From Candidatus Krumholzibacteriia bacterium (GTDB taxonomy: Bacteria; Krumholzibacteriota; Krumholzibacteriia; JAJRXK01): a stretch of DNA of 64,000 bases. Below the pieces are notes generated by a model, which was given only the letters and a program-made list of their open reading frames with translations, was not told where the DNA came from and searched no databases. Shown in pieces: positions 1 through 64,000 of the stretch. The stretch is from positions 896,001 through 960,000 of the forward strand of contig JBGPIA010000001.1 of assembly GCA_041484665.1 (NCBI GenBank). The letters are read 5' to 3'. The position numbers and the translations under genes are program-made. Position 1 is the stretch's first letter, and the number at the start of each line of letters is the position of its first letter.

Positions 1-36
1 CTTATTGAGCACTACGAGACGGACTACGCGACTTGA
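1..36 (+). CDS. possible 3' end of a gene running in from the left edge (LIEHYETDYAT*)
   Basis: Open frame 1 ending at TGA 34-36; too short to identify. Confidence 0.3.
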   Translation, partial: LIEHYETDYAT

Positions 37-372
37 TGCTGACCTCTGGCTTTCCGGACATCGGGCGATGGGAGAGCGGTCCTGCCTGGGCGGAGAGGCG
101 AGTGGCGGATGGCGGGGCAGTCTGGTCCGCTCAGCCGCCGCGCGGCCCCGCGGGTTTGGTCACCCCGGCGCCGTTCAACACCAGGAGATTACGCCATTTC
201 CATTTTCTACAGGACTCGGGACGCTACCCTGGGCAAGCTCGAATCGATTGAACCTGACGGGTGGGCGGGCGTAGGAACAGCTCGCCCTCTTGCAGCCCTG
301 TGCGCCAGCCGCAGGCAAGCTGGTGAGCGGCCCTGCGACGACCCCAGTACGAGTTGGGGCCTTGCCCGGACG

Positions 373-627
373 TCAACGGTCCAGCTGCGGTGTAAGGCGC
401 GCCCGCTCGAGCACGGCGCGGGTCGTGGTGTTCAGCCCCGCAAAGTCCGCGGCGCGCTCCAGGGCCCGTTGCTGCGTTTGCACTTCGAACAGCTCCGCGC
501 GCTTTGCCAACGCGAGATCCCACCACGCCCCGGAAGGCTGTACGTGTCCGCCGGCATCGCGGCGGCGAAACGCGCCGAGCGCGGCCTCCAGCAGCAGCTC
601 GTGAGCGCCGGATGGCGTGCGGCTCAT
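373..627 (-). CDS. small hypothetical protein (84 aa), candidate soluble anti-sigma or partner protein
   Basis: ATG 627-625 overlaps the sigma factor stop (ATGA); globular-looking sequence MSRTPSGAHELLLEAALGAFRRRD...AWWDL...GLNTTTRAVLER. Confidence 0.7.
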   Translation of the reverse strand: MSRTPSGAHELLLEAALGAFRRRDAGGHVQPSGAWWDLALAKRAELFEVQTQQRALERAADFAGLNTTTRAVLERARLTPQLDR

Positions 628-1403
628 GCCAGGAGCTCCTCGAGCGGGACGCCGTGGCGGCGTAGGCATTCGGCCACGAGCTTGCGCGCCCGCACCACGT
701 TTTGCAGGAAGGTGTTCGTTTGCATGCCCACAGCGGCCGCCAGGTCGCGGTCCGCGTTGCGCCCGGCATCGGCGAGCCGGGCCGCGAGCGCCGCGCGCGG
801 TGGTCGTGGCAGTTTCTCGATGCACGCGCGGATGATCCGGCCCAGTGACGGATCGGGGACGGGGGCGGGATCCGAGCTCGGCTGCGGCGCACGCTCGAGC
901 TGCTCGAGCTCCAGCGGAGCGAAGATCCGCAAGCGCTTGGCCTCCTGCAGGGCGAGGTTTCGTACGACGCGCATCGCATAGCGCAAGCTGGCGTTCTCAC
1001 CCTGCAGATCTCGCGTTCGAGCGAGCACCCACATGCGCAGCAGCCCTTCCTGCAGCACGGCCTCCACGTCGACGCCGCGAGCGAACGGCCGCAGGCTCGC
1101 GCGCAGCGGCGGCTCCGCTGCGGCGACCCAGGTGGCGAAGGCGTCCACGTCACCCTGCCCGGCGCGGCGGTAGGCCGCGTCGACGCCATCCGTGGGCGCC
1201 GCGCTGTCGGGCGCGCCGCCGGGCGCGGCGGCAGGCGCCGACGCAGGGGCCAGACCCGAGCTGGCTCCGCTGTCAGACCGGGCGCCGGCCGCGGCGTCAG
1301 GTGCGGCGGCGGCCGCGGACGCGGACGCAGCGCCGACCGGCTGGCGCTCAGGGCCGGCCGGCCGGGCAGCGCGCTCGCGGCGGTTGGAACGTGCGCCTCG
1401 CAT
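624..1403 (-). CDS. ECF-type RNA polymerase sigma factor with Ala/Pro-rich N-terminal extension
   Basis: Region-2-like 'DVEAVLQEGLLRMW...YAMRVVRNLALQEAKR' and region-4-like 'CIEKLPRPPRAAL...DLAAAVGMQTNTFLQNVVRARKLVAECL'; ATG overlaps the upstream TGA (TGATG). Confidence 0.8.
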   Translation of the reverse strand: MRGARSNRRERAARPAGPERQPVGAASASAAAAAPDAAAGARSDSGASSGLAPASAPAAAPGGAPDSAAPTDGVDAAYRRAGQGDVDAFATWVAAAEPPLRASLRPFARGVDVEAVLQEGLLRMWVLARTRDLQGENASLRYAMRVVRNLALQEAKRLRIFAPLELEQLERAPQPSSDPAPVPDPSLGRIIRACIEKLPRPPRAALAARLADAGRNADRDLAAAVGMQTNTFLQNVVRARKLVAECLRRHGVPLEELLA

Positions 1404-3898
1404 CAGTCCACGGTCTCCGGGTGGAGCGGGATCTCGACCATGATCACGGCGGACCGGTCCGCCGATCGGACCCATACCAACACCTTAACCACGCGCCAGG
1501 GGCTACCGTCGGCGGTGCGCAGCACCAGCCGCAGCGTCAGCCCAGCCGCGTACGGCCCGGGACGGGTGCTGAGCGGATCCACGGTCGCCTGCAACTCGAC
1601 CCGCGCTGCGGTGTCGGCGCGGAACGCCTCCGCGGCGATCGTGCCAGTTGTGGCCAGCTCGAAGCCGTCCCACGGCGACTCGAACTCGAGCACCAGGAGA
1701 TCACCGTCCACACGCAGGCACCGTGCAGCCACGATGACCGCCCCCGGGGGCGCCGGCCCTGTTCGTCGGGCACCTGCGAGCTTGCCGAGCACGCCCGCCA
1801 GTCCTGGAATTGCGCGAGCGCTCATCCGGGTTGGCGGGGGCGGAGCCGAGATGTGCCCGAGGACGCTCTCGAGCATTCGACCGGATTCCACGATCCCGAC
1901 GGAAGTGGCGCAGTCCACCTCGAGCTTGCGCAATGCCGGGAGCCCGACACCGGCCAGCCCCACGCCCTCGGCGCTCACACCGGCGGGCAGCTCCACTGCC
2001 AGGCGCTGGCGGCGGCGTGGCTCGAGCGGATCCACGGTGGGTGTCTCCGCGATGGCGACTAGACTGGTTTCTCGCGTGACGATGCGATGGCGCAGCCCAA
2101 GCTGCTCGATCCGCTGAGGGATCCCCACGAAGTCGCCGGAGGCGCGAGGCTCCTCGTCCAGCATCCACGGCGTCGCCGCCGCTGTGAGATGCATCTCCTC
2201 ATCAGCCACTGCCTCGCGGCCGAACGCGGCTCCCAGCGGCAGGTCGGTGTGGGGCCACGGTGACGGGCCATCCGCCGGAGCGATCTGTACGGTCGTCGTC
2301 CAGGAATCGCCGGAGCCCAGCTCACCCCCGAGCTCGACGGTGCCCCCTGCGGGCGCCAGCTCCAGCAGGGCCAAGAGGGGCTGGCCGGCCAGGACGTCGC
2401 GCGGCCGCGCCGGCGCCTGCGCGAGCACCGCCGTGCCCCCGATGTGGAGGTCGGTGAGCAGGGGAGCCACCGTTGCGCCAAGCAGGCGCTGGCCGCCCGC
2501 CGCAAGCTCCATCTCGCTGCCCAAGAGGACCTCGACGCCGCGGCCGGCACGCGAAGCACCCTGCGTCAGCGTGCGGTTGGGCGCCGCGCCGATGCCCACC
2601 GTGTGCAGCCGCGCGCCAGCGGGCAGGTCGCGCAGCACGTGGGCGATCACCTCGTCCTCGAACCCGATGTAGCCGTCGGTGATCAGGACCACCTGGCGCT
2701 GCGAGCCAGGCCGCAGCGGACACAGCGCGTCCCGGATGGCGTGCGCCATCTCGGTCCCCCCGCCGGCGTGCAGCTTGCGCAGAGCCTCGCTCGCCTTGTT
2801 GAGGTTGGGTGGTGACGACTCGCAGGGCCCCTTCACCAGCGGCTTGCGCTCCGTCGCGAAGGCGATGAGCTCGAACCGGTCGCGCGGGGTGAGGCTGCGC
2901 AACAGCTGCTCGGCGAGCTGCTTCGCGAGCTCCAGCTGGTGTCCGTCCATCGACCCGCTGCAATCCAACAGCAGCGTGAGATCGCGCGCCATGACCGGTT
3001 GCGGCTGCGCCGGCGGCGTAAGGGTCAACAGCGCGTAGCGGCCGTTATCGCCGGGCAGCCCGCCGCCCTCGACCAGGCGGACGCCGACCGACGCCTCCGC
3101 CGTCTGCCACGTGACCACCAAATCGCGATCCAAGCGCGCGGGCTCGGCCAGCGCGAGCCGGCAGCCGCCGTCGGGACCGGCCTCCACGTGGAGGTCGTGG
3201 GAGGGCGACCGCGGAGCGATCCATTGTGGCGTCCCATCCGCCAACAGCAGGTCGAGCGTCAGGCGGACCGGCGTGCCGTTCGCGTCGGCGCGGTCGGCAT
3301 CGAGACGTTGCGCATCCTGCACGCGTCCGGGCGCACCCTCGAAGCGCACACCTACCACGGTGGGGAACCGGTATTCCCAGCGGCCGGCCAGCGCGCCCGT
3401 GCCGCGCTCGATGCACGTGCCGCGCTTCGCCTGCTCGCCCGAAGGCACTCCGTCCGCGCTCGCCCTGGGATGGAACGCCAGCGGGTGCAGCACGTCGATC
3501 TCTACCTCCACGGGCGTTGCGGGCGGCAGGCAGCCCAGGCTCTGGGTGAAGGTGTCGGCGCGGTCCTGCTCGAGCAACCCGGCGGTGCGACCCTCCTCGA
3601 GTGCCTTCCGGTAGGCCTTCCTGGCCTCCATCCGCGACTCGATCTGGCCGGTGATGACCGTCTCGCCCATGCGGATCGTGTAGCCGAACATCGACCCGTC
3701 GGCCGGCAACGCCAGCGTGTAGAGCACCTCGAGCGGCTCGCCGTAGGGGTTGTCGTAGCTCTGGCAGAACGTGGTTCTCGCGAGCCCTCCCGCGGCGCGG
3801 GCGCGGATGGCGGCGCGCTTGAGTGGAAAGGCCCGGCCGTCCACGGCCAGCAGGCCCGTAGGGCGCTGGATCAAGGCTTGGAATGCATTGGCGGGCAT
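1403..3898 (-). CDS. VIT + von Willebrand factor A domain protein
   Basis: N-terminal VIT domain (QSYDNPYGEPLEVLYTLALP...FTQSLGCLPP); vWA MIDAS motif DCSGSM, GGGTE, LITDG, TVGIG; no signal peptide. Confidence 0.9.
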   Translation of the reverse strand: MPANAFQALIQRPTGLLAVDGRAFPLKRAAIRARAAGGLARTTFCQSYDNPYGEPLEVLYTLALPADGSMFGYTIRMGETVITGQIESRMEARKAYRKALEEGRTAGLLEQDRADTFTQSLGCLPPATPVEVEIDVLHPLAFHPRASADGVPSGEQAKRGTCIERGTGALAGRWEYRFPTVVGVRFEGAPGRVQDAQRLDADRADANGTPVRLTLDLLLADGTPQWIAPRSPSHDLHVEAGPDGGCRLALAEPARLDRDLVVTWQTAEASVGVRLVEGGGLPGDNGRYALLTLTPPAQPQPVMARDLTLLLDCSGSMDGHQLELAKQLAEQLLRSLTPRDRFELIAFATERKPLVKGPCESSPPNLNKASEALRKLHAGGGTEMAHAIRDALCPLRPGSQRQVVLITDGYIGFEDEVIAHVLRDLPAGARLHTVGIGAAPNRTLTQGASRAGRGVEVLLGSEMELAAGGQRLLGATVAPLLTDLHIGGTAVLAQAPARPRDVLAGQPLLALLELAPAGGTVELGGELGSGDSWTTTVQIAPADGPSPWPHTDLPLGAAFGREAVADEEMHLTAAATPWMLDEEPRASGDFVGIPQRIEQLGLRHRIVTRETSLVAIAETPTVDPLEPRRRQRLAVELPAGVSAEGVGLAGVGLPALRKLEVDCATSVGIVESGRMLESVLGHISAPPPPTRMSARAIPGLAGVLGKLAGARRTGPAPPGAVIVAARCLRVDGDLLVLEFESPWDGFELATTGTIAAEAFRADTAARVELQATVDPLSTRPGPYAAGLTLRLVLRTADGSPWRVVKVLVWVRSADRSAVIMVEIPLHPETVD

Positions 3899-4165
3899 GG
3901 TCCTTCCTCCCGGTCGGGGCGCCTCGTTGGCTGCGCGATCGCGGCGGCTCGGGCGGCCCCCGTGGCGACGTCCATGCGGTCAATGCGCGAGGGGCTCGGT
4001 TGGTGACAAGGAATCCGCCCTGCCGTGAGGTGGCTGGGGGCGGGCCGGATGCCGGGTCGGCGCCGCAGCGGGGGCTAAGAGGCTGGCGCCGCAGAGACAC
4101 GGGGCGCCCCGGCGTGGGGCCGAGGCGCCCCGCGGGGGCGACGATGGAGAACCGCCGCCCCGGCC

Positions 4166-5539
4166 CTACTGGCCGCCGGGGGCTTGCGGTTGCTGCATCG
4201 CCTCGAGCTTCTTCTTCAGCGCCGTGATGGCGTCCTCCGACCGCTGGCCCGGTGGCAGGCTCTCGGCCAGACGGAGCGCCTCCTCCAGCGTCTTGCGCGC
4301 CGCAGCGGTATCGCCGCGTCCGACGTAGCTGTTGACGCGCGTCTGCAGGATCCTCAGCTGGCGCGGGCCGTAGGCCTTGGCGAGCGCCCGATCGTTGGCT
4401 GCCAGCGCTTCGTCCCATTTCTTCATGGCGTTGTAGGCCGTTGCCAGCCGCGCCGGCGGATTGTAATCATCTGGGAGATCGCGCTCGGACTGCTCCAGCA
4501 TGGGGACCGCCCGCTCGGGCTGCCCCAGCTCGATGTACGCGTCGAGTCGGTGCGGATCGTAGACCGCGCGCTCATCGGCCGTCTTCGCCTTGGCCGCTTC
4601 CCCATCCAGGAACGCCGACCATGCCGCAGCAACCTGCTTCGCGCCTGCCACGTCGTTGGCATCCTGCCGCGCGCTCAGCAGCGCGATGTAGGTTCCCGAC
4701 CGGTCGTCGGCCGCAATGGGAAGAGAGAGGTCGGCCACCACCGCGCGCGCGTCCGCTTCCAGCGCGGCGACCAGCCGCGGGCGCATCGTGTCGTCGGCCG
4801 CAAGATTGAGGGCACAGTCCAGACCGCTACCGGCCACGTTGGCCGCCGACGGCGTGGTGCGCACCCTCGGGAAGGCTGCGAGGGCGAGCTGCGCGCCCGC
4901 CGCGTTCTGATCGGTGGCCGAAAGGGCGAACAGCAGCGCGTCGACGGTCCGCGCGTAGTGCGGCCAGTCCTTCGGCGCTTTCGCCAGTGCGTCGCGGTAG
5001 GCGGTGGCGGCCTCGGCGTTGCTGCCCGCTCCGTAGAGCTGGTCGGCGCGCGCCAGGACCTGGTCTGCCCCCAAGCCCTTGGTCCTGCCCTTGTTCTTGA
5101 AGGCAAGCTGCGCCTCATCGAGGAGCTTGTGGAGCTGCGGCACTGTCGCTCCACCTACCCAGCGCAGCACGACCTTCTCGTCGTTGGGGTCGACGACGAG
5201 GTACGTCGGGAGAGCCTCGACGGGGAACTTCTGTTTGACCGAAGCGTTCTCACGCTTCTCGGTGTTGATCTCCAGCCAGACGAACCGCCCGGCCTGCTCC
5301 TTGAGGGACTCATCCGTGAAGACGAAGGCCCTCATCGAGCGGCAGGTGTGTCACCACGGGGCCCAGCTGTCGATGAAGATCGGCACCTTCTTGGCCTTCG
5401 CCTGCGCGAGCGCTCCGGCGTAGTCGTCCTGCACCCAGGGCAGGACCGCCGGTTTGGACGGCGCGCTCGCAGCAACAGCCATAGAAGCGAAGAACGCCAG
5501 CGTCACCGGCAGAGCGGTGATGGCAGCTAGCGTTTTCAT
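4166..5539 (-). CDS. secreted thioredoxin-family + TPR protein, probable selenoprotein (UxxC, Sec at codon 63)
   Basis: Track ORFs 5351..5740 and 4166..5335 are in one frame, separated by a single TGA (5353-5351) in IFIDSWAPW-U-HTCRSM; signal peptide from ATG 5539; cis-Pro loop EALPT; C-terminal TPR-like helices. Confidence 0.82.
5293..5346 (-). promoter_or_regulatory. candidate SECIS-like stem-loop directly 3' of the in-frame UGA
   Basis: Hand fold: CCUGC/GCAGG outer arm, UGAGGG/CCCUCA stem and a short apical helix, starting 4 nt after UGA. No G in the apical loop in my fold, so it is non-canonical. Confidence 0.55.
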
Positions 5540-5785
5540 GCCGCAAAGGTACCAGATCACCCCGGAGGCGGCCAGCGGACACTGGCCGCCGGACACTTGC
5601 TGCCGCCGCTGGAGCGGCCGACGACCCCCTGGGAAACCTTCCCGCCTTCGAGTTTGTCGCGGGTGCGGTCGCGGACCGATCTGGTATCCTGAGCTCGCGT
5701 GCGCTGGCGGGAGCCACCGAGCTTGCCGTGCGGCGGTCATCGACGCTCGATGCGTCCGCAGGACATGAAAGGAGCGGCCGGCCCC

Positions 5786-8131
5786 ATGGCCCGCCTGGTG
5801 CCATATCCGTTCGGACTGCTCGTCACCCGCATGATCCGCGAGCTGGAGCAGAGCCAGTCAGCCTTCGACCTGCCGGTCACGAAGTTCTTCCGTCCGCTTG
5901 CGGACAAAGACCTTTCGGTGACGTTCCAGGGCCAGCGCGCCTCCTCGCCGCTGGGGCCGGCTGCCGGCCCCCACACCCAGATGGCGCAGAACCTGGCGCT
6001 CTCGTGGCTGGCCGGCTCGCGCATCCTCGAGCTCAAGACCGTCCAGATCCTCGACCAGCTGGTCATCCCACGGCCGTGCATCGACATGCGCACGGTCGGC
6101 TTCAATGCCGAGTGGTCGCAGGAGCTGACCCTGGAAGAGTCGCTGGAGGAGTACGTCAAGGGTGCTATGCTGATCGAGATCCTGCGCTTTGGGGGCTTCC
6201 TGCCGGCCGTGGCCGACGGCAGCGAGACGCTCTTCGACATGAGCGTCGGCTACGATTACGCGGGCATCAGCAGCCAGCGAGTGCGTGCGTTCATCCACGG
6301 GATGCGCAACGCCCGCCCGCTGGTCGACCGCCTGCGTTCCGAGATCCCGCCGCACTGGAAGCAGCTGCGCGACCTCGACTTCCCCACTCGGTTGTCCGAC
6401 AACATCACACTCAGCACGTTCCACGGCTGCCCACCCGGCGAGATCGAGCGGATCGTCGACTTCCTGCTGCGGGAGCTGGGGCTGAGCTGCGTGATCAAGC
6501 TCAACCCCATGCTGCTGGGCAAGGAGGAGACGCGCCGGCTGCTGCACGACGTGATGGGCTATCGCGCGCTGCGCGCGCCGGATGCGGCCTTCGACCGCGA
6601 CCTGACCTGGGAGCAGGCAGTGGAGATCGTGCCGCGGCTGGGTGCGACGGCACAGACGTGCGGCCTGCACCTGGGAGTGAAGTTCTCCAACACGCTGGTC
6701 GTGGAGAACGACGCGAGCTTCCTGCCGGCCGAGGCGCGCGAGGTATATCTGTCGGGCCCGCCGTTGCACGTACTGGCGATGAGCCTCGTGCTGCGGCTGC
6801 GGCGCGAGTTCGGCGACCGCTTCCCCATCTCGTTCTCGGCGGGGATCGACCGCAGCAACTTCCCCGATGCGGCAGCGTTGGGGCTCGTGCCGATCACGGT
6901 GTGCACCGATCTGCTGAAGACGGGCGGCTACGGACGGCTGCCGGCCTATTATCGCGAGCTCGCGGTGCGCATGGATGCCGTCGGCGCCTGTACCGTCGAT
7001 GATTTCGTCCTGCGCGCGCACGGACAGACGGAGGCGGCGCTGTTGCAGTGCGGGCTGGCCGACGATGATCCCGCCCGCCACCGCTGCCTCGACGCCCTCA
7101 CCGCGGCCGGTGATGTGCGCGCGGCTGCAGTTGGCGACCCGCGCGCGGCTGCGGGTGGCGACCTGCGGACGGCTGCTGCTGGGAGCCTGCCGGCGGCCGC
7201 AGGGAGCGACCTGCACGCTGCCGCGGGCGACGCTCTCTACGCGCGGTGGGTCTCGCAAGCGCGGCTGCTGAACACCGAGCGCTACGTGCACGCCATCACC
7301 GAGCACGCCCATGATCCCGACTCGCACTACGGCCGCGCCCACAACGCGCGCGCGCCGCGCAAGATCGGCCGCCACCTGCAGCTGTTCGATTGCATCAGCT
7401 GCGACAAGTGCATCCCCGTCTGCCCCAACGACGCCATGTTCGCCCTCCGCCCAGAGCGCGGCGTGCTGGCCGTCGTCATGTTGCGACGCGCCGACGGCGG
7501 ATGGCGGTGGGATCGCGAGGGCAGCCTTGAGCTGCACGAGGAGCACCAGATCGCAACCTTCGTCGACTTCTGCAATGATTGCGGCAACTGCGACGTCTTC
7601 TGCCCCGAGGATGGAGGCCCCTACCGGGTGAAGCCCCGTTTCTTCGGCAGCCGGGAGGGCTGGGAGCACGGGCGGCCGTTGGATGGCCTGTTCGTGCAGC
7701 GGCGCGGCGGCCGCGACCTTGTGCTGGGCCGATTCGGCGGGGAGGAGTATCGTCTGGAGGTTTCCGCTGGGTGGCTCGAGTATTCTGGCGTCGGCTTCCA
7801 TGTCCGGTTCCAGGAGTCGAGCCCGCAGGCGACGCTCCAGGTCCAGGGCAAGGGCGAATCAGGCCGGCTCCACCCAGTGCCGATCCCCGACGAGGTGGAC
7901 CTGACCTGGTGCTACATCATGGACCGCATCCGCCAGGGGATCCTGGACCCCACGCACGTGAACTACGTGAACACCACCAGCACCACAAGCACCACCAGCG
8001 TCACCGGCGCCACGGGCGCCACCGAGGCCACCGGGGCCAACACTGCCTTGGACGCGAGCCATGCCGCCGACACGGCTGACACCCGCAACACACCCCACAC
8101 GCCCAACACCCCCAACACTCCACCCCGCTGA
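5786..8131 (+). CDS. ygfK: YgfK-like (putative selenate reductase family) FMN/Fe-S oxidoreductase, shortened form
   Basis: GPAAGPHTQMAQN, ELKTVQ, PRPCID, TLSTFHGCPPGEIERI, KLNP, LSGPPL, TVCTDLLKTGGY motifs; C-terminal CxxCxxCxxxCP ferredoxin motifs (CISCDKCIPVCP, CNDCGNCDVFCP). Confidence 0.85.
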   Translation: MARLVPYPFGLLVTRMIRELEQSQSAFDLPVTKFFRPLADKDLSVTFQGQRASSPLGPAAGPHTQMAQNLALSWLAGSRILELKTVQILDQLVIPRPCIDMRTVGFNAEWSQELTLEESLEEYVKGAMLIEILRFGGFLPAVADGSETLFDMSVGYDYAGISSQRVRAFIHGMRNARPLVDRLRSEIPPHWKQLRDLDFPTRLSDNITLSTFHGCPPGEIERIVDFLLRELGLSCVIKLNPMLLGKEETRRLLHDVMGYRALRAPDAAFDRDLTWEQAVEIVPRLGATAQTCGLHLGVKFSNTLVVENDASFLPAEAREVYLSGPPLHVLAMSLVLRLRREFGDRFPISFSAGIDRSNFPDAAALGLVPITVCTDLLKTGGYGRLPAYYRELAVRMDAVGACTVDDFVLRAHGQTEAALLQCGLADDDPARHRCLDALTAAGDVRAAAVGDPRAAAGGDLRTAAAGSLPAAAGSDLHAAAGDALYARWVSQARLLNTERYVHAITEHAHDPDSHYGRAHNARAPRKIGRHLQLFDCISCDKCIPVCPNDAMFALRPERGVLAVVMLRRADGGWRWDREGSLELHEEHQIATFVDFCNDCGNCDVFCPEDGGPYRVKPRFFGSREGWEHGRPLDGLFVQRRGGRDLVLGRFGGEEYRLEVSAGWLEYSGVGFHVRFQESSPQATLQVQGKGESGRLHPVPIPDEVDLTWCYIMDRIRQGILDPTHVNYVNTTSTTSTTSVTGATGATEATGANTALDASHAADTADTRNTPHTPNTPNTPPR
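7109..7231 (+). repeat. about 5 degenerate in-frame 24-bp repeats (GDxRAAAx) inside ygfK
   Basis: Translation GDVRAAAV GDPRAAAG GDLRTAAA GSLPAAAG SDLHAAAG. Confidence 0.7.
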
Positions 8132-8156
8132 ACCGGATCCTCGCGAGGCTGCACGC

Positions 8157-9326
8157 ATGAGCTCCAACGATCGCGCCCGCAAGCTCCTCGATTGCATCGA
8201 CGGCCGCGCGCTCGCAGCGCTGCACGGGCGCAGCATGATGCTGACGCAGGATTGGTCCCGCGCCGAGCTGGATGTCGTCTGCGCGCTGGCAGATGTATTC
8301 GATACACTCGACCGTGCCGGCGTGCCGGCGCCGCTCTTCCCGCAGCAGCTGTTCTACGCCCTGTTCTTCGACAACTCCACGCGCACCAAGTCGAGCTGGG
8401 CAGGAGCGGCGGCGCGCTTGGGCGCGCAACCGTTCGTGGCCGACGCCGCAAGCACCCAGCTGGCGCACGGCGAGACCGCGCAGGAGACGGGCGCCATGCT
8501 GGGCATGAACTCCCACGCCCTGGGCATCCGCCACGACCTGATCCTCGGCGAGGGCAACCGGTTCATGCGCGAAGCGGCAGCGGGAATCGCCGAGTACTTG
8601 CGCGCGCACGGCGAGAGCCGCGTAGTCCCGGTGGTCAACCTCCAGTGCGACGTCGACCATCCCACGCAGACGCTGGCCGACCTGTGCTGGCTGCACGAGC
8701 GGTTCCCCGATGGCCTGGCCGGCCGGACCGTCGCGGTGAGCTGGGCGTATTCACCCAGCTACGCCAAGCCGCTCTCGGTGCCGCAGGGGCTGATCATGCT
8801 GCTCACCCGCTTCGGCATGCACGTGCGCTTGGCGCATCCTCCGGGGTACGGCTTGATGCCCGACTGCCTGCAGGCTGCGGCGCGCAACGCCAAGGAGCAC
8901 GGCGGGAGCTTCAGCGAGTCCGGCAGCATGGACGAGGCGTTCTCCGGCGCCGATATCGTGTACCCCAAGAGCTGGGGTCCCTACGACCTCATGTTCGACC
9001 GCGTGGAGGCCAACCGCCGCCGCAATACCGCCCGCATGAAGGAGATCGAGAGCGCGGCGCTATCGCGCAACAAGCAGCATGTCGACTGGATCTGCGACGA
9101 GCGGCGCATGCGGCTCACCCGCGGGGGCGGCGCGCTCTACATGCACTGCCTGCCCGCCGACATCGGCGCGGAGGTCAGCGCCGGCGTCATGGACCAACAC
9201 CGCATCGACGTTGCGCGCGAGGCGAACAAGAAGGTCTACGTCATCATGGCGCTGCTGGCCGTCGCCAAGGAGCCCCAGCTGCGCGAGCGGCTCGCAGCCT
9301 GCATCGCGGCAGTGTCTGGCCGGTGA
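8157..9326 (+). CDS. ygeW: YgeW-type (knotted) carbamoyltransferase
   Basis: DNSTRT, QLAHGET, NLQCDVDHPTQ, SWAYSPSYAKPLSVPQG, DIVYPKSW, LYMHCLPADI. Confidence 0.9.
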   Translation: MSSNDRARKLLDCIDGRALAALHGRSMMLTQDWSRAELDVVCALADVFDTLDRAGVPAPLFPQQLFYALFFDNSTRTKSSWAGAAARLGAQPFVADAASTQLAHGETAQETGAMLGMNSHALGIRHDLILGEGNRFMREAAAGIAEYLRAHGESRVVPVVNLQCDVDHPTQTLADLCWLHERFPDGLAGRTVAVSWAYSPSYAKPLSVPQGLIMLLTRFGMHVRLAHPPGYGLMPDCLQAAARNAKEHGGSFSESGSMDEAFSGADIVYPKSWGPYDLMFDRVEANRRRNTARMKEIESAALSRNKQHVDWICDERRMRLTRGGGALYMHCLPADIGAEVSAGVMDQHRIDVAREANKKVYVIMALLAVAKEPQLRERLAACIAAVSGR

Positions 9327-9442
9327 CGGCGCACCATCGACGATGATCCGACGCTTGCGGAGCAACGAGGGACGGACGCCCCGGGTCCAGCAACGAATCG
9401 ACGCTCCCGCTCAACGAAGCACCAACGCCCCAGGGCCAACGA

Positions 9443-9485
9443 AGTACCGACGACAGTACCGAGACATCACAGTACCGAGACATCA
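9443..9485 (+). repeat. 16-bp tandem duplication (ACAGTACCGAGACATC x2) plus a partial copy, just before the ygeY RBS
   Basis: Copies at 9453-9468 and 9469-9484; AGTACCGA also at 9443-9450; AAGGAG follows. Confidence 0.8.
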
Positions 9486-9498
9486 AGGAGATTGCCCG

Positions 9499-11085
9499 AT
9501 GGACGCCAAGATCGCACAGCTGGCCGAGAACTATCGCCCCCTTGCCGTCACGATCCTCAAGGAGGCCATTCGCGTCCCCGCCGACTTCGTCGACCGCCCC
9601 AAGGACGATGGTGGCGACCCTCTGTGCGGGCTGTCGAACCACGAACGGCCGCGGCTGGAGTACCTGCGGCGGATGATCCTGGAGATCGGGGCGGCGGAGC
9701 GCGCCGAGGACGTCCGCTACGACGCGTTCGGCAACCTGCGCTGGACCGTGCGCGACCGCAACGACCGCATCCCCGACGCCCAGAAGAGCGTGATCCTCTG
9801 GGACGGCCACACCGACACCGTGCGCGCGCTGCGCGACCGCTGGCGCGATGCCATCGGCGGCGGAATCGACGCCTACGACGGGTTGAAGGACTGGTCGAAG
9901 GTCGACCGCTCGTTCCTGCGCCGCGAGCTGGGCTATCTGCCGCCCGAGGACGAGTGGCAGAACCTGGTATTCGGGCGCGGCGCTGCCGACCAGCTCAGCG
10001 GCGTCATCTCCCAGATCGTCGCCACCAAGATCCTGCTGGAGACGCGTGGCGAGGGCTCGCTGCGCGGGGCGATCGTCGACAGCGTCGCGACCGTGGCCGA
10101 GGAGGACAACGACGGCGGGGGGTCGATGTTCATCATGCGCAAGGAGCTCGCCGGCGCCGCGCCGGAGCGCATCCCCGACGTCGTCATCCTCACGGAGGGC
10201 ACCGGCTGCTCGCAGCAGGGCGCCGTGGGAATCTACCGCGGGCAGCGCGGGCGCATGCAAATCGAGGTCGAAGTGATCGGCAAGAGCTGTCACGGCAGCA
10301 TGCCCTGGGAAGGGCGCAACCCGCTGGAGTACGGCGCGCCGATCATCGCCGAGGCCGCCGATCGTTACGCCCGCGGCGAGGGCTTCGCCAAGGACGCGTT
10401 CTTGGGCCCGGGCACGCGCACGGCGAGCTGGGCCGTGCTGGACAGCCCCAGCGATTGCGCGGTTCCCGAGCGCTTCACCTTCCGCTTCGACCGCCGCCTG
10501 ACGGCCGGCGAGGAGCCAGAGCAGGCGCGTCAGGACTTCGAGCGCATGACCACCGTGGCGCGGGCGCGCGAGGCGGGGCTGACGGTGAATGTGCGGGTGC
10601 CGTTCTACAGCGAGAAGACCTGGTGCGGCTACACGCCTGGAAACCCGCAGGTCTACCCCGGGTGGGTGACGCCGGAGGACCACCCCGCGATCGTCGCGGC
10701 AGTCGATGCTTACCAGCGCGTCGTGTCGCCGAAGATCGCAGCGGGGGGTGGCGGGGACGGCGCCTCGCGTAGCAGGGAGGGGGCCGCCCGTGGTGCGTCG
10801 GGCGGCACGGCGGGCGCGTTGCGCAAGGAGCCGCGCGTGGCCCGCTGGATCTTCTCCACCGATGGCGTCGGCTTCCCGCTGCGCCGCGATGAGACGCCGT
10901 TCGATCTGGCGCCGTCCAAACGCTGGGTCGGCGTGGGCCCGTATTGGCACCCGGCGATGTTCGGAGTCGGCCCGGGGATCGAGCAGAACACCCACAAGAT
11001 CGGCGAGTGCGTCGACGCGAGGGAGATCTCGGCGGTGATCGCGCTCCTGGCGCGGTTCCCCAGCGCGTACCGCGCGCACCTGTGA
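9499..11085 (+). CDS. ygeY: YgeY-like M20-family hydrolase (selenium metabolism-linked)
   Basis: DGHTDTV, GRGAADQ, VAEEDNDG, IYRGQRGRMQI, SCHGSMP, DRRLTAGE, WIFSTDGV; RBS AAGGAG; follows ygeW. Confidence 0.85.
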   Translation: MDAKIAQLAENYRPLAVTILKEAIRVPADFVDRPKDDGGDPLCGLSNHERPRLEYLRRMILEIGAAERAEDVRYDAFGNLRWTVRDRNDRIPDAQKSVILWDGHTDTVRALRDRWRDAIGGGIDAYDGLKDWSKVDRSFLRRELGYLPPEDEWQNLVFGRGAADQLSGVISQIVATKILLETRGEGSLRGAIVDSVATVAEEDNDGGGSMFIMRKELAGAAPERIPDVVILTEGTGCSQQGAVGIYRGQRGRMQIEVEVIGKSCHGSMPWEGRNPLEYGAPIIAEAADRYARGEGFAKDAFLGPGTRTASWAVLDSPSDCAVPERFTFRFDRRLTAGEEPEQARQDFERMTTVARAREAGLTVNVRVPFYSEKTWCGYTPGNPQVYPGWVTPEDHPAIVAAVDAYQRVVSPKIAAGGGGDGASRSREGAARGASGGTAGALRKEPRVARWIFSTDGVGFPLRRDETPFDLAPSKRWVGVGPYWHPAMFGVGPGIEQNTHKIGECVDAREISAVIALLARFPSAYRAHL

Positions 11086-11316
11086 ACGCGCGCTGATCGT
11101 TCCCAGAGAGTGAGCGAGCCCTCGCCAGTGCCGCCTGGGGGCCGCGCGGCGGTGCGTCGAGGATTCCCGCCCGCCTTGCCATCGTTCCCCGTTTACCGCT
11201 AAGATCATTGCCACGCCGTCCGCCGGGGCCCCCCTGCATCGACTTCCCGGCCGATCGTCGCGCGGCCACGCGTGCGCGTGTGGCTGACCCTGGACCATGC
11301 AGGAGGATCTGACATT

Positions 11317-12849
11317 ATGTCACGCACCCAGCATGTCCGGTCTGTCTCGTTCGCGTCGGGCGTCGCGATTGCAGCGCTCGCTGCAAGTCCGACCGCAGCG
11401 GCAGCGGACGCCCCGAGAGCCGCCGTACTGCGAGTCGCCACCACCCCCGCCCCGCCTCGCGCGCTGCTTCGCGTGCTGCTTCGCGTGCTGCTCTGCGTAC
11501 TGCTCGGCGCGCTCCTGTGCGCACCGATCGCGGCAACTCGCCAGGCTGCGGCCAGCTGCGCGGAGGTCGACGTGGACGGCTCCAAGTGGTGCGGCGGCAT
11601 GATCGCCTTCTATTGGGGCGCCGGCCTCAACGGCAACTGCTCCATCCTGAGCAACCGCCAGTGCTTCTTGTGGCGCAACGCCGTCCGCGCCGCCGTCGAC
11701 GAATGGAACCTGCTGTCCTTCTCCACGTTCAACGCGCCGTTCGAGCTGGTGGAGTCGGGGACGCTGGTGGACGGCGTCCCGCCCGACTTCGGAGTGGTGT
11801 TCACCTTCGGCGATCTGCAGCTGGGGATCTACGCCAACTGCACCCCCGGCGCCGGCTCGACGGGCGAGTCGGGCATGTTCGGGGGCACGGTCTCGCCGGG
11901 CCTGCACTTCGCCTGGACCGAGACCGACTACACCATCCCAGACAACGTGGACATCGCCGTGATCCATCGGGCAGCGGTCCATATCAACGGCGACACACCG
12001 TGGACCGACGGCGTCGGCGGCGGCGTCGATCGCCTGACGGTCGCTCGACACGAGATCGGCCACGTGCTCGGACTGGGTCACGCGTTCGCCGGTACCTGCT
12101 TGATGCAGGAGTTCGGGGGCTGCAGCGAGACCAACGACGTCGACGGCAGCGCCATCGACGCCATGATCTGCCTGTACGGCTCCATCGACGCTGTGAACTG
12201 CGCGCCGCAATTCGGTTTGATCACCTACACCGCCAACGATGGCTCCCCGGGCTTCCTCATCGGATCGTGCGACTGCACGGGCAGCTGCCCGGCGGCCAAG
12301 GCGCAGAAGGTGCCCCATACCTATGAGCTCGCGCTGAGCGAGGCGGGCGGCCCCTACTCGGTCTTCGCGACGCTGCAGCAGAGCGATCTGGTGAATCGCA
12401 GCTATGTCCACCACTTCGCCCAATCGTACAGCTCGGCGCGGATCCGGCTGCGCGTCTACGACGGGGCAACGTTGTTGGACGAAACGCTCAGCAAGTTCGC
12501 GATCGCGATCCAGGCCACGGCCACCGCAGTCGTGCCGCTGCCGCCGCGCGACGCACTCGCACTGAGCGTCGCGCCCAACCCGTTCGCCGGCCAGACGGGG
12601 ATCTCGTTCGATCTGGGCACCGCTGCAGCCGTGGAGGCGTTGGTTTTCGACGCGCGCGGGCGGCGCGTGGCCACCCTGCATGACGGCGTGCTCCAGGCCG
12701 GGCACCAGTTCTTGACCTGGAACGGACGCCTCGCCGGCGGCGCGCGCGCGGCGAGCGGGGTGTACCGGTGCGTCGTGCGCACGGGCGATCCGGCGCAGGG
12801 CATCGCCCCGGGCACCGAGGCATCCGCACAGCTCGTGCTGCTCCACTGA
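11317..12849 (+). CDS. secreted matrixin/M10-like zinc metallopeptidase with C-terminal FlgD Ig-like domain
   Basis: HEIGHVLGLGH zinc motif with Met-turn (CLM); C-terminal APNPFAGQT...FDARGRRVATL...WNGR...ASGVY; start uncertain. Confidence 0.8.
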   Translation: MSRTQHVRSVSFASGVAIAALAASPTAAAADAPRAAVLRVATTPAPPRALLRVLLRVLLCVLLGALLCAPIAATRQAAASCAEVDVDGSKWCGGMIAFYWGAGLNGNCSILSNRQCFLWRNAVRAAVDEWNLLSFSTFNAPFELVESGTLVDGVPPDFGVVFTFGDLQLGIYANCTPGAGSTGESGMFGGTVSPGLHFAWTETDYTIPDNVDIAVIHRAAVHINGDTPWTDGVGGGVDRLTVARHEIGHVLGLGHAFAGTCLMQEFGGCSETNDVDGSAIDAMICLYGSIDAVNCAPQFGLITYTANDGSPGFLIGSCDCTGSCPAAKAQKVPHTYELALSEAGGPYSVFATLQQSDLVNRSYVHHFAQSYSSARIRLRVYDGATLLDETLSKFAIAIQATATAVVPLPPRDALALSVAPNPFAGQTGISFDLGTAAAVEALVFDARGRRVATLHDGVLQAGHQFLTWNGRLAGGARAASGVYRCVVRTGDPAQGIAPGTEASAQLVLLH

Positions 12850-12966
12850 AGCAGCCGGTGGCGTCGCCGCACCACGACTTAGGAAATCGGCCCTCGAAGC
12901 CAACACGCGGCGGAGTGCGGAACCAGGATTCCCCGAGACGAGCGGGCGACGAACGGACAAAATAGG

Positions 12967-13074
12967 GCGTCCGATCGACGCATCGTCATCGCCGCGTCCG
13001 ACCGATGCCTGGCCATCGCTGCGTCCGATCGATGCATCGTGATGGCTGCGTCCGATCGACGCATCATTGCCCCC
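12967..13074. repeat. 4 x 27-bp tandem repeat with palindromic core GCGTCCGATCGAYGC
   Basis: Units start at 12967, 12994, 13021 and 13048; about 18 conserved plus 9 variable bp. Confidence 0.85.
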
Positions 13075-13092
13075 GTCGTGCCTGGAGGTCGA

Positions 13093-14439
13093 ATGGCGCC
13101 GACGAACGAGCGCCGCGCGCTCGCGGTCGTGCTGAGCGCGCTCCTCATCGACACCATCGGGTTCGGCATCATCATCCCAGTGATGCCCGATCTCATCGTG
13201 GGCCTCACCCACACGTCGTTGGGCGAGGCCGCCCGGCGGTCTGGCTGGCTCATGGGTGTGTTCGCCGCGATGCAGTTTCTGTTCGGTCCGGTGATGGGTG
13301 GACTGGGTGACCGCTTCGGCCGCCGGCCCGTGATCATCCTGTGCATGCTCACGTTCGGGCTCGACTATCTCGTCATGGGTCTCGCACCGACGTTCGGCTG
13401 GCTGTTCGTGAGCCGTGCCGTGGCCGGCATCAGCGGCGCGACGTTCGTGCCCGCGAGCGCTTACATCGCGGATATCACGCCGCCGGAGCGACGCGCGCAG
13501 AGCTTCGGGTTGATCGGAGCCGCATTCGGGTTGGGCTTCACCATCGGGCCCGCCATCGGCGGCCTGCTGGGCGGCTTTGGCACGCGTGCGCCGTTCTTCG
13601 TGGCTGCCGGTCTCGCTCTGATCAACGCGATGTGCGGCCTCTTCCTGCTGCCAGAATCCCTGCCCCCGGAGCGGCGCCGGGCGTTCCAGATCAAGCGCGC
13701 AAACCCGTTCGGCACGTTCGCCTCGCTTGCCCGCCACCACGGAGCGATGCCTCTGTTCGCCGCTTGGTTCCTGTGGATGCTGGCGCACCAGTCGTATCCC
13801 TCGACGTGGGCTTTCTTCACCAAGCTCAAGTTCGGCTGGAGCGACCACGCCGTCGGCGCATCTCTCGCGTACGCTGGGTTCACCCTGGCCCTGGCCCAGG
13901 CGTTCGTGACGCGACGCTTGATCCCCGCCATCGGCGAGCGGCGCGCGATCCTGCTCGGCCTCGGCATCGGGCTGGTGGGGTTCCTCGGGAACGCACTCGT
14001 GCCACAGGGCTGGATGGTTTACCTAGTCCTAAGCGTCGCAGCGCTGCAAGGCCTCGTGTATCCCTCGATGAACTCCACGCTGTCGCGCTCCGTGGCCGCC
14101 AACGAGCAGGGCGAGTTGCAGGGCGGCGTCGCCAGCCTGCAGAGCGTGAGCGCGATCGTCGGCCCGCCCGTCCTCACCGGCGTGCTCGCGCGCTTCACCC
14201 GTGAGGGCGCCACCGTGCGATTCCCGGGTGCAGCGTTCGCCGTGGCAGCGGCGCTCACGGCGTGCGCCTTCGTGATCGTGGCGTTTCTGGCGCGCAAGAT
14301 CTTCGCGCGGAGCGCGGCGGCGTGGCAAGCCTCGGCGGCTGCGGCCGCGACATCCGAGGCGGTCTCGACGGAGGGTTCCGCGTCAGCGGGGACGCGCGTC
14401 ACCGGCAGCAGGTCAGTGCCGAGCGCGAACCCGCCGTAG
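13093..14439 (+). CDS. TCR/Tet family MFS efflux transporter
   Basis: DTIGFGIIIPVMP, motif A GGLGDRFGRRP, AYIADITPPERR, motif C GFTIGPAIGG; RBS GGAGG. Confidence 0.92.
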   Translation: MAPTNERRALAVVLSALLIDTIGFGIIIPVMPDLIVGLTHTSLGEAARRSGWLMGVFAAMQFLFGPVMGGLGDRFGRRPVIILCMLTFGLDYLVMGLAPTFGWLFVSRAVAGISGATFVPASAYIADITPPERRAQSFGLIGAAFGLGFTIGPAIGGLLGGFGTRAPFFVAAGLALINAMCGLFLLPESLPPERRRAFQIKRANPFGTFASLARHHGAMPLFAAWFLWMLAHQSYPSTWAFFTKLKFGWSDHAVGASLAYAGFTLALAQAFVTRRLIPAIGERRAILLGLGIGLVGFLGNALVPQGWMVYLVLSVAALQGLVYPSMNSTLSRSVAANEQGELQGGVASLQSVSAIVGPPVLTGVLARFTREGATVRFPGAAFAVAAALTACAFVIVAFLARKIFARSAAAWQASAAAAATSEAVSTEGSASAGTRVTGSRSVPSANPP

Positions 14440-14633
14440 GCGGAATCGACCCACAACGAGCCGATCGTAGCCCACCGCCTGCCGACTCTCGAGCAGCACG
14501 CACTCGCTGGAGGTGAGTCCGGTGGTCGCCTTCTACGCGGCGGGTGTGGCGGATGTCCGCGCCGGCGGTGCCATCGAGCGCGGGGCACCTGCCCCCCTGC
14601 AGCCACCCGCGTCGCCCCCTGGCGTCGATTTCG

Positions 14634-15506
14634 TCAGGCCGTCATGATGACGACGTGCTTGACGGTTCGAAACGTCTTCGGATCGAGGATGTGAAGCTCC
14701 AGCTGCCCCCCGACCAGCTGCAACTCGTAGCTCGCTGGAGGCTGGTCGCTGAGGACGTTCGCCTTGGCCGAGGGAATATAGATGACGGTTTGCTGATCGG
14801 TATCCAGTGCCGTGAACTTGTTTTCGTCGATCTGGCCCGTCAGTTTCAGCGTCCTGCCCAGCCCGAGCACACCGCCTTTGGCCACGATCAGCCCAGCGGT
14901 CAGCAGGTCCTTCCTGGAGCCGATCGTGTAGTAGATCGTTCCCAACTCGCGGCGTGAGTCTTCGATGGTCACCGCTTGGGCCTGGATCGTCTGCTTGTTC
15001 TCCTGAACGTCGGCTACGAGGCCGGTGACTTGCGTCTCGAGTGCGCCCACGCGTTGCGTGAGTTGAGCGACGAGCGCCTCCTTCTCGGCCACCGACTTTC
15101 GGAGGTTCTGGATCATCCTGTCCAGGCCGGCGATCTTGACGCCGCTCTTCTGCAGTTTGGCGTCCAGATCCTGGATCTTGTCCTTGGTGCGCTCGATGCC
15201 CGCCTTGATTATGGAGATGCGAGCCATAGCTTCATCTCCGCGGCTCTGCGACAGGCGCTGCTCTGCGTCGAGCTGGGTTGCAAGCACTTGCACGCCGTCG
15301 TCACCGAGGGCGATGACGTTCAGGCTGTCCTGGATGGCGGCGATCTCGTCGATGGCTTGTCCGTAGCGGTCACGCGTCGCCTGCTCATCGGCCTGAAGCG
15401 TGGCGTAGTTCGACGAGCTCTTCTGGAGCTTCTGGTAGAGCACCACGGTCGCACCGAGAAGGGCGACGATTGCAACGAACAGGGCGAACAGCACGGGCTT
15501 GCGCAT
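14634..15506 (-). CDS. membrane-anchored coiled-coil hypothetical protein
   Basis: N-terminal TM helix, long heptad region and a C-terminal beta-rich domain (YYTIGSRKDL...GGVLGLG); RBS GGAGA. Confidence 0.8.
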   Translation of the reverse strand: MRKPVLFALFVAIVALLGATVVLYQKLQKSSSNYATLQADEQATRDRYGQAIDEIAAIQDSLNVIALGDDGVQVLATQLDAEQRLSQSRGDEAMARISIIKAGIERTKDKIQDLDAKLQKSGVKIAGLDRMIQNLRKSVAEKEALVAQLTQRVGALETQVTGLVADVQENKQTIQAQAVTIEDSRRELGTIYYTIGSRKDLLTAGLIVAKGGVLGLGRTLKLTGQIDENKFTALDTDQQTVIYIPSAKANVLSDQPPASYELQLVGGQLELHILDPKTFRTVKHVVIMTA

Positions 15507-15779
15507 GACGTCTTCTCCTTCGTTTGCGCGATCGTCGAGCTCGATCGGGGCGCGGCGGCCGATCACCGACGTCCCGGGAGTGTGGTCGGACGATCCGGGC
15601 GTCAAGCTACCCAATGCGGGGCGCCCCCGCCAGACTGGCGGCCCTCCGTCAGGCCACGTGCAATCCCTTATAGTAGCTGTCGCACACCGCCGCGAGCGAG
15701 GGAGTGGGATTGTCAAGGGATGGGACCCGCGGGTAGCATGGCCGCGCCATGGCCCTCACCCACCGCAAGGGGAACCCCG

Positions 15780-16832
15780 ATGCCGAGTCTGCCCGCCCGA
15801 CCCCCGCTCCCTGATTGGGACAGCCTCGGCTTTTCGTTCGTTCAAACGGACGCGATCTGGGTCGTGGAGGGCGACGGACGGAACGAACCCGTCTGGGGCG
15901 CGGGTGCGGTCCGTTCGTTCGCGCCCCTCGAGATCTCTCCGGCTGCCGCCATCTTCAGTTACGGGCACGGCATCTTCGAGGGGCTCAAGGTCCGCCGCGC
16001 CGCTGACGGCCGCGTGCTGGCGTTCCGCCTCACGGCCCACGCCTCGAGGTTCCAGCGGTCGGCGGCGCGGCTGCTCATGATCCCGTTTCCGGAGGAGCGG
16101 TTCATCGACGCCGTCGAAGAGTTCGTCCGGTCGAACTTCAGGTTCGTGCCACCCGCGGGCAGGGGGTCGCTCTACGTCCGGCCATTGCAGCATGCCATCG
16201 ATCCGAAGCTCGGCCACGGCGCGTGCGAACGGTTTCGCGTCCTGATGTTCGGGAGCCCCGTCGGGAGCTTCTTTACGCCCGAGCGCGCTGCGACAGGGCT
16301 GCGGCTTCGTGTGGTGCGCCGCAGTCGCGCCGCAGTGGGAGGAACCGGTGCGGCGAAGGCCATCGGAAACTACGCAGGCGGGCTCGCCGTCAACGCAGAG
16401 TGGCGGGCGCAGGGCTTCGACGAGGTCCTCTACCTGGACGCGCGCCGCCTCGAGCACATCACCGAGACCAGCGGCGCCAATGTGTTCGTGCGCCTGCACG
16501 ACGGTACGCTCGCCACGCCGCCTGCCGACGACCAGATCCTCGCCGGGATCACGCGGGATTCGGTGATACGCATCGCCCGCGATAGCCTTGGTCTGCGTGT
16601 CGCCGAGCGCCCCATCCCGCTGCTCGAGATCCTCGAGGATGCCGTCGAGATGTTTTGCACCGGCACGGCGTGGACGGTCCAGAGTATTGCTGAAGTCGTG
16701 GCCGACGAAGGTGCACGCGTCTTCCGCACCCGGGAGGTCGCCGACGCCGTGCTCGCGCCGCTGCGAGCGATCCAGCGCGGCGCCGCGCCCGACCCATTCA
16801 GCTGGACCCGCGAGATCGAAGGGGCCGGCTAG
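15780..16832 (+). CDS. ilvE: branched-chain amino acid aminotransferase (class IV PLP)
   Basis: YGHGIFEGLK, SLYVRP, GTGAAKAIGNYAG, ETSGAN, ILAGITRDS, TGTA. Confidence 0.88.
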   Translation: MPSLPARPPLPDWDSLGFSFVQTDAIWVVEGDGRNEPVWGAGAVRSFAPLEISPAAAIFSYGHGIFEGLKVRRAADGRVLAFRLTAHASRFQRSAARLLMIPFPEERFIDAVEEFVRSNFRFVPPAGRGSLYVRPLQHAIDPKLGHGACERFRVLMFGSPVGSFFTPERAATGLRLRVVRRSRAAVGGTGAAKAIGNYAGGLAVNAEWRAQGFDEVLYLDARRLEHITETSGANVFVRLHDGTLATPPADDQILAGITRDSVIRIARDSLGLRVAERPIPLLEILEDAVEMFCTGTAWTVQSIAEVVADEGARVFRTREVADAVLAPLRAIQRGAAPDPFSWTREIEGAG

Positions 16833-17941
16833 GGAGGGGTCGCAAAGCCGTCCATCAGCTCGATATAGGCCGCACGGACCCGCTCGACATAGCGAAGGAG
16901 CTTCGGCAGGTCCTCCAACCGCAGGGCCTGGCCTCCGTCGCAGAGCGCCTTCTCGGGGCGCGGGTGGAAATCGACGAGCACGTTGGTGGCCCCCGCGATG
17001 ATGCCCTGCCCCACAACGTGGAAGATGTCCGGGATCCCGTCCGGCCCCAGGGCCATTCGCCCCACGCTGTGCGACGGGTCGACGCAAATCGGAAGCCGCG
17101 ACTGCCGCCTCACCACGGGGATGTGCGCGAAGTCCACGAGGTTGCGGTGTGGGTCGCCGAGGTGTGTCTTCACGCCGCGCAGGCAGAAGACGATGTTGGG
17201 GTTTCCTTCGTGGGCGATGTACTCGCAGGCATTCAGCGATTCCTCGAGCGTGATTCCCATGCCTCGCTTGAAAAGGACAGGGAACTCGCGCTGCTGGCCG
17301 ACGCTCTTCAGCAGCTCGAAGTTCTGCGAGTTGCGGGTCCCGACCTGGAGCAAGACGCCTGTGGGGCGGCCCGCGGCCTCAAGCGCGCCGCGGATCTCAT
17401 CGATGTGACGCTCGTTGGTCGCCTCCATGGCGATGACGCGTATCCCATGCTTTCCGGCCAGCTCGAAAACCCAAGGCAAGCACCCAGCGCCGAGCCCCTG
17501 GAAATCGTACGGGCTCGTGCGTGGTTTGTAGGCTCCCATGCGTGCCGTGGTGATGCCGTGGGTTGCGAGCGAGGCCATCATGGCGTCGACGTACTCGGGC
17601 GAATCCACGGCGCAAAGGCCCGCGAACACATGGACGTCACGATCGCCGAAGCGGACACCGTTGTACGTGAACTCGAAGGTGCGGGTACGCGGGTCATGGC
17701 GGCCGATCAGCCGGTATCGCGCTGCGACGCGCACAACCCGAAGCACGCCCGGCACGTCCTCGAACGGCTCCGCTGGGATCGATCCCGTGGGGCCAATGAG
17801 ATGCAGTTCGGTGAAGCGGTGCCGGTCACCTGCGAACTCATACAGCCGTGCCGACACGTCGGGGTAACGCGCCAGGATCTCACCGAGCCGGCGCACCACC
17901 GCGGCCGCGTCGGCGAGGTCGGGCTCCAGGACGACGATCAT
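16829..17941 (-). CDS. aroF: DAHP synthase (type I-beta) with N-terminal regulatory domain
   Basis: GAYKPRTSPYDFQGLG, QVGTRNSQNFELL, PVLFKRG, VDPSHS. Confidence 0.9.
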   Translation of the reverse strand: MIVVLEPDLADAAAVVRRLGEILARYPDVSARLYEFAGDRHRFTELHLIGPTGSIPAEPFEDVPGVLRVVRVAARYRLIGRHDPRTRTFEFTYNGVRFGDRDVHVFAGLCAVDSPEYVDAMMASLATHGITTARMGAYKPRTSPYDFQGLGAGCLPWVFELAGKHGIRVIAMEATNERHIDEIRGALEAAGRPTGVLLQVGTRNSQNFELLKSVGQQREFPVLFKRGMGITLEESLNACEYIAHEGNPNIVFCLRGVKTHLGDPHRNLVDFAHIPVVRRQSRLPICVDPSHSVGRMALGPDGIPDIFHVVGQGIIAGATNVLVDFHPRPEKALCDGGQALRLEDLPKLLRYVERVRAAYIELMDGFATPP

Positions 17942-19011
17942 GGCGCCTCTCCTTTGGGGGGCTTCTGCTGGACGGCGCGGGAGAAGCGGAGGATCTCCTG
18001 GAAGATCTCGTCGATCGCATCGGGATCGAGGCCTTCCTCAGCGGCCCAGCGACGGCGTTCGATGCGGAGCTCCTTCTCGCGATGGAGATCCCGGACCGGC
18101 TGTCCCGCGAGTGCCTTGGCCCGGCCCGCACGGCGCGCGAGCTGCTCGCGCCGGGCGAGCAGTTGCACGAGCTCGCGGTCGGTGTCGTCGATCAGCTCTC
18201 GCGTCTCCCGGAGGTCGGGCGCGCGGTCCCCGAGATTCTGGATTTCGAGGCGCGGGCCTGCGGACGTGCTCTCCGCCGTGGCGGTGCCCAGCCGCTGGTG
18301 GATCTCGGTAAGGGCCGCGAGCAGGCGCTCGCGCGCCTGCGCGGCGAACGGATTGTCGTTCTGGATGGTGTAGAAGAGGTGGGCGGCGTCCGAGCGCACG
18401 GCATCGATCGTCCGGGCCATCGCCCGAAACGACGGAGGTGTGAAGGGAAGGCTCGCTCCGGCTCCAATGTCCAGAAGGCCCTTCGCCACGAAGAACGCCA
18501 GAGCGTGCGTACCAGCCATGATCCGGTCATGCTCCTCAGAGTCCTGCTCGATGACCTGACACCCGAGCCGCTCCCAGTAACGCCGCGCCTCGGCCGCGGC
18601 GTTGGGATGGAGGGAATTGGGACAGACCACCACCGCGAGGGGACGCTCGCCGAGCGCGATGCTCGTCGGGCCGAAGAGCGGGTGTGTCGCCACCCACGGG
18701 ATCGTGGCGCCGAGCACCTCCGTGAGATCCCGGACCGGGGTGCGCTTCACGCTCGAGATGTCCAGGACGAGCTGGTGGGGTGTGAGATGGGGTCGGAGCG
18801 ACACCGCCGCCTCGCGGACCTCGGAGACGGGGACGCAGAGCACGACGCGAGCGGCTCCCCGGACGAGCTCGCCGGGCGAGCCTGCCCGAAGCCGCGCCGG
18901 CACCTCGGCCGTCCGGTCCCAGGCGCGGACCCCCATCCCGGCGTCCGTCATCAACTCTGCCATCCCACGGCCGAACCGGCCGTAGCCGAGGATGGCGGTT
19001 GTATCGTTCAT
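17938..19011 (-). CDS. tyrA: prephenate dehydrogenase fused to a C-terminal chorismate mutase domain
   Basis: GYGRFG Rossmann motif, DISSVK, THPLFGP, EEHDRIMA; C-terminal AroQ-like LRETRELIDDTDRELVQLLARR...VRDLHRE. Confidence 0.88.
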   Translation of the reverse strand: MNDTTAILGYGRFGRGMAELMTDAGMGVRAWDRTAEVPARLRAGSPGELVRGAARVVLCVPVSEVREAAVSLRPHLTPHQLVLDISSVKRTPVRDLTEVLGATIPWVATHPLFGPTSIALGERPLAVVVCPNSLHPNAAAEARRYWERLGCQVIEQDSEEHDRIMAGTHALAFFVAKGLLDIGAGASLPFTPPSFRAMARTIDAVRSDAAHLFYTIQNDNPFAAQARERLLAALTEIHQRLGTATAESTSAGPRLEIQNLGDRAPDLRETRELIDDTDRELVQLLARREQLARRAGRAKALAGQPVRDLHREKELRIERRRWAAEEGLDPDAIDEIFQEILRFSRAVQQKPPKGEAP

Positions 19012-19378
19012 CGTCCCGGTCTCCGAGCTCTGGATCGACAGGCCAACCGAGGATGGACATGGTCGATGATCCCGCCGACCGAAGGCACGCGCCTCAGGGC
19101 GTTGTCGGATCGATGGACGCCGCGGTCACCTGGCACTCGTGGATCTTCGCTCCCTCCCCGTTGCGGACCGTCCACGACTCAGCGAATGGAGCCACGTGCA
19201 TCTCACCCTCGCCGAGTCCGTGGTGATGGCTGCGGATGATGACGGGGTCGGATGATAGGCGATCTCATGTGCGCAACGCCAGCGTGCGGCGAGCCGGTGG
19301 AGGCGCTGGGCCCCCGCCGAGGGCGAGGATCCGCGCGTGCGCCAGGGCTGCGCGCTGGCCGGGGTCAGTTTGGCAGGC

Positions 19379-19435
19379 ATGCACCTGCAGACGATCATGA
19401 TCAGGACGCGGGGCCCGGCCCTCGTCGAGATCGTT
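19379..19435 (+). pseudogene. possible N-terminal remnant of a YjbQ-family gene
   Basis: MHLQTIMIRTRGPALVEI resembles YjbQ N-termini, then similarity is lost; very short. Confidence 0.3.
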
Positions 19436-19759
19436 CGGTCAATTCCAGCACAGCGTGATCTTGGCCCGGCGGCCCGGGTGTTGACCCGTGGCCGCAAGAA
19501 TTCCTTCCGCGGCCACCACGCGCACATGCTCGACACGCAAGCCGCCTCTCAAGCGACACGCCCGCGCGTTCTCACCGCGCCCCCCGCCTGACGCGACCCC
19601 CAGGGCGGCGACCAACGGCCCCCCGAGCGCTGCCCCAGGGCCCAGAGAGCAGCCCGGCTACCAGCGCGGATACACTGCACCATTCGCCCGCCACCGGTCC
19701 AACTTCCGCTTGCCAGCAGTATGCACGGGCTCTACTGTCCCCTTCTCCTCTCCCTCCGA

Positions 19760-19776
19760 CTGGCACAGTTATTGCG
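19760..19776 (+). promoter_or_regulatory. sigma-54 -24/-12 promoter
   Basis: CTGGCACAGTTATTGCG: GG-N10-GC with TGGCAC and TTGC consensus, about 65 bp upstream of CDS 19841. Confidence 0.75.
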
Positions 19777-19840
19777 CCGACCTCGATCTCGTACATGGTG
19801 CTCCTCCTGTTCGCCCCACTTGGGATCGAGGTGAGCGTCT

Positions 19841-21025
19841 ATGCGTAGGATCCGCCACTCTCGGCACCGCCCCATACGCCCTGGCTCTGGACCTGATCCA
19901 TGCAAGGCCAGAGGCGCTGCTACGGTTCTTGGGTTCGGCCTGGTAGCCCTGCACAGCCTGGTCCTCTTCGTGCCCCTTGGCCTTGCTGCCTTTGCCCATC
20001 CAGGCGCGATGGTTACCAGTCACGAGCTTGCGATTGCGAAAGCCAGGATTGCTGCCGGTCAACAACCAGCGGCTGGCGCACTCAGCTACATGCAAAGCCG
20101 TCCGGAAGCCGGTCTCAGCTATGCTGCGGCTCCAGTACCCAACGTCCATCAAGACGCTTATGGTGCGAACGATGTCGGTGGGTGGACTATGATGTATGAT
20201 GCCAGGGCAGCCTATCTTCACGCGTTGCTTTGGGCGGTCACCGACAGCCCGGCGCACGCGCAGAAGAGCATCCAGATTTTGAATGCCTGGTGTTATGCCC
20301 TCAGATCGATTGGCGGCGTCAATGCAAAGCTGATTGGCGCAGCGGCCCTCATTGGGTTTGAGAATGCAGCTGAGCTTCTCAAACACACGAACAGCGGCTG
20401 GAGTATCAGCGATCAGAATCAGTTTGTCACAATGCTGCGTACAATCGGCTATCCCCTGATACAGGACTTCTCACCTTCTTCCAACGGCAATTGGGATTCT
20501 ATCATTACCCACGCTATGATCGACATGGGCGTATTCTTGGATGATCAGGTGATCTTTGACCGTGCTGTAAATTATTTTAAGAGCGGTGCTGGTAACGGAT
20601 CGCTTCCCCACTATGTCAGGACAGATGGGACAACCCAAGAAACCGCGCGTGACCCTGAACATGAGAATATGGGGATCTCCGGACTAATTGGGACCGCCCA
20701 GACCGCGCTGCATCAAGGGATTGATCTTTACAGTTTTCCGGATAACCGTTTGCTGGCAGGTGCTGAGGGAGTCGCCGCCAGAATCTATGTCTATGCACCA
20801 ATACCGGTACCGTATCCATGCTGGGAGATGGCGTATAATCACTTCCATACTTTGGGGGGCTTTGCGATGCCCAATACTGCATTGGTTCTAGCCAGGAGCG
20901 GAGTCCGGCCGGAAGACTACGGTTTGATGACGGGGATTGGGTATGGCACGCTTACGTCGTATGGAATGACGGTGCCGCTGCAGAAGTCCACCTTCGGCCA
21001 GGTCAAGGCTCTCTATGGACGCTGA
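19841..21025 (+). CDS. secreted alginate lyase-domain protein, lower GC than flanks
   Basis: HPG after signal peptide, ILNAW, NGNWD, QETARDPEH motifs; RBS GAGGTG; C-terminal tail STFGQVKALYGR. Confidence 0.75.
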   Translation: MRRIRHSRHRPIRPGSGPDPCKARGAATVLGFGLVALHSLVLFVPLGLAAFAHPGAMVTSHELAIAKARIAAGQQPAAGALSYMQSRPEAGLSYAAAPVPNVHQDAYGANDVGGWTMMYDARAAYLHALLWAVTDSPAHAQKSIQILNAWCYALRSIGGVNAKLIGAAALIGFENAAELLKHTNSGWSISDQNQFVTMLRTIGYPLIQDFSPSSNGNWDSIITHAMIDMGVFLDDQVIFDRAVNYFKSGAGNGSLPHYVRTDGTTQETARDPEHENMGISGLIGTAQTALHQGIDLYSFPDNRLLAGAEGVAARIYVYAPIPVPYPCWEMAYNHFHTLGGFAMPNTALVLARSGVRPEDYGLMTGIGYGTLTSYGMTVPLQKSTFGQVKALYGR

Positions 21026-21351
21026 GGCGGCGCTGCACAGGGTGCGCGCGTAGATCGTGGGCTTTCCACGCGCGCCCGCGACGATACACCTGCCTGGTCG
21101 CGCTGCCCTGGTCTCCTGAGGCCCGCGGCCCCCGCTGAGGCTAGGCCAGTCGACACGCCGGCAGGCCGGAGTCGGCGGGAGCGCTGTCGCAGCGACCTGC
21201 GCTCCCTCCGCCGGGGGATACGTTTTTGGCCCCACCCCCTTACGTCCGGGTGGGCTGGGACGAACTTCCGCTGCACGCGTGCGGGCCCGGCGGCGGCGCT
21301 CCGCCGAGCTTCGCACGCGCGTACGGTGGATGGCGGTCAGCCGATCGCGTC

Positions 21352-24189
21352 CTACTTCACGAGCGTCAGCTTCCGCTCCAGGGTCCGGACCGATCCGTTG
21401 GAGTCCTCTGTCTCGAGGCGATAGATGTACACGCCCGCCGCCACCGGCCGGCCCGCGGCGTCGGTGGAGTCCCACAGGCGCGCGTGGGGCCCAGCCGGCA
21501 GGTCCGCATCCAGCAGCGTGCGCACGTGGCGGCCACGTACATCGAACACCGCCAAGGTCGCGTGCGCCGGCAGGTCCAGCGAGAACGCAATCGTCGTGCG
21601 CGGGTTGAACGGGTTGGGAGCATTCTGCTGGAGCGCGAACGCGTAGCGCTCCGGTGTGTCCGCGTTCGTGGCCCCCGTCAGGATAATCGAGATGGCATCG
21701 GTCGAGACGAATCCGTTGGCGTCGGTCACCTCGAGCGTGATCGTCTCCGGCTCGACCTGCCCCACCACCTTGCTGCTGGGAACAAGGCTCTTCGTCGCGA
21801 ACTGCGGTTGCGTCGAGAGTACGCCGTTGCTGCTGGACAGCCAGCGGAATGAATAGGGTAGCTGTCCGCCAAGGCCCCGGCCGGTGAACGGGATGAGCGC
21901 GCCGATCGGGAACACCGATCCGTCGCCCGGCGTTAGGATCTGGGCGCGTGGAGCCGGCGTGTTCGCCGCCATGTACAGACGCGCCGGCACGGAAGCTTGG
22001 CTCCCTTCCTTCCCCATGTGCACGAGATCCACGTCCATGTAGAAGATGGGGGGCAGCGTCGTCTGCGGGTCGAGATACCCGCGCTCGAAGTAACCCATGT
22101 TGACGTCGCGCACCACGACCTGGTCGGCGAGCGTCTCGGGAGGTGACTCCAGCACGTTGTAACCGAACGCAGAGAGCTGGTCGAGGGCCGCTTGCAATGG
22201 AAGCGTCTGTACCGTGCCCACGGCGCTCACCGCACGTTGCACGCTGCTGACGCCCAGCAGCTCACCATGTGCCCCGATGTTCATGGTGGTGCGCCCACCC
22301 CGCCCCAGCACCGGGAACATGGGCGCTCCCGGCAATCCGAGCATGCGGCCGAAGACAACGTCGTACGAGAACAGATAGCGATCCACCTCGGTGATCTGGC
22401 CCGACGTGCCTTCCTCGAAGCCGACGGCTTGCACGGGGCGCACGGCCACCTCTTGCACCGCCGGGAGCGTGAACAGCGCCTGCAAGTACTGTCCGGCTGC
22501 GTTCGAGGCTTGGGCGGGCGTGATGGGGTTGGGTGGCAATGCCAAGGGCACCTTGAACTTGTCCAACTGCGCAAAGAGGAACCCACCCGAGATCATCGAC
22601 CCCCACAGGCTGCTGTTGCCGGCGGATGCCGCGACTGCCTCGCGGTCCTCGGCGCCCGCCTGGATGGGTGGACAGCCGCCCGTCAGCAACGGGCACAGCC
22701 GCTGCAGGAGCTGGGCCGCCAGCGCGGGGGTCATCTGCGGTGGATTCACCTGGAACATCGGCATCTCGGCGGCCAGCTGCTTCTGAAGCACCTCCGGATG
22801 CACGAGCACGCGGAGCGCCGGCGTGCCGGTCTTGCCCAGGGTGGGAGGGGGCTCCCACGCCACCGGTTCGCTCGTACGCTGTGGGCCCCGGCCGAACCAG
22901 ACGTCGCCCAACTTGCCCATCTTGCTGACGGTCTGATCGATGTACCAGTGGGTCGCGTCGGGGGAGTCGGCCTCGACGGTGCCCTCGCCCCATGTGTACT
23001 CGTTGAAATGGGCTTGGTCCTCGGCAATCAGCCGGGCGATATCACCGGAGGGTTGATTGGAGTCATTGGCGTGCCACCACGCCTGGTAGATCGTCTCGGG
23101 GGAGTCGAAGGCCCCGGTGTCCAGGAGCTTTTCCGCGATCGTCTTGCCCCAGTTGTCGGCGCTGCTGATGACGTTCACGAACCCGGCGATGGTGTGCAGT
23201 CCATCCATGGCGTTGTGGAACTTGAAGTTCACGAGATTCAGGCAGCAGTGGAGCCACACCCACTCCAGATCGAGGTTGCCCCATGCTTTGCTGGCGTCCG
23301 ACCACAGCAGCGTAGCGTCATCGCGGTCCGCACGGGCGATCGAGAGCTGATCGTCGGAACCGTGCCCGCAGTAGATGACGTGGTCGGCTGTGTCGACCCA
23401 CGTGTCGTTAGTGCCCCCCAACGAGGTCAGCTTGAAGTCCTCCTCCCACGCGTTGCTGTTGCCGAAATCGAACAACCAGTCCCAGCCGTGGTCGTTGAAG
23501 TACTCGCTGAAACGCCCCGCCGTGTTGGGGGGGCTCGACAGGTCGTTGCCGGTGCCCGGGTAGTCCGCGCACCATTCGTCGCACACTTCTGAGGCATCCT
23601 TGTTCAGTTCGGGATCGTAGAATTGGGCTGCCATCTCGTGCACGACCAATTCCGCACTGCTGGCCAGCGGCCGCAGCTGGAATCCCGTATATCGGCCTGT
23701 CGGCACCGGGAGCTCGACGCGCTGCAGGGCGCCGGCGCCGCCCCTTCCCGCCGGCACGGGCTCGATCGCCTCGATCACCCCGACGTCGGCGACCGGCGCG
23801 CCCCAGGGGTCGAGCAGATCGACGGTGAACCGGCCGCAGCGGTCGATCAGCAGAGTGATGCGGTTCACGAACTTGGGCGCGCCCGCGAAGCGGACGGTGA
23901 TGGGAGAGCGCGTGTCCGCGAGCAGGGTCAGCCCACTGGCCTGGACCCCGTCCCAGAGCGCAGCGGAGTCACCGAAGTTGCCGGCGGCGGGGGCCGAAAG
24001 ATCAGCATCGACGCAGCGGTTGACGACACGCCGCACTCTCAAGGCGGTCCCGTGGGCGTCCAGGTCGTGCATGGCCGCGCCGTCGCGCAGGCGTGTTGGC
24101 TCGGCGATGGCGAGAGACGGGAGCAGCAACGCAGTTGTGGCGAGCGCCACGCGAACGCGGCGTTGTGGGAACAATGCCAGCATGGGCAA
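21352..24189 (-). CDS. large secreted protein with a central DUF6345-like domain and C-terminal FlgD Ig-like domain
   Basis: Signal peptide; AWEEDFK...DTADHVIYCGHG...WGNLDLEWVWLHCC...GLHTIAGF; C-terminal QNAPNPFNPRT...WDSTD...AGVYIYRL. Confidence 0.8.
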   Translation of the reverse strand: MPMLALFPQRRVRVALATTALLLPSLAIAEPTRLRDGAAMHDLDAHGTALRVRRVVNRCVDADLSAPAAGNFGDSAALWDGVQASGLTLLADTRSPITVRFAGAPKFVNRITLLIDRCGRFTVDLLDPWGAPVADVGVIEAIEPVPAGRGGAGALQRVELPVPTGRYTGFQLRPLASSAELVVHEMAAQFYDPELNKDASEVCDEWCADYPGTGNDLSSPPNTAGRFSEYFNDHGWDWLFDFGNSNAWEEDFKLTSLGGTNDTWVDTADHVIYCGHGSDDQLSIARADRDDATLLWSDASKAWGNLDLEWVWLHCCLNLVNFKFHNAMDGLHTIAGFVNVISSADNWGKTIAEKLLDTGAFDSPETIYQAWWHANDSNQPSGDIARLIAEDQAHFNEYTWGEGTVEADSPDATHWYIDQTVSKMGKLGDVWFGRGPQRTSEPVAWEPPPTLGKTGTPALRVLVHPEVLQKQLAAEMPMFQVNPPQMTPALAAQLLQRLCPLLTGGCPPIQAGAEDREAVAASAGNSSLWGSMISGGFLFAQLDKFKVPLALPPNPITPAQASNAAGQYLQALFTLPAVQEVAVRPVQAVGFEEGTSGQITEVDRYLFSYDVVFGRMLGLPGAPMFPVLGRGGRTTMNIGAHGELLGVSSVQRAVSAVGTVQTLPLQAALDQLSAFGYNVLESPPETLADQVVVRDVNMGYFERGYLDPQTTLPPIFYMDVDLVHMGKEGSQASVPARLYMAANTPAPRAQILTPGDGSVFPIGALIPFTGRGLGGQLPYSFRWLSSSNGVLSTQPQFATKSLVPSSKVVGQVEPETITLEVTDANGFVSTDAISIILTGATNADTPERYAFALQQNAPNPFNPRTTIAFSLDLPAHATLAVFDVRGRHVRTLLDADLPAGPHARLWDSTDAAGRPVAAGVYIYRLETEDSNGSVRTLERKLTLVK

Positions 24190-24630
24190 CCTCCGGATGG
24201 GTTGGGGCGCTCCCAGCGGGGCCGGGCGCGAGCCCGTTTCCGCGGGTCACGAGCAGGGAAGCGCCGTGGCAGCTGCGGCCGGATGCGGGCGGCGCGCGCC
24301 GGGCGCGGCAATCCACGCCGTAGCTGGAACAACGGACCGGACCTCGCCGTTCCTGCACCCGCAGTGGTCGACGCCGTACGCGCCCGGAAGACGCGCGGCG
24401 GACGGGAGGAGGGCCTGCAGCTGCAGGGTCGGCTTCTGGCGGATGATTCTACACCAAGAGCAGTGCGGCGGGGAACTTGGGCCAAAGGGCAGCGATGCCG
24501 AGGTGCTACGGCCGGCCCGCGGGCGGGGCGGATGTATGGGGGGGCGGAACAGGGAGGCTCAACAACCGCAGGAAGGATCGATCTAGCAGGCGCGCTGGCA
24601 CACCCGAGGGCGCGCCGGGGAGACGCTCGC

Positions 24631-26205
24631 TCAGCCAGCGACCGGGCGATCGCGTTCGCGGCCGGTGAAGACGACCGCGATGCGCTGGGGCGCCGGCGGC
24701 GGCACTCCCAAGGCGGGTGGACTCGCCGGGGCTGCGGGAGTCGCGCAAGCCGACGGGGCTGCTGAGGTCGCCGATCTCATCATTGGAAGCAGCGCGACAC
24801 AGCCGGCGAGCCCCGCCGAGCCGGTCGGGTCGACCGCGATCCCCGTCGCCTCACGAGCCAAGGCGTTTGCTTCTCGCAGGATGTCCTCTCCCACCACGAC
24901 CGGCCAGCCGCCGGTCTGCAGCATCCCGCGTACGACCGCCATCCAATCGTAGGTCTCGTCATCCAGGATGCCCGTGGCGATACTGCGCGGTGCCGGCTGC
25001 CACGGCCACATGAACTCGCTGCGGTGCACGGCGGCGTAATCCAGCTCCTCGGCGATCGCAAGATCGGGTGCCCGCCGCAGGAGCTGCTCGGCGCGCTCGG
25101 CTGGAGAGAGCCGCTCGCGCGCCGCACCAACGCCGTCGCGCTCGAGCCGGGTTTGCAGCCGTTCCGCCGTCCGCTCGTAGGCTCGCTGCAGCGGATGTCC
25201 GCCCGTAGTCTGCACGGCGTGGAAGGCCGGTCGGCGCGCAAGCGCTCCGGCGCGCTCGGCCTCCTCGAAGCCCTGGATCACGGCGCTCGCGAGCGCGCCC
25301 CCCCCCACCTGGAGGAACACGCGGTCCAGCGAGCCGCCCACGCGCAGCAGCTCGGACACCATCTCCCAGGCGAGCGTCATCCCCCCCTCGATGGTCAGGC
25401 CGTTCTGGTTGCCCTGGCACGTGAACGGCACCGCACCGACGTCGACCGCGCCCAGGAACGCGAGGTACGCCGGGTCGCCGGGTACGCCGGGCTGGCGCGG
25501 GCAGACGGTCAGTCGCGCGTCCAGGGCGCGCAGGCGATCCACGACCGCGGGATGGGCGTCCTGCGGGATGTAGACGTGGAGCGCACGGCTTGCCGCCTTC
25601 GCCACCACGGCCGCTGCGAGCGCGGCGTTACCGCAGCTCGCGATAGCGAGCGGCGCAGCGGCTGCCGCAAGATGTTGCCCGCTGCGCAGGCGGCCGGATA
25701 CCGCCAGCCAGATCGCCAGCCCCATCAGGTGGCGACCCTTGTGCGAGCCCGACACGTTGCACGTCTCGTCCTTCACCCAGACCGCACCCCCCTCTGGGAA
25801 GTCGAGGCGTTTGCCCAGTGCGAGGGCGGTCGCGAACGGCGTCGTCCGAAAGCCGGTGCCGTCGACCTGGGCCACGGCCGCATCGAGCTGGCGCACCAGC
25901 GCTACGTAGTCGTCATCGGACATGCCGCCGGCGCGGGCGACATGGTACGCGTGCAGCAGCACGCGGTAACGCACGAAGGGGTTGGGCTCCTCGGAAAGGA
26001 AGATGCGCTGCCAGTATGCGCGACTCTGCTCGAAGGTGTGCGCTCCATGGGTGGCCGCCACCGCGCCCAGGTCCAGGCGCCGGATCAGCAGGTGGTCGAC
26101 GTCATCCCCACGCCCGGCGTGCCAGCAGCGAAACGGAGAGGGATCGTCGTCTGCGGCCTTCCAGCCACAGGCGCCGCAGACCATGCGTGAGGGAAACGAG
26201 CTCAT
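24631..26205 (-). CDS. fold-type II PLP enzyme, threonine synthase-like, with N-terminal CxxC...C motif
   Basis: VKDETCNVSGSHKGR, ASCGNAA, QVGGGAL, SIATGI, DPTGSAGLAG. Confidence 0.85.
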   Translation of the reverse strand: MSSFPSRMVCGACGWKAADDDPSPFRCWHAGRGDDVDHLLIRRLDLGAVAATHGAHTFEQSRAYWQRIFLSEEPNPFVRYRVLLHAYHVARAGGMSDDDYVALVRQLDAAVAQVDGTGFRTTPFATALALGKRLDFPEGGAVWVKDETCNVSGSHKGRHLMGLAIWLAVSGRLRSGQHLAAAAAPLAIASCGNAALAAAVVAKAASRALHVYIPQDAHPAVVDRLRALDARLTVCPRQPGVPGDPAYLAFLGAVDVGAVPFTCQGNQNGLTIEGGMTLAWEMVSELLRVGGSLDRVFLQVGGGALASAVIQGFEEAERAGALARRPAFHAVQTTGGHPLQRAYERTAERLQTRLERDGVGAARERLSPAERAEQLLRRAPDLAIAEELDYAAVHRSEFMWPWQPAPRSIATGILDDETYDWMAVVRGMLQTGGWPVVVGEDILREANALAREATGIAVDPTGSAGLAGCVALLPMMRSATSAAPSACATPAAPASPPALGVPPPAPQRIAVVFTGRERDRPVAG

Positions 26206-26271
26206 CGCCAGCGGCAGGGGTGCGTCATCGTCGGCCGTCCGGTCGCTTCTGGCATTGCGCGAGACCGTGCA

Positions 26272-27771
<1,500 letters not shown>

Positions 27772-27897
27772 CTCCCTCTCCCGCTCTGAGTAGGTCCAGC
27801 CCACTGGATCGGCTACGCCGGCCCGTCCTCGCACGCTCGGCCCCGGCGCGGCCGCCGCGTTGGGTTCCGCGCGATGGAGCACGGTGGCGCGTCGACT

Positions 27898-29028
27898 CTA
27901 CAGTGCGCCCATGCGCTGCCACAAGCGCGCGGCTTGCTCGCGGGCGTGCGCCTCGATCTCGGGGAGGTCCGCGCTGAGCAGCTCTCCATCGCTCACGACC
28001 GGGCGTCCGGCCACGGTCACGTGCGCGATCCCGCCTTCTCTGAACGCGATGCTGTCCGCGGCGATGTCCTGCGGCCCGAAGATCGCCGCCGCCAGCGCCC
28101 GGCTTCCCTCCAGGCGCTCGCGGGCCACGGTTGTGGGCTCCCCATGGGCGAGCGCCTCGGCATGCAGCGCGGCAGCTTCGGCCTGCAGGTTGCTGGGGTA
28201 GCCATCGGTGCCCAGCGCGATGCGAGGGCTCTCGCCCAACGCCTTGGGGTAGCCCACGCGATTGCCGCGGTTGGAGCGGGGGTTCTGCACCAGCCAGGCG
28301 CCGCGTTCGGCGGCCTGCCGCACCTCCTCGTGCGTCAGGTGGACGCCGTGGGCCAGAATGGACCCCCGCGGCAGCGCGTCCAGGGCGATCAGCCGCTGCA
28401 GCGGGCCTTCGTAACCGCGCCTGCGGGCATCGTCGCGGTCGGCCTGGTCCTCGGCCAGGTGGACGTGCAGCGGCAGCGCGAGCTCCCCGCACAGGGCCGC
28501 GGCCTCCCGGATCGTGTCGTCGGATACGGTGAACGAGGCGTGCAGTCCCATCAGCCCGCGCACCAACGGGCGTTGGCTGGCCATGGCGAACCGCCGGCAC
28601 TCGTTCAGCCCCGCTCGCCCTTCGGCACGGCCGCCGTTGCGCTCGGTGGCGCCGTAGCAGAGCACGGCGCGCGCGCCCAGCTCTTGGCATGCGTCGGCGA
28701 GAACATCGAGCGAGCCTTCGATGGAGCGTGGCGACTCGTGATGGTCGATCAGCGTGGTCGTGCCGGCCAGCAGCGCATGCGCCACATAGTAGCGGGCCGA
28801 GGCGCGCAGCGAAGCCAGATCGAGGGCACGATCCAGACGCCACCACACGCGTTGCAGGATCTCGACGAAGTTGCAAGGCGCCGGCGCGGGTACCGGCATG
28901 CCCAGCGGCACCAGGCCGCTGTACAGGTGGGTGTGCGCGTTGACGAATCCTGGTTGCGCCCGATCCGTGGCCGCGGTCCCGGACTCGAGCGTGGCCGGCT
29001 CGGTCGTGCCGGTCACGGCGCCCGTCAC
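27898..29028 (-). CDS. ssnA: SsnA-like amidohydrolase
   Basis: [58 protein letters not shown] overlaps the xdh stop (GTGA). Confidence 0.85.
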
Positions 29029-31691
29029 GGCGCGGCCGGCGACCGGATCCGCCCGACGTGCATGGCGCGCGCGGCCGGCGAGTCCTTCATCGGCAGGGTA
29101 TAGCGGCGGATGCCGTCGAACGCCGCCAGCGCGGCAGCGACGGCGGGAGCGGTGGGCACCAGCCCGATCTCGCCCACGCCCTTGGCGCCAAACGGCCCCT
29201 CGGGCTCGGGCTCCTCCACCAGGATCACCTCGACCTGCGGCATGTCGACGGCGCGCAGCACGCCGAGCTCGCGCAGTTTGAAGGTCGCGGGCATGCCGCC
29301 CGGGCACGGCAGCTCCTCGGTGAGGGCGTAGCCCAGCCCCATGTGAATGCTGCCCTCGATCTGCCCCTCACACAGGTCCGGATTCACGACGCGTCCCACG
29401 TCGTGGGCGGCGATGAAGCGGTCCACGCGCCCCTTGTCATCGAGGATGCATACCTGCGTCGCGAATCCAAAGGAGGTGTGCGTCTTGATGCGCCCACCCG
29501 ACTCCTGGCCCGGCGCCGTCGTGTCATCGACCAGCACATCGGCCGCGTAGACGCGTCCCGCCAGCTCGCCCAGCGACCGCCCCGCCTGGAGATCGGCGCG
29601 CAGCTTCTCCGCGGCGTTCTTGACTGCCAGCCCGCCGAACAGCGTCGCCCGCGATCCCGTCGTTTGCCCGCACCCGAGCGCGTAGGTCGAGTCCACCTTG
29701 GGATGGAACAGCGCTGCCGGCAGGCCAGTGACCTGTACCGCGAACTGGATGAGCACTGTGAGCAGCCCCTGCCCCATCTCGGTGTAACCGTTATAGAGGG
29801 AGATCGTGCCGTCGGGCTCGACGGCCAGGCGCGCCTTGCCCCATTCCTTGGCGCCGTTGCCGATGCCGGAGTTCTTCAACCCGCAGGCGATGCCCACCGC
29901 CCGGCCCTGCCGCTTCGCGTCGAGGAAGCGGTCCTTCACCGCCAGCAGGGTCTTGCGCAGACCGACGGATTTCTCCAGCACTTGCCCCGTGGTGGTCGGA
30001 TCACCGATCTGCAGCGCGTTGCGCCAGCGGATCTCCCAGCCGTCGATCCCGAGCTTTTCGGCCAGCAGGTCCATGCAGCCCTCGATGGCGAAGGCGGCCT
30101 GATTGGCGCCGAAGCCGCGCATGGCGCCGCAGGGCGGATTGTTGGTAACGACGGCCATCGACTCGACATCTACGGCTGGCACCGCGTAGGGGCCGCCAGC
30201 GTGGCCCGCGGATCGCTCGAGCACCTTCGCCCCGACGCTGGCGTAGGCCCCCGTGTCACCCATCATGCGCGCCTGCACGAAGGTGAGCTTGCCCTGGGCG
30301 TCGCACCCAACCTCGTAGTGCATCGTGATCGGATGGCGCTTGGGATGGATGCGGATCGATTCTTCTCGGTCGAGGGTGAGCTTGACCGGACGTTGCGTCA
30401 TCCAGGCCAACAGCGCCGTCTGTGCCTGGACCGCCATGTCCTCCTTGCCGCCAAACGCGCCGCCATTGGGCACGAGCTCCACCTCGAGGCGCTCCTCCTC
30501 GATGCCCAGGAAGCGCGCCACCTGGCGACGATCGTCGAAGATCCCCTGCCCCTGCGTGTAGAGGCGGAGCTTGCCGCCGGGCAGCGGCTCGACCAGGGCG
30601 GCCTCGGGCTCCAGATACAGGTGCTCGATGCGTTGGGTGTGCCAGGTGCCCCTCACGATATGGGCGCTGCGGGCGCGCGCAGCGTCCAGGTCGCCACGGC
30701 GCACGACCGTGCGCGAGAGGATGTTGTCATAGTGCGGGTTCACGCGAGGGGCGCCCGGGCGCAACGCCTCCTGTGGTGTCAGCATCGGCGTGAGGACCTC
30801 GTACTCGACGTCGACCAGCTTCGCCGCCTCGCGCGCGGTGTGCTCGTCCGAAGCGGCGACGGCCGCGAGCACGTCGCCGACGCAGCGCACCTCCTCGCCT
30901 TCGGCGACGAAGCCGGGCCAATCGTCGTGGATCAGCCCGTACCAGCGCTGGCCGGGCACGTCGCGCGCCGTAGCCACGGCGACCACGCCGGGATGTCGCA
31001 GCGCGCGAGAGGTATCGATGCGCACGACGCGCGCCCGCGCGTGGGGTGCGAGCACCAGCGCTCCGTGCAGCATCCCCGGCTTTGCCATGTCGTCGACGTA
31101 AGGCCGGTCGCCCAGCGTGAGCGCGACCCCGCTGTAGCGCTGCAGGCGGCTGCCCACACGTCCGTCGGTGCAGAGCTCGGGCAGACCCTCGCCGCGCCGG
31201 GCGCGCGCCATGAGCTCGATCGCGTCGATGATCTTCACGTAACCGGTGCAGCGGCACAGGTGTCCGTCGATGGCCGTGGCGATCTCGCGGCGCGAGGGGC
31301 TGGGATTGCGGTCGAGCAGCCACTTGGCGCGCAGCGCCAGCCCGGGAATGCAGAAGCCGCATTGCAACCCCGCCGCCGCGACGAAGCTGTGGGCGATGAG
31401 GCGGCGTTCCTCGCTGGAGAGACCCTCGAGGGTGAGGACTTCCTTGCCCGCGACCTTCTCCGCGGGCACGGCGCAGGTGGTCTTGGGTTGGCCGTTGACG
31501 AGCGCGAGGCAGCAGCCGCACTGGCCCTGGGGCTGGCAGCCGTCCTTGGTCGAGATGACCTCGCAGCGGGTACGCAGCGCCTCGAGCAGGCTCTCGCCCG
31601 GGCGGACCGGCACGTGGACCGAGCGGCCGTTCAGTACGAAGTCGATCGCGGGCGCCACGGGACCATCCCCTCGGGCAGTGGTGTGCTCCAT
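29025..31691 (-). CDS. xdh: selenium-dependent xanthine dehydrogenase-type molybdenum hydroxylase (2Fe-2S + Moco, no FAD domain)
   Basis: [74 protein letters not shown]. Confidence 0.9.
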
Positions 31692-31752
31692 ATGGTAGCC
31701 CCGTGCCGCGGCGGCCCACAAGGGCGCGGATGGGGCGCAGCCCAGAAACGGC

Positions 31753-32757
31753 CTAACCCGGTTTCGTGGCGGCCACCAACGAGTGCATCCCCTCGTGGCG
31801 GCGCAGCAGCGTGGCTGCGGCGAAGCCCGCCGCCTCGAGGTCCTCGCGCAGCTCGCCGAACGTGAAGGTGCCCCCCTGCGCGGTGCTCACGAGCATGTTC
31901 ACGGCGAAGAGCGCGCCCGCCACCGGGGCCGTGCGGGACGCCTCCATGACGATGTCGCGGATCAGGATCCGCCCACCGGGCTGCAACGCCCGGAACGCGC
32001 GGCCGAAGAGGGCCCGGTTCTGCGCGCGTGAATTCTGGTGGACGATGGCGCTGACCCAGACCAGGTCGGCGCCGCCCGGGAGGTCGTCGACGTAGAAGTC
32101 CCCGCCGACGAGCTTCACGCGCCCGGCCAGGCCGGACGCGGCAACGCGCGCCTGTGCCTGGGGGATCACCTGGGGCAGGTCGAAGATCGTCGCGGTGGCG
32201 CTGGCATCGGCGTTGGCGCGCAGCAGTGCCAGGGTCCAGGTCCCCGAAGCGCCGCCGACATCGAGCAGATGGCGGAAACGCAGCGGCTGCAGCTCCGCGA
32301 CGAGCAGCGTGGCGACCGGACCGCTGACGTTGTCCATGGCCTCGATGAACGCGGCATAGTCGGCGGCCGCGCCGCGCAGGCTGGGCTCGCGCGGGGCAAG
32401 CGTGCCACTCTTGACGGTGCGTGCGAGCTGCGCCCAGCGGCGCAGGCAATTGGCCTGATGTTGCGTGATGCCCAGCACGCTCCCCGCGTCGCCGTGCGTG
32501 AGCAGCCGCTCGACGACGGGGGGGATCTGGTACTGCGCTTCCTGCTTTTCCAGGAGCTGCATCGCACACAGCGCATCGAGCAGGATGGTTACGCCGCGCA
32601 GGCCAGCGTGGAGCTTCGCGGCGGCGTCCGCAGCCGAGAAGGGCGTGCCCTTGAGCAGCTCGAACAGGTCGAGATCCGCGGCGGCGGCCAGCACGCAGGC
32701 GGCCTGGTAGCCTCGCGCCATCTGCTGGATCTCATCGGCAGTCCACTGTCGCGTCAT
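31753..32757 (-). CDS. SAM-dependent O-methyltransferase with dimerisation domain
   Basis: LLDVGGASG, IFDLP, GGDFY, LQPGGRILIRD. Confidence 0.88.
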   Translation of the reverse strand: MTRQWTADEIQQMARGYQAACVLAAAADLDLFELLKGTPFSAADAAAKLHAGLRGVTILLDALCAMQLLEKQEAQYQIPPVVERLLTHGDAGSVLGITQHQANCLRRWAQLARTVKSGTLAPREPSLRGAAADYAAFIEAMDNVSGPVATLLVAELQPLRFRHLLDVGGASGTWTLALLRANADASATATIFDLPQVIPQAQARVAASGLAGRVKLVGGDFYVDDLPGGADLVWVSAIVHQNSRAQNRALFGRAFRALQPGGRILIRDIVMEASRTAPVAGALFAVNMLVSTAQGGTFTFGELREDLEAAGFAAATLLRRHEGMHSLVAATKPG

Positions 32758-32979
32758 GATCGGACCTCGTAGGCCGCGCCAGCCCAGCTGCCACCGCCGC
32801 GGGGCGCGCGACGCGTGCTCTGACTCCTTTGGACCGAATAGCCAGAGTACACCTGCCGTGCGCCAGCGTTCCATCGCGGCGCCGCTGCGGCCGGCCCCTG
32901 TGGAAGCGCGCTGGATTGGCGGGCGGCCCCCGTCCAGGCCCTGGCCGCAGCCGCGGGCACGCCGCGCGCCCGCCCGGAC

Positions 32980-33008
32980 CTGACGCGCGCGCGCCCGTGC
33001 GGTATGTT
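32980..33008 (+). promoter_or_regulatory. candidate sigma-70 promoter of the SMR gene
   Basis: CTGACG-N17-TATGTT. Confidence 0.35.
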
Positions 33009-33082
33009 CCAGGGCGAATCTTCGAGCATGCCGCGAAGCACTACGGACGCCCGGTGGAGCGGCCCGTGAGCGGGAGATCGTG

Positions 33083-33409
33083 ATGCACACACGCGCCTGG
33101 ATCCTCTTGATCATCGCTGGCTTGCTCGAAATGGGCTGGGCAATCGGCCTGAAGTACGCGCGCGGCTTCACACGGCCGCTGCCCAGCGTCCTGACGATTC
33201 TCGGCATGGTGGGCAGCATGGTGCTGCTGGCCCGGGCGGTTCAATTCCTCCCCATCGGGACGGCGTACGCGGTGTGGACCGGCATCGGGGCCGCGGGCAC
33301 TGCGCTGCTGGGCATCGCGTTGCTGGGCGAGCCGCGGACGGCATTCCGGCTGGCCTCCATCGCGCTGATCGTCGCCGGAATCGTAGGCTTGAAGATCGGC
33401 GCAAAGTGA
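33083..33409 (+). CDS. sugE: SMR family transporter, SugE/Gdx type
   Basis: [41 protein letters not shown]. Confidence 0.88.
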
Positions 33410-33549
33410 CCAGCGGCCTCGCGACGAGCCGCAAGCCCCGCCTGATTCGCCGCAAGCCCCGGCCCGTGGTCGCGCCCACTTCGCCAGCCGGCGCCATTTT
33501 CTGTATCATATGACGGAATTCCAAGCGATCTTCGTCGCTCTATAGGTTT

Positions 33550-35286
33550 ATGGACCAAGACCAGCTACTCTCACTGGGCCTCTGGCGTGAGGTTTCTCGA
33601 CAGAGGGACATCGCCGAGGCACTGCTGCGGCTGGGTCCGCTCGTCCGCGGGCACATCCCAGCGGACGCCGTGGTCGTGCGCTGGCTCGACCTGGCCCACA
33701 ACCGTCTGGAGGCTGTCGCCCAAGACGGCAACGGACGGCTGCCGGCGCCAACACGCCGGATCGCACTCGCCGAGAAGGACCTCGAGGAGCTCCTCACCTG
33801 GATGCAGCAGGGAAGAGCTGGGGGCAACGCAGCGGACGTCTCGGACCCGTCACTCGCGCACTTGCTCGCAGCGGGCTTCGAGGGCGCGCTGATCTGCGTG
33901 CCGTTGACCGAGGGGGGCCGCCCGCTAGGCGTGCTCGAGCTGCGCGCGGCCGCGGCCCGGGCGTTCACCGCGGCGCACGTCGCCACTGCCACCGAGCTGC
34001 TGGAGCCGTTCTCCGTGGCCCTGCGCCAGGACCGTGAGCTCGCAAAGCTGAACGCCCTGCGCGAGGCCGCCGAGGCCGACAAGCGAGCGCTGCTGCGCCA
34101 CGTGGGACGCGATGATCCCCCCGAGCTGATCATCGGCATCCAGTCGGGCCTCAAGCGTGTGATGGAGAGCGTGGGTCTGGTGGCCGGCTCGGATCTGCCG
34201 GTGCTCATCTATGGAGAGACGGGCTCGGGCAAGGAGCTCGTCGCACGCGCCATCCACGAGCGCTCGCGCCGTGCGGCGGGGCCGTTTCTGCGCGTCAACT
34301 GCGGCGCGATCCCGCCGGAGCTGATCGACTCCGAGCTGTTCGGCCACGAGAAAGGCAGCTTCACCGGAGCCGCGGATCAGCGGAAGGGCTGGTTCGAGCG
34401 CGCTGACCGCGGGACGCTCTTGCTCGACGAGGTCGGCGAGCTGGCCCCGCCGGCGCAAGTGCGGCTGCTGCGCGTGCTGCAGGACGGCTCGTTCCAGCGC
34501 GTCGGCGGGCAGAAGACGGTGCAGGCGGACGTGCGCATCGTCGCCGCGACCCACCGCGACCTGCGGTCCATGGTGCCCGACGGCCGCTTCCGTGCCGATC
34601 TCTGGTACCGCATCGCCGTATTTCCCGTCGACCTGCCCCCGTTGCGCGACCGGCCGCAGGACGTCCCCGCGCTCGCGCAGCACTTTGCCGAGCGCGCGGC
34701 GGTACGCTTCGGCCTGCCATCCCCGCGGCTCTCCTGGGAAGACACCCGGGCGCTCTTGTCATACGCCTGGCCCGGCAACGTGCGGGAACTGGCGTCGGTC
34801 ATGGACCGCGCGGTGTTGCTGGGCAAGGGAGTGCGAGTGGACGTGGCGGGCGCCCTGGGCACCCCGCTGGCCATGGACGCGGGCCGTCCCTTGGCCGGCG
34901 CGAGCGCTGGCGCGGCCTCCGGTGCAGGGACGGGCGTCGATTCGGGCGCGGGGGCCAAAGCCGGCTCCAGCATCGGCGACGGCATCGCTGCTGCAGCAGG
35001 CACCGGATCCGGCAGCGGGCCCGGCCGGGGCGCGCCGCGGTCGCTGCCACCGCCGGCGATCGCCGCGCCGTCGTTCTTTGCAGTCGAGCCCATCACCACG
35101 CTGCAGGAGGTCGTGCGCTCGCACATCGAGCGTGCGCTGCTCCAGACGCACGGCCGGATCGAAGGGCCGTTTGGCGCCGCACGGCTCTTGGGCGTCAACC
35201 CCGCCACACTGCGCGCTCGGATGCGCAAGCTGAAGATCGATCGCCGGGCGTTCCGACGACCCGCAGAGCCCGGCGCAGCCCGATGA
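33550..35286 (+). CDS. sigma-54-dependent activator (GAF-like + AAA+ + Fis HTH), FhlA/HyfR-like
   Basis: GETGSGKE, ELFGHEKGSFTGA, LLLDEVGE, WPGNVREL, GRIEGPFGAARLLGVNPATLRARMRKL. Confidence 0.92.
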   Translation: MDQDQLLSLGLWREVSRQRDIAEALLRLGPLVRGHIPADAVVVRWLDLAHNRLEAVAQDGNGRLPAPTRRIALAEKDLEELLTWMQQGRAGGNAADVSDPSLAHLLAAGFEGALICVPLTEGGRPLGVLELRAAAARAFTAAHVATATELLEPFSVALRQDRELAKLNALREAAEADKRALLRHVGRDDPPELIIGIQSGLKRVMESVGLVAGSDLPVLIYGETGSGKELVARAIHERSRRAAGPFLRVNCGAIPPELIDSELFGHEKGSFTGAADQRKGWFERADRGTLLLDEVGELAPPAQVRLLRVLQDGSFQRVGGQKTVQADVRIVAATHRDLRSMVPDGRFRADLWYRIAVFPVDLPPLRDRPQDVPALAQHFAERAAVRFGLPSPRLSWEDTRALLSYAWPGNVRELASVMDRAVLLGKGVRVDVAGALGTPLAMDAGRPLAGASAGAASGAGTGVDSGAGAKAGSSIGDGIAAAAGTGSGSGPGRGAPRSLPPPAIAAPSFFAVEPITTLQEVVRSHIERALLQTHGRIEGPFGAARLLGVNPATLRARMRKLKIDRRAFRRPAEPGAAR

Positions 35287-35358
35287 TCGTGCCGCAAGCG
35301 GGTTGTCGGCGAGCAGCTCCGCGAGCAGCCTCCCCGCGCCCGACGACAGTGCCGTGCG

Positions 35359-35937
35359 TCAGGTCGTGATCTTCGTCCCCAACACCTTCAGGAACTGACC
35401 CAACCACTGCGGATGGGCGGGCCAGGCCGGCGCGGTCACGAGGTTGCCGTCGGTCACGGCGCCGTCGATCGGGATGTCGGCGTACTCGCCGCCCGCCGCC
35501 CGCACCTCGGGAGCCACGGCAGGATAGGCCGACACCTTGCGGCCCTTCACTACGTTCGCCGCGGTGAGCACCTGGGCGCCGTGGCACACGGCGGCGATTG
35601 GCTTGTTGCCGCTGGCGAAGTGCTTCACGGTCTCGATCACCTCGGCCTTGAGGCGAATGTACTCGGGCGCCCGGCCACCGGCGATCACGAGGGCATCGTA
35701 GTCCTGGGGTCGGATCTCGGAGAACGTCGCGTTGAGAGTGAAGTCGTGCCCGCGCTTCTCGCTGTAAGTCTGATCGCCCTCGAAGTCGTGGACGGCCGTG
35801 CGGATCTTCTCACCCTTCTGCTTGCCCGGGCAGACGGCGTGCACCGTGTGGCCGACCATCTGCAGGGCTTGGAACGGGACCATGATCTCGTAGTCCTCAC
35901 CGTAGTCGCCCACGAGCAGGAGGATCTTCTTCGCCAT
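35359..35937 (-). CDS. DJ-1/PfpI family protein
   Basis: [18 protein letters not shown] nucleophile elbow. Confidence 0.92.
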
Positions 35938-36064
35938 GGCTGACCTCCGGAATGGACCCGGTCGCGCGGTGGGGTACGGCCAAAGCCGGTGGGCCGCGGG
36001 CGGGTCGCGGTTCGCGATGGGTGTTGAAATGCTGCAAGCAGGCTAGTCGCGCCGCCGCGCAGCG

Positions 36065-36577
36065 TCAATCCGGGCGTCCGGGCGGGATCGGCTCCCGCGT
36101 CCAGAACACGAAATCGGTGACGGGGGGCTCGCTGCCCAGCGAGCGCAGCAGCGCGGCAATCTGGCCGCGGTGGTACCAGGAGTGCCCGAAGAGCTGGGTC
36201 AGGATGTCCTCGATCGTGTTCCGGAACCACTGGCCCTCGTAGCTACGGTACTCGAACACGCGCGCAATCTCGCGCTCGTCGAGGCGCCCTAGATACATCA
36301 GCCAGGCGGCCTGCGCCTCGGCGACGCCCCGCGCGAGCTCGGACAAGCCCAGGCCTTCGGGGAAGAACTCGCGCGGGAGCTCCTTGCCGACGCCGAACCG
36401 GAACAGCCACATCTGCCGCGCGGCGGCGATGTGGGCCATGAGCGAGACTGCCTTCTGGAACGCCGGCGTAGATCGCTGCGCGGCGGGGACCGCTTCCAGC
36501 GACGCGAGCACCTTGGCGTGGCTGTCGCACTCGTACTCGAACCAGCGGCGGTAACGATCGGCCAGGGCCTGGGCCAT
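36065..36577 (-). CDS. DinB family protein
   Basis: MAHIAAA...W and HSWYHRGQI His triad; RBS GGAGA. Confidence 0.88.
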   Translation of the reverse strand: MAQALADRYRRWFEYECDSHAKVLASLEAVPAAQRSTPAFQKAVSLMAHIAAARQMWLFRFGVGKELPREFFPEGLGLSELARGVAEAQAAWLMYLGRLDEREIARVFEYRSYEGQWFRNTIEDILTQLFGHSWYHRGQIAALLRSLGSEPPVTDFVFWTREPIPPGRPD

Positions 36578-36884
36578 GCTTGATCTCTCCCGCGTCGGAT
36601 GACGGGCCGTGCCGGCGGTTGGCCGGCGGCGGAGCCGATGCGAGTGTCCTGTACCCTTCCCATCCTGACAATGCGGATCCGCTTGCGTGTGATCTCCGCA
36701 AATCAACGCTCCACGCGGTCCAACCACGCGGAGCTCGTCGTCGTCACCCTCTCACCCACCCCGACGCGCAGCGTTCGTGCGGGTGAGTCCGTACGATGGA
36801 TGCGATCACCTCACCGTGCCCCTCCAGCGGCGGATCGAGGGCTCCGTGTGCGGGATTCCGGGCGCGCTGCTACACTTCCCGCCC

Positions 36885-38531
36885 ATGATCTCGCTCAGCA
36901 ACGTCAGCAAGCAGTACGGCCGCCAAATCCTCTTCGTGGAGAGCTCGTTCCAGCTCAATCCAGGGGAGAAGGTGGGCCTGGTGGGTCCCAACGGGGCTGG
37001 CAAGACAACCCTTCTCCGGATGATCGCGGGACAGGAGTCTCCCGACGAGGGCACCGTCTCGGTGCCCAAGCGGCTGAGCATCGGCTACTTCCGACAGGAC
37101 ATCGCGGAAATGTCGGGGCGCTCCGTCCTCGACGAGACCATCGCGGGCAGCGGCACACTCGGCGAGCTTCACCACGAGCTCGAGGAGCTCCAGCACGCCA
37201 TGGCCGACCCCGATCGGGCCGACGAGATGGACGCCATCCTCGCGCGTTTCGGCGAGGTGCTCGGCGCCTACCAGCACCAGGGCGGTTACGATCTCGAGGC
37301 ACGAGCGCGAGAGATCCTGCAGGGCCTCGGCTTCGACGACGATCAGATCCGCTCAGACGTGGGGATGCTCTCGGGCGGCTGGAAAATGCGGGTCGGCATG
37401 GCGCGCGTGCTGCTCGGCCGGCCCGATGCCCTGCTGTTGGACGAGCCCACCAACCATCTCGACATCGAGTCGATCCTCTGGCTCGAACAGTTCATCAGCG
37501 ACTATCCCGGCGCGGTCCTGATGACCTGCCACGACAAAGACTTCATGAACCGCATCGTGGGCCGCATCCTCGAGATCGACGCTGGCGAGCTCACCTGCCA
37601 CACCGGAAACTACGACGACTACTTGCGGGCACACAGCTTGGCCGAGGCCAACCGCGAGGCGGCCTACGTGCGCCAGCAGGCCATGCTGGCGAAGGAGCGC
37701 CGCTTCATCGAGCGATTCGCGACGCATGCGGCGAAGGCGGCCCAGGTGCAGAGCCGGGTGAAGAAGCTCGACAAGATCGACGTGGTGGAGCCCCCCCGTC
37801 AGCGGAGGGTCGTCCAGTTCAATTTCCGCTCGCCGCCGCGCTCGGGCGAGGACGTGGTCGAATTGAAGGGCGTGAGCAAGAGCTACGGTCCGCGGGTGAT
37901 CTACGCCAGTTTCGATTTCGTCGTCCGCCGCCAAGAGCGCTGGTGCGTGATGGGGCGCAACGGCGCCGGCAAAACGACTCTGCTCAAGCTGGTGGCCGGC
38001 GTTCTGGCTCCGGACGCGGGTACCGTGCGTTTGGGCGCTGCGCTCAAGGTAGGCTACTTCGCCCAGCAGTCGCTCGAGCTGCTCGATCCGACGCTCACCG
38101 TCTTCGAGCAGCTGCAGAGCGCATTCCCGACCGAAGGGCAGGGCGTGCTGCGCAATCTGCTGGGCGCATTCCAGTTCTCGGGCAGCGACGTCGACAAACC
38201 CGTGCGCGTGCTCTCAGGCGGCGAGAAGTCACGTCTGGTGCTCGCGCAGATGCTGTTCGACCCGCCGAACTTCCTCATCCTTGACGAGCCCACCAACCAT
38301 CTCGACCTGGAGACGAAGGAGATGCTCGTGGCCGCGCTGAAGGACTTCGAGGGCACGATGCTCTTCGTCAGCCACGATCGCATGTTTCTGCGCGGACTCA
38401 GCACTCGCGTCCTGGAGCTGCGCCCCGGCGACGGGAATGGAAGCCCGGCGCAGCCGCCCCTGATTTACGACGGCTCGTACGTCGAGTTCGTGGCGCGCAC
38501 GGGGAGCGAGGCCTCGGGGGTCCATCGATAG
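36885..38531 (+). CDS. ABC-F family ATPase
   Basis: Two ABC domains (GPNGAGKT, LSGGW, DEPTNHLD; GRNGAGKT, LSGGE, DEPTNHLD); no TM segments. Confidence 0.93.
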   Translation: MISLSNVSKQYGRQILFVESSFQLNPGEKVGLVGPNGAGKTTLLRMIAGQESPDEGTVSVPKRLSIGYFRQDIAEMSGRSVLDETIAGSGTLGELHHELEELQHAMADPDRADEMDAILARFGEVLGAYQHQGGYDLEARAREILQGLGFDDDQIRSDVGMLSGGWKMRVGMARVLLGRPDALLLDEPTNHLDIESILWLEQFISDYPGAVLMTCHDKDFMNRIVGRILEIDAGELTCHTGNYDDYLRAHSLAEANREAAYVRQQAMLAKERRFIERFATHAAKAAQVQSRVKKLDKIDVVEPPRQRRVVQFNFRSPPRSGEDVVELKGVSKSYGPRVIYASFDFVVRRQERWCVMGRNGAGKTTLLKLVAGVLAPDAGTVRLGAALKVGYFAQQSLELLDPTLTVFEQLQSAFPTEGQGVLRNLLGAFQFSGSDVDKPVRVLSGGEKSRLVLAQMLFDPPNFLILDEPTNHLDLETKEMLVAALKDFEGTMLFVSHDRMFLRGLSTRVLELRPGDGNGSPAQPPLIYDGSYVEFVARTGSEASGVHR

Positions 38532-38648
38532 CGACCGGCCGTGGTTGGCCTTGTCAGCGGCGTAGAGCTCGTTGCGAAGCGTAGTCCGACCCGCATCGAG
38601 CGCCATGCCGACGTGGGCCGGGGCGGACGACGAGCAGTAGCGTCTCGG

Positions 38649-40064
38649 TCATCGATCGATCGGTACCGCATCCGGAGCCGCACGCCAGACGGAGCCGGGA
38701 TCCGAGGTGTCCCAACGCGCGCCCGCCCCGCTGCCCGCGCCGCGGGCGATCCATCCCGGACGGGACGGCGGGACGACGAAGCTGCGCGCCCGCTCGGTGC
38801 GGCCGACCTCGTCGCGGCCGGCAAAGGCCTGGACGATCCAGAGGTACACCCCCGGATCGGAGACCAGCCCATCGGGGGGATTCGTTCTCGGGTCGCTGAA
38901 CGGCCCGCCCTGCACTGCGGTGCCATCCGGCCGTTGCACCGTGGTGAAGTAGGTGAGGGCGTGCGGCGCCGCGTCCCAGGACAAGGTCAGCGGAACGGCG
39001 ACGATCGCGCCGTCCAGCGGCGAGAGCGTGGTAATGGCGCGCACCACGATGATGTCACCGACATCGGCCACTCCACCCGCGGCGATCTCGGCGGAGGGTC
39101 CGTACTGCCCCAGCCAGCCGTCATCGCGCGGGTAGGCCGCCATGATCTTGAAGAAGCCCGCCGGCTCGCCCTCGATCCGGAAGCGGCCCAGCTCATCGCT
39201 CACCCCGACTGCATTCTGCAGGATCACCTCGGGCAACGCCCGGGCAGCGCCGGGCTTGACCGGTCCAGCATTCGCGCTGAGACCCTCCACGCGCGTCCAT
39301 TCCAGTCCCACCCGCAGACCTGGCACGGGCCCTCCATCGAGATCGACGAGACGTCCCGTGACGACGCCCTGATCGCGGCCGGGCTCCAGGGCGACGAGCA
39401 GCGTGTCAAGCAGCTCGACCTCCGACGTGAATCCGGGGTGGCTGTAACCACGGTAACCGGGCGCTGAGATCAGCAGCTCCGGCGAGCGGATCTCCCCCTG
39501 CGGCCCCGCGAAGAACCAGACCGGCCAGAGGCGGAAGATGCCGCGCCGGTCGGTCACTTGGTTGAGCGTGCCCGTCTGCCCGTCCAGCTCGGAGAACAGG
39601 CTGCCGCGATTGGAGAGGGGAGGGCCGGCCGAGGACCCCAGATCGACCATGGCGCGGGCGATCGGGAGTCCCGTCGACGGGTCGAACACGCGGCCCACCA
39701 GCGCAGGGCCTTGGTCGATCGGATAGCGAACCATCGGCAGGGTGACGGACACGCCGTGACCGCGCTGCACTTCGACCGCCGCCTGCGGCAGATGGAAGAG
39801 GCGGCGCTGGAAGTCGTAGACGACCGGCACGTACCTGTCGGGCACGAGATTCTCGATGGCGAACCGGCCGAGCGAATCGGTACTCGTCAGCGCGACGACC
39901 ACGAGCTGCCGAGCGTCCAGCAGCGCCACGGTCAACGGTCCATACCCCACCCCGTCTTCCAGGCGTACCGTCTGGCCGGTCAGCGTGCCCAGCCGAGGCT
40001 CCTGCTCGTCCTCGTCGCAACCGACGATCGAAAGCACGAGGGTCAACGCCGCCGAACACGCCAT
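38649..40064 (-). CDS. putative lipoprotein with carboxypeptidase-regulatory-like beta-sandwich repeats
   Basis: Lipobox-like SIVG-C; repeated TDxxGRF motifs and GRVFDPSTGLPI; start uncertain. Confidence 0.7.
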   Translation of the reverse strand: MACSAALTLVLSIVGCDEDEQEPRLGTLTGQTVRLEDGVGYGPLTVALLDARQLVVVALTSTDSLGRFAIENLVPDRYVPVVYDFQRRLFHLPQAAVEVQRGHGVSVTLPMVRYPIDQGPALVGRVFDPSTGLPIARAMVDLGSSAGPPLSNRGSLFSELDGQTGTLNQVTDRRGIFRLWPVWFFAGPQGEIRSPELLISAPGYRGYSHPGFTSEVELLDTLLVALEPGRDQGVVTGRLVDLDGGPVPGLRVGLEWTRVEGLSANAGPVKPGAARALPEVILQNAVGVSDELGRFRIEGEPAGFFKIMAAYPRDDGWLGQYGPSAEIAAGGVADVGDIIVVRAITTLSPLDGAIVAVPLTLSWDAAPHALTYFTTVQRPDGTAVQGGPFSDPRTNPPDGLVSDPGVYLWIVQAFAGRDEVGRTERARSFVVPPSRPGWIARGAGSGAGARWDTSDPGSVWRAAPDAVPIDR

Positions 40065-40783
40065 CAGGCAGGCGGCCCGGTCCACACAGCGCCGCGCTCC
40101 GGTCGGGTGGGCAGTCCGCATAGCCCAATCAGCATGCGCCCGGACCGGGAAAACCGTCAATGGAGCCCGCTTTGGGGCGGAACCCGGCGTTGACTGCCAC
40201 CGGCGCGGGAACGCACTGCGCGCAGCCCGCGATTGCAGCCACGGACGCTTGTCCTGAAGGAGATTGCCGTGTGACGCAGTGCGGCGGGCGGTCGCCCGAT
40301 GGCCAGGATTCTCGTGTAGGGACTGGGTTCAGCCGGGGGAGCGTGCCAACTCCGCGCGTCAAACAGTGGGTCGTGCACTCGTGGCGCGCCGCCGGGGAAA
40401 GGAGCGGCGGCGGTAACGCTGCCCATGCCTCGCGTCAGCCGGCCCCGCCCGGATGCTCGCCCTGCTTCCCGCGCGGGCGCGCATCGTGCCGTTCCTCCCG
40501 GCGGTCGGGCGAGCGCTTCGCAGGGCGTTCGCGGAGGAGGGTCTCCCGCCGGACAACCCTGGGACCGGTGGCGACTCCCAGCACCAGCGCTCCAACACGA
40601 TCGCCCGGTGGGGTCGGCAACTCGCCGCGACCGATCTCGGCCCCAGCCGGGCAGCCATCCGTTCCAGCCTCGAACTCCGGGGCGCCGCTGGTTGACGCGG
40701 ACTCCGCTCTCGGACGAGGGCGGGGCTTCCTTAGATGCTCGAATTCGCAGGGTTTGCGCGTACGCCCGCGATGCGTGTTCTGT

Positions 40784-40827
40784 TGTCGAGTAGCCCCGGC
40801 CCGGAAACCGGCCGGGGCTACTCGACA
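40784..40827. repeat. perfect 18-bp inverted repeat (hairpin) in intergenic DNA
   Basis: TGTCGAGTAGCCCCGGCC-N8-GGCCGGGGCTACTCGACA; no U-tract on either side. Confidence 0.85.
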
Positions 40828-41231
40828 GTGAGACGCGCGAGCGGCACGTAGCAGCTCCTCACAAGCGGGCCGCATGACCACCGCGCGCGCCGGAGTGCTC
40901 ATCGTGTGGGCGATCAGGTTGCTGTCGGCGCCGTTTGAAGCGCACGGCCCCCGACAGCTCGCCGAACGCCACGCTGGAGCACCGAGAACAGTGGGGCCCG
41001 CCCCGCGCTCAGGTACGTCCGCTGTGAAATACCTGCCGACCGATCTGGGCGCCAAATCACCCGCGTTGCCGCTAGAGACTGTCAATCTGGTGGGATGTCG
41101 CCACCACGCTGGTGGCTAGTCGCCACTTCATCTCATCTATCCACAAACGCGCTCTCATCGCTTCGCCCTGTCCAATTGCCGCTCGCAGCGCAGAACGCTA
41201 AGAGCCGTGCGTCGCGTAGAGGCGTTGCGAC

Positions 41232-41972
41232 TTACACTTCGGCCGGCGGCAGCGTGGCCAGCACCTCGCGAGCTCTGGGAGGATTGGGGACCGGCTCGTC
41301 CTTGCGAATGGTACCGTCGTGAAAGGCGATATTTCGCTTGGCGAACTGGGCGATCTCGGGCTCGTGGGTGACCATGATGACCGTCAAGCCCGCGTCGTTC
41401 AGGTGTTGGAAAACCTCCATGATCTCGATCGACGTACGGCTGTCCAGGTTGCCCGTGGGCTCGTCGGCCAGGAGGATCGACGGGCGATTAACGAGCGCGC
41501 GCGCGATGGCGACCCGCTGTTGCTGCCCGCCGGACATCTGCGAAGGAAAGTGCTGCGCTCGATCAGCGAGCCCTACCATCCCGAGCGCCTCCGTGGCTCG
41601 CTTCCTGCGCTCGCTCGCGTCGATGGGCGTGTAGAGCGTCGGCAGCTCCGCGTTCTCGAGCGCGGTCGTGCGCGGCAGCAGATTGAACCCCTGGAACACG
41701 AACCCCAACTTCTGGTTGCGGATTCTCGCAAGCGTCTTCTTGTCGAGCTGAGACACGTCGGTGCCCTCCAGCAAGTATCGCCCGGAGCTGGGACGGTCAA
41801 GACAGCCCAACATGTTCATGAAGGTCGACTTGCCGCTGCCGCTGGCACCTCGGATGGCCACGAACTCGCCGGCTTCGATCTCGAGGCTCACGCCTCGCAG
41901 CGCATGCACGCGTGTCTCGCCCAGCGCGTAATATCTGTGGACGTTCTCCACGCCTATGATCATTTGGATCAT
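41232..41972 (-). CDS. ABC transporter ATP-binding protein (MacB/LolD type)
   Basis: GASGSGKST, GFVFQGFNLL, MSGGQQQRVAIARAL, LADEPTGNLD, VTHE. Confidence 0.92.
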   Translation of the reverse strand: MIQMIIGVENVHRYYALGETRVHALRGVSLEIEAGEFVAIRGASGSGKSTFMNMLGCLDRPSSGRYLLEGTDVSQLDKKTLARIRNQKLGFVFQGFNLLPRTTALENAELPTLYTPIDASERRKRATEALGMVGLADRAQHFPSQMSGGQQQRVAIARALVNRPSILLADEPTGNLDSRTSIEIMEVFQHLNDAGLTVIMVTHEPEIAQFAKRNIAFHDGTIRKDEPVPNPPRAREVLATLPPAEV

Positions 41973-42006
41973 GCCGACGGTCCCGGCAGCATGGGATTCC
42001 CAGGCT

Positions 42007-43380
42007 TTATCGCCGAGCTCCTGGAGTTCCAGGAGCTCCCGGGCCTCCTGGAATGGGCGACCCGACCAAGATCGAGCGCGAGACGACCTGGTCGCCTTCA
42101 TTCAGCTCGCCCTTCAGGAACCCCCTTACCTCCGTGAACGCGTGGTCGGTGATTCCGAGTACGAGCTCGACCGGCTCGATCGAATTGTCGGCATGCAGCT
42201 TCCAAATGATGGCAGTGTCCGATTGCGTCTCCCGCTGTGCCTTCGCGCCCGCGGCTTCGGGCTGCGCGCCACGATCGCGCCCGGAGGTCCCATGGTGCGT
42301 CGCCGCCTCGGCATCCGCAAACCCGTAGCTCCCCGGCTTCCCCTCCTCGATCCCATATTTCTCGTAGAGCATGCGGATCTCCTCGGGTGCCATCAGCGGC
42401 CTGTAGTGCAGGGCGCTATTCGGCAACTTGAGGGCGTTTTGCACGCTAGCCACCGGGATGGTGACATAGGCTGTCATCCCGGGAAAGAGTTTCGCTTCCG
42501 GATTCGCGAAGTCGATGATCACGTCGTACGTGACCACATTCTGCACCATGGTGGCGTTCATGCGGATCTGGCTGACTGCGCCATGGAATGTTTCCTTGGG
42601 AAACGCGTCCACCTTGAATGTGACCTCCTGCGCCGCTCGGATGCGCCCGATGTCGGACTCGTCGGTCTTGGCATAAAGCTGCATCCGGGTGAGATCCTGC
42701 GCGATCGTAAAAATGGTCGGAGCCTGCAACGACGCGGCTACAGTCTGCCCGACATCGACGTTGCGCGCCACGACGACTCCGTCGATCGGGGAACGAATGA
42801 CCGTGTGTTCGAGGTTGATTCGGGCGACCGAGACCGCCGCTTGCTTCTGGGCAATCTGCGCCCTGGCTTGGACGACCGCTGCAGCCGCCGCGCTGACCGA
42901 GGCGCTCGCCTGATCCTGATTGGCCTTGGCGAGTTCCACTGTTTGCTGATTCTCGAGACCCTGTTCCACGAGAGCGCGGGTGCGCTCGTAGGCGGCCTTG
43001 GTCTCCACCACGGTCGCGTTCGCCTTGTCCAAGTTGGCCTCCGCCGCGGCGAGATTCGCCTTGGCGCCTTCCAAGTCGGCGGTCGTCTGAAGGAGGGCGC
43101 CGCGGAACAGCGAGGGGTCGATCAGCGCGATCACGCCTCCGTGATGGACCCGAGAGTTGAAGTCCGCATCGAGCCTCGAGATCGTGCCGGACACCTGAGA
43201 TCCAACTTGCACCGTCGTAACCGCATTTACCGTCCCGGTGACGTCCACGACGTCACGGATCTCGCCCCGTTCTACCCTTGCGGTGAAGTGTTCGAGTTGA
43301 CTCTTGCGATGGAGGCGCAATGCTGCGAAGAGCCCAGTCAGAGCGGCGAGGCCCAGCAGGACGAGCCACTTCCTTCTCAT
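42007..43380 (-). CDS. MacA-like periplasmic adaptor subunit
   Basis: VQVGSQVSG, coiled-coil hairpin, IRSPIDGVV, GQTVAASLQAP, LFPGMTA. Confidence 0.9.
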   Translation of the reverse strand: MRRKWLVLLGLAALTGLFAALRLHRKSQLEHFTARVERGEIRDVVDVTGTVNAVTTVQVGSQVSGTISRLDADFNSRVHHGGVIALIDPSLFRGALLQTTADLEGAKANLAAAEANLDKANATVVETKAAYERTRALVEQGLENQQTVELAKANQDQASASVSAAAAAVVQARAQIAQKQAAVSVARINLEHTVIRSPIDGVVVARNVDVGQTVAASLQAPTIFTIAQDLTRMQLYAKTDESDIGRIRAAQEVTFKVDAFPKETFHGAVSQIRMNATMVQNVVTYDVIIDFANPEAKLFPGMTAYVTIPVASVQNALKLPNSALHYRPLMAPEEIRMLYEKYGIEEGKPGSYGFADAEAATHHGTSGRDRGAQPEAAGAKAQRETQSDTAIIWKLHADNSIEPVELVLGITDHAFTEVRGFLKGELNEGDQVVSRSILVGSPIPGGPGAPGTPGARR

Positions 43381-43404
43381 ACCGTCCCCAGAGCTACCAG
43401 GCTC

Positions 43405-44622
43405 TCACTCGTACCGTAGGGCTTCGATGGGATCCAGGAGAGAGGCTTTTCGCGCTGGATAGTATCCGAAGAATATCCCCACCGCGACGGAGAACAGAAC
43501 GGCGATGAGGACCGGCTCCACCGACATCTGGATCGGCCACTGCAGCGTCTGGCCGATCACGAAGGATCCAGCGATGCCCAGCAGCACGCCGGCCGCGCCT
43601 CCAACCAGGCTCAGCATGACGGACTCGCCCAAGAACTGCAACTGGATCGCCCCTTCGGTCGCGCCGACGGAGACGCGGACACCTATCTCGCGGGTCCGTT
43701 CCGTGACGGAGACGAGCATGACGTTCATGATCCCGATGCCTCCGACCAAGAGCGAGATCGACGCAATGGCGACCAGAAGGATCGTGAGTGTGCGGCTGGC
43801 CGCGAGTTGGGCCTGCACGATGTCCTCGGGATTGCGGATGTTGAAGTCATCGTCCTCTTCGGGACGCAGATGATGGCGATCCCGGAGCAGCGCTGCTGCC
43901 TCTTGCCCCGCGAGCTTGACCGCGTCCGGTGACACTGCGGAGCATAGGATGTCGTCCAGCCACGCCACTCCTTTGATCTTCTTCTGCGCGGTGGTGTACG
44001 GCAGGAGCACCGTGTCGTCTTGATCTTGGCCGGAGCTGGAGAGCCCCTTCGGCTGGAGAGTCGCGACTACCTTGCAAGGCAGACCTTTGATTCGGACCAC
44101 CTGACCGATGGGGTCCGTGGGGCCGAACAGCTGATCTCGAACGCTCCGGCCGATCGCGCAGACCGCAGCCGCCCGATCGACGTCGTCTTGCGAGAATGCG
44201 GCGCCTAGCGCGATGACCCAGCGTTTGATATCGAAGTATTCGGGCGAGACGCCCCGATAGCTCGTGAACCAGTTCTGGTTGCCGTAGACGATCTGCACCG
44301 AGCCGTCGACGTTCGGCGAGACGCTCTTGATGAGCGCGATTTGATTCTTGATGGCCACTCCATCGGCCAGGGTCAGCGTCTTCGTGCCATGAGTTCCGGT
44401 GCGCACGCCGTTCACCGCGCGCCCTCCGGCTTCGATCCAGACGAAATTGTCCCCGAGATTGTTTAGCTGCTGCTCGACCTGGCGTTGTCCGGCCTTGCCG
44501 ATGGCGACGACGCAGATGACCGCCGCGATCCCGATGGAGATGCCGAGGACCGTCAGCAGGCTTCGCAATTTGTTCCGGAGTAACGCCCATCCAGCGGAGC
44601 GAAGCAGGGCCACGTAGTTCAC
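43405..44622 (-). CDS. MacB-like ABC transporter permease (FtsX family)
   Basis: NKLRSLLTVLGISIG, VGGIGIMNVMLVSVTERTREIG, YPARKASLLDPIEALRYE; GTG start with RBS GGAGG. Confidence 0.92.
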   Translation of the reverse strand: MNYVALLRSAGWALLRNKLRSLLTVLGISIGIAAVICVVAIGKAGQRQVEQQLNNLGDNFVWIEAGGRAVNGVRTGTHGTKTLTLADGVAIKNQIALIKSVSPNVDGSVQIVYGNQNWFTSYRGVSPEYFDIKRWVIALGAAFSQDDVDRAAAVCAIGRSVRDQLFGPTDPIGQVVRIKGLPCKVVATLQPKGLSSSGQDQDDTVLLPYTTAQKKIKGVAWLDDILCSAVSPDAVKLAGQEAAALLRDRHHLRPEEDDDFNIRNPEDIVQAQLAASRTLTILLVAIASISLLVGGIGIMNVMLVSVTERTREIGVRVSVGATEGAIQLQFLGESVMLSLVGGAAGVLLGIAGSFVIGQTLQWPIQMSVEPVLIAVLFSVAVGIFFGYYPARKASLLDPIEALRYE

Positions 44623-44966
44623 GAGTCCTCCGGGAGCGTATCGCTCGCCGCCTTCGGCTCCCGCCGGTGTGGCCGTTTGCCACGCCGGTTTGCACGATCG
44701 TCGCACACCAAAAGCGGGGGTAGCATACCTCTCGCTCCCCCGAATCGCCAGCCCGGGGTCGGCGGAACACTCAGCTTCGTCACTCGAGTTGCACTGCTCC
44801 GACTCGAGCAAGCCCGTGCCTTCCAAGGAGGGAGATCCCTGCGTGGGGTACCCCCCCGCCACGCCTGGCGGTTCGGAGTCCCGCGGCCCAGGGCAGCCGG
44901 ACGAACGGGTTCCGAAAGGCCATATTACCCTCTTTCAGGCAAGCCCATCACTTGGGGTGCCCAGAC

Positions 44967-45125
44967 TGGCCTGCCGCCGTTCGTCGGTCGACTTGCTCTA
45001 CGAGTCCGGCGGCCATTTCTGTCCCTGACAGCAGGCTCCTGATCGGCAGGTTCAGCTCCACTGCTTCTCGGGCTGGCGGACGATACCCCAGCGAGCTCTG
45101 CGGCCGGACGCGATTGTACTCCCGC
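44967..45125 (-). mobile_element. IS3-family remnant (transposase C-terminus and terminal repeat)
   Basis: Minus-strand translation REYNRVRPQSSLGYRPPA matches the IS3 OrfB C-terminal signature; ends in ...GGCAGGCCA. Confidence 0.7.
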
Positions 45126-45260
45126 GTCGCGTCTCAGCGACCAGTCTGGAGCCGTGACCTTGACCGCGCGGCTCGTAATGTGCCGGGTCTCGAGACGGCT
45201 CCGCGCAACCAAGACGTCGGTCCGCGTGGCCATGCGGCGGGTCGGATTCACGCCGACGTT

Positions 45261-46229
45261 TCAGAAGTGCACGGAGAGCAGCGGCAGCGCGCTCGCGCCC
45301 ACCGGCGGCACGGGCAGCCACTCCACAATCAGCGAGTGTTGCACGGCTGGCGCCCTCTGCCCGGGGTCACGCCCGGCCTGCGGCTGTGCCGCCCGGCAGA
45401 CCGCGCCGGCGATCCAGTGGGCCAAGGCGAAACTGGCGATCACGTCGCTGGGGTGATGGCGGTTCCCCTGCACGCGGCTCTCCCCGGTGTACAGGGCTGC
45501 CGCGAACGCTGGCGCTCCCACCCACCAGCCGAGCCGTCGCTGCAGAACCTCAGCCATGGTCCACGCGGCGACCGCGTGCCCGGATGGCAAGGAGTTCAGG
45601 TCACCACCGTCGGGCCTGCGCCGGTCGGTGACCCCCTTCATCACCTGCGAGAGGCCCGCCGAGAGCAAGTGGGCCTCCACCAGTAGCAGGCCGGTGTCGC
45701 GAAGGCGCTGGTCCCGCGCGATGAGGCCGCCGGCTGTGATTGCGAGCGTGAGCGCGGCCTGCGTGCTCCGGTGCCCGATGTGGTAGCCCACGTCGTAGGC
45801 GGCTCCGCCCAGTGGGCGGTGATCCACCACCCACGCGTTCCAATCGTCGTCGCGGAAGGCAACGGCACCGGCCAGGACGCCCCCCGCGGCGGTCTGTAGC
45901 AGAAGATCCCCATCGGCAAGGTGGCGCGCCAGCGCCTGGAAGTGACGCCCGGTGAAGGGGGAGGGCGCGGTCTCGGGAGCAGGACCGGGCACTGTACCAG
46001 GGGCGGGCGGCGCCACCTCCGGAACGGCCGCGGCCGGCCCCGACCAGGCGACGACCCCGGCCACGCAGCAGATCGCACACGCCAGGCGAGCCGCCCACCC
46101 CGCCCGTGCAGTTCTCCAGGTCCGAAGCGATAGGGCCGGCGACAGGTGGGATGCCCGGTGCGCCGCACGGTTGCGGCAACGCTGGGCGAGGGAGAGTGGG
46201 GTGGCAGTCGCACCGCGATGCGTGGCCAT
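45261..46229 (-). CDS. PAP2 family phosphatase
   Basis: KGVTDRRRP, PSGH, SRVQGNRHHPSDV (C1-C3 motifs); start uncertain. Confidence 0.85.
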   Translation of the reverse strand: MATHRGATATPLSLAQRCRNRAAHRASHLSPALSLRTWRTARAGWAARLACAICCVAGVVAWSGPAAAVPEVAPPAPGTVPGPAPETAPSPFTGRHFQALARHLADGDLLLQTAAGGVLAGAVAFRDDDWNAWVVDHRPLGGAAYDVGYHIGHRSTQAALTLAITAGGLIARDQRLRDTGLLLVEAHLLSAGLSQVMKGVTDRRRPDGGDLNSLPSGHAVAAWTMAEVLQRRLGWWVGAPAFAAALYTGESRVQGNRHHPSDVIASFALAHWIAGAVCRAAQPQAGRDPGQRAPAVQHSLIVEWLPVPPVGASALPLLSVHF

Positions 46230-46245
46230 GGTCGCGCAGGCTACT

Positions 46246-47627
46246 TCAGATAGCGAGCAGTTCGCCATCTTCTCGCTGAGTGAGCGCTTCGTCGTGACCG
46301 AGGGAACGCAAACCTTCATTGCTGGACGATGTCCCTTTGCCTGCCAGCCCGCAGGTGAGCAGGTCGTCCGGAGACCCCGCCTGCGGGTGCTCATCGAGGG
46401 GGATCCGCAAGCGGAGCTCGACGCGATGCCCGCTGGCGCGCACGCCTTCCAGCACCAGGCGGATCAAGCGCTGCCGTCCCTCGAAGTCCAGCGCGTCCAT
46501 GGCCGCCACCAAGCGTCGGGCGAACGTGCCGACGCGCGTGCGTAGGCGATTGCCCTGCGCCAGCGCCGCCCTCTGTTGCACCAGCGCCGCGCCGCGCGCT
46601 GGTCCTCGACAGCCTGCTTCCGAGCACCCAGCTCACGCACTCGCCGTTGGAGTTCCACCAAGTTGATCAGGTCTGCCTGGTATAGGTCGACCAACCTCCG
46701 ACGCTCGGCCGCCGCCGACTCGCACTTGCGATCCAAGGCACGCAGCTGCTTCTCCAGCAGATCATCATCGGGCGCCGGTGCTCGCGTGCTGACCGCAATC
46801 TCCCCCACCAGCAGGACCGCGGGTCGCTGCAAGACCTCACGTACACACTCGAAGACATACGCGTCGAGCTCGTCGGCGCGGATGGAACGCTCCGGGCAGC
46901 GACGGTCCATCCCCCCAGCGCGCAACGGATCGCGGTAGCTGCAACGGTAGTAGCGATTCCAGGTGTCTTTGCCCCCGCGCATCGTGTGGCAGCTGACGCC
47001 GACGCCGCAGCGTCCACACTTCACCAAGCCACGCAGCAGCCAACGCCCCGGCTCCGCCCGGCGCGGGCTGAAGCGGCTGTGGTCCCGACTCATGCGCTGC
47101 ACGGCCTCGAAGAGTTCGTCTTGCACGATGCGCGGCACAGCGATCGCGATCCACTCCTGACGTGGACGTGCCCGGCGGCGATCGCGCAGCGAGCGCCCTT
47201 CGCCGCGGGCAGACTCTCCGTACGGTTGTAGTACACCCGGCCCACGTAGGCCTCGTTGCGCAGGAGCCGCGTCAGCGTGGAGCCACCCCACATCGACCTG
47301 CCCTTGGGGGCTGGGACGCCCTCTTGCGCCAGACTCCACACAATCTGCCGCATGGAGCGCCCGTCCGTGACATACGCCTCGAAGATCCGGCGCACCACGG
47401 CCGCCTCGGGCTCGTACACTTCCAGACGGGCGGGCCCCTGGGGTCCCCGCGGGACCCGGCGGTAACCATACGGCGTCTTCCAGGCGATGACTTCCCCCAG
47501 CCGGGACCGATCGAGCTTGCCGCGCCGGTAGCGCTCCGCCATCTTGGCCCGCTCGTACTCGGCGATGACCCCTTGCACCTGCGTCAGAAGACTCGGTGGA
47601 CACCCGCGCGTACACCGCGACGCGCAT
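46246..47627 (-). pseudogene. large serine recombinase, internally deleted and frameshifted
   Basis: MRVAVYARVST jumps directly to LLTQVQGVIAEYERAK (most of the catalytic domain missing); PYGY, LRNEAYVG, LLRGLVKCGRC and YYRC zinc ribbon lie in different frames. Confidence 0.88.
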
Positions 47628-47929
47628 CAGCCCACCTCCCACAGCCCCACCACCTCGTTGGGAGACGGGCAGCTGAGCAGCAGGGCATAGGCCGCTCCCA
47701 GTGCCTCCACGCGCGGGTCGCGGTAGGGGTTCCACGCTGGTCGCGTGGCACCGATCACGGTCGCCATGAAGTCCAGCTCCACCGGCGATCGCGTGATCAA
47801 TCCCGCCAGTCCCATGCGCTCGAACCGCAGTGCGGCACGTCCCAACAACGGCGTTCCGGCGAGGGCGGCCTGGCGCAGCGCCTCGTATTCGGCCTGGGCC
47901 TGCTGGGTCGGGGGCCAGAAGGCGCTCAC
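47627..47929 (-). CDS. small hypothetical protein of the recombinase element
   Basis: Overlaps both neighbours (GTGA, TGATG); contains QAEYEALRQAAL. Confidence 0.65.
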   Translation of the reverse strand: MSAFWPPTQQAQAEYEALRQAALAGTPLLGRAALRFERMGLAGLITRSPVELDFMATVIGATRPAWNPYRDPRVEALGAAYALLLSCPSPNEVVGLWEVG

Positions 47930-48358
47930 CGCCGCCTCGCGCGCTCCACGGTACGCCGGTGCAGACGCACGCCAAATCGCCGCTGGATCTGCTGTGCGAG
48001 CTCCAGGCCCGACAGCGCCGGATCGGCAGCATGCACCTAGGCCACGATCTCACGGGACAGCTTCAGCGGGCCTCGCCGCCCCCGCCGCTCGTCCAGCAGT
48101 CCCAGCATGCCGTCCTCCTCGAACGCCTGCGTGACCAGATAGAAGGCCGCTCGCGAGTAGCCGTGCATCTGCGCGGTGGTGACCACGCTGATGCCGTCCA
48201 CCAGGTGTGCCCGCAGCATCTTGTATTTCACTTGCACCTTGTCGTCTGCCAAAGAAGAAGGGGCGAGCGCCGTCGAACAGGGGCACGATCAAAGCGCGAG
48301 GATGCGGGTGGAGCAGCCCTGCCGAGAGCAGGGCCCGCCGCCGTGTATGCTGTGCCAT
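47926..48358 (-). pseudogene. helix-turn-helix protein of the recombinase element, with a frameshift and an internal TAG
   Basis: GLLHPHP...PFFF / DKVQVKYKMLR...GYSRAAFY...GLLDERRGRRGPLKL * ...FGVRLHRRTVERA. Confidence 0.8.
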
Positions 48359-48678
48359 GGGGGCCACCTCCCGGCGGGCCCGGTAGCGCCGCTGGTCTGG
48401 GATGTCTAGCAGTTTCTGCCGCACGCGCGGAGCGGTGTGACTGCGAGGCGGGGTGCTTCGCTTCAGATAGGCGGATTGCTTCAACAATTCTGCGCACTCC
48501 CGCTCGCTTCCGGCCTCGCTCACGGCGCAGATGGGTCAACACAGCGGTCTTCATTAGTAGATAGAACGGGCCCTGCGCACTGGCGTGCGAAGGGCCTGCG
48601 TCCGAGAGCTCGGGTAGCGATAGAGCCCTGCCTGATCGGCCTCAAACCCCAGCGTCGTCCTGAACATCAGCTTTGCGT

Positions 48679-49160
48679 TCAGCTGGTGACGATGGCGTGC
48701 ACACACGGATTGAAGTTGGCGGCGTAGCTGCCGAACGTCAGCAGCGTGGCCACCGTCCTCACAGCCAGCGTTGGCTCGTCGAAGTACGCGCGCAAGGCCC
48801 GTTGCACGCAGTCGTAGGCGCAGCGGCTCAAGAGCGATAGCAGCCACCGCTCCCGCGCAAACCGCCAGCGCAGCGTGTTGGGGATCGCGAACACCACGCG
48901 GCGGTGCGGCACCGGCGCACGAACCGCCGTGACCAGCCGCTGGCCGAAAAGCGCCGCTCGCTTGGTCTGGCAGCTGGGGCAAACGTTGCGGGTAGGGCAC
49001 CAGAAGACCAGCGGGTGCTTGCCACGGCAGACCCGGCAGTGGATTCGAGCGAAGCCACCGTGCAGCCTGCCGCAGTCGAGGTACTGCTCCACGATCGGAC
49101 GGACATACGGGTGCAGGCGGCCGTCCTTCGGCTCGAAACGCGCCTCGTGCTCGAGTACGC
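48679..49160 (-). pseudogene. IS91-like transposase N-terminal (zinc-binding) fragment
   Basis: YLDCGRLHGGFARIHCRVC...FWCPTRNVCPSC...VPHRRVVFAIP...NFNPCVHAIV; truncated at the degenerate HUH motif. Confidence 0.8.
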
Positions 49161-49468
49161 AGCTGCATGTCCGCTCCGGGCCGAGAGTACAGGCTCAGCT
49201 CCGCGCCGCCGCGGATAGACTTGGAGCGGATGCGCCGCAGGTCCACGACCCCGCTCATCGCCTCTTCCGGCGGGCAGGTCACGACCGCGTTCATGCTGGT
49301 CGCGTCGAGCGTGCCACCGTAGAGGATCACGACGATGCGCGGGAAGGCGACCTCGGGGTAGATCCCTGCCGGCACCGTCAGCAGGCCCCACACCCCGCCC
49401 AGGCAGAGGAGCAAGGTCGCCAGGTAGACCGCGGCGCCATGTCGCTGCGCCAGGTCGGGCAGACTCAC
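49161..49468 (-). pseudogene. truncated RND efflux permease (first about 100 aa)
   Basis: TM1 followed by IYPEVAFPRIVV...EEAMSGV..LRRIRSKSIRG; similar to the start of CDS 54824; cut by the IS91-like fragment. Confidence 0.78.
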
Positions 49469-50139
49469 GGATTCCGGGTCGGCTGGGGGCGCACGTGCAC
49501 GCCGTCCTCGGGCCCGTAGGCGCCGACGGTGATGACGGCGTCGGCGAGGCTGGCGGCGGGGTGTGCGCGAGAGGGCGGTCGAAGCGTACCCGCAGGCCGT
49601 CGGGCTCGGGGAGGACGGGACCGCGCGGGTTCAGCCAGGCGTCGCCGCAGCCCAGCAGGTGGGGTGAAGAGGCGGATCGGGTGCGCCGGGCGTGCACGGA
49701 GCCGGTCGCCGGGGGGAGACACGGCGCGCACACGCAGGCGTGAATCATAGAAGGGCGTGGATGCAACCCCTTATCCGCCGCGCTCGTCCCGGTCGTGCGC
49801 AACTTGGCGCGATCGCTTTGGGGAGAGCGCGGTCGGAGGGGCCGGGCCCGACACGTCCGCGCTGATTCGAGACCAGAAGCAGGCGACACCGCTCTCGCGC
49901 GCTCCACGCCCAGCCCAGCCTGCCCCCATGCTCGACCCGGCGGCGCCTGGTCCACGCGGCACTTCACTCTACCCGGCCGCAGCGCGGATGGCATACACTC
50001 GACGCGATCGCCTGGTTACCTCCTCGCTCGCGCCTTCGCAGGCGGGTCCACACGACGAGTTCAGCACGTCCGGGCCCGCAGGGCGGGGTCGGCACGGCCT
50101 TGTCAGTACGGTTCGTTCCCACCCCCGGCGCTCATCCGC

Positions 50140-50814
50140 ATGAGACTCCTCCTGATCGAAGACAGCGGGCCGACGCGGGAGCTGCTCCAGCATTCACTTG
50201 AATCCCAGTCCCACGTCGTGCAGGCGGCGTCCACCGCGGCAGACGGCCGGCAGCGGGCGCTCCGCGGCGGTTTCGATGTGGTTATCCTCGACATCCAGTT
50301 GCCCGATGGCGATGGCGTGAGTCTGTGCCGTGAACTGAGGTCCGAAGGGGTGACCGCCCCCGTGCTCTTCCTGACCGCCCGGGGCGACGTTGGGGACCGA
50401 ATCGCCGGTCTCGACGCCGGGGGCGACGATTATATGAAGAAGCCCTTCGCGCTGGCCGAGCTCCACGCCCGGCTACGCGCGCTGAGCCGGCGGACCACTG
50501 CGGGCCCGCCCGCCGCGATCGAGGGCGGCGGGCTGTCGATCAACTTCACAGCGCGCAAGTTCGAGCGGCGTGGCCACGAGATCCCCCTCACCGGCAGGGA
50601 ATGGCGCATCCTGGAGATCCTCGCGTCGCGCAAGGCGTGCGTGGTCTCGCGCGACGAGGTTATGGAGGGAGCCTGGGGCAAGGTCGATCGCGCGGCGTCC
50701 GAGAGTCTGGATGTGATCGTCAGCCGCCTGCGCCGCAAGCTGGACAGTGACACTGACGGATGGCGCATCCGCACCGTTCGCGGCGAGGGGTACGTGTTCG
50801 AGCTACAACCATGA
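50140..50814 (+). CDS. OmpR-family response regulator
   Basis: LLLIED, ILDIQLPDGDG, FLTAR, GDDYMKKPF, IRTVRGEGY. Confidence 0.93.
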   Translation: MRLLLIEDSGPTRELLQHSLESQSHVVQAASTAADGRQRALRGGFDVVILDIQLPDGDGVSLCRELRSEGVTAPVLFLTARGDVGDRIAGLDAGGDDYMKKPFALAELHARLRALSRRTTAGPPAAIEGGGLSINFTARKFERRGHEIPLTGREWRILEILASRKACVVSRDEVMEGAWGKVDRAASESLDVIVSRLRRKLDSDTDGWRIRTVRGEGYVFELQP

Positions 50815-52268
50815 GACCGCGCTCCCTGGTCTCGCGCTTGGCCCTTCTCCAGCAAGTCTCGGCCGTGACGATCGTCGCCACGTTTGCCACGTCGGCTCTG
50901 TGGCTTACCAGTCGTGTCCTCCAGCGGGACGAGACCCGGATGCTTCAGGTCGCCGCCCAGCGCATGGCCGAGAACCTCGATCATGAGATCAGCGAAGGCC
51001 GAAGCCTGCCGGCGGCGGCGGGAGAGGCGCTGGCCGAGGAGCCGCCGTCGGAGTTGCGTTGGGAGATTTACAATGCAGACGGCCAGCTGCTGGCGGCCGC
51101 GCCCCGCTTCGGGTCGCCGACGCCGTCGCCCGGGACAGCGCCACCGGTGGCCGGGCTGCGCACGGCTGCGCAGCGGGGCCCCCTCGCGCGCCTTCACGCG
51201 GAAGCCGCGGGCGCGAGCTGTGGCGCGCGTGTGGTGGCATCGGTGTCCACAGCCGAGCGGGCCGCTACGCTCTTGACGCTGACCAGGATCCTGGCCGCGG
51301 CCGCACTGCCTCTGCTCATCGCTACCCTGCTGCTGGGCCGGCGATTGGCCGCCGGTGCTCTGCGTCCCCTCGCGGACATGACGCAGCGGGCGGCCATCCT
51401 GCCAGGGGCGCACGATCCGCGCAGGCTGGGCGATCCGATCGGCCTGGATGAGATCGATCAGCTGACCGAAGCATTCAACCGGCTGCTGTCCCGTCTGGAC
51501 GAACTCCTGCAGAGCGAGCGGCGGTTCGCAGCCGACGCATCGCACGAGCTGCGCACTCCGCTCACCGTGCTGGCAGGGGAGATCGAAGCGGCCCTGGCCC
51601 ACAAGGACCTGCCTGCGCCGGTGCGGGACAACCTGCGGCGCGCCTCCCAGCAGACGCTCCAGATGAGGGAGCTCGTCGAGGCTCTGCTGCTGCTGCGGCG
51701 TACCGGTGGCGGGGTGCCAGGGCAGGAGGCCGGCTTCGAGCCGGTGAACCTTTCGGACGTGGCGCGCGAGGCGCGATCGGCCCTGATCGACCGGCACCCT
51801 GCCCGGGCCGGCGACATTACGCTGGCGGCGCCCGACGAGGTGATGATCGCGGGGAATCCCGCCCTGCTGGCCTCCGCCATCGGCAACCTCCTGGACAACG
51901 CGATCAAATTCACGATGCCAGGCCAAGCCCTCGGCATGCGCGTGGATGTGGAGGGTGCGCATGCGGTGCTGGTCGTTGACGACGCCGGTGCTGGAGTCCG
52001 TCCGGAGGAGCGCGAGCGCATCTTCGACCCCTTCTATCGCGGCGGCTATGCTCGCAGCGCGACTGGCGGCTTCGGGCTGGGCATGCCGATCGTGCGCCAA
52101 GTGGCGCGGGCACACGGCGGCGACGTCACCGCCGGCGTTTCGCCGCTGGGGGGGGCGCGCTTCACGCTCAGCATGCCACCGTGGCCGGGCACCGTGCCGA
52201 GCGCGGTCCCGGTCGGCGCGATCCCGACGGAGGCAATCCCGACCGAGGCAATCCGAACCAACCCTTAA
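50811..52268 (+). CDS. HAMP-domain sensor histidine kinase
   Basis: Two TM segments, HAMP, FAADASHELRTPL, NLLDNAIKF, GFGLG; ATGA overlap. Confidence 0.93.
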   Translation: MRPRSLVSRLALLQQVSAVTIVATFATSALWLTSRVLQRDETRMLQVAAQRMAENLDHEISEGRSLPAAAGEALAEEPPSELRWEIYNADGQLLAAAPRFGSPTPSPGTAPPVAGLRTAAQRGPLARLHAEAAGASCGARVVASVSTAERAATLLTLTRILAAAALPLLIATLLLGRRLAAGALRPLADMTQRAAILPGAHDPRRLGDPIGLDEIDQLTEAFNRLLSRLDELLQSERRFAADASHELRTPLTVLAGEIEAALAHKDLPAPVRDNLRRASQQTLQMRELVEALLLLRRTGGGVPGQEAGFEPVNLSDVAREARSALIDRHPARAGDITLAAPDEVMIAGNPALLASAIGNLLDNAIKFTMPGQALGMRVDVEGAHAVLVVDDAGAGVRPEERERIFDPFYRGGYARSATGGFGLGMPIVRQVARAHGGDVTAGVSPLGGARFTLSMPPWPGTVPSAVPVGAIPTEAIPTEAIRTNP

Positions 52269-52371
52269 CGCCACCCGCCGGGATGGAACCAGCGCTTCCA
52301 CGGCGGGGTTCCATGCGGCGATGATGGGCGAGCGCCCGCGATCCGTGGGCATCTTCAACCCCCCGACCTGG

Positions 52372-53799
52372 ATGGCACGCCAGATGACGAGGTTGCAGAC
52401 GACGCACCGAGCTTGTGCAGTCGTGCTGACCGCGATGACGGCGCTGCTTCCCGGCGCCAGTGCGGCCACGCTTCAGGACGAAGGCGCCACGGCGACCGAT
52501 TCCCTCTCGATCACCCAATGCGTGCAACTGGCGCGCCGTGCGGCGCCCGACGTCTGCGCCACCCGCACCGAGCTTGAGGCCGCACGCCTCGACTCGGCTG
52601 CGGTCCAGCGCAACCGCCGCCCGGAGTTGGCCGTGATCGGCGGGGCACTGGTGGCACCAGATGGCTTCTACGACCCGGTCATCACCAACCTGGGCGAATA
52701 CCAATTGAAAATGGGGGCCCAGTGGCCGCTGGTGGACGGGGGCAGCCGCCGCCGCGCGCGTGACCGCAGCACGCTCACGGCGCAGGGCGCTGCCCTGGAG
52801 CTGGAGCTGTCCCGCCGCCAAGCCGGCCTGCGGGCCGGCGCGCTGGCAGCGGGCATCCTCCAGTTGCGCGAGGTCGAGAGCGCGAAGCGGGAGACGCTCG
52901 ATTGGCTGAACCGGCTGTCCGCGTTGGTCGAAGGTGGTGTGCGCGCCGGCGTGCGTGGCCGTTCCGATCTGCTGCGTGTGGCGTTGGAGCGCAGCGACGT
53001 CCAGACCACCATCGACGGCACGGGAGTCGAGCGGGAAGCCCTCGCGCGCGAGCTCGGGCAGCTGCTAGGGCTGCCGGCCAGCACGCCGCCATTGCTGCGT
53101 ACGCCGGACTCGGCGCAGGACGCAAAGCCGACGGCGGCCGACTCGGCCCGCGTGTTCGCCGCAGTGGCCAACGCGCCGGAGGTCCGGCAAGCTCAGCTCG
53201 CCGCAGCGCTGCATCGCCTGGACGTGGACGACGTGGTCCACCGCAGCGCCCTGCAGCTCGAGCTGGCCGCCGACGCCGGCCTCGCCGGGGCGGATCTCAC
53301 TTCGGCGGTGCCGCCGGATCTGCAAGCCGCAGACCCCAAGGCCACGGTAGTCGATCGGCTGCGGCGCGATCTGGGCGCATCGGTGTCAATTCAGATGCGG
53401 CGGCCACTACTGGATCGCGCGCGCGAGCTGGCCGTCCGCTCGCAGGAGGCAGGCTTGCGTGCAAGCGCACTGCGCCTGGCCGCGGAGCAGCAGGCCCAGA
53501 CGCGGCTGGCCATGGACCTGCTGGCACGCTGGGGGGCCGCCGCACGCCGTGTCGCGTCGGCGCAGCAGACGGCGGAGCAAGCCGAGGAGAATCGACTCAT
53601 GCAGCAAAGCTTGTACGTGTCCGGGGCTACCACACTGCTCGAGCTGCTCGATGCGCGCGGCACGCTGGAAGCAGCCCGCGCGCGCCTAGCCAGCGCCCGC
53701 CTCGATCAGCGGATGGCCCAGCTGGAAGCGGCGGCCCGCGTGGAGGCGGCGGAGTGGGCGGAGATCAATCTGCGGGTGGGAGGGGGGAGCGGACGATGA
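52372..53799 (+). CDS. TolC-family outer membrane protein
   Basis: Signal peptide, amphipathic helices, YVSGATTLLELLDA; first gene of the RND operon; start uncertain. Confidence 0.82.
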   Translation: MARQMTRLQTTHRACAVVLTAMTALLPGASAATLQDEGATATDSLSITQCVQLARRAAPDVCATRTELEAARLDSAAVQRNRRPELAVIGGALVAPDGFYDPVITNLGEYQLKMGAQWPLVDGGSRRRARDRSTLTAQGAALELELSRRQAGLRAGALAAGILQLREVESAKRETLDWLNRLSALVEGGVRAGVRGRSDLLRVALERSDVQTTIDGTGVEREALARELGQLLGLPASTPPLLRTPDSAQDAKPTAADSARVFAAVANAPEVRQAQLAAALHRLDVDDVVHRSALQLELAADAGLAGADLTSAVPPDLQAADPKATVVDRLRRDLGASVSIQMRRPLLDRARELAVRSQEAGLRASALRLAAEQQAQTRLAMDLLARWGAAARRVASAQQTAEQAEENRLMQQSLYVSGATTLLELLDARGTLEAARARLASARLDQRMAQLEAAARVEAAEWAEINLRVGGGSGR

Positions 53800-54827
53800 C
53801 ACGCTGCGCGCGTCACATCCTGTTCGCGGCCGCGCTGGCTGCATTCTTCGCCGGTTGCGGTCGCGGGGCCGCGACAAAGCAAACCGCAGGGGAGCAGACC
53901 AACTCGCTACCGGGCGCAGAGGATGCGCACGCAGCGGAGCCCGTGGTGAGAGTCCGCACCCGGTTTCTCGAGGTGCGGCAGTTCGAGGACGTGGTGACCG
54001 TCCCCGGCCAGTGGCATTCGGCCGGCGACTTGGTCATCACAGCTCCGTTCGCGGCCTGGGTGGAATCCCTGGCCGTGGGGGTGGGAGATCTCGTCGAGCC
54101 TGGCCGAACACTCGGCTGGCTCGAGACGCGCGAGTCCGCTTCCGCGCTGGCCGGCGCCCGCCTGCTGATTCGGGAGGCGCGCGACGACGCTGCCTCGACT
54201 GAGGCGCAGCGCGCGCTGGAGCTGGCGCTGCGGGGCCGCGTGCGCGTTCCATTGACGGCGGCCGTGCGCGGAGTCGTGGTGCAGCGGTTGGTGCCGCCGG
54301 GCAGCCAAGTGGCCGAGTCGGCGGAGATCCTGCGCGTGGTGCCCGAGGACGCGGTCGTGTTCGAAGCGCGCGTGCCGGCCTCGATCGCCCCGCGCCTCCG
54401 GCCAGGGCAGTCCGCTCGGATCGACGAGGAAGGCCAGGCGGTGCGCAAAGCGGTCCTGCGTCGGGTGCTGCCGGTCACCGATGCCCAAGATCAGACGGTG
54501 CTCGCCTGGCTGGCGGCCGATGCGGGCGGCGCCGGGACGAACCGGCCGCGGCTGGACCATTTCGGCGCTGCCGTCATCCGTTTGGGTCCGACCCGCATGG
54601 CGCTGGCGGTGCCCGATTCGGCAATCTTCGAGGACGACCTGACCGGACAAAAGCGCGTGGCCGTCGTATCCGGTGATCGCGCTGCGTGGACGCCGGTGAC
54701 CCTGGGAACGGGCGCCGCGGGCTGGCACGAGGTGGTGGTCGCGCCAGGGCTCGCGGCGGGGCAGCGCGTGATCGTCGAGGGCCAGCACGGCCTGCCTGAC
54801 AGCACCCGCGTCCGGGTGGCTTCGTGA
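53796..54827 (+). CDS. RND periplasmic adaptor subunit (lipoprotein)
   Basis: Lipobox FAGC; barrel-sandwich motifs; GLAAGQRVIVEG. Confidence 0.87.
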   Translation: MTRCARHILFAAALAAFFAGCGRGAATKQTAGEQTNSLPGAEDAHAAEPVVRVRTRFLEVRQFEDVVTVPGQWHSAGDLVITAPFAAWVESLAVGVGDLVEPGRTLGWLETRESASALAGARLLIREARDDAASTEAQRALELALRGRVRVPLTAAVRGVVVQRLVPPGSQVAESAEILRVVPEDAVVFEARVPASIAPRLRPGQSARIDEEGQAVRKAVLRRVLPVTDAQDQTVLAWLAADAGGAGTNRPRLDHFGAAVIRLGPTRMALAVPDSAIFEDDLTGQKRVAVVSGDRAAWTPVTLGTGAAGWHEVVVAPGLAAGQRVIVEGQHGLPDSTRVRVAS

Positions 54828-57800
54828 AAGCATTCTTCGAGTTCGTGCTCCGGCAGTGGCGTGCCGTCTCTTTCGCTTGCGTGGCGATGACGGCGCTAGG
54901 CCTGGCGATCGGGTTGCAGCTGCCGGCGGCCATCCTGCCCGACGTCACCTTCCCCCGCATCACGGTGATCGCCGACAGCGGTGAGCGCCCGGGTGAGGAG
55001 ATGCTGCGCGCGGTCACGCGCCCCCTCGAGGTATCGATCCGGCGGGTGCCAGGGGTGAAAGAGATGCGCTCCAAAACCAGCCGTGGATCGACCGAGATCA
55101 ATCTCGATTGCGAATGGAGCTCGGACATGGACCTGACGCTGCAGCGCGTGCAGGCCCAGATCGACGCGACCCGCTCAGCGCTGCCGTCCGGGACGAGCGT
55201 GGAGGCGCGTCTGATGAACCCCACGTTGTTTCCGGTGCTCGGCTACTCGCTGACCTCCGACACCCGTAGCCTGGCACAGCTGCGCGATCTCGCCGAGCTG
55301 GTCCTGAAGCCCGAGTTGGGCCGACTGCCCGGAGCGGCGGAGGTGGTCGTGCAGGGCGGACGTCGGCTGGAGGCACGCGTGACGCTCGACCCCACCGCCC
55401 TCGAGGCCCGGGGGCTGCGAGCGCAGGATGTGGCCGAGACACTGCAGCGCGCCACCGAGCTCCGGTCCGTGGGTCTGGTGGACGCCAACCGTGAGCTGTA
55501 CCTGGGGCTGGTCGATGCCCGTCCCCCAGGCCTTGCAGCGCTGGCAGAGATCTCCGTCGCGGTGCGTGGTGGGCAGCCCGTGCCGCTCGCCCAACTCGGA
55601 CACATCTCGCTGGAGGAGGCGCCCGAGTTCGTGCGCTATGCGGCACGGTCGCGCGAGGCGGTGTTGCTCAATGTGATGCGCCGGCCGTCCGCCAGCACGC
55701 TCGGCCTGGCACGCGCCGTCCATGGATGGCTCGCCGTCCATCGCAAGCTGATCCCCGCCGACGTCCAGATCGAAGCGTTCTACGACCAGTCGGACCTGGT
55801 GCGCAGCTCCGTGGGCAGCGTGCGCGACAGCCTGCTGGTAGGGGCTCTGCTGGCGGTCGTGGTGGTCATGCTCTTCCTGCGCAGCCCGCGCTTGGGACTG
55901 GCCGGCGCGATCGTGCTCCCGGGCAGCGTGGCGCTGACGCTGCTGGGACTGTGGCTCACGCATCAGTCGCTCAACATGATGACCCTGGGGGGCATGGCGG
56001 CAGCGGTCGGCCTGGTCCTGGACGATGCGATAGTCGTCGTCGAGCACGTGGCGCACCGGGCCGCTGCGCGCGCAACGCAGCACGGACAGCCCTCGTCCGC
56101 GCAGGGGCACGCAGAGGCAATGCGGGAGATCCTGCTGCCCCTGCTCGGCTCGAGCCTGTGCACCATCGCCATCTTCGTGCCGTTCATCCTGCTGGGCGGA
56201 GTAGCCGGCGCGTTCTTCAAAGTACTGGCACTCACCATGACGCTGATGCTGTGCAGTTCTTTCGTCCTGTGTATCACCTTCGTGCCGTTGGTCAGCAGGG
56301 TGCGTCCCGCAGCGCGCCGCCCCTCGCGCGGCGACGGCGCGCTGGGGCGCGTCCTGGAGTTCTCCGTGCGCCATGGCTGGGCCGGTCTGCTGGCCGCCGC
56401 CCTGCTCGTGGCCGCGGCCATACCGCTGCGCGCGAGTCTGGGCAGCGGCTTCCTGCCCGAAATGGACGAAGGGTCGCTGATCATCGACTACGTCTCGCCG
56501 CCGGGCACTTCGCTGGTCGAGACGGATCGCATCCTCAGGGAGGTGGAACGTGAGATCACGGCTACCCCCGAGATCGAGGCCTGGTCCCGCCGCACCGGCG
56601 ATCAGCTCGGCTTCTTCATCACCGAGCCCAACGGTGGCGACTACGTGTTGAAGCTCCGGCAGCGACGCCGGCGCTCAGCGGAGGAAGTGGCCGACGATCT
56701 GCGCCAGCGGATTGAGGCTTCGCAGCCGTCGCTGCAGATCGAGTTCGGCCAGCTGGTGGAAGACGTGATCGGTGACCTGACTTCCAACCCCCAGCCGATC
56801 GAGGTCCGGGTGTTCGGCGAGGACCGGCCCCTGAGCGAGAGCTTCGCGCAACGGGTTGCACAGATCCTGGACCAAGTGCCAGGCGTGGTGGATGTCCGCA
56901 GCGGTGTCGTGGTCAGCGGCCCCAACGTCGCGATCGTCCCCGGCTCTACAGCGATACGGCTGGGTCTGGACGCCCCCGCGCTGGCGGACGGCGTATTGCC
57001 CGCGGTGGCAGGACTGGACGCAGGGCAGATCCTGCGCGGGGCGCGTGTGTGGCCCATCCGCATCGTTCTTCCGCCGGGCGGCAAGGTCACAGCGGCGCAG
57101 GACTTGGGGCAGCTCCGGCTGCCGGCTGCTCCGGGCCGATGGCTGCCGTTGGCGGGCCTGGCAGAAGTGCGCGTGGAGCCGGGGCAGACCGAGATCGCTC
57201 GCGACGACCAGCGGACCATGGTGTCCGTGACCGCGCGGCTCTCCCACCGTGATCTGGGCTCGGCCATGAGCGAGATCCAGGCGCGTCTCGACCACGGGTT
57301 GGCCCTGCCGCTAGACATGAGTCTCCACTATGGGGGGTTGTTTGAGGAGCAGCAGGCGTCCTTTCGGGGGCTGGCTTCCGTCTTGGCCGGCGCCACGGCC
57401 GCGGTGCTTCTGATCCTGTTGGTCAGCTTCCGGTCGTGGCGCCAGACGCTGGGAGTGTTGCTGGTCGTGGCCGCCTCGCTGGCCGGCGTCCTGGGCGCCC
57501 TGCACGTGGCGGGCGCGACCTTCAACATCTCGAGTTTCGTCGGCGCCATCATGATGGTGGGCATCGTGTCCGAGAACGCCTACTTCCTGGTAATCAGCTA
57601 TCGCGAGTCCGTGGCCCAGGGGGCCACGGCGGTGGAAGCGGCCTCGGCTGCCGCGCGGCGCCGCACCCGGCCGGTGCTCATGACCATCGCAGCGGGGATC
57701 GGCGCGCTCGGACCGCTGGCGGTGGGTCTGGGCGCCGGTAGCGCGCTGCTGAAGCCGTTGGCCGTCGCCGTCATTGGAGGGTTCCTCGTGTCCGGCCCGC

Positions 57801-57889
57801 TGATCTTGGTGGTCCTGCCGTCGCTGCTGGCCGGCGCCCGTGGCGGACGTCTCGGGGCGGTAGGCGCCGCGGGCCCTAACGCCGGGTGA
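54824..57889 (+). CDS. RND efflux permease (AcrB/CzcA family)
   Basis: 1021 aa; LNMMTLGG, GLVLDDAIVVVE, FLPEMDEG, RTRPVLMT, PLAVAVIGG. Confidence 0.93.
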   Translation: MKAFFEFVLRQWRAVSFACVAMTALGLAIGLQLPAAILPDVTFPRITVIADSGERPGEEMLRAVTRPLEVSIRRVPGVKEMRSKTSRGSTEINLDCEWSSDMDLTLQRVQAQIDATRSALPSGTSVEARLMNPTLFPVLGYSLTSDTRSLAQLRDLAELVLKPELGRLPGAAEVVVQGGRRLEARVTLDPTALEARGLRAQDVAETLQRATELRSVGLVDANRELYLGLVDARPPGLAALAEISVAVRGGQPVPLAQLGHISLEEAPEFVRYAARSREAVLLNVMRRPSASTLGLARAVHGWLAVHRKLIPADVQIEAFYDQSDLVRSSVGSVRDSLLVGALLAVVVVMLFLRSPRLGLAGAIVLPGSVALTLLGLWLTHQSLNMMTLGGMAAAVGLVLDDAIVVVEHVAHRAAARATQHGQPSSAQGHAEAMREILLPLLGSSLCTIAIFVPFILLGGVAGAFFKVLALTMTLMLCSSFVLCITFVPLVSRVRPAARRPSRGDGALGRVLEFSVRHGWAGLLAAALLVAAAIPLRASLGSGFLPEMDEGSLIIDYVSPPGTSLVETDRILREVEREITATPEIEAWSRRTGDQLGFFITEPNGGDYVLKLRQRRRRSAEEVADDLRQRIEASQPSLQIEFGQLVEDVIGDLTSNPQPIEVRVFGEDRPLSESFAQRVAQILDQVPGVVDVRSGVVVSGPNVAIVPGSTAIRLGLDAPALADGVLPAVAGLDAGQILRGARVWPIRIVLPPGGKVTAAQDLGQLRLPAAPGRWLPLAGLAEVRVEPGQTEIARDDQRTMVSVTARLSHRDLGSAMSEIQARLDHGLALPLDMSLHYGGLFEEQQASFRGLASVLAGATAAVLLILLVSFRSWRQTLGVLLVVAASLAGVLGALHVAGATFNISSFVGAIMMVGIVSENAYFLVISYRESVAQGATAVEAASAAARRRTRPVLMTIAAGIGALGPLAVGLGAGSALLKPLAVAVIGGFLVSGPLILVVLPSLLAGARGGRLGAVGAAGPNAG

Positions 57890-58083
57890 ACGGGCCCGGC
57901 GAACAGGTATCTGCACCAGACGTGTGTGGTTGGGCTGCGGTTCGTCCATCCCACACTCGCCCCGCTGGGATGGCGGAGCGGTCGACCGCGACCACGCCTC
58001 ATGCACTCGTGCTTCGGGCGGTCGAGAGCTTCTGGACCAAGGCCGAGCAGGTCGTCACCACCATCGAGGACGCAGCTGGCGCC

Positions 58084-58524
58084 TCACTCCTCTTCGAGCA
58101 GGGTTCCGTCCTCTGAAAAAGTCGCTTCCTTTTTCGCCTTGCCCAGCCGGAACGCCATCTCGTAGGAGACCTTCCCGTTCGCGGCGGTTTGCTTCACTGC
58201 GCGCGTCGCCTGCGCTTTGGGAAACCTTGTTTCGAGCCCCTGCATGACCGCGGGCGGAACGGCGTCGAGCGCCACCGTCTCCTCCGTCTGCAGGAGGCTT
58301 CCTTGCGGTGTGACGTCGAGCTCGAGCGATTTTCCAGCGCTGGTCTTGATGAGCGCTTCGTATACGACTTTCCCGTCTTCCTTCGTTCGCGCGCAGCGGA
58401 CGATCTTCGATTCGGGGTAGGCTTTGGCAATCGCCGCCTTCACCGGCGCCGGGCACGCGGAACCGACGGACGGCGAGACGACGTATGCCGCCATAACAGC
58501 GACTACGATCCAGATGCTTCGCAT
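58084..58524 (-). CDS. PepSY-like/BLIP-like periplasmic protein
   Basis: Signal peptide; two repeats of PAPVKAAIAKAYP...YE / PPAVMQGLETRFP...YE. Confidence 0.78.
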   Translation of the reverse strand: MRSIWIVVAVMAAYVVSPSVGSACPAPVKAAIAKAYPESKIVRCARTKEDGKVVYEALIKTSAGKSLELDVTPQGSLLQTEETVALDAVPPAVMQGLETRFPKAQATRAVKQTAANGKVSYEMAFRLGKAKKEATFSEDGTLLEEE

Positions 58525-58554
58525 GCTTCTCTCCCCTCGTGATGGATCCGCAGA

Positions 58555-59343
58555 TCAGAACTCGAAGGTCTGCCCCACCCGGAGCTGCGCGGCCTGATTG
58601 TTGTCGTAGCTGAGGGAGCCGTACACGAGCAGGCTCCTGCCGATCTGCCGCCCCACGCCGGCCATTCCGACCAGCTCTCCGCCCGCTGCCTCGGGCGCCA
58701 CGGTGCCTGTACTCGGAGTATCCGGCCCCTCGCTGCTGGCGGTGGAGGACGTGTTTCCCAGCACTTCCGCGAAGAGCTGGTAGCGCGAATTGGCACGATA
58801 GATCCCGGCGACGGCGCAGCTGTAGATGTTCTCCAGGCTGATGCCCGTGGGCTGACCGACGACAGTGTAGGCCAGGTTCGCGTGGACTTCGAGCCTTCCG
58901 AACGTCTTGCTGGCGATCAGGTAGCCCGCGTAGTCGGTCCGCCCGGTACCGATCAACGCATCCCGAGCCATGGTGAGTTTCACCTCACCGGCCAGCGCGA
59001 GTGCCGGGAACGATTGGCTCTCCTGTCGGAAGCGGTACGTCAGCGTCGTCTCGAAGTCGCCGGCTCCGGTCGCGTGCCGGCCTGCCTTGGGCCGGATCGC
59101 GGTATAGGCGACCGGTTCCAGCAAGAGCTCGAGCTGGCTCGTGACGCCATACTCGATTGCGACGGGAACGGCCATCTCGGTGCCTTCCGACGATGCCTGG
59201 ATCTCGCACGCGCTTCCGGCCTTCCACTGGCCTATCTGCTGGAGGTAGGCCGTTTCGGTCTCGAGCGTCTGCGCATTGCACTGGCCGATCGCCACGAGAG
59301 ACAGAAGCAGGGATGTCACGACGGCGGACGCGGTCCTGATCAT
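58555..59343 (-). CDS. putative outer-membrane beta-barrel (phenol MetA-pathway-like transporter)
   Basis: Signal peptide, EYGVT..LEL, GAGD, IGTGRTD, C-terminal Phe. Confidence 0.72.
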   Translation of the reverse strand: MIRTASAVVTSLLLSLVAIGQCNAQTLETETAYLQQIGQWKAGSACEIQASSEGTEMAVPVAIEYGVTSQLELLLEPVAYTAIRPKAGRHATGAGDFETTLTYRFRQESQSFPALALAGEVKLTMARDALIGTGRTDYAGYLIASKTFGRLEVHANLAYTVVGQPTGISLENIYSCAVAGIYRANSRYQLFAEVLGNTSSTASSEGPDTPSTGTVAPEAAGGELVGMAGVGRQIGRSLLVYGSLSYDNNQAAQLRVGQTFEF

Positions 59344-59517
59344 GGTGTCCTCCCCCCTGCAGAGCGAGCGCGGGCGCGGCACGCTCGCCCGAATCCGGGA
59401 CGGCGGTCAAGCGCTCCGCCGAATCGGCGCCGCGCCGTCACGCCCACACCGCGGCGAGCCCGTGCAAAGTACGGTGCGGGTCGGCCCGACACAAACTGCG
59501 CCGGGCCCCCCCCCACG

Positions 59518-61005
59518 CTACCCAGCCCGCAGGTGGCTGCGGCGATAGCCATAGAAGAAGTAGATCACCATCCCCACCACGAGCCACAGCCCAAACCGCA
59601 CCCAGGTCACCCAGGGCAGCCCCGTCATCAGGTAGATGCACGAAGCGATCCCCAGGAGCGGGATGAGCGGGACCAGCGGCGTCTTGAAGCTTCGCGGCCG
59701 GTCTGGATCCCGCTTGCGCAGGATCAGGATACCGGCGCAGACCAGAGTGAATGCGAAGAGCGTTCCGATGTTGGTCAGGTCGACCATCTCATCGATGCTG
59801 GTGAACATCGAGCAGACGCCGACAGCGACCCCGGTGAAGATGGTCGTGACGTGCGGCGTGCGGAAGCGCGGGTGCACCCGGGCGAAGCTCTGCGGCAACA
59901 GGCCGTCGCGCGCCATCGAGAAGAAGATCCGCGGCTGGCCGAGCTGGAACACCAGCAGCACCGCTGTGTGCGCCACAACCGATCCAAAGGCCACGATCCC
60001 CACGAACAGCGAGCCCCAGCGTTTGATGTCGGCATACTGCAGCGCCATGGTGAGCGGCTCGGCCTGCTCGGTGGCGAGCTTCTTCACCAGGTCGTGGTAC
60101 GGGATGATGCCGGTGAAGACGGCCGCGACCACGATGTAGACGACCGTGCACACGATCAAGGAGCCGATGATGCCGATGGGCAGGTTGCGCTTGGGATTGC
60201 GCGTCTCCTCCGCCACGGTCGAGACGGCGTCGAACCCGATGTAGGCGAAGAAGACGATGGCGGCCCCGGCCCGGACTCCCGCCCAGCCGTTGGGCGCAAA
60301 CGGGTGCCAGTTCTCCGGCTTGACGTACTTCGTGCCCACGACCACGAAGAACCCCAGCACGATCAGCTTGAGCACTACCATCCCGGAGTTGATGGAGGCG
60401 CTCTGGCGGATGCCGATCACCAGGACGATCGTGATCGCCGCAACGATGGCGAATGCGAGGATGTTGAAGACGATGGGGATGCCGAAGATGTGGGGCGCAC
60501 TCTCCAACAGGCCAGGAATGTGCGCTGCCGTCCGATAGTCGGTGGAGATCCACGCCGGGATGTGGATGCCGAAGCCGGCGACGAGCGTCTTGAAGTAATT
60601 GCCCCAGCTGATCGCGACCGCGACGTTGCCGACCGCGTACTCGATGATCAGGTCCCAGCCGATGATCCACGCCACGAGCTCGCCCAGCGTGGCGTAGGAG
60701 TAGGTGTAGGCGCTGCCGGAGATGGGCACCATGGCTGCGAACTCGGCGTAGCAGAGCGCAGCGAATCCGCAGGCGATGCCGGTGACGACGAAGGAGAGGA
60801 TCAGCGCCGGCCCCGCGCCCGGACGGGCGGCGTCGCCTGCGGTGGCAGTGCCGATGGTGGCGAAGATCCCCGCGCCAATAATGGCGCCGATCCCCAGCAT
60901 GACCACGTCGAACGAGCCGAGCGCGCGCTTGAGTTGATGCGCAGGCGTCTCCCCCTCGTGAAGGAGCGCATCGAGACTCTTGGTGCGGAACAGGCGTGAG
61001 AGCAT
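59518..61005 (-). CDS. APC family amino acid permease (cationic amino acid transporter-like)
   Basis: GIGAIIGAGIF, YAEFAAMVPISGSAYTY, FFAYIGFDAVST, MARDGLLP. Confidence 0.93.
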   Translation of the reverse strand: MLSRLFRTKSLDALLHEGETPAHQLKRALGSFDVVMLGIGAIIGAGIFATIGTATAGDAARPGAGPALILSFVVTGIACGFAALCYAEFAAMVPISGSAYTYSYATLGELVAWIIGWDLIIEYAVGNVAVAISWGNYFKTLVAGFGIHIPAWISTDYRTAAHIPGLLESAPHIFGIPIVFNILAFAIVAAITIVLVIGIRQSASINSGMVVLKLIVLGFFVVVGTKYVKPENWHPFAPNGWAGVRAGAAIVFFAYIGFDAVSTVAEETRNPKRNLPIGIIGSLIVCTVVYIVVAAVFTGIIPYHDLVKKLATEQAEPLTMALQYADIKRWGSLFVGIVAFGSVVAHTAVLLVFQLGQPRIFFSMARDGLLPQSFARVHPRFRTPHVTTIFTGVAVGVCSMFTSIDEMVDLTNIGTLFAFTLVCAGILILRKRDPDRPRSFKTPLVPLIPLLGIASCIYLMTGLPWVTWVRFGLWLVVGMVIYFFYGYRRSHLRAG

Positions 61006-61207
61006 GCAGCCTCGCGGGGTCGGGCCTCCAGCAGACTTGGCGCAACCGCAGGCACCGTCAAGGGAAAACTGGCTGATTTCCGCCGTCGGGGCCGCCGTTG
61101 CCGGCGCCGCTGCTGCCGCCCCAACTTCCCCCGCCGCAGAGGCAGGACTTCCTGTCTGGGCGCTGTCGCGGGTGTTATCTTTGGGACAATCCCGTCAGGA
61201 GCCCCCC

Positions 61208-61567
61208 ATGCACGAGCTGTCGATCGCCTGGAACATCCTGGAGATCGTCCGGCAGCACGCTCCGGACGGACACGGCACGGATGTCCGGGCGGTGCGCGTG
61301 CGGATCGGCCCGCTGGCGGGCGTGGTCCCCGAATCGCTGGAGTTCTGCTTCCAGGCCCTCGTCCGGGAGACCCCTCTCCAGCACGCCGTCCTGCAGATCG
61401 ACCGGATTGCGATCCGGTACCACTGCCAGGACTGCGGCACGACCGGCGAGCTGCAGGAGCCCGAATTCCGCTGCCCGGCGTGCGCTGGAGCGATCCGCCT
61501 GTCGGGCGGAGATGAGTTGCAGGTGGTGGAGATCGAGCTGGCCGACTCGGCCGCGGAGGTGCCATGA
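61208..61567 (+). CDS. hypA: hydrogenase maturation nickel metallochaperone
   Basis: MHELSIA, two CxxC motifs, GDELQV; RBS AGGAG. Confidence 0.93.
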   Translation: MHELSIAWNILEIVRQHAPDGHGTDVRAVRVRIGPLAGVVPESLEFCFQALVRETPLQHAVLQIDRIAIRYHCQDCGTTGELQEPEFRCPACAGAIRLSGGDELQVVEIELADSAAEVP

Positions 61568-62220
61568 GCCACATCACCATCGAGCGCAAGGTGCTGGAGC
61601 GCAACGACGAGCTGGCGCGCCGCAACCGCGAGCTGCTGGCCCACCACGGCATCTTCGCCATCAACATGGTCAGCTCGCCCGGCGCGGGAAAGACCTGCAT
61701 CCTCGAGCGTACGCTCGAGCATCTCGAGGGCCAGCTCTCAGTGCGCGTGATCGAGGGGGACGTACAGACCGACCTCGACGCCCAGCGCGTCTCCCGTTAC
61801 AACGTCCCCGTCGTCCAGATCGTCACCAACGGGGCATGCCACCTCGAGGCCAAGCTCGTACAGGACGCCTTGGCGCAACTGGAGCTGGCGCACACCGACC
61901 TGCTCATCATCGAAAACGTGGGCAACCTCGTCTGCCCGGCGAGCTTCGATCTGGGCGAGCACTTAAAGGTGGTCGTCGTCAGCACGACGGAGGGTGACGA
62001 CAAGCCTCTGAAGTACCCGGCGATGTTCCGCAACGCCTCCGTCCTCATCATCAACAAGACGGACCTGCTCCCTTACGTGAACTGCGATCTGCAGGCGCTG
62101 CGCCGCAACGCCCTGCAGATCAATCCAGCGCTGCGCGTATTCGAGACGTCGTGCACGACGCAGGCGGGCATCCCGCAGTGGTGCGCCTGGCTGCGGGAGC
62201 AGGTCTTGGCACGGACGTGA
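61564..62220 (+). CDS. hypB: hydrogenase nickel incorporation GTPase
   Basis: SSPGAGKT, GACHL, ENVGNLVCPA, EGDDKPLKYP, NKTD. Confidence 0.95.
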   Translation: MSHITIERKVLERNDELARRNRELLAHHGIFAINMVSSPGAGKTCILERTLEHLEGQLSVRVIEGDVQTDLDAQRVSRYNVPVVQIVTNGACHLEAKLVQDALAQLELAHTDLLIIENVGNLVCPASFDLGEHLKVVVVSTTEGDDKPLKYPAMFRNASVLIINKTDLLPYVNCDLQALRRNALQINPALRVFETSCTTQAGIPQWCAWLREQVLART

Positions 62221-64000
62221 TCCAGCGGATCCGCATCGCGGTGCGCGGCGCCGTCCAGGGCGTCGGCTTCCGGCCGTTCGTCTACCGGCTGGCCACGGAG
62301 CTGCGCCTGAACGGCTGGGTGCTCAACTCGTCGCAGGGCGTCTTCATCGAAGCCGAGGGGGAGCCGCAGACGCTGCGAACGTTCCTGCTGCGCCTGCAGG
62401 CCGAGACGCCGCCCCGCTCGTTCCTGCAGAGCGTGGAGTCCTCGTTCCTCGACCCGGTCCTGTACCGGGGCTTCGAGATCCGGCCCAGCGAGCCCGGTGG
62501 CGTGCCGCGCGCCCTGGTGCTACCTGACATCGCTACCTGCCCCGCCTGTCTGACGGAGATCTTCGATCCGCGCGACCGGCGCCACCTCTATCCCTTCACG
62601 AACTGCACCCACTGCGGTCCGCGTTACAGCATCCTCGAGGCGCTTCCCTACGACCGCGCCAACACGTCCATGCGCGCATTTGCCATGTGCACGGCGTGCC
62701 GCACGGAATACGAGAACCCAGTCGACCGCCGCTTCCACGCCCAGCCCAACGCCTGTCCGGAGTGCGGACCGAGCCTGCAGCTCTGGGATGCGCAGGGCGG
62801 TGTGCTGGCAGCCCGCCACGACGCCTTGCGCGCCGCTGCCGATGCGCTGCGCGCGGGGCAGGTGGTCGCCGTAAAGGGGCTGGGCGGCTTCCATCTGATG
62901 GTGGACGCCCGCGATGAGAGCGCCGTGCTGCGGTTGCGCGAGCGCAAACATCGCGAGGAGAAGCCGCTCGCCGTGATGTTCCCGGCGCTTGAGGCGGCCG
63001 CTGCAGCGTGCGAAGTCTCGCCGCTGGAGGAGCGCCTGCTGACCGCGCCGGAGTCGCCGATCGTCCTGCTGCGGCGCCGCGCAGCCCCACGCGTGGGTGT
63101 GCCGGCGACCGACCCTGTGATCGCCCCCGCGGTCGCGCCGCGCAATCCCTATCTGGGCGGGCTGCTGCCCTACACGCCCTTGCACCACATCCTGATGCGC
63201 GAGCTCGGCTTCCCGGTCGTGGCGACCAGCGGCAATCGCGCCGAGGAGCCCATCTGCATCAACGAGGGTGAGGCCGTGGAGCGCCTGCGCGGGATCGCAG
63301 ACCTCTTCCTGGTGCACGATCGGCCCATCGTACGCCACGTGGACGACTCAATCGCCCGCGTGATCCTGGATCGCGAGCTGGTCCTGCGCCGCGCGCGCGG
63401 CTATGCGCCTCTGCCCGTGCCGCTGGGTTGCGCCACGCCGCCGCTGCTGGCGGTGGGCGGACAACTCAAGAACACCGTAGCGCTGACTGTGGACGGGAGC
63501 GCCTTCATCAGCCAGCACATTGGCGACCTGGAGAATCGCGAGGCGATCGATGCGTTCCGGCGCGTCGTCGCGGATCTGTGCCGGCTCTACGCCGTGCAAC
63601 CGCAGCGGGTCGCGGCCGACGCGCATCCCGACTACGTCTCGACGCGCAACGCGCTGCGGCTGGGGCTGCCCGTGACGTTCGTGCAGCATCACTACGCGCA
63701 CGTGGCCGCGTGCATGGCCGAGAACGAGCTGGACGGAGCCGTTCTGGGCGTGTCGTGGGACGGCACCGGCTATGGATTGGACGGCACGATCTGGGGGGGC
63801 GAGTTCCTGCGCACCGACGATGTCTCGTTCGCGCGCGTCGCAGCGCTGCGCGCCTTCCGGCTGCCGGGCAGTGTCCAGGCCGTCAAGGAGCCGCGGCGTG
63901 CCGCGCTGGGTCTCCTCTTTGAGCTGTTCGGCGCGCAGCTCCTGCGAGCCCCGGCGCTCGCCCGCCTGCCGACGCTGCGCGCATTCGCTGATCGACAGCG
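62217..64000 (+). CDS. hypF: carbamoyltransferase HypF, runs off the right edge (absent from the ORF track)
   Basis: GTG 62217; GAVQGVGFRPFVY, YPFTNCTHCGPR, RRFHAQP, KGLGGFHL, VATSGN, SQHIGDL, VQHHYAH, DGTGYG. Confidence 0.95.
   Translation, partial: MIQRIRIAVRGAVQGVGFRPFVYRLATELRLNGWVLNSSQGVFIEAEGEPQTLRTFLLRLQAETPPRSFLQSVESSFLDPVLYRGFEIRPSEPGGVPRALVLPDIATCPACLTEIFDPRDRRHLYPFTNCTHCGPRYSILEALPYDRANTSMRAFAMCTACRTEYENPVDRRFHAQPNACPECGPSLQLWDAQGGVLAARHDALRAAADALRAGQVVAVKGLGGFHLMVDARDESAVLRLRERKHREEKPLAVMFPALEAAAAACEVSPLEERLLTAPESPIVLLRRRAAPRVGVPATDPVIAPAVAPRNPYLGGLLPYTPLHHILMRELGFPVVATSGNRAEEPICINEGEAVERLRGIADLFLVHDRPIVRHVDDSIARVILDRELVLRRARGYAPLPVPLGCATPPLLAVGGQLKNTVALTVDGSAFISQHIGDLENREAIDAFRRVVADLCRLYAVQPQRVAADAHPDYVSTRNALRLGLPVTFVQHHYAHVAACMAENELDGAVLGVSWDGTGYGLDGTIWGGEFLRTDDVSFARVAALRAFRLPGSVQAVKEPRRAALGLLFELFGAQLLRAPALARLPTLRAFADRQ

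Follow-up and report, generated by a model that had tools for sequence, protein, structure and literature searches.

The window analysed here, a stretch of 64,000 nucleotides from a Candidatus Krumholzibacteriia bacterium, carries on its minus strand the gene of a predicted exported thioredoxin(UHTC)-TPR selenoprotein (4166..5539; 457 aa plus a TAG stop). The translation of window:4166-5539:- is MKTLAAITALPV...IDSWAPW*HTCRSMRAF...PGGQ* and contains a single internal TGA. This TGA is codon 63 (5351..5353, minus strand), occupies the first position of U-H-T-C and is predicted to encode selenocysteine (Sec). When read with table 11, the gene falls into an upstream ORF stopping at the TGA and a 389-aa ORF starting from Met69. 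The initial annotation had joined the two ORFs through W-A-P-W-[TGA]-H-T-C into one protein of 457 aa, which was confirmed, and the strand, not given there, is minus. Coding signal and homology were observed on either side of the UGA, and the gene has the third-best score among the 46 motif candidates of the genome. A first genome-wide TGA screen was too strict and missed the gene; it was recovered by the motif-based screen. The initial annotation had also asked whether TGC or TGT stands in place of the TGA. The contigs of three other runs, X4, X5 and X6 (contigs, not raw reads), none of the three marked as a possible source, cross the TGA with no other letter, which makes an assembly error unlikely; none of the listed own-sequence pieces of run X7 covers the position. 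A -10-like hexamer, TACCTT, is located 6 nt before the ATG (5546..5551, minus strand) and is likely part of a leaderless promoter. Of 188 starts chosen in the family, 130 have TAnnnT at 5-8 nt ahead of the ATG, compared with 13 of 1333 arbitrary ATGs of the window. This placement suggests a leaderless, stand-alone transcription of the Trx-TPR gene.

The protein begins with a predicted Sec-pathway signal peptide (residues ~1-23; 5471..5539, minus strand), which has a basic N-terminus and a hydrophobic segment (KD10 2.19) and whose cleavage site was placed by eye. The hydrophobic N-terminal stretch is present in the query and in 70 of the 72 full-length matches, the model has low pLDDT at residues 1-20, and a lipobox-like motif occurs in 25 of the 188 family starts. 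The signal peptide is followed by a thioredoxin domain of the DsbD-gamma/DsbH/Trx_7-like type (residues ~32-148; 5096..5446, minus strand) with an invariant Pro111 in A-L-P-T, and by a TPR-like alpha-solenoid of 16 helices (residues ~155-450; 4190..5077, minus strand) with the invariant residues D278, S281, D328, R331, D358, P361, R364 and R393. Both domains were assigned by Pfam, the structural model and structure matches. Pfam Thioredoxin_7 matched residues 36-118 with 48.7 bits (cut-off 27), and TPR_12, TPR_14 and TPR_19 were also over cut-off. None of 17 NCBIfam matches was over cut-off; the selenoprotein models NF041199 (14.3/300 bits), NF045694 (35.1/805) and TIGR02187 (13.7/185) remained under it. 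The AlphaFold2 model of the Cys-substituted protein, computed from a 109-row alignment (pLDDT 93.8, pTM 0.89), places the Trx domain at ~32-148 and the 16 helices at ~158-449. It has a Trx fold in which the active-site helix begins with the C/UxxC and the conserved P111 is at the cis-Pro loop position. The Trx domain matched the structures 2lst (Z 16.4, rmsd 1.9, 126 aligned), 3f9u (Z 16.2) and DsbD-gamma 1vrs (Z 14.6, rmsd 2.2, 111 aligned), and by sequence 2kuc (E 2e-18) and DsbD-gamma (E 2e-10). The helical part matched the TPR solenoids of LGN/Pins (LGN TPR 4wng: Z 17.4, rmsd 5.5, 289 aligned). The earlier proposal of a UxxC thioredoxin-TPR selenoprotein with a signal-peptide-like N-terminus was supported. 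C242 was considered as a third catalytic Cys and rejected as not essential (Cys in 81 of 109, Ala in 24).

[quoted passage not shown] In the genome (completeness 93.65%), selA (454.9 bits), selB (353.3 bits), selD (333 bits) and tRNA-Sec (73 bits) were all found over the curated cut-offs. The SelB is ordinary in length and motifs, and the genome's own selD also contains a TGA. The motif screen gave seven other in-frame TGA selenoprotein candidates in this genome (G000), at C15:47701-, C3:161254-, C10:74967+, C12:96799-, C12:553-, C1:335895- and C4:50029-, all with G-loop hairpins at 17-22 nt. Apart from SelD, their labels were taken from motifs, and we take them to be a PxxxTxxU peroxiredoxin, a CxxU SelW-like protein, a GrdB/PrdB-like UxxC protein, two [AS]PT-U-PxC proteins and an UshA-like protein. 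An open frame of 487 codons lies upstream of the C12:553 candidate, which may be a fusion. A TGA-bearing formate dehydrogenase alpha subunit was not found in the genome (9 matches, none with a stop and none over cut-off). selA was present in 61 of 61 genomes in the class of G000 and in 199 of 201 in the class of G067, and these uncultured lineages are therefore Sec users throughout. Against this background, a dependence of the family on selA-positive hosts was uninformative and was dropped as a candidate.

The distribution of Sec and Cys forms was analysed in several samples. A full-length orthologue was found in 6 of 60 relatives and has the TGA at codon 63 in all 6, so that the TGA is kept in the close relatives to which the initial annotation had pointed. 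The homologue column, also named there, holds only TGA or Cys codons in 87 of 87 rows: 9 with TGA (the window, a pair of duplicates and six others), 51 with TGC and 27 with TGT, counts that are not frequencies because the 87-locus scan used a Cys-bearing pattern. In every locus in which the motif was found, in the 87-locus set and in both held-out sets, the column is exclusively TGA or TGC/TGT. A TGA-bearing pattern gave at least 120 metagenome loci, all in the same protein context; 11 of the 120 were left out (five too short for the hairpin H2 described below, two duplicates, one shorter than 132 nt and three whose frames are broken). The gene was present in 89 of 201 genomes of a class-wide sample centred on a Thermoanaerobaculia genome, and 79 of 91 matches had a TGA; the site was checked in 30 loci of the Thermoanaerobaculia-centred sample, with 23 TGA and 7 Cys. 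A phylum-wide sample around a myxobacterial genome had the gene in 121 of 251. The pooled set consists of 168 TGA and 100 Cys distinct segments. The tallies take in three unpublished genomes (G114, G279 and G283; the pooled sequence L262 is from G114), and no conclusion depends on them. In the Myxococcota loci L318-L351 the active-site dipeptide of the Sec form varies (U-P-T-C, U-K-T-C, U-Y-S-C, U-P-S-C) with H2 fixed, and several myxobacterial genomes have 2-4 Cys paralogues.

In the databases the Sec forms appear truncated. Among the best 120 protein matches, 48 start at M[RK]A[FY]VF, six codons past the site, and the other 72 are full-length Cys forms, which bears out the expectation that standard annotation misses the gene. 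The named truncated entries (10 clusters) go by TPR protein, thioredoxin family protein or thiol reductase thioredoxin, and none is labelled a selenoprotein.

It was of interest whether the Cys forms come from hosts that had lost the Sec machinery. This was ruled out: each of the 56 carrier genomes analysed has selA, among them all 49 with Cys forms. The Sec/Cys changes are therefore changes of the gene. A tree was calculated from the 141 proteins (65 Sec, 76 Cys) that extend 330 residues or more beyond the site, and the 30 residues over both hairpins were dropped. The Sec and Cys forms are interleaved on this tree, with at least 18 Sec/Cys changes. A Ca. Krumholzibacteriota record is among the nearest named relatives on it and points to this phylum. 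The many Cys clades nested among Sec forms suggest a repeated loss of Sec to Cys; the tree comes from a quick IQ-TREE search and is unrooted, and therefore the direction of change is not proven.

The RNA following the UGA was analysed for a SECIS element. A hairpin termed H2 extends from +58 to +76 (5275..5293, minus strand) and consists of GCCGGGC, the loop GGUUC (5286-5282) and GUCUGGC. From its pairing and its loop G it is predicted to be the SelB-binding SECIS. The 5-nt loop is closed by a stem of 7-8 bp (-11.6 kcal/mol), and the distance from the UGA to the loop is 64 nt. H2 was defined by the pairs 58-76 to 64-70 with the loop RGUUY at +65 to +69; the search pattern left everything outside -12 to +11 around the UGA free. 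One copy of the H2 motif is present in the genome. Within 117 TGA and 78 Cys distinct segments, the synonymous sites +60, +63, +66 and +72 are fixed in the TGA forms and freely variable in the Cys forms, and all 7 H2 pairs are possible in 117 of 117 TGA compared with 5 of 78 Cys forms. In the pooled set, 7 of 7 pairs plus the loop G were present in 167 of 168 TGA but only 4 of 100 Cys forms. The exception, L331, has a one-codon deletion that puts H2 three bases earlier, at a spacing of 61 nt. In 166 of 168 TGA forms the loop reads RGUUY, and G+66 is present in all TGA forms with H2 in register.

Since the first 117 TGA sequences served to define the pairs of H1 and H2, independence from that choice is limited to the held-out sets. 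In the first of them H2 was found in 23 of 23 TGA (19 new) and 1 of 7 Cys forms. In the second, from Myxococcota, it was present in 31 of 32 new TGA forms, the last being shifted by one codon, and in 0 of 21 new Cys forms; 40 stretches had been picked mostly for a TGA, and one of them gave no motif. Six readable loci among the 11 left out all have H2, one shifted by a base. As to codon choice, 134 of 134 TGA forms have GGA/GGG for the Gly at +61, although GGC makes up 55% of the genome's Gly codons, and Arg at +64 is CGG in 82 of 82, as against CGC for Arg at +10 in 112 of 136. In L318, L319 and L352 the conserved Trp codon is changed to CGG, which converts a G-U pair of H2 into G-C. The initial annotation had called for a covariation test after the UGA. 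H2 is near-invariant and almost without compensatory change, and its fold therefore rests on complementarity and codon choice. For the window gene taken alone, H2 would be expected in 1.8% of synonymous recodings, and therefore the case depends on the family. Rfam gave only 4 matches, all with E >1 and far below the gathering score. The four Cys forms with an intact H2 plus loop G (L081, L087, L103 and L264) are likely recent Sec-to-Cys changes with a remnant SECIS.

The region between the UGA and H2 is occupied by a long hairpin, H1 (+11 to +55; 5296..5340, minus strand), which has no G in the first two loop positions. From fold and covariation it is predicted to be a spacer that loops out ~45 nt. 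With +1 to +9 held single-stranded, the long H1 and H2 were both predicted in 167 of 167 TGA forms, where H1 begins between +10 and +13 and ends between +52 and +56, and in 5 of 100 Cys forms. The covariation asked for was found here: pair 21-45 swaps from G-C to C-G in the TGA forms, with G45 in 27 of 28 that have C21 (p 5e-14, uncorrected for kinship), and covariation of this pair is absent in the Cys forms (p 0.41). A constraint at the level of the RNA was thus observed on both hairpins and exclusively in TGA forms. H1 is less strict than H2, with a register that varies between clades and 4 of 5 core pairs kept in 30 of 76 Cys forms. When the shortest path from the UGA to the H2 loop was calculated with each base pair counted as one step, the median was 22 in 167 TGA forms (10th-90th percentile 21-22), compared with the 17-22 nt spacing in the seven other candidates of the genome. 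On the tree, 12 independent pairs on well-supported branches were compared. H2 follows Sec in 10.7 and goes against it in 0 (sign test, p ~0.001), and H1 follows in 8.1, again with 0 against (p ~0.008).

The stem-loop reported soon after the UGA in the initial annotation was correct in that a 74-nt fold gives a long stem a few nt past the UGA (z -2.87), but it does so only because the cut truncates the second hairpin. Likewise, the missing apical G is true of H1, but the SECIS-like hairpin is H2, whose loop has the G. The suggestion of a lineage-specific SECIS was not upheld. The seven other candidates of the genome and three distant thioredoxin-helical Sec paralogues of the class (L040, L042 and L048, G-loop ~21 nt past the UGA) have ordinary G-loop hairpins at 17-22 nt, which makes the displaced SECIS a trait of the gene family and not of the lineage.

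H2 was compared with the published bacterial SECIS model. In PMC13188914, the model has a loop of 3-9 nt, a stem of 4-16 bp and an MFE of -7.5 kcal/mol or lower, and one of the first two loop bases is a G, mostly with G or U next to it (N-G-[G/U]-N-N). The distance from the UGA to the apical loop is set at 16-37 nt, and some bacterial elements are said not to fit the model; a short spacing is also stated in the parts of PMC10778597 and PMC8659212 at hand. Like the canonical SECIS (E. coli fdhF type; Fig. 2A of the same part of PMC13188914), H2 lies within the coding region 3' of the UGA. It shares the stem of 7-8 bp, the 5-nt loop, the G as first or second loop base with G/U after it, and first and last loop bases that are often pairable. 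Unlike the canonical element, it has a spacing of 64 nt instead of 16-37 and a second long hairpin in +11 to +55, and the usual window has no rule-conforming hairpin in 135 of 136 TGA forms. In a simplified scan with contiguous stems, which is not the published program, G-loop hairpins of -7.5 kcal/mol or lower were found at 16-37 nt in 1 of 136 TGA and 1 of 79 Cys forms; the 60-66 nt range gave one in 136 of 136 TGA and 14 of 79 Cys forms.

We propose that the in-frame UGA almost certainly encodes selenocysteine at the thioredoxin active site of an intact single gene, judged from the sequence. H2 probably serves as the SelB site, as its loop motif indicates, with H1 as the spacer. With the UGA in the A site, the ribosome would cover about the first 10 nt, H1 would remain folded at the mRNA entry and H2 would follow 2 nt behind the base of H1, so that the path from the UGA to GGUUC would be ~21-22 steps. 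SelB bound to the G-loop hairpin H2 would then recode the UGA as Sec. PMC4513850 describes a ribosome that occludes ~11 nt and opens the lower stem of the SECIS; the start of H1 at +10 to +13 agrees with this.

Other readings of the site were weighed. A true stop, whether a nonsense mutation, an error of assembly or part of a conserved split gene that restarts at Met69, or a TGA read as Cys or Trp, is very remote. The invariant Met69 six codons downstream, which is used by gene callers, would agree with a restart, but Met69 is just as invariant in the Cys forms and a product restarting there would have neither signal peptide nor active site. Moreover, the TGA occurs in several phyla only at the catalytic Cys column, it is the commonest stop of the genome (1039 of 1694 long ORFs), and the contigs of the three other runs agree on it. 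If Sec is inserted, SelB might instead bind the top of H1 through an atypical loop without a G, and H2 would be accessory by ribosome pausing, hindered termination or mRNA stabilisation. At ~+32 the H1 loop does fall within the usual window, the TGA forms have the more stable H1 (median -21.8 compared with -15.1 kcal/mol in Cys forms), and bacterial SECIS elements outside the model are mentioned in PMC13188914. Yet the H1 loop is variable and has no TGA-specific fixed base, the H2 loop fits the published pattern, and this genome has G loops in its other candidates and an ordinary SelB; we regard binding to H1 as improbable. It is also quite improbable that H2 is the SECIS and H1 is unneeded as a spacer, being a by-product or an efficiency tuner, with SelB reaching the A site via a flexible mRNA loop like the distal SECIS of archaea and eukaryotes. 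The differing register of H1 between clades and its partial retention in many Cys forms would be in line with such a loop; against it, the long H1 is predicted with narrow limits in every one of the 167 TGA forms and pair 21-45 is swapped in TGA forms only.

The role of the protein was considered by comparison with known thioredoxin-fold proteins. The thioredoxin-fold UxxC selenoproteins compared were Trx PF00085, thiol:disulfide interchange PF13098, thiol-disulfide isomerase-like cd02966, DsbA/DsbG-like and SaoT. They have in common with the Trx-TPR family the Trx fold, Sec as the first residue of the CxxC, many Cys homologues and repeated Sec/Cys exchange, but the Trx-TPR protein has in addition a signal peptide and a 300-residue TPR solenoid. 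The Trx7/PDZ (seleno)protein NF041199 and TsoB NF045694 likewise have a Trx_7/DsbD-gamma-like domain fused to other domains; they differ in the Sec position, CxxU and UxxxxU respectively, and in the partner domains. For the Trx domain, the best matches in sequence and in structure were to DsbD-gamma, DsbH and the Bacteroides 2KUC periplasmic reductases (Z 14.4-14.6); unlike these, the Trx-TPR protein is encoded by a free-standing gene and has Sec and the TPR extension. CnoX/YbbN (PDB 3QOU, 3QDN) also has an N-terminal thioredoxin domain followed by a TPR domain, and the Caulobacter CnoX has an active CxxC. CnoX, however, works in the cytoplasm with GroEL and has ~285 aa and 10 TPR helices, whereas the Trx-TPR protein is predicted to be exported and has 16 helices and Sec.

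After export, the TPR solenoid would bind envelope proteins, whose disulfides or oxidised cysteines would be attacked by the selenolate, and DsbD would re-reduce the site once oxidised; a DsbD-type membrane domain is encoded in the genome. By analogy, the protein would be a periplasmic counterpart of the CxxC-type chaperedoxin CnoX and not a CnoX member. The fold matches, the DsbD-type gene and the signal-like N-terminus favour a periplasmic DsbD-fed reductase that grips its clients by the TPR domain, and we give this reductive client-binding role about an even chance. A somewhat less probable option is that the selenoprotein is mainly a holdase chaperone or an oxidase/isomerase in envelope folding. 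It draws on the CnoX-like Trx and TPR architecture, on Foldseek, which ranked CnoX/YbbN second and third (TM 0.20/0.31, rmsd 24-25, 14-16% identity), on the JGI label 'thioredoxin-like negative regulator of GroEL' of several homologues, and on the holdase and redox roles joined in CnoX proteins (PMC8129009). It is opposed by the nearest solved structures by sequence, which are 2kuc and DsbD-gamma with CnoX absent from the best 60, and by a separate TPR_20 gene of CnoX size elsewhere in the genome (C8); TPR_20 gave no match in the query at E 0.1. In addition, GroEL is cytoplasmic. The preferred reading as a whole, a Trx-TPR gene in which the UGA is Sec, H2 recodes via SelB, H1 restores the distance and the product is a predicted periplasmic client-holding redox protein, is in our judgement probable.

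The family was searched for in the literature. The 2026 table of 119 selenoprotein families, in the available part of PMC13188914, does not contain the Trx-TPR protein, and TPR is unmentioned in the part of PMC2398784 at hand. The available part of PMC1794560 lists 'thioredoxin (2)' for Anaeromyxobacter dehalogenans, and single family members may have been counted earlier under such a generic name. A literature search of main texts, mostly from outside the subscription journals, gave no account of the Trx-TPR family or of a two-hairpin bacterial SECIS. The two-hairpin SECIS is probably kept in Acidobacteriota, Myxococcota and the class of the window genome, in what would be an uncatalogued family of exported thioredoxin-TPR selenoproteins.

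A short, fixed distance between the UGA and the SECIS is the textbook difference of bacterial from archaeal and eukaryotic Sec insertion, and it serves as a prediction filter for bacterial selenoproteins. The hairpins described here likely represent a second, two-hairpin class of SECIS in bacteria, for which SelB would measure the distance through the folded RNA and not along the sequence. As the spacing exception is kept in 168 sequences of several phyla and lost with the change from Sec to Cys, it offers a test of whether SelB reads the linear or the folded distance. If this is true, rule-based SECIS searches miss two-hairpin genes by design, which suggests that other selenoproteins have been missed likewise. 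For recombinant selenoproteins, the arrangement is a possible way to shift the SelB-binding loop off the residues adjoining Sec. The inventory gains an envelope redox selenoprotein that is common and routinely cut short, a useful addition though no surprise.

Further observations were made on related and neighbouring genes. L040, L042 and L048 (genomes G035, G031 and G010, same class) belong to a second exported thioredoxin-plus-helical-repeat family with an in-frame TGA, which has the motif DF[FY]xxW-U-[PS]SC and ~30% identity over the Trx part; about ten more weak matches with one TGA among the relatives may belong to it. No conserved operon or neighbourhood was observed across lineages among 161 loci, and thus no pointer to clients. 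At 5768-11085 (plus strand) the window contains divergent ygfK-like, ygeW-like and ygeY-like genes, a selenium-linked cluster, all under the NCBIfam cut-offs. A link to this cluster was rejected, as it lies beside the gene in no other of 237 loci, 160 of which have at least 3 kb. Downstream on the same strand as the Trx-TPR gene (624-3898, minus strand) a VIT/vWA-type protein (TIGR03788-like, 282 bits, under cut-off) is followed by an ECF-like sigma factor. At 11272-12849 (plus strand) a predicted secreted protein is encoded that has a HEIGHVLGLGH metalloprotease-type motif and, as judged by eye, a C-terminal sorting-signal-like domain.
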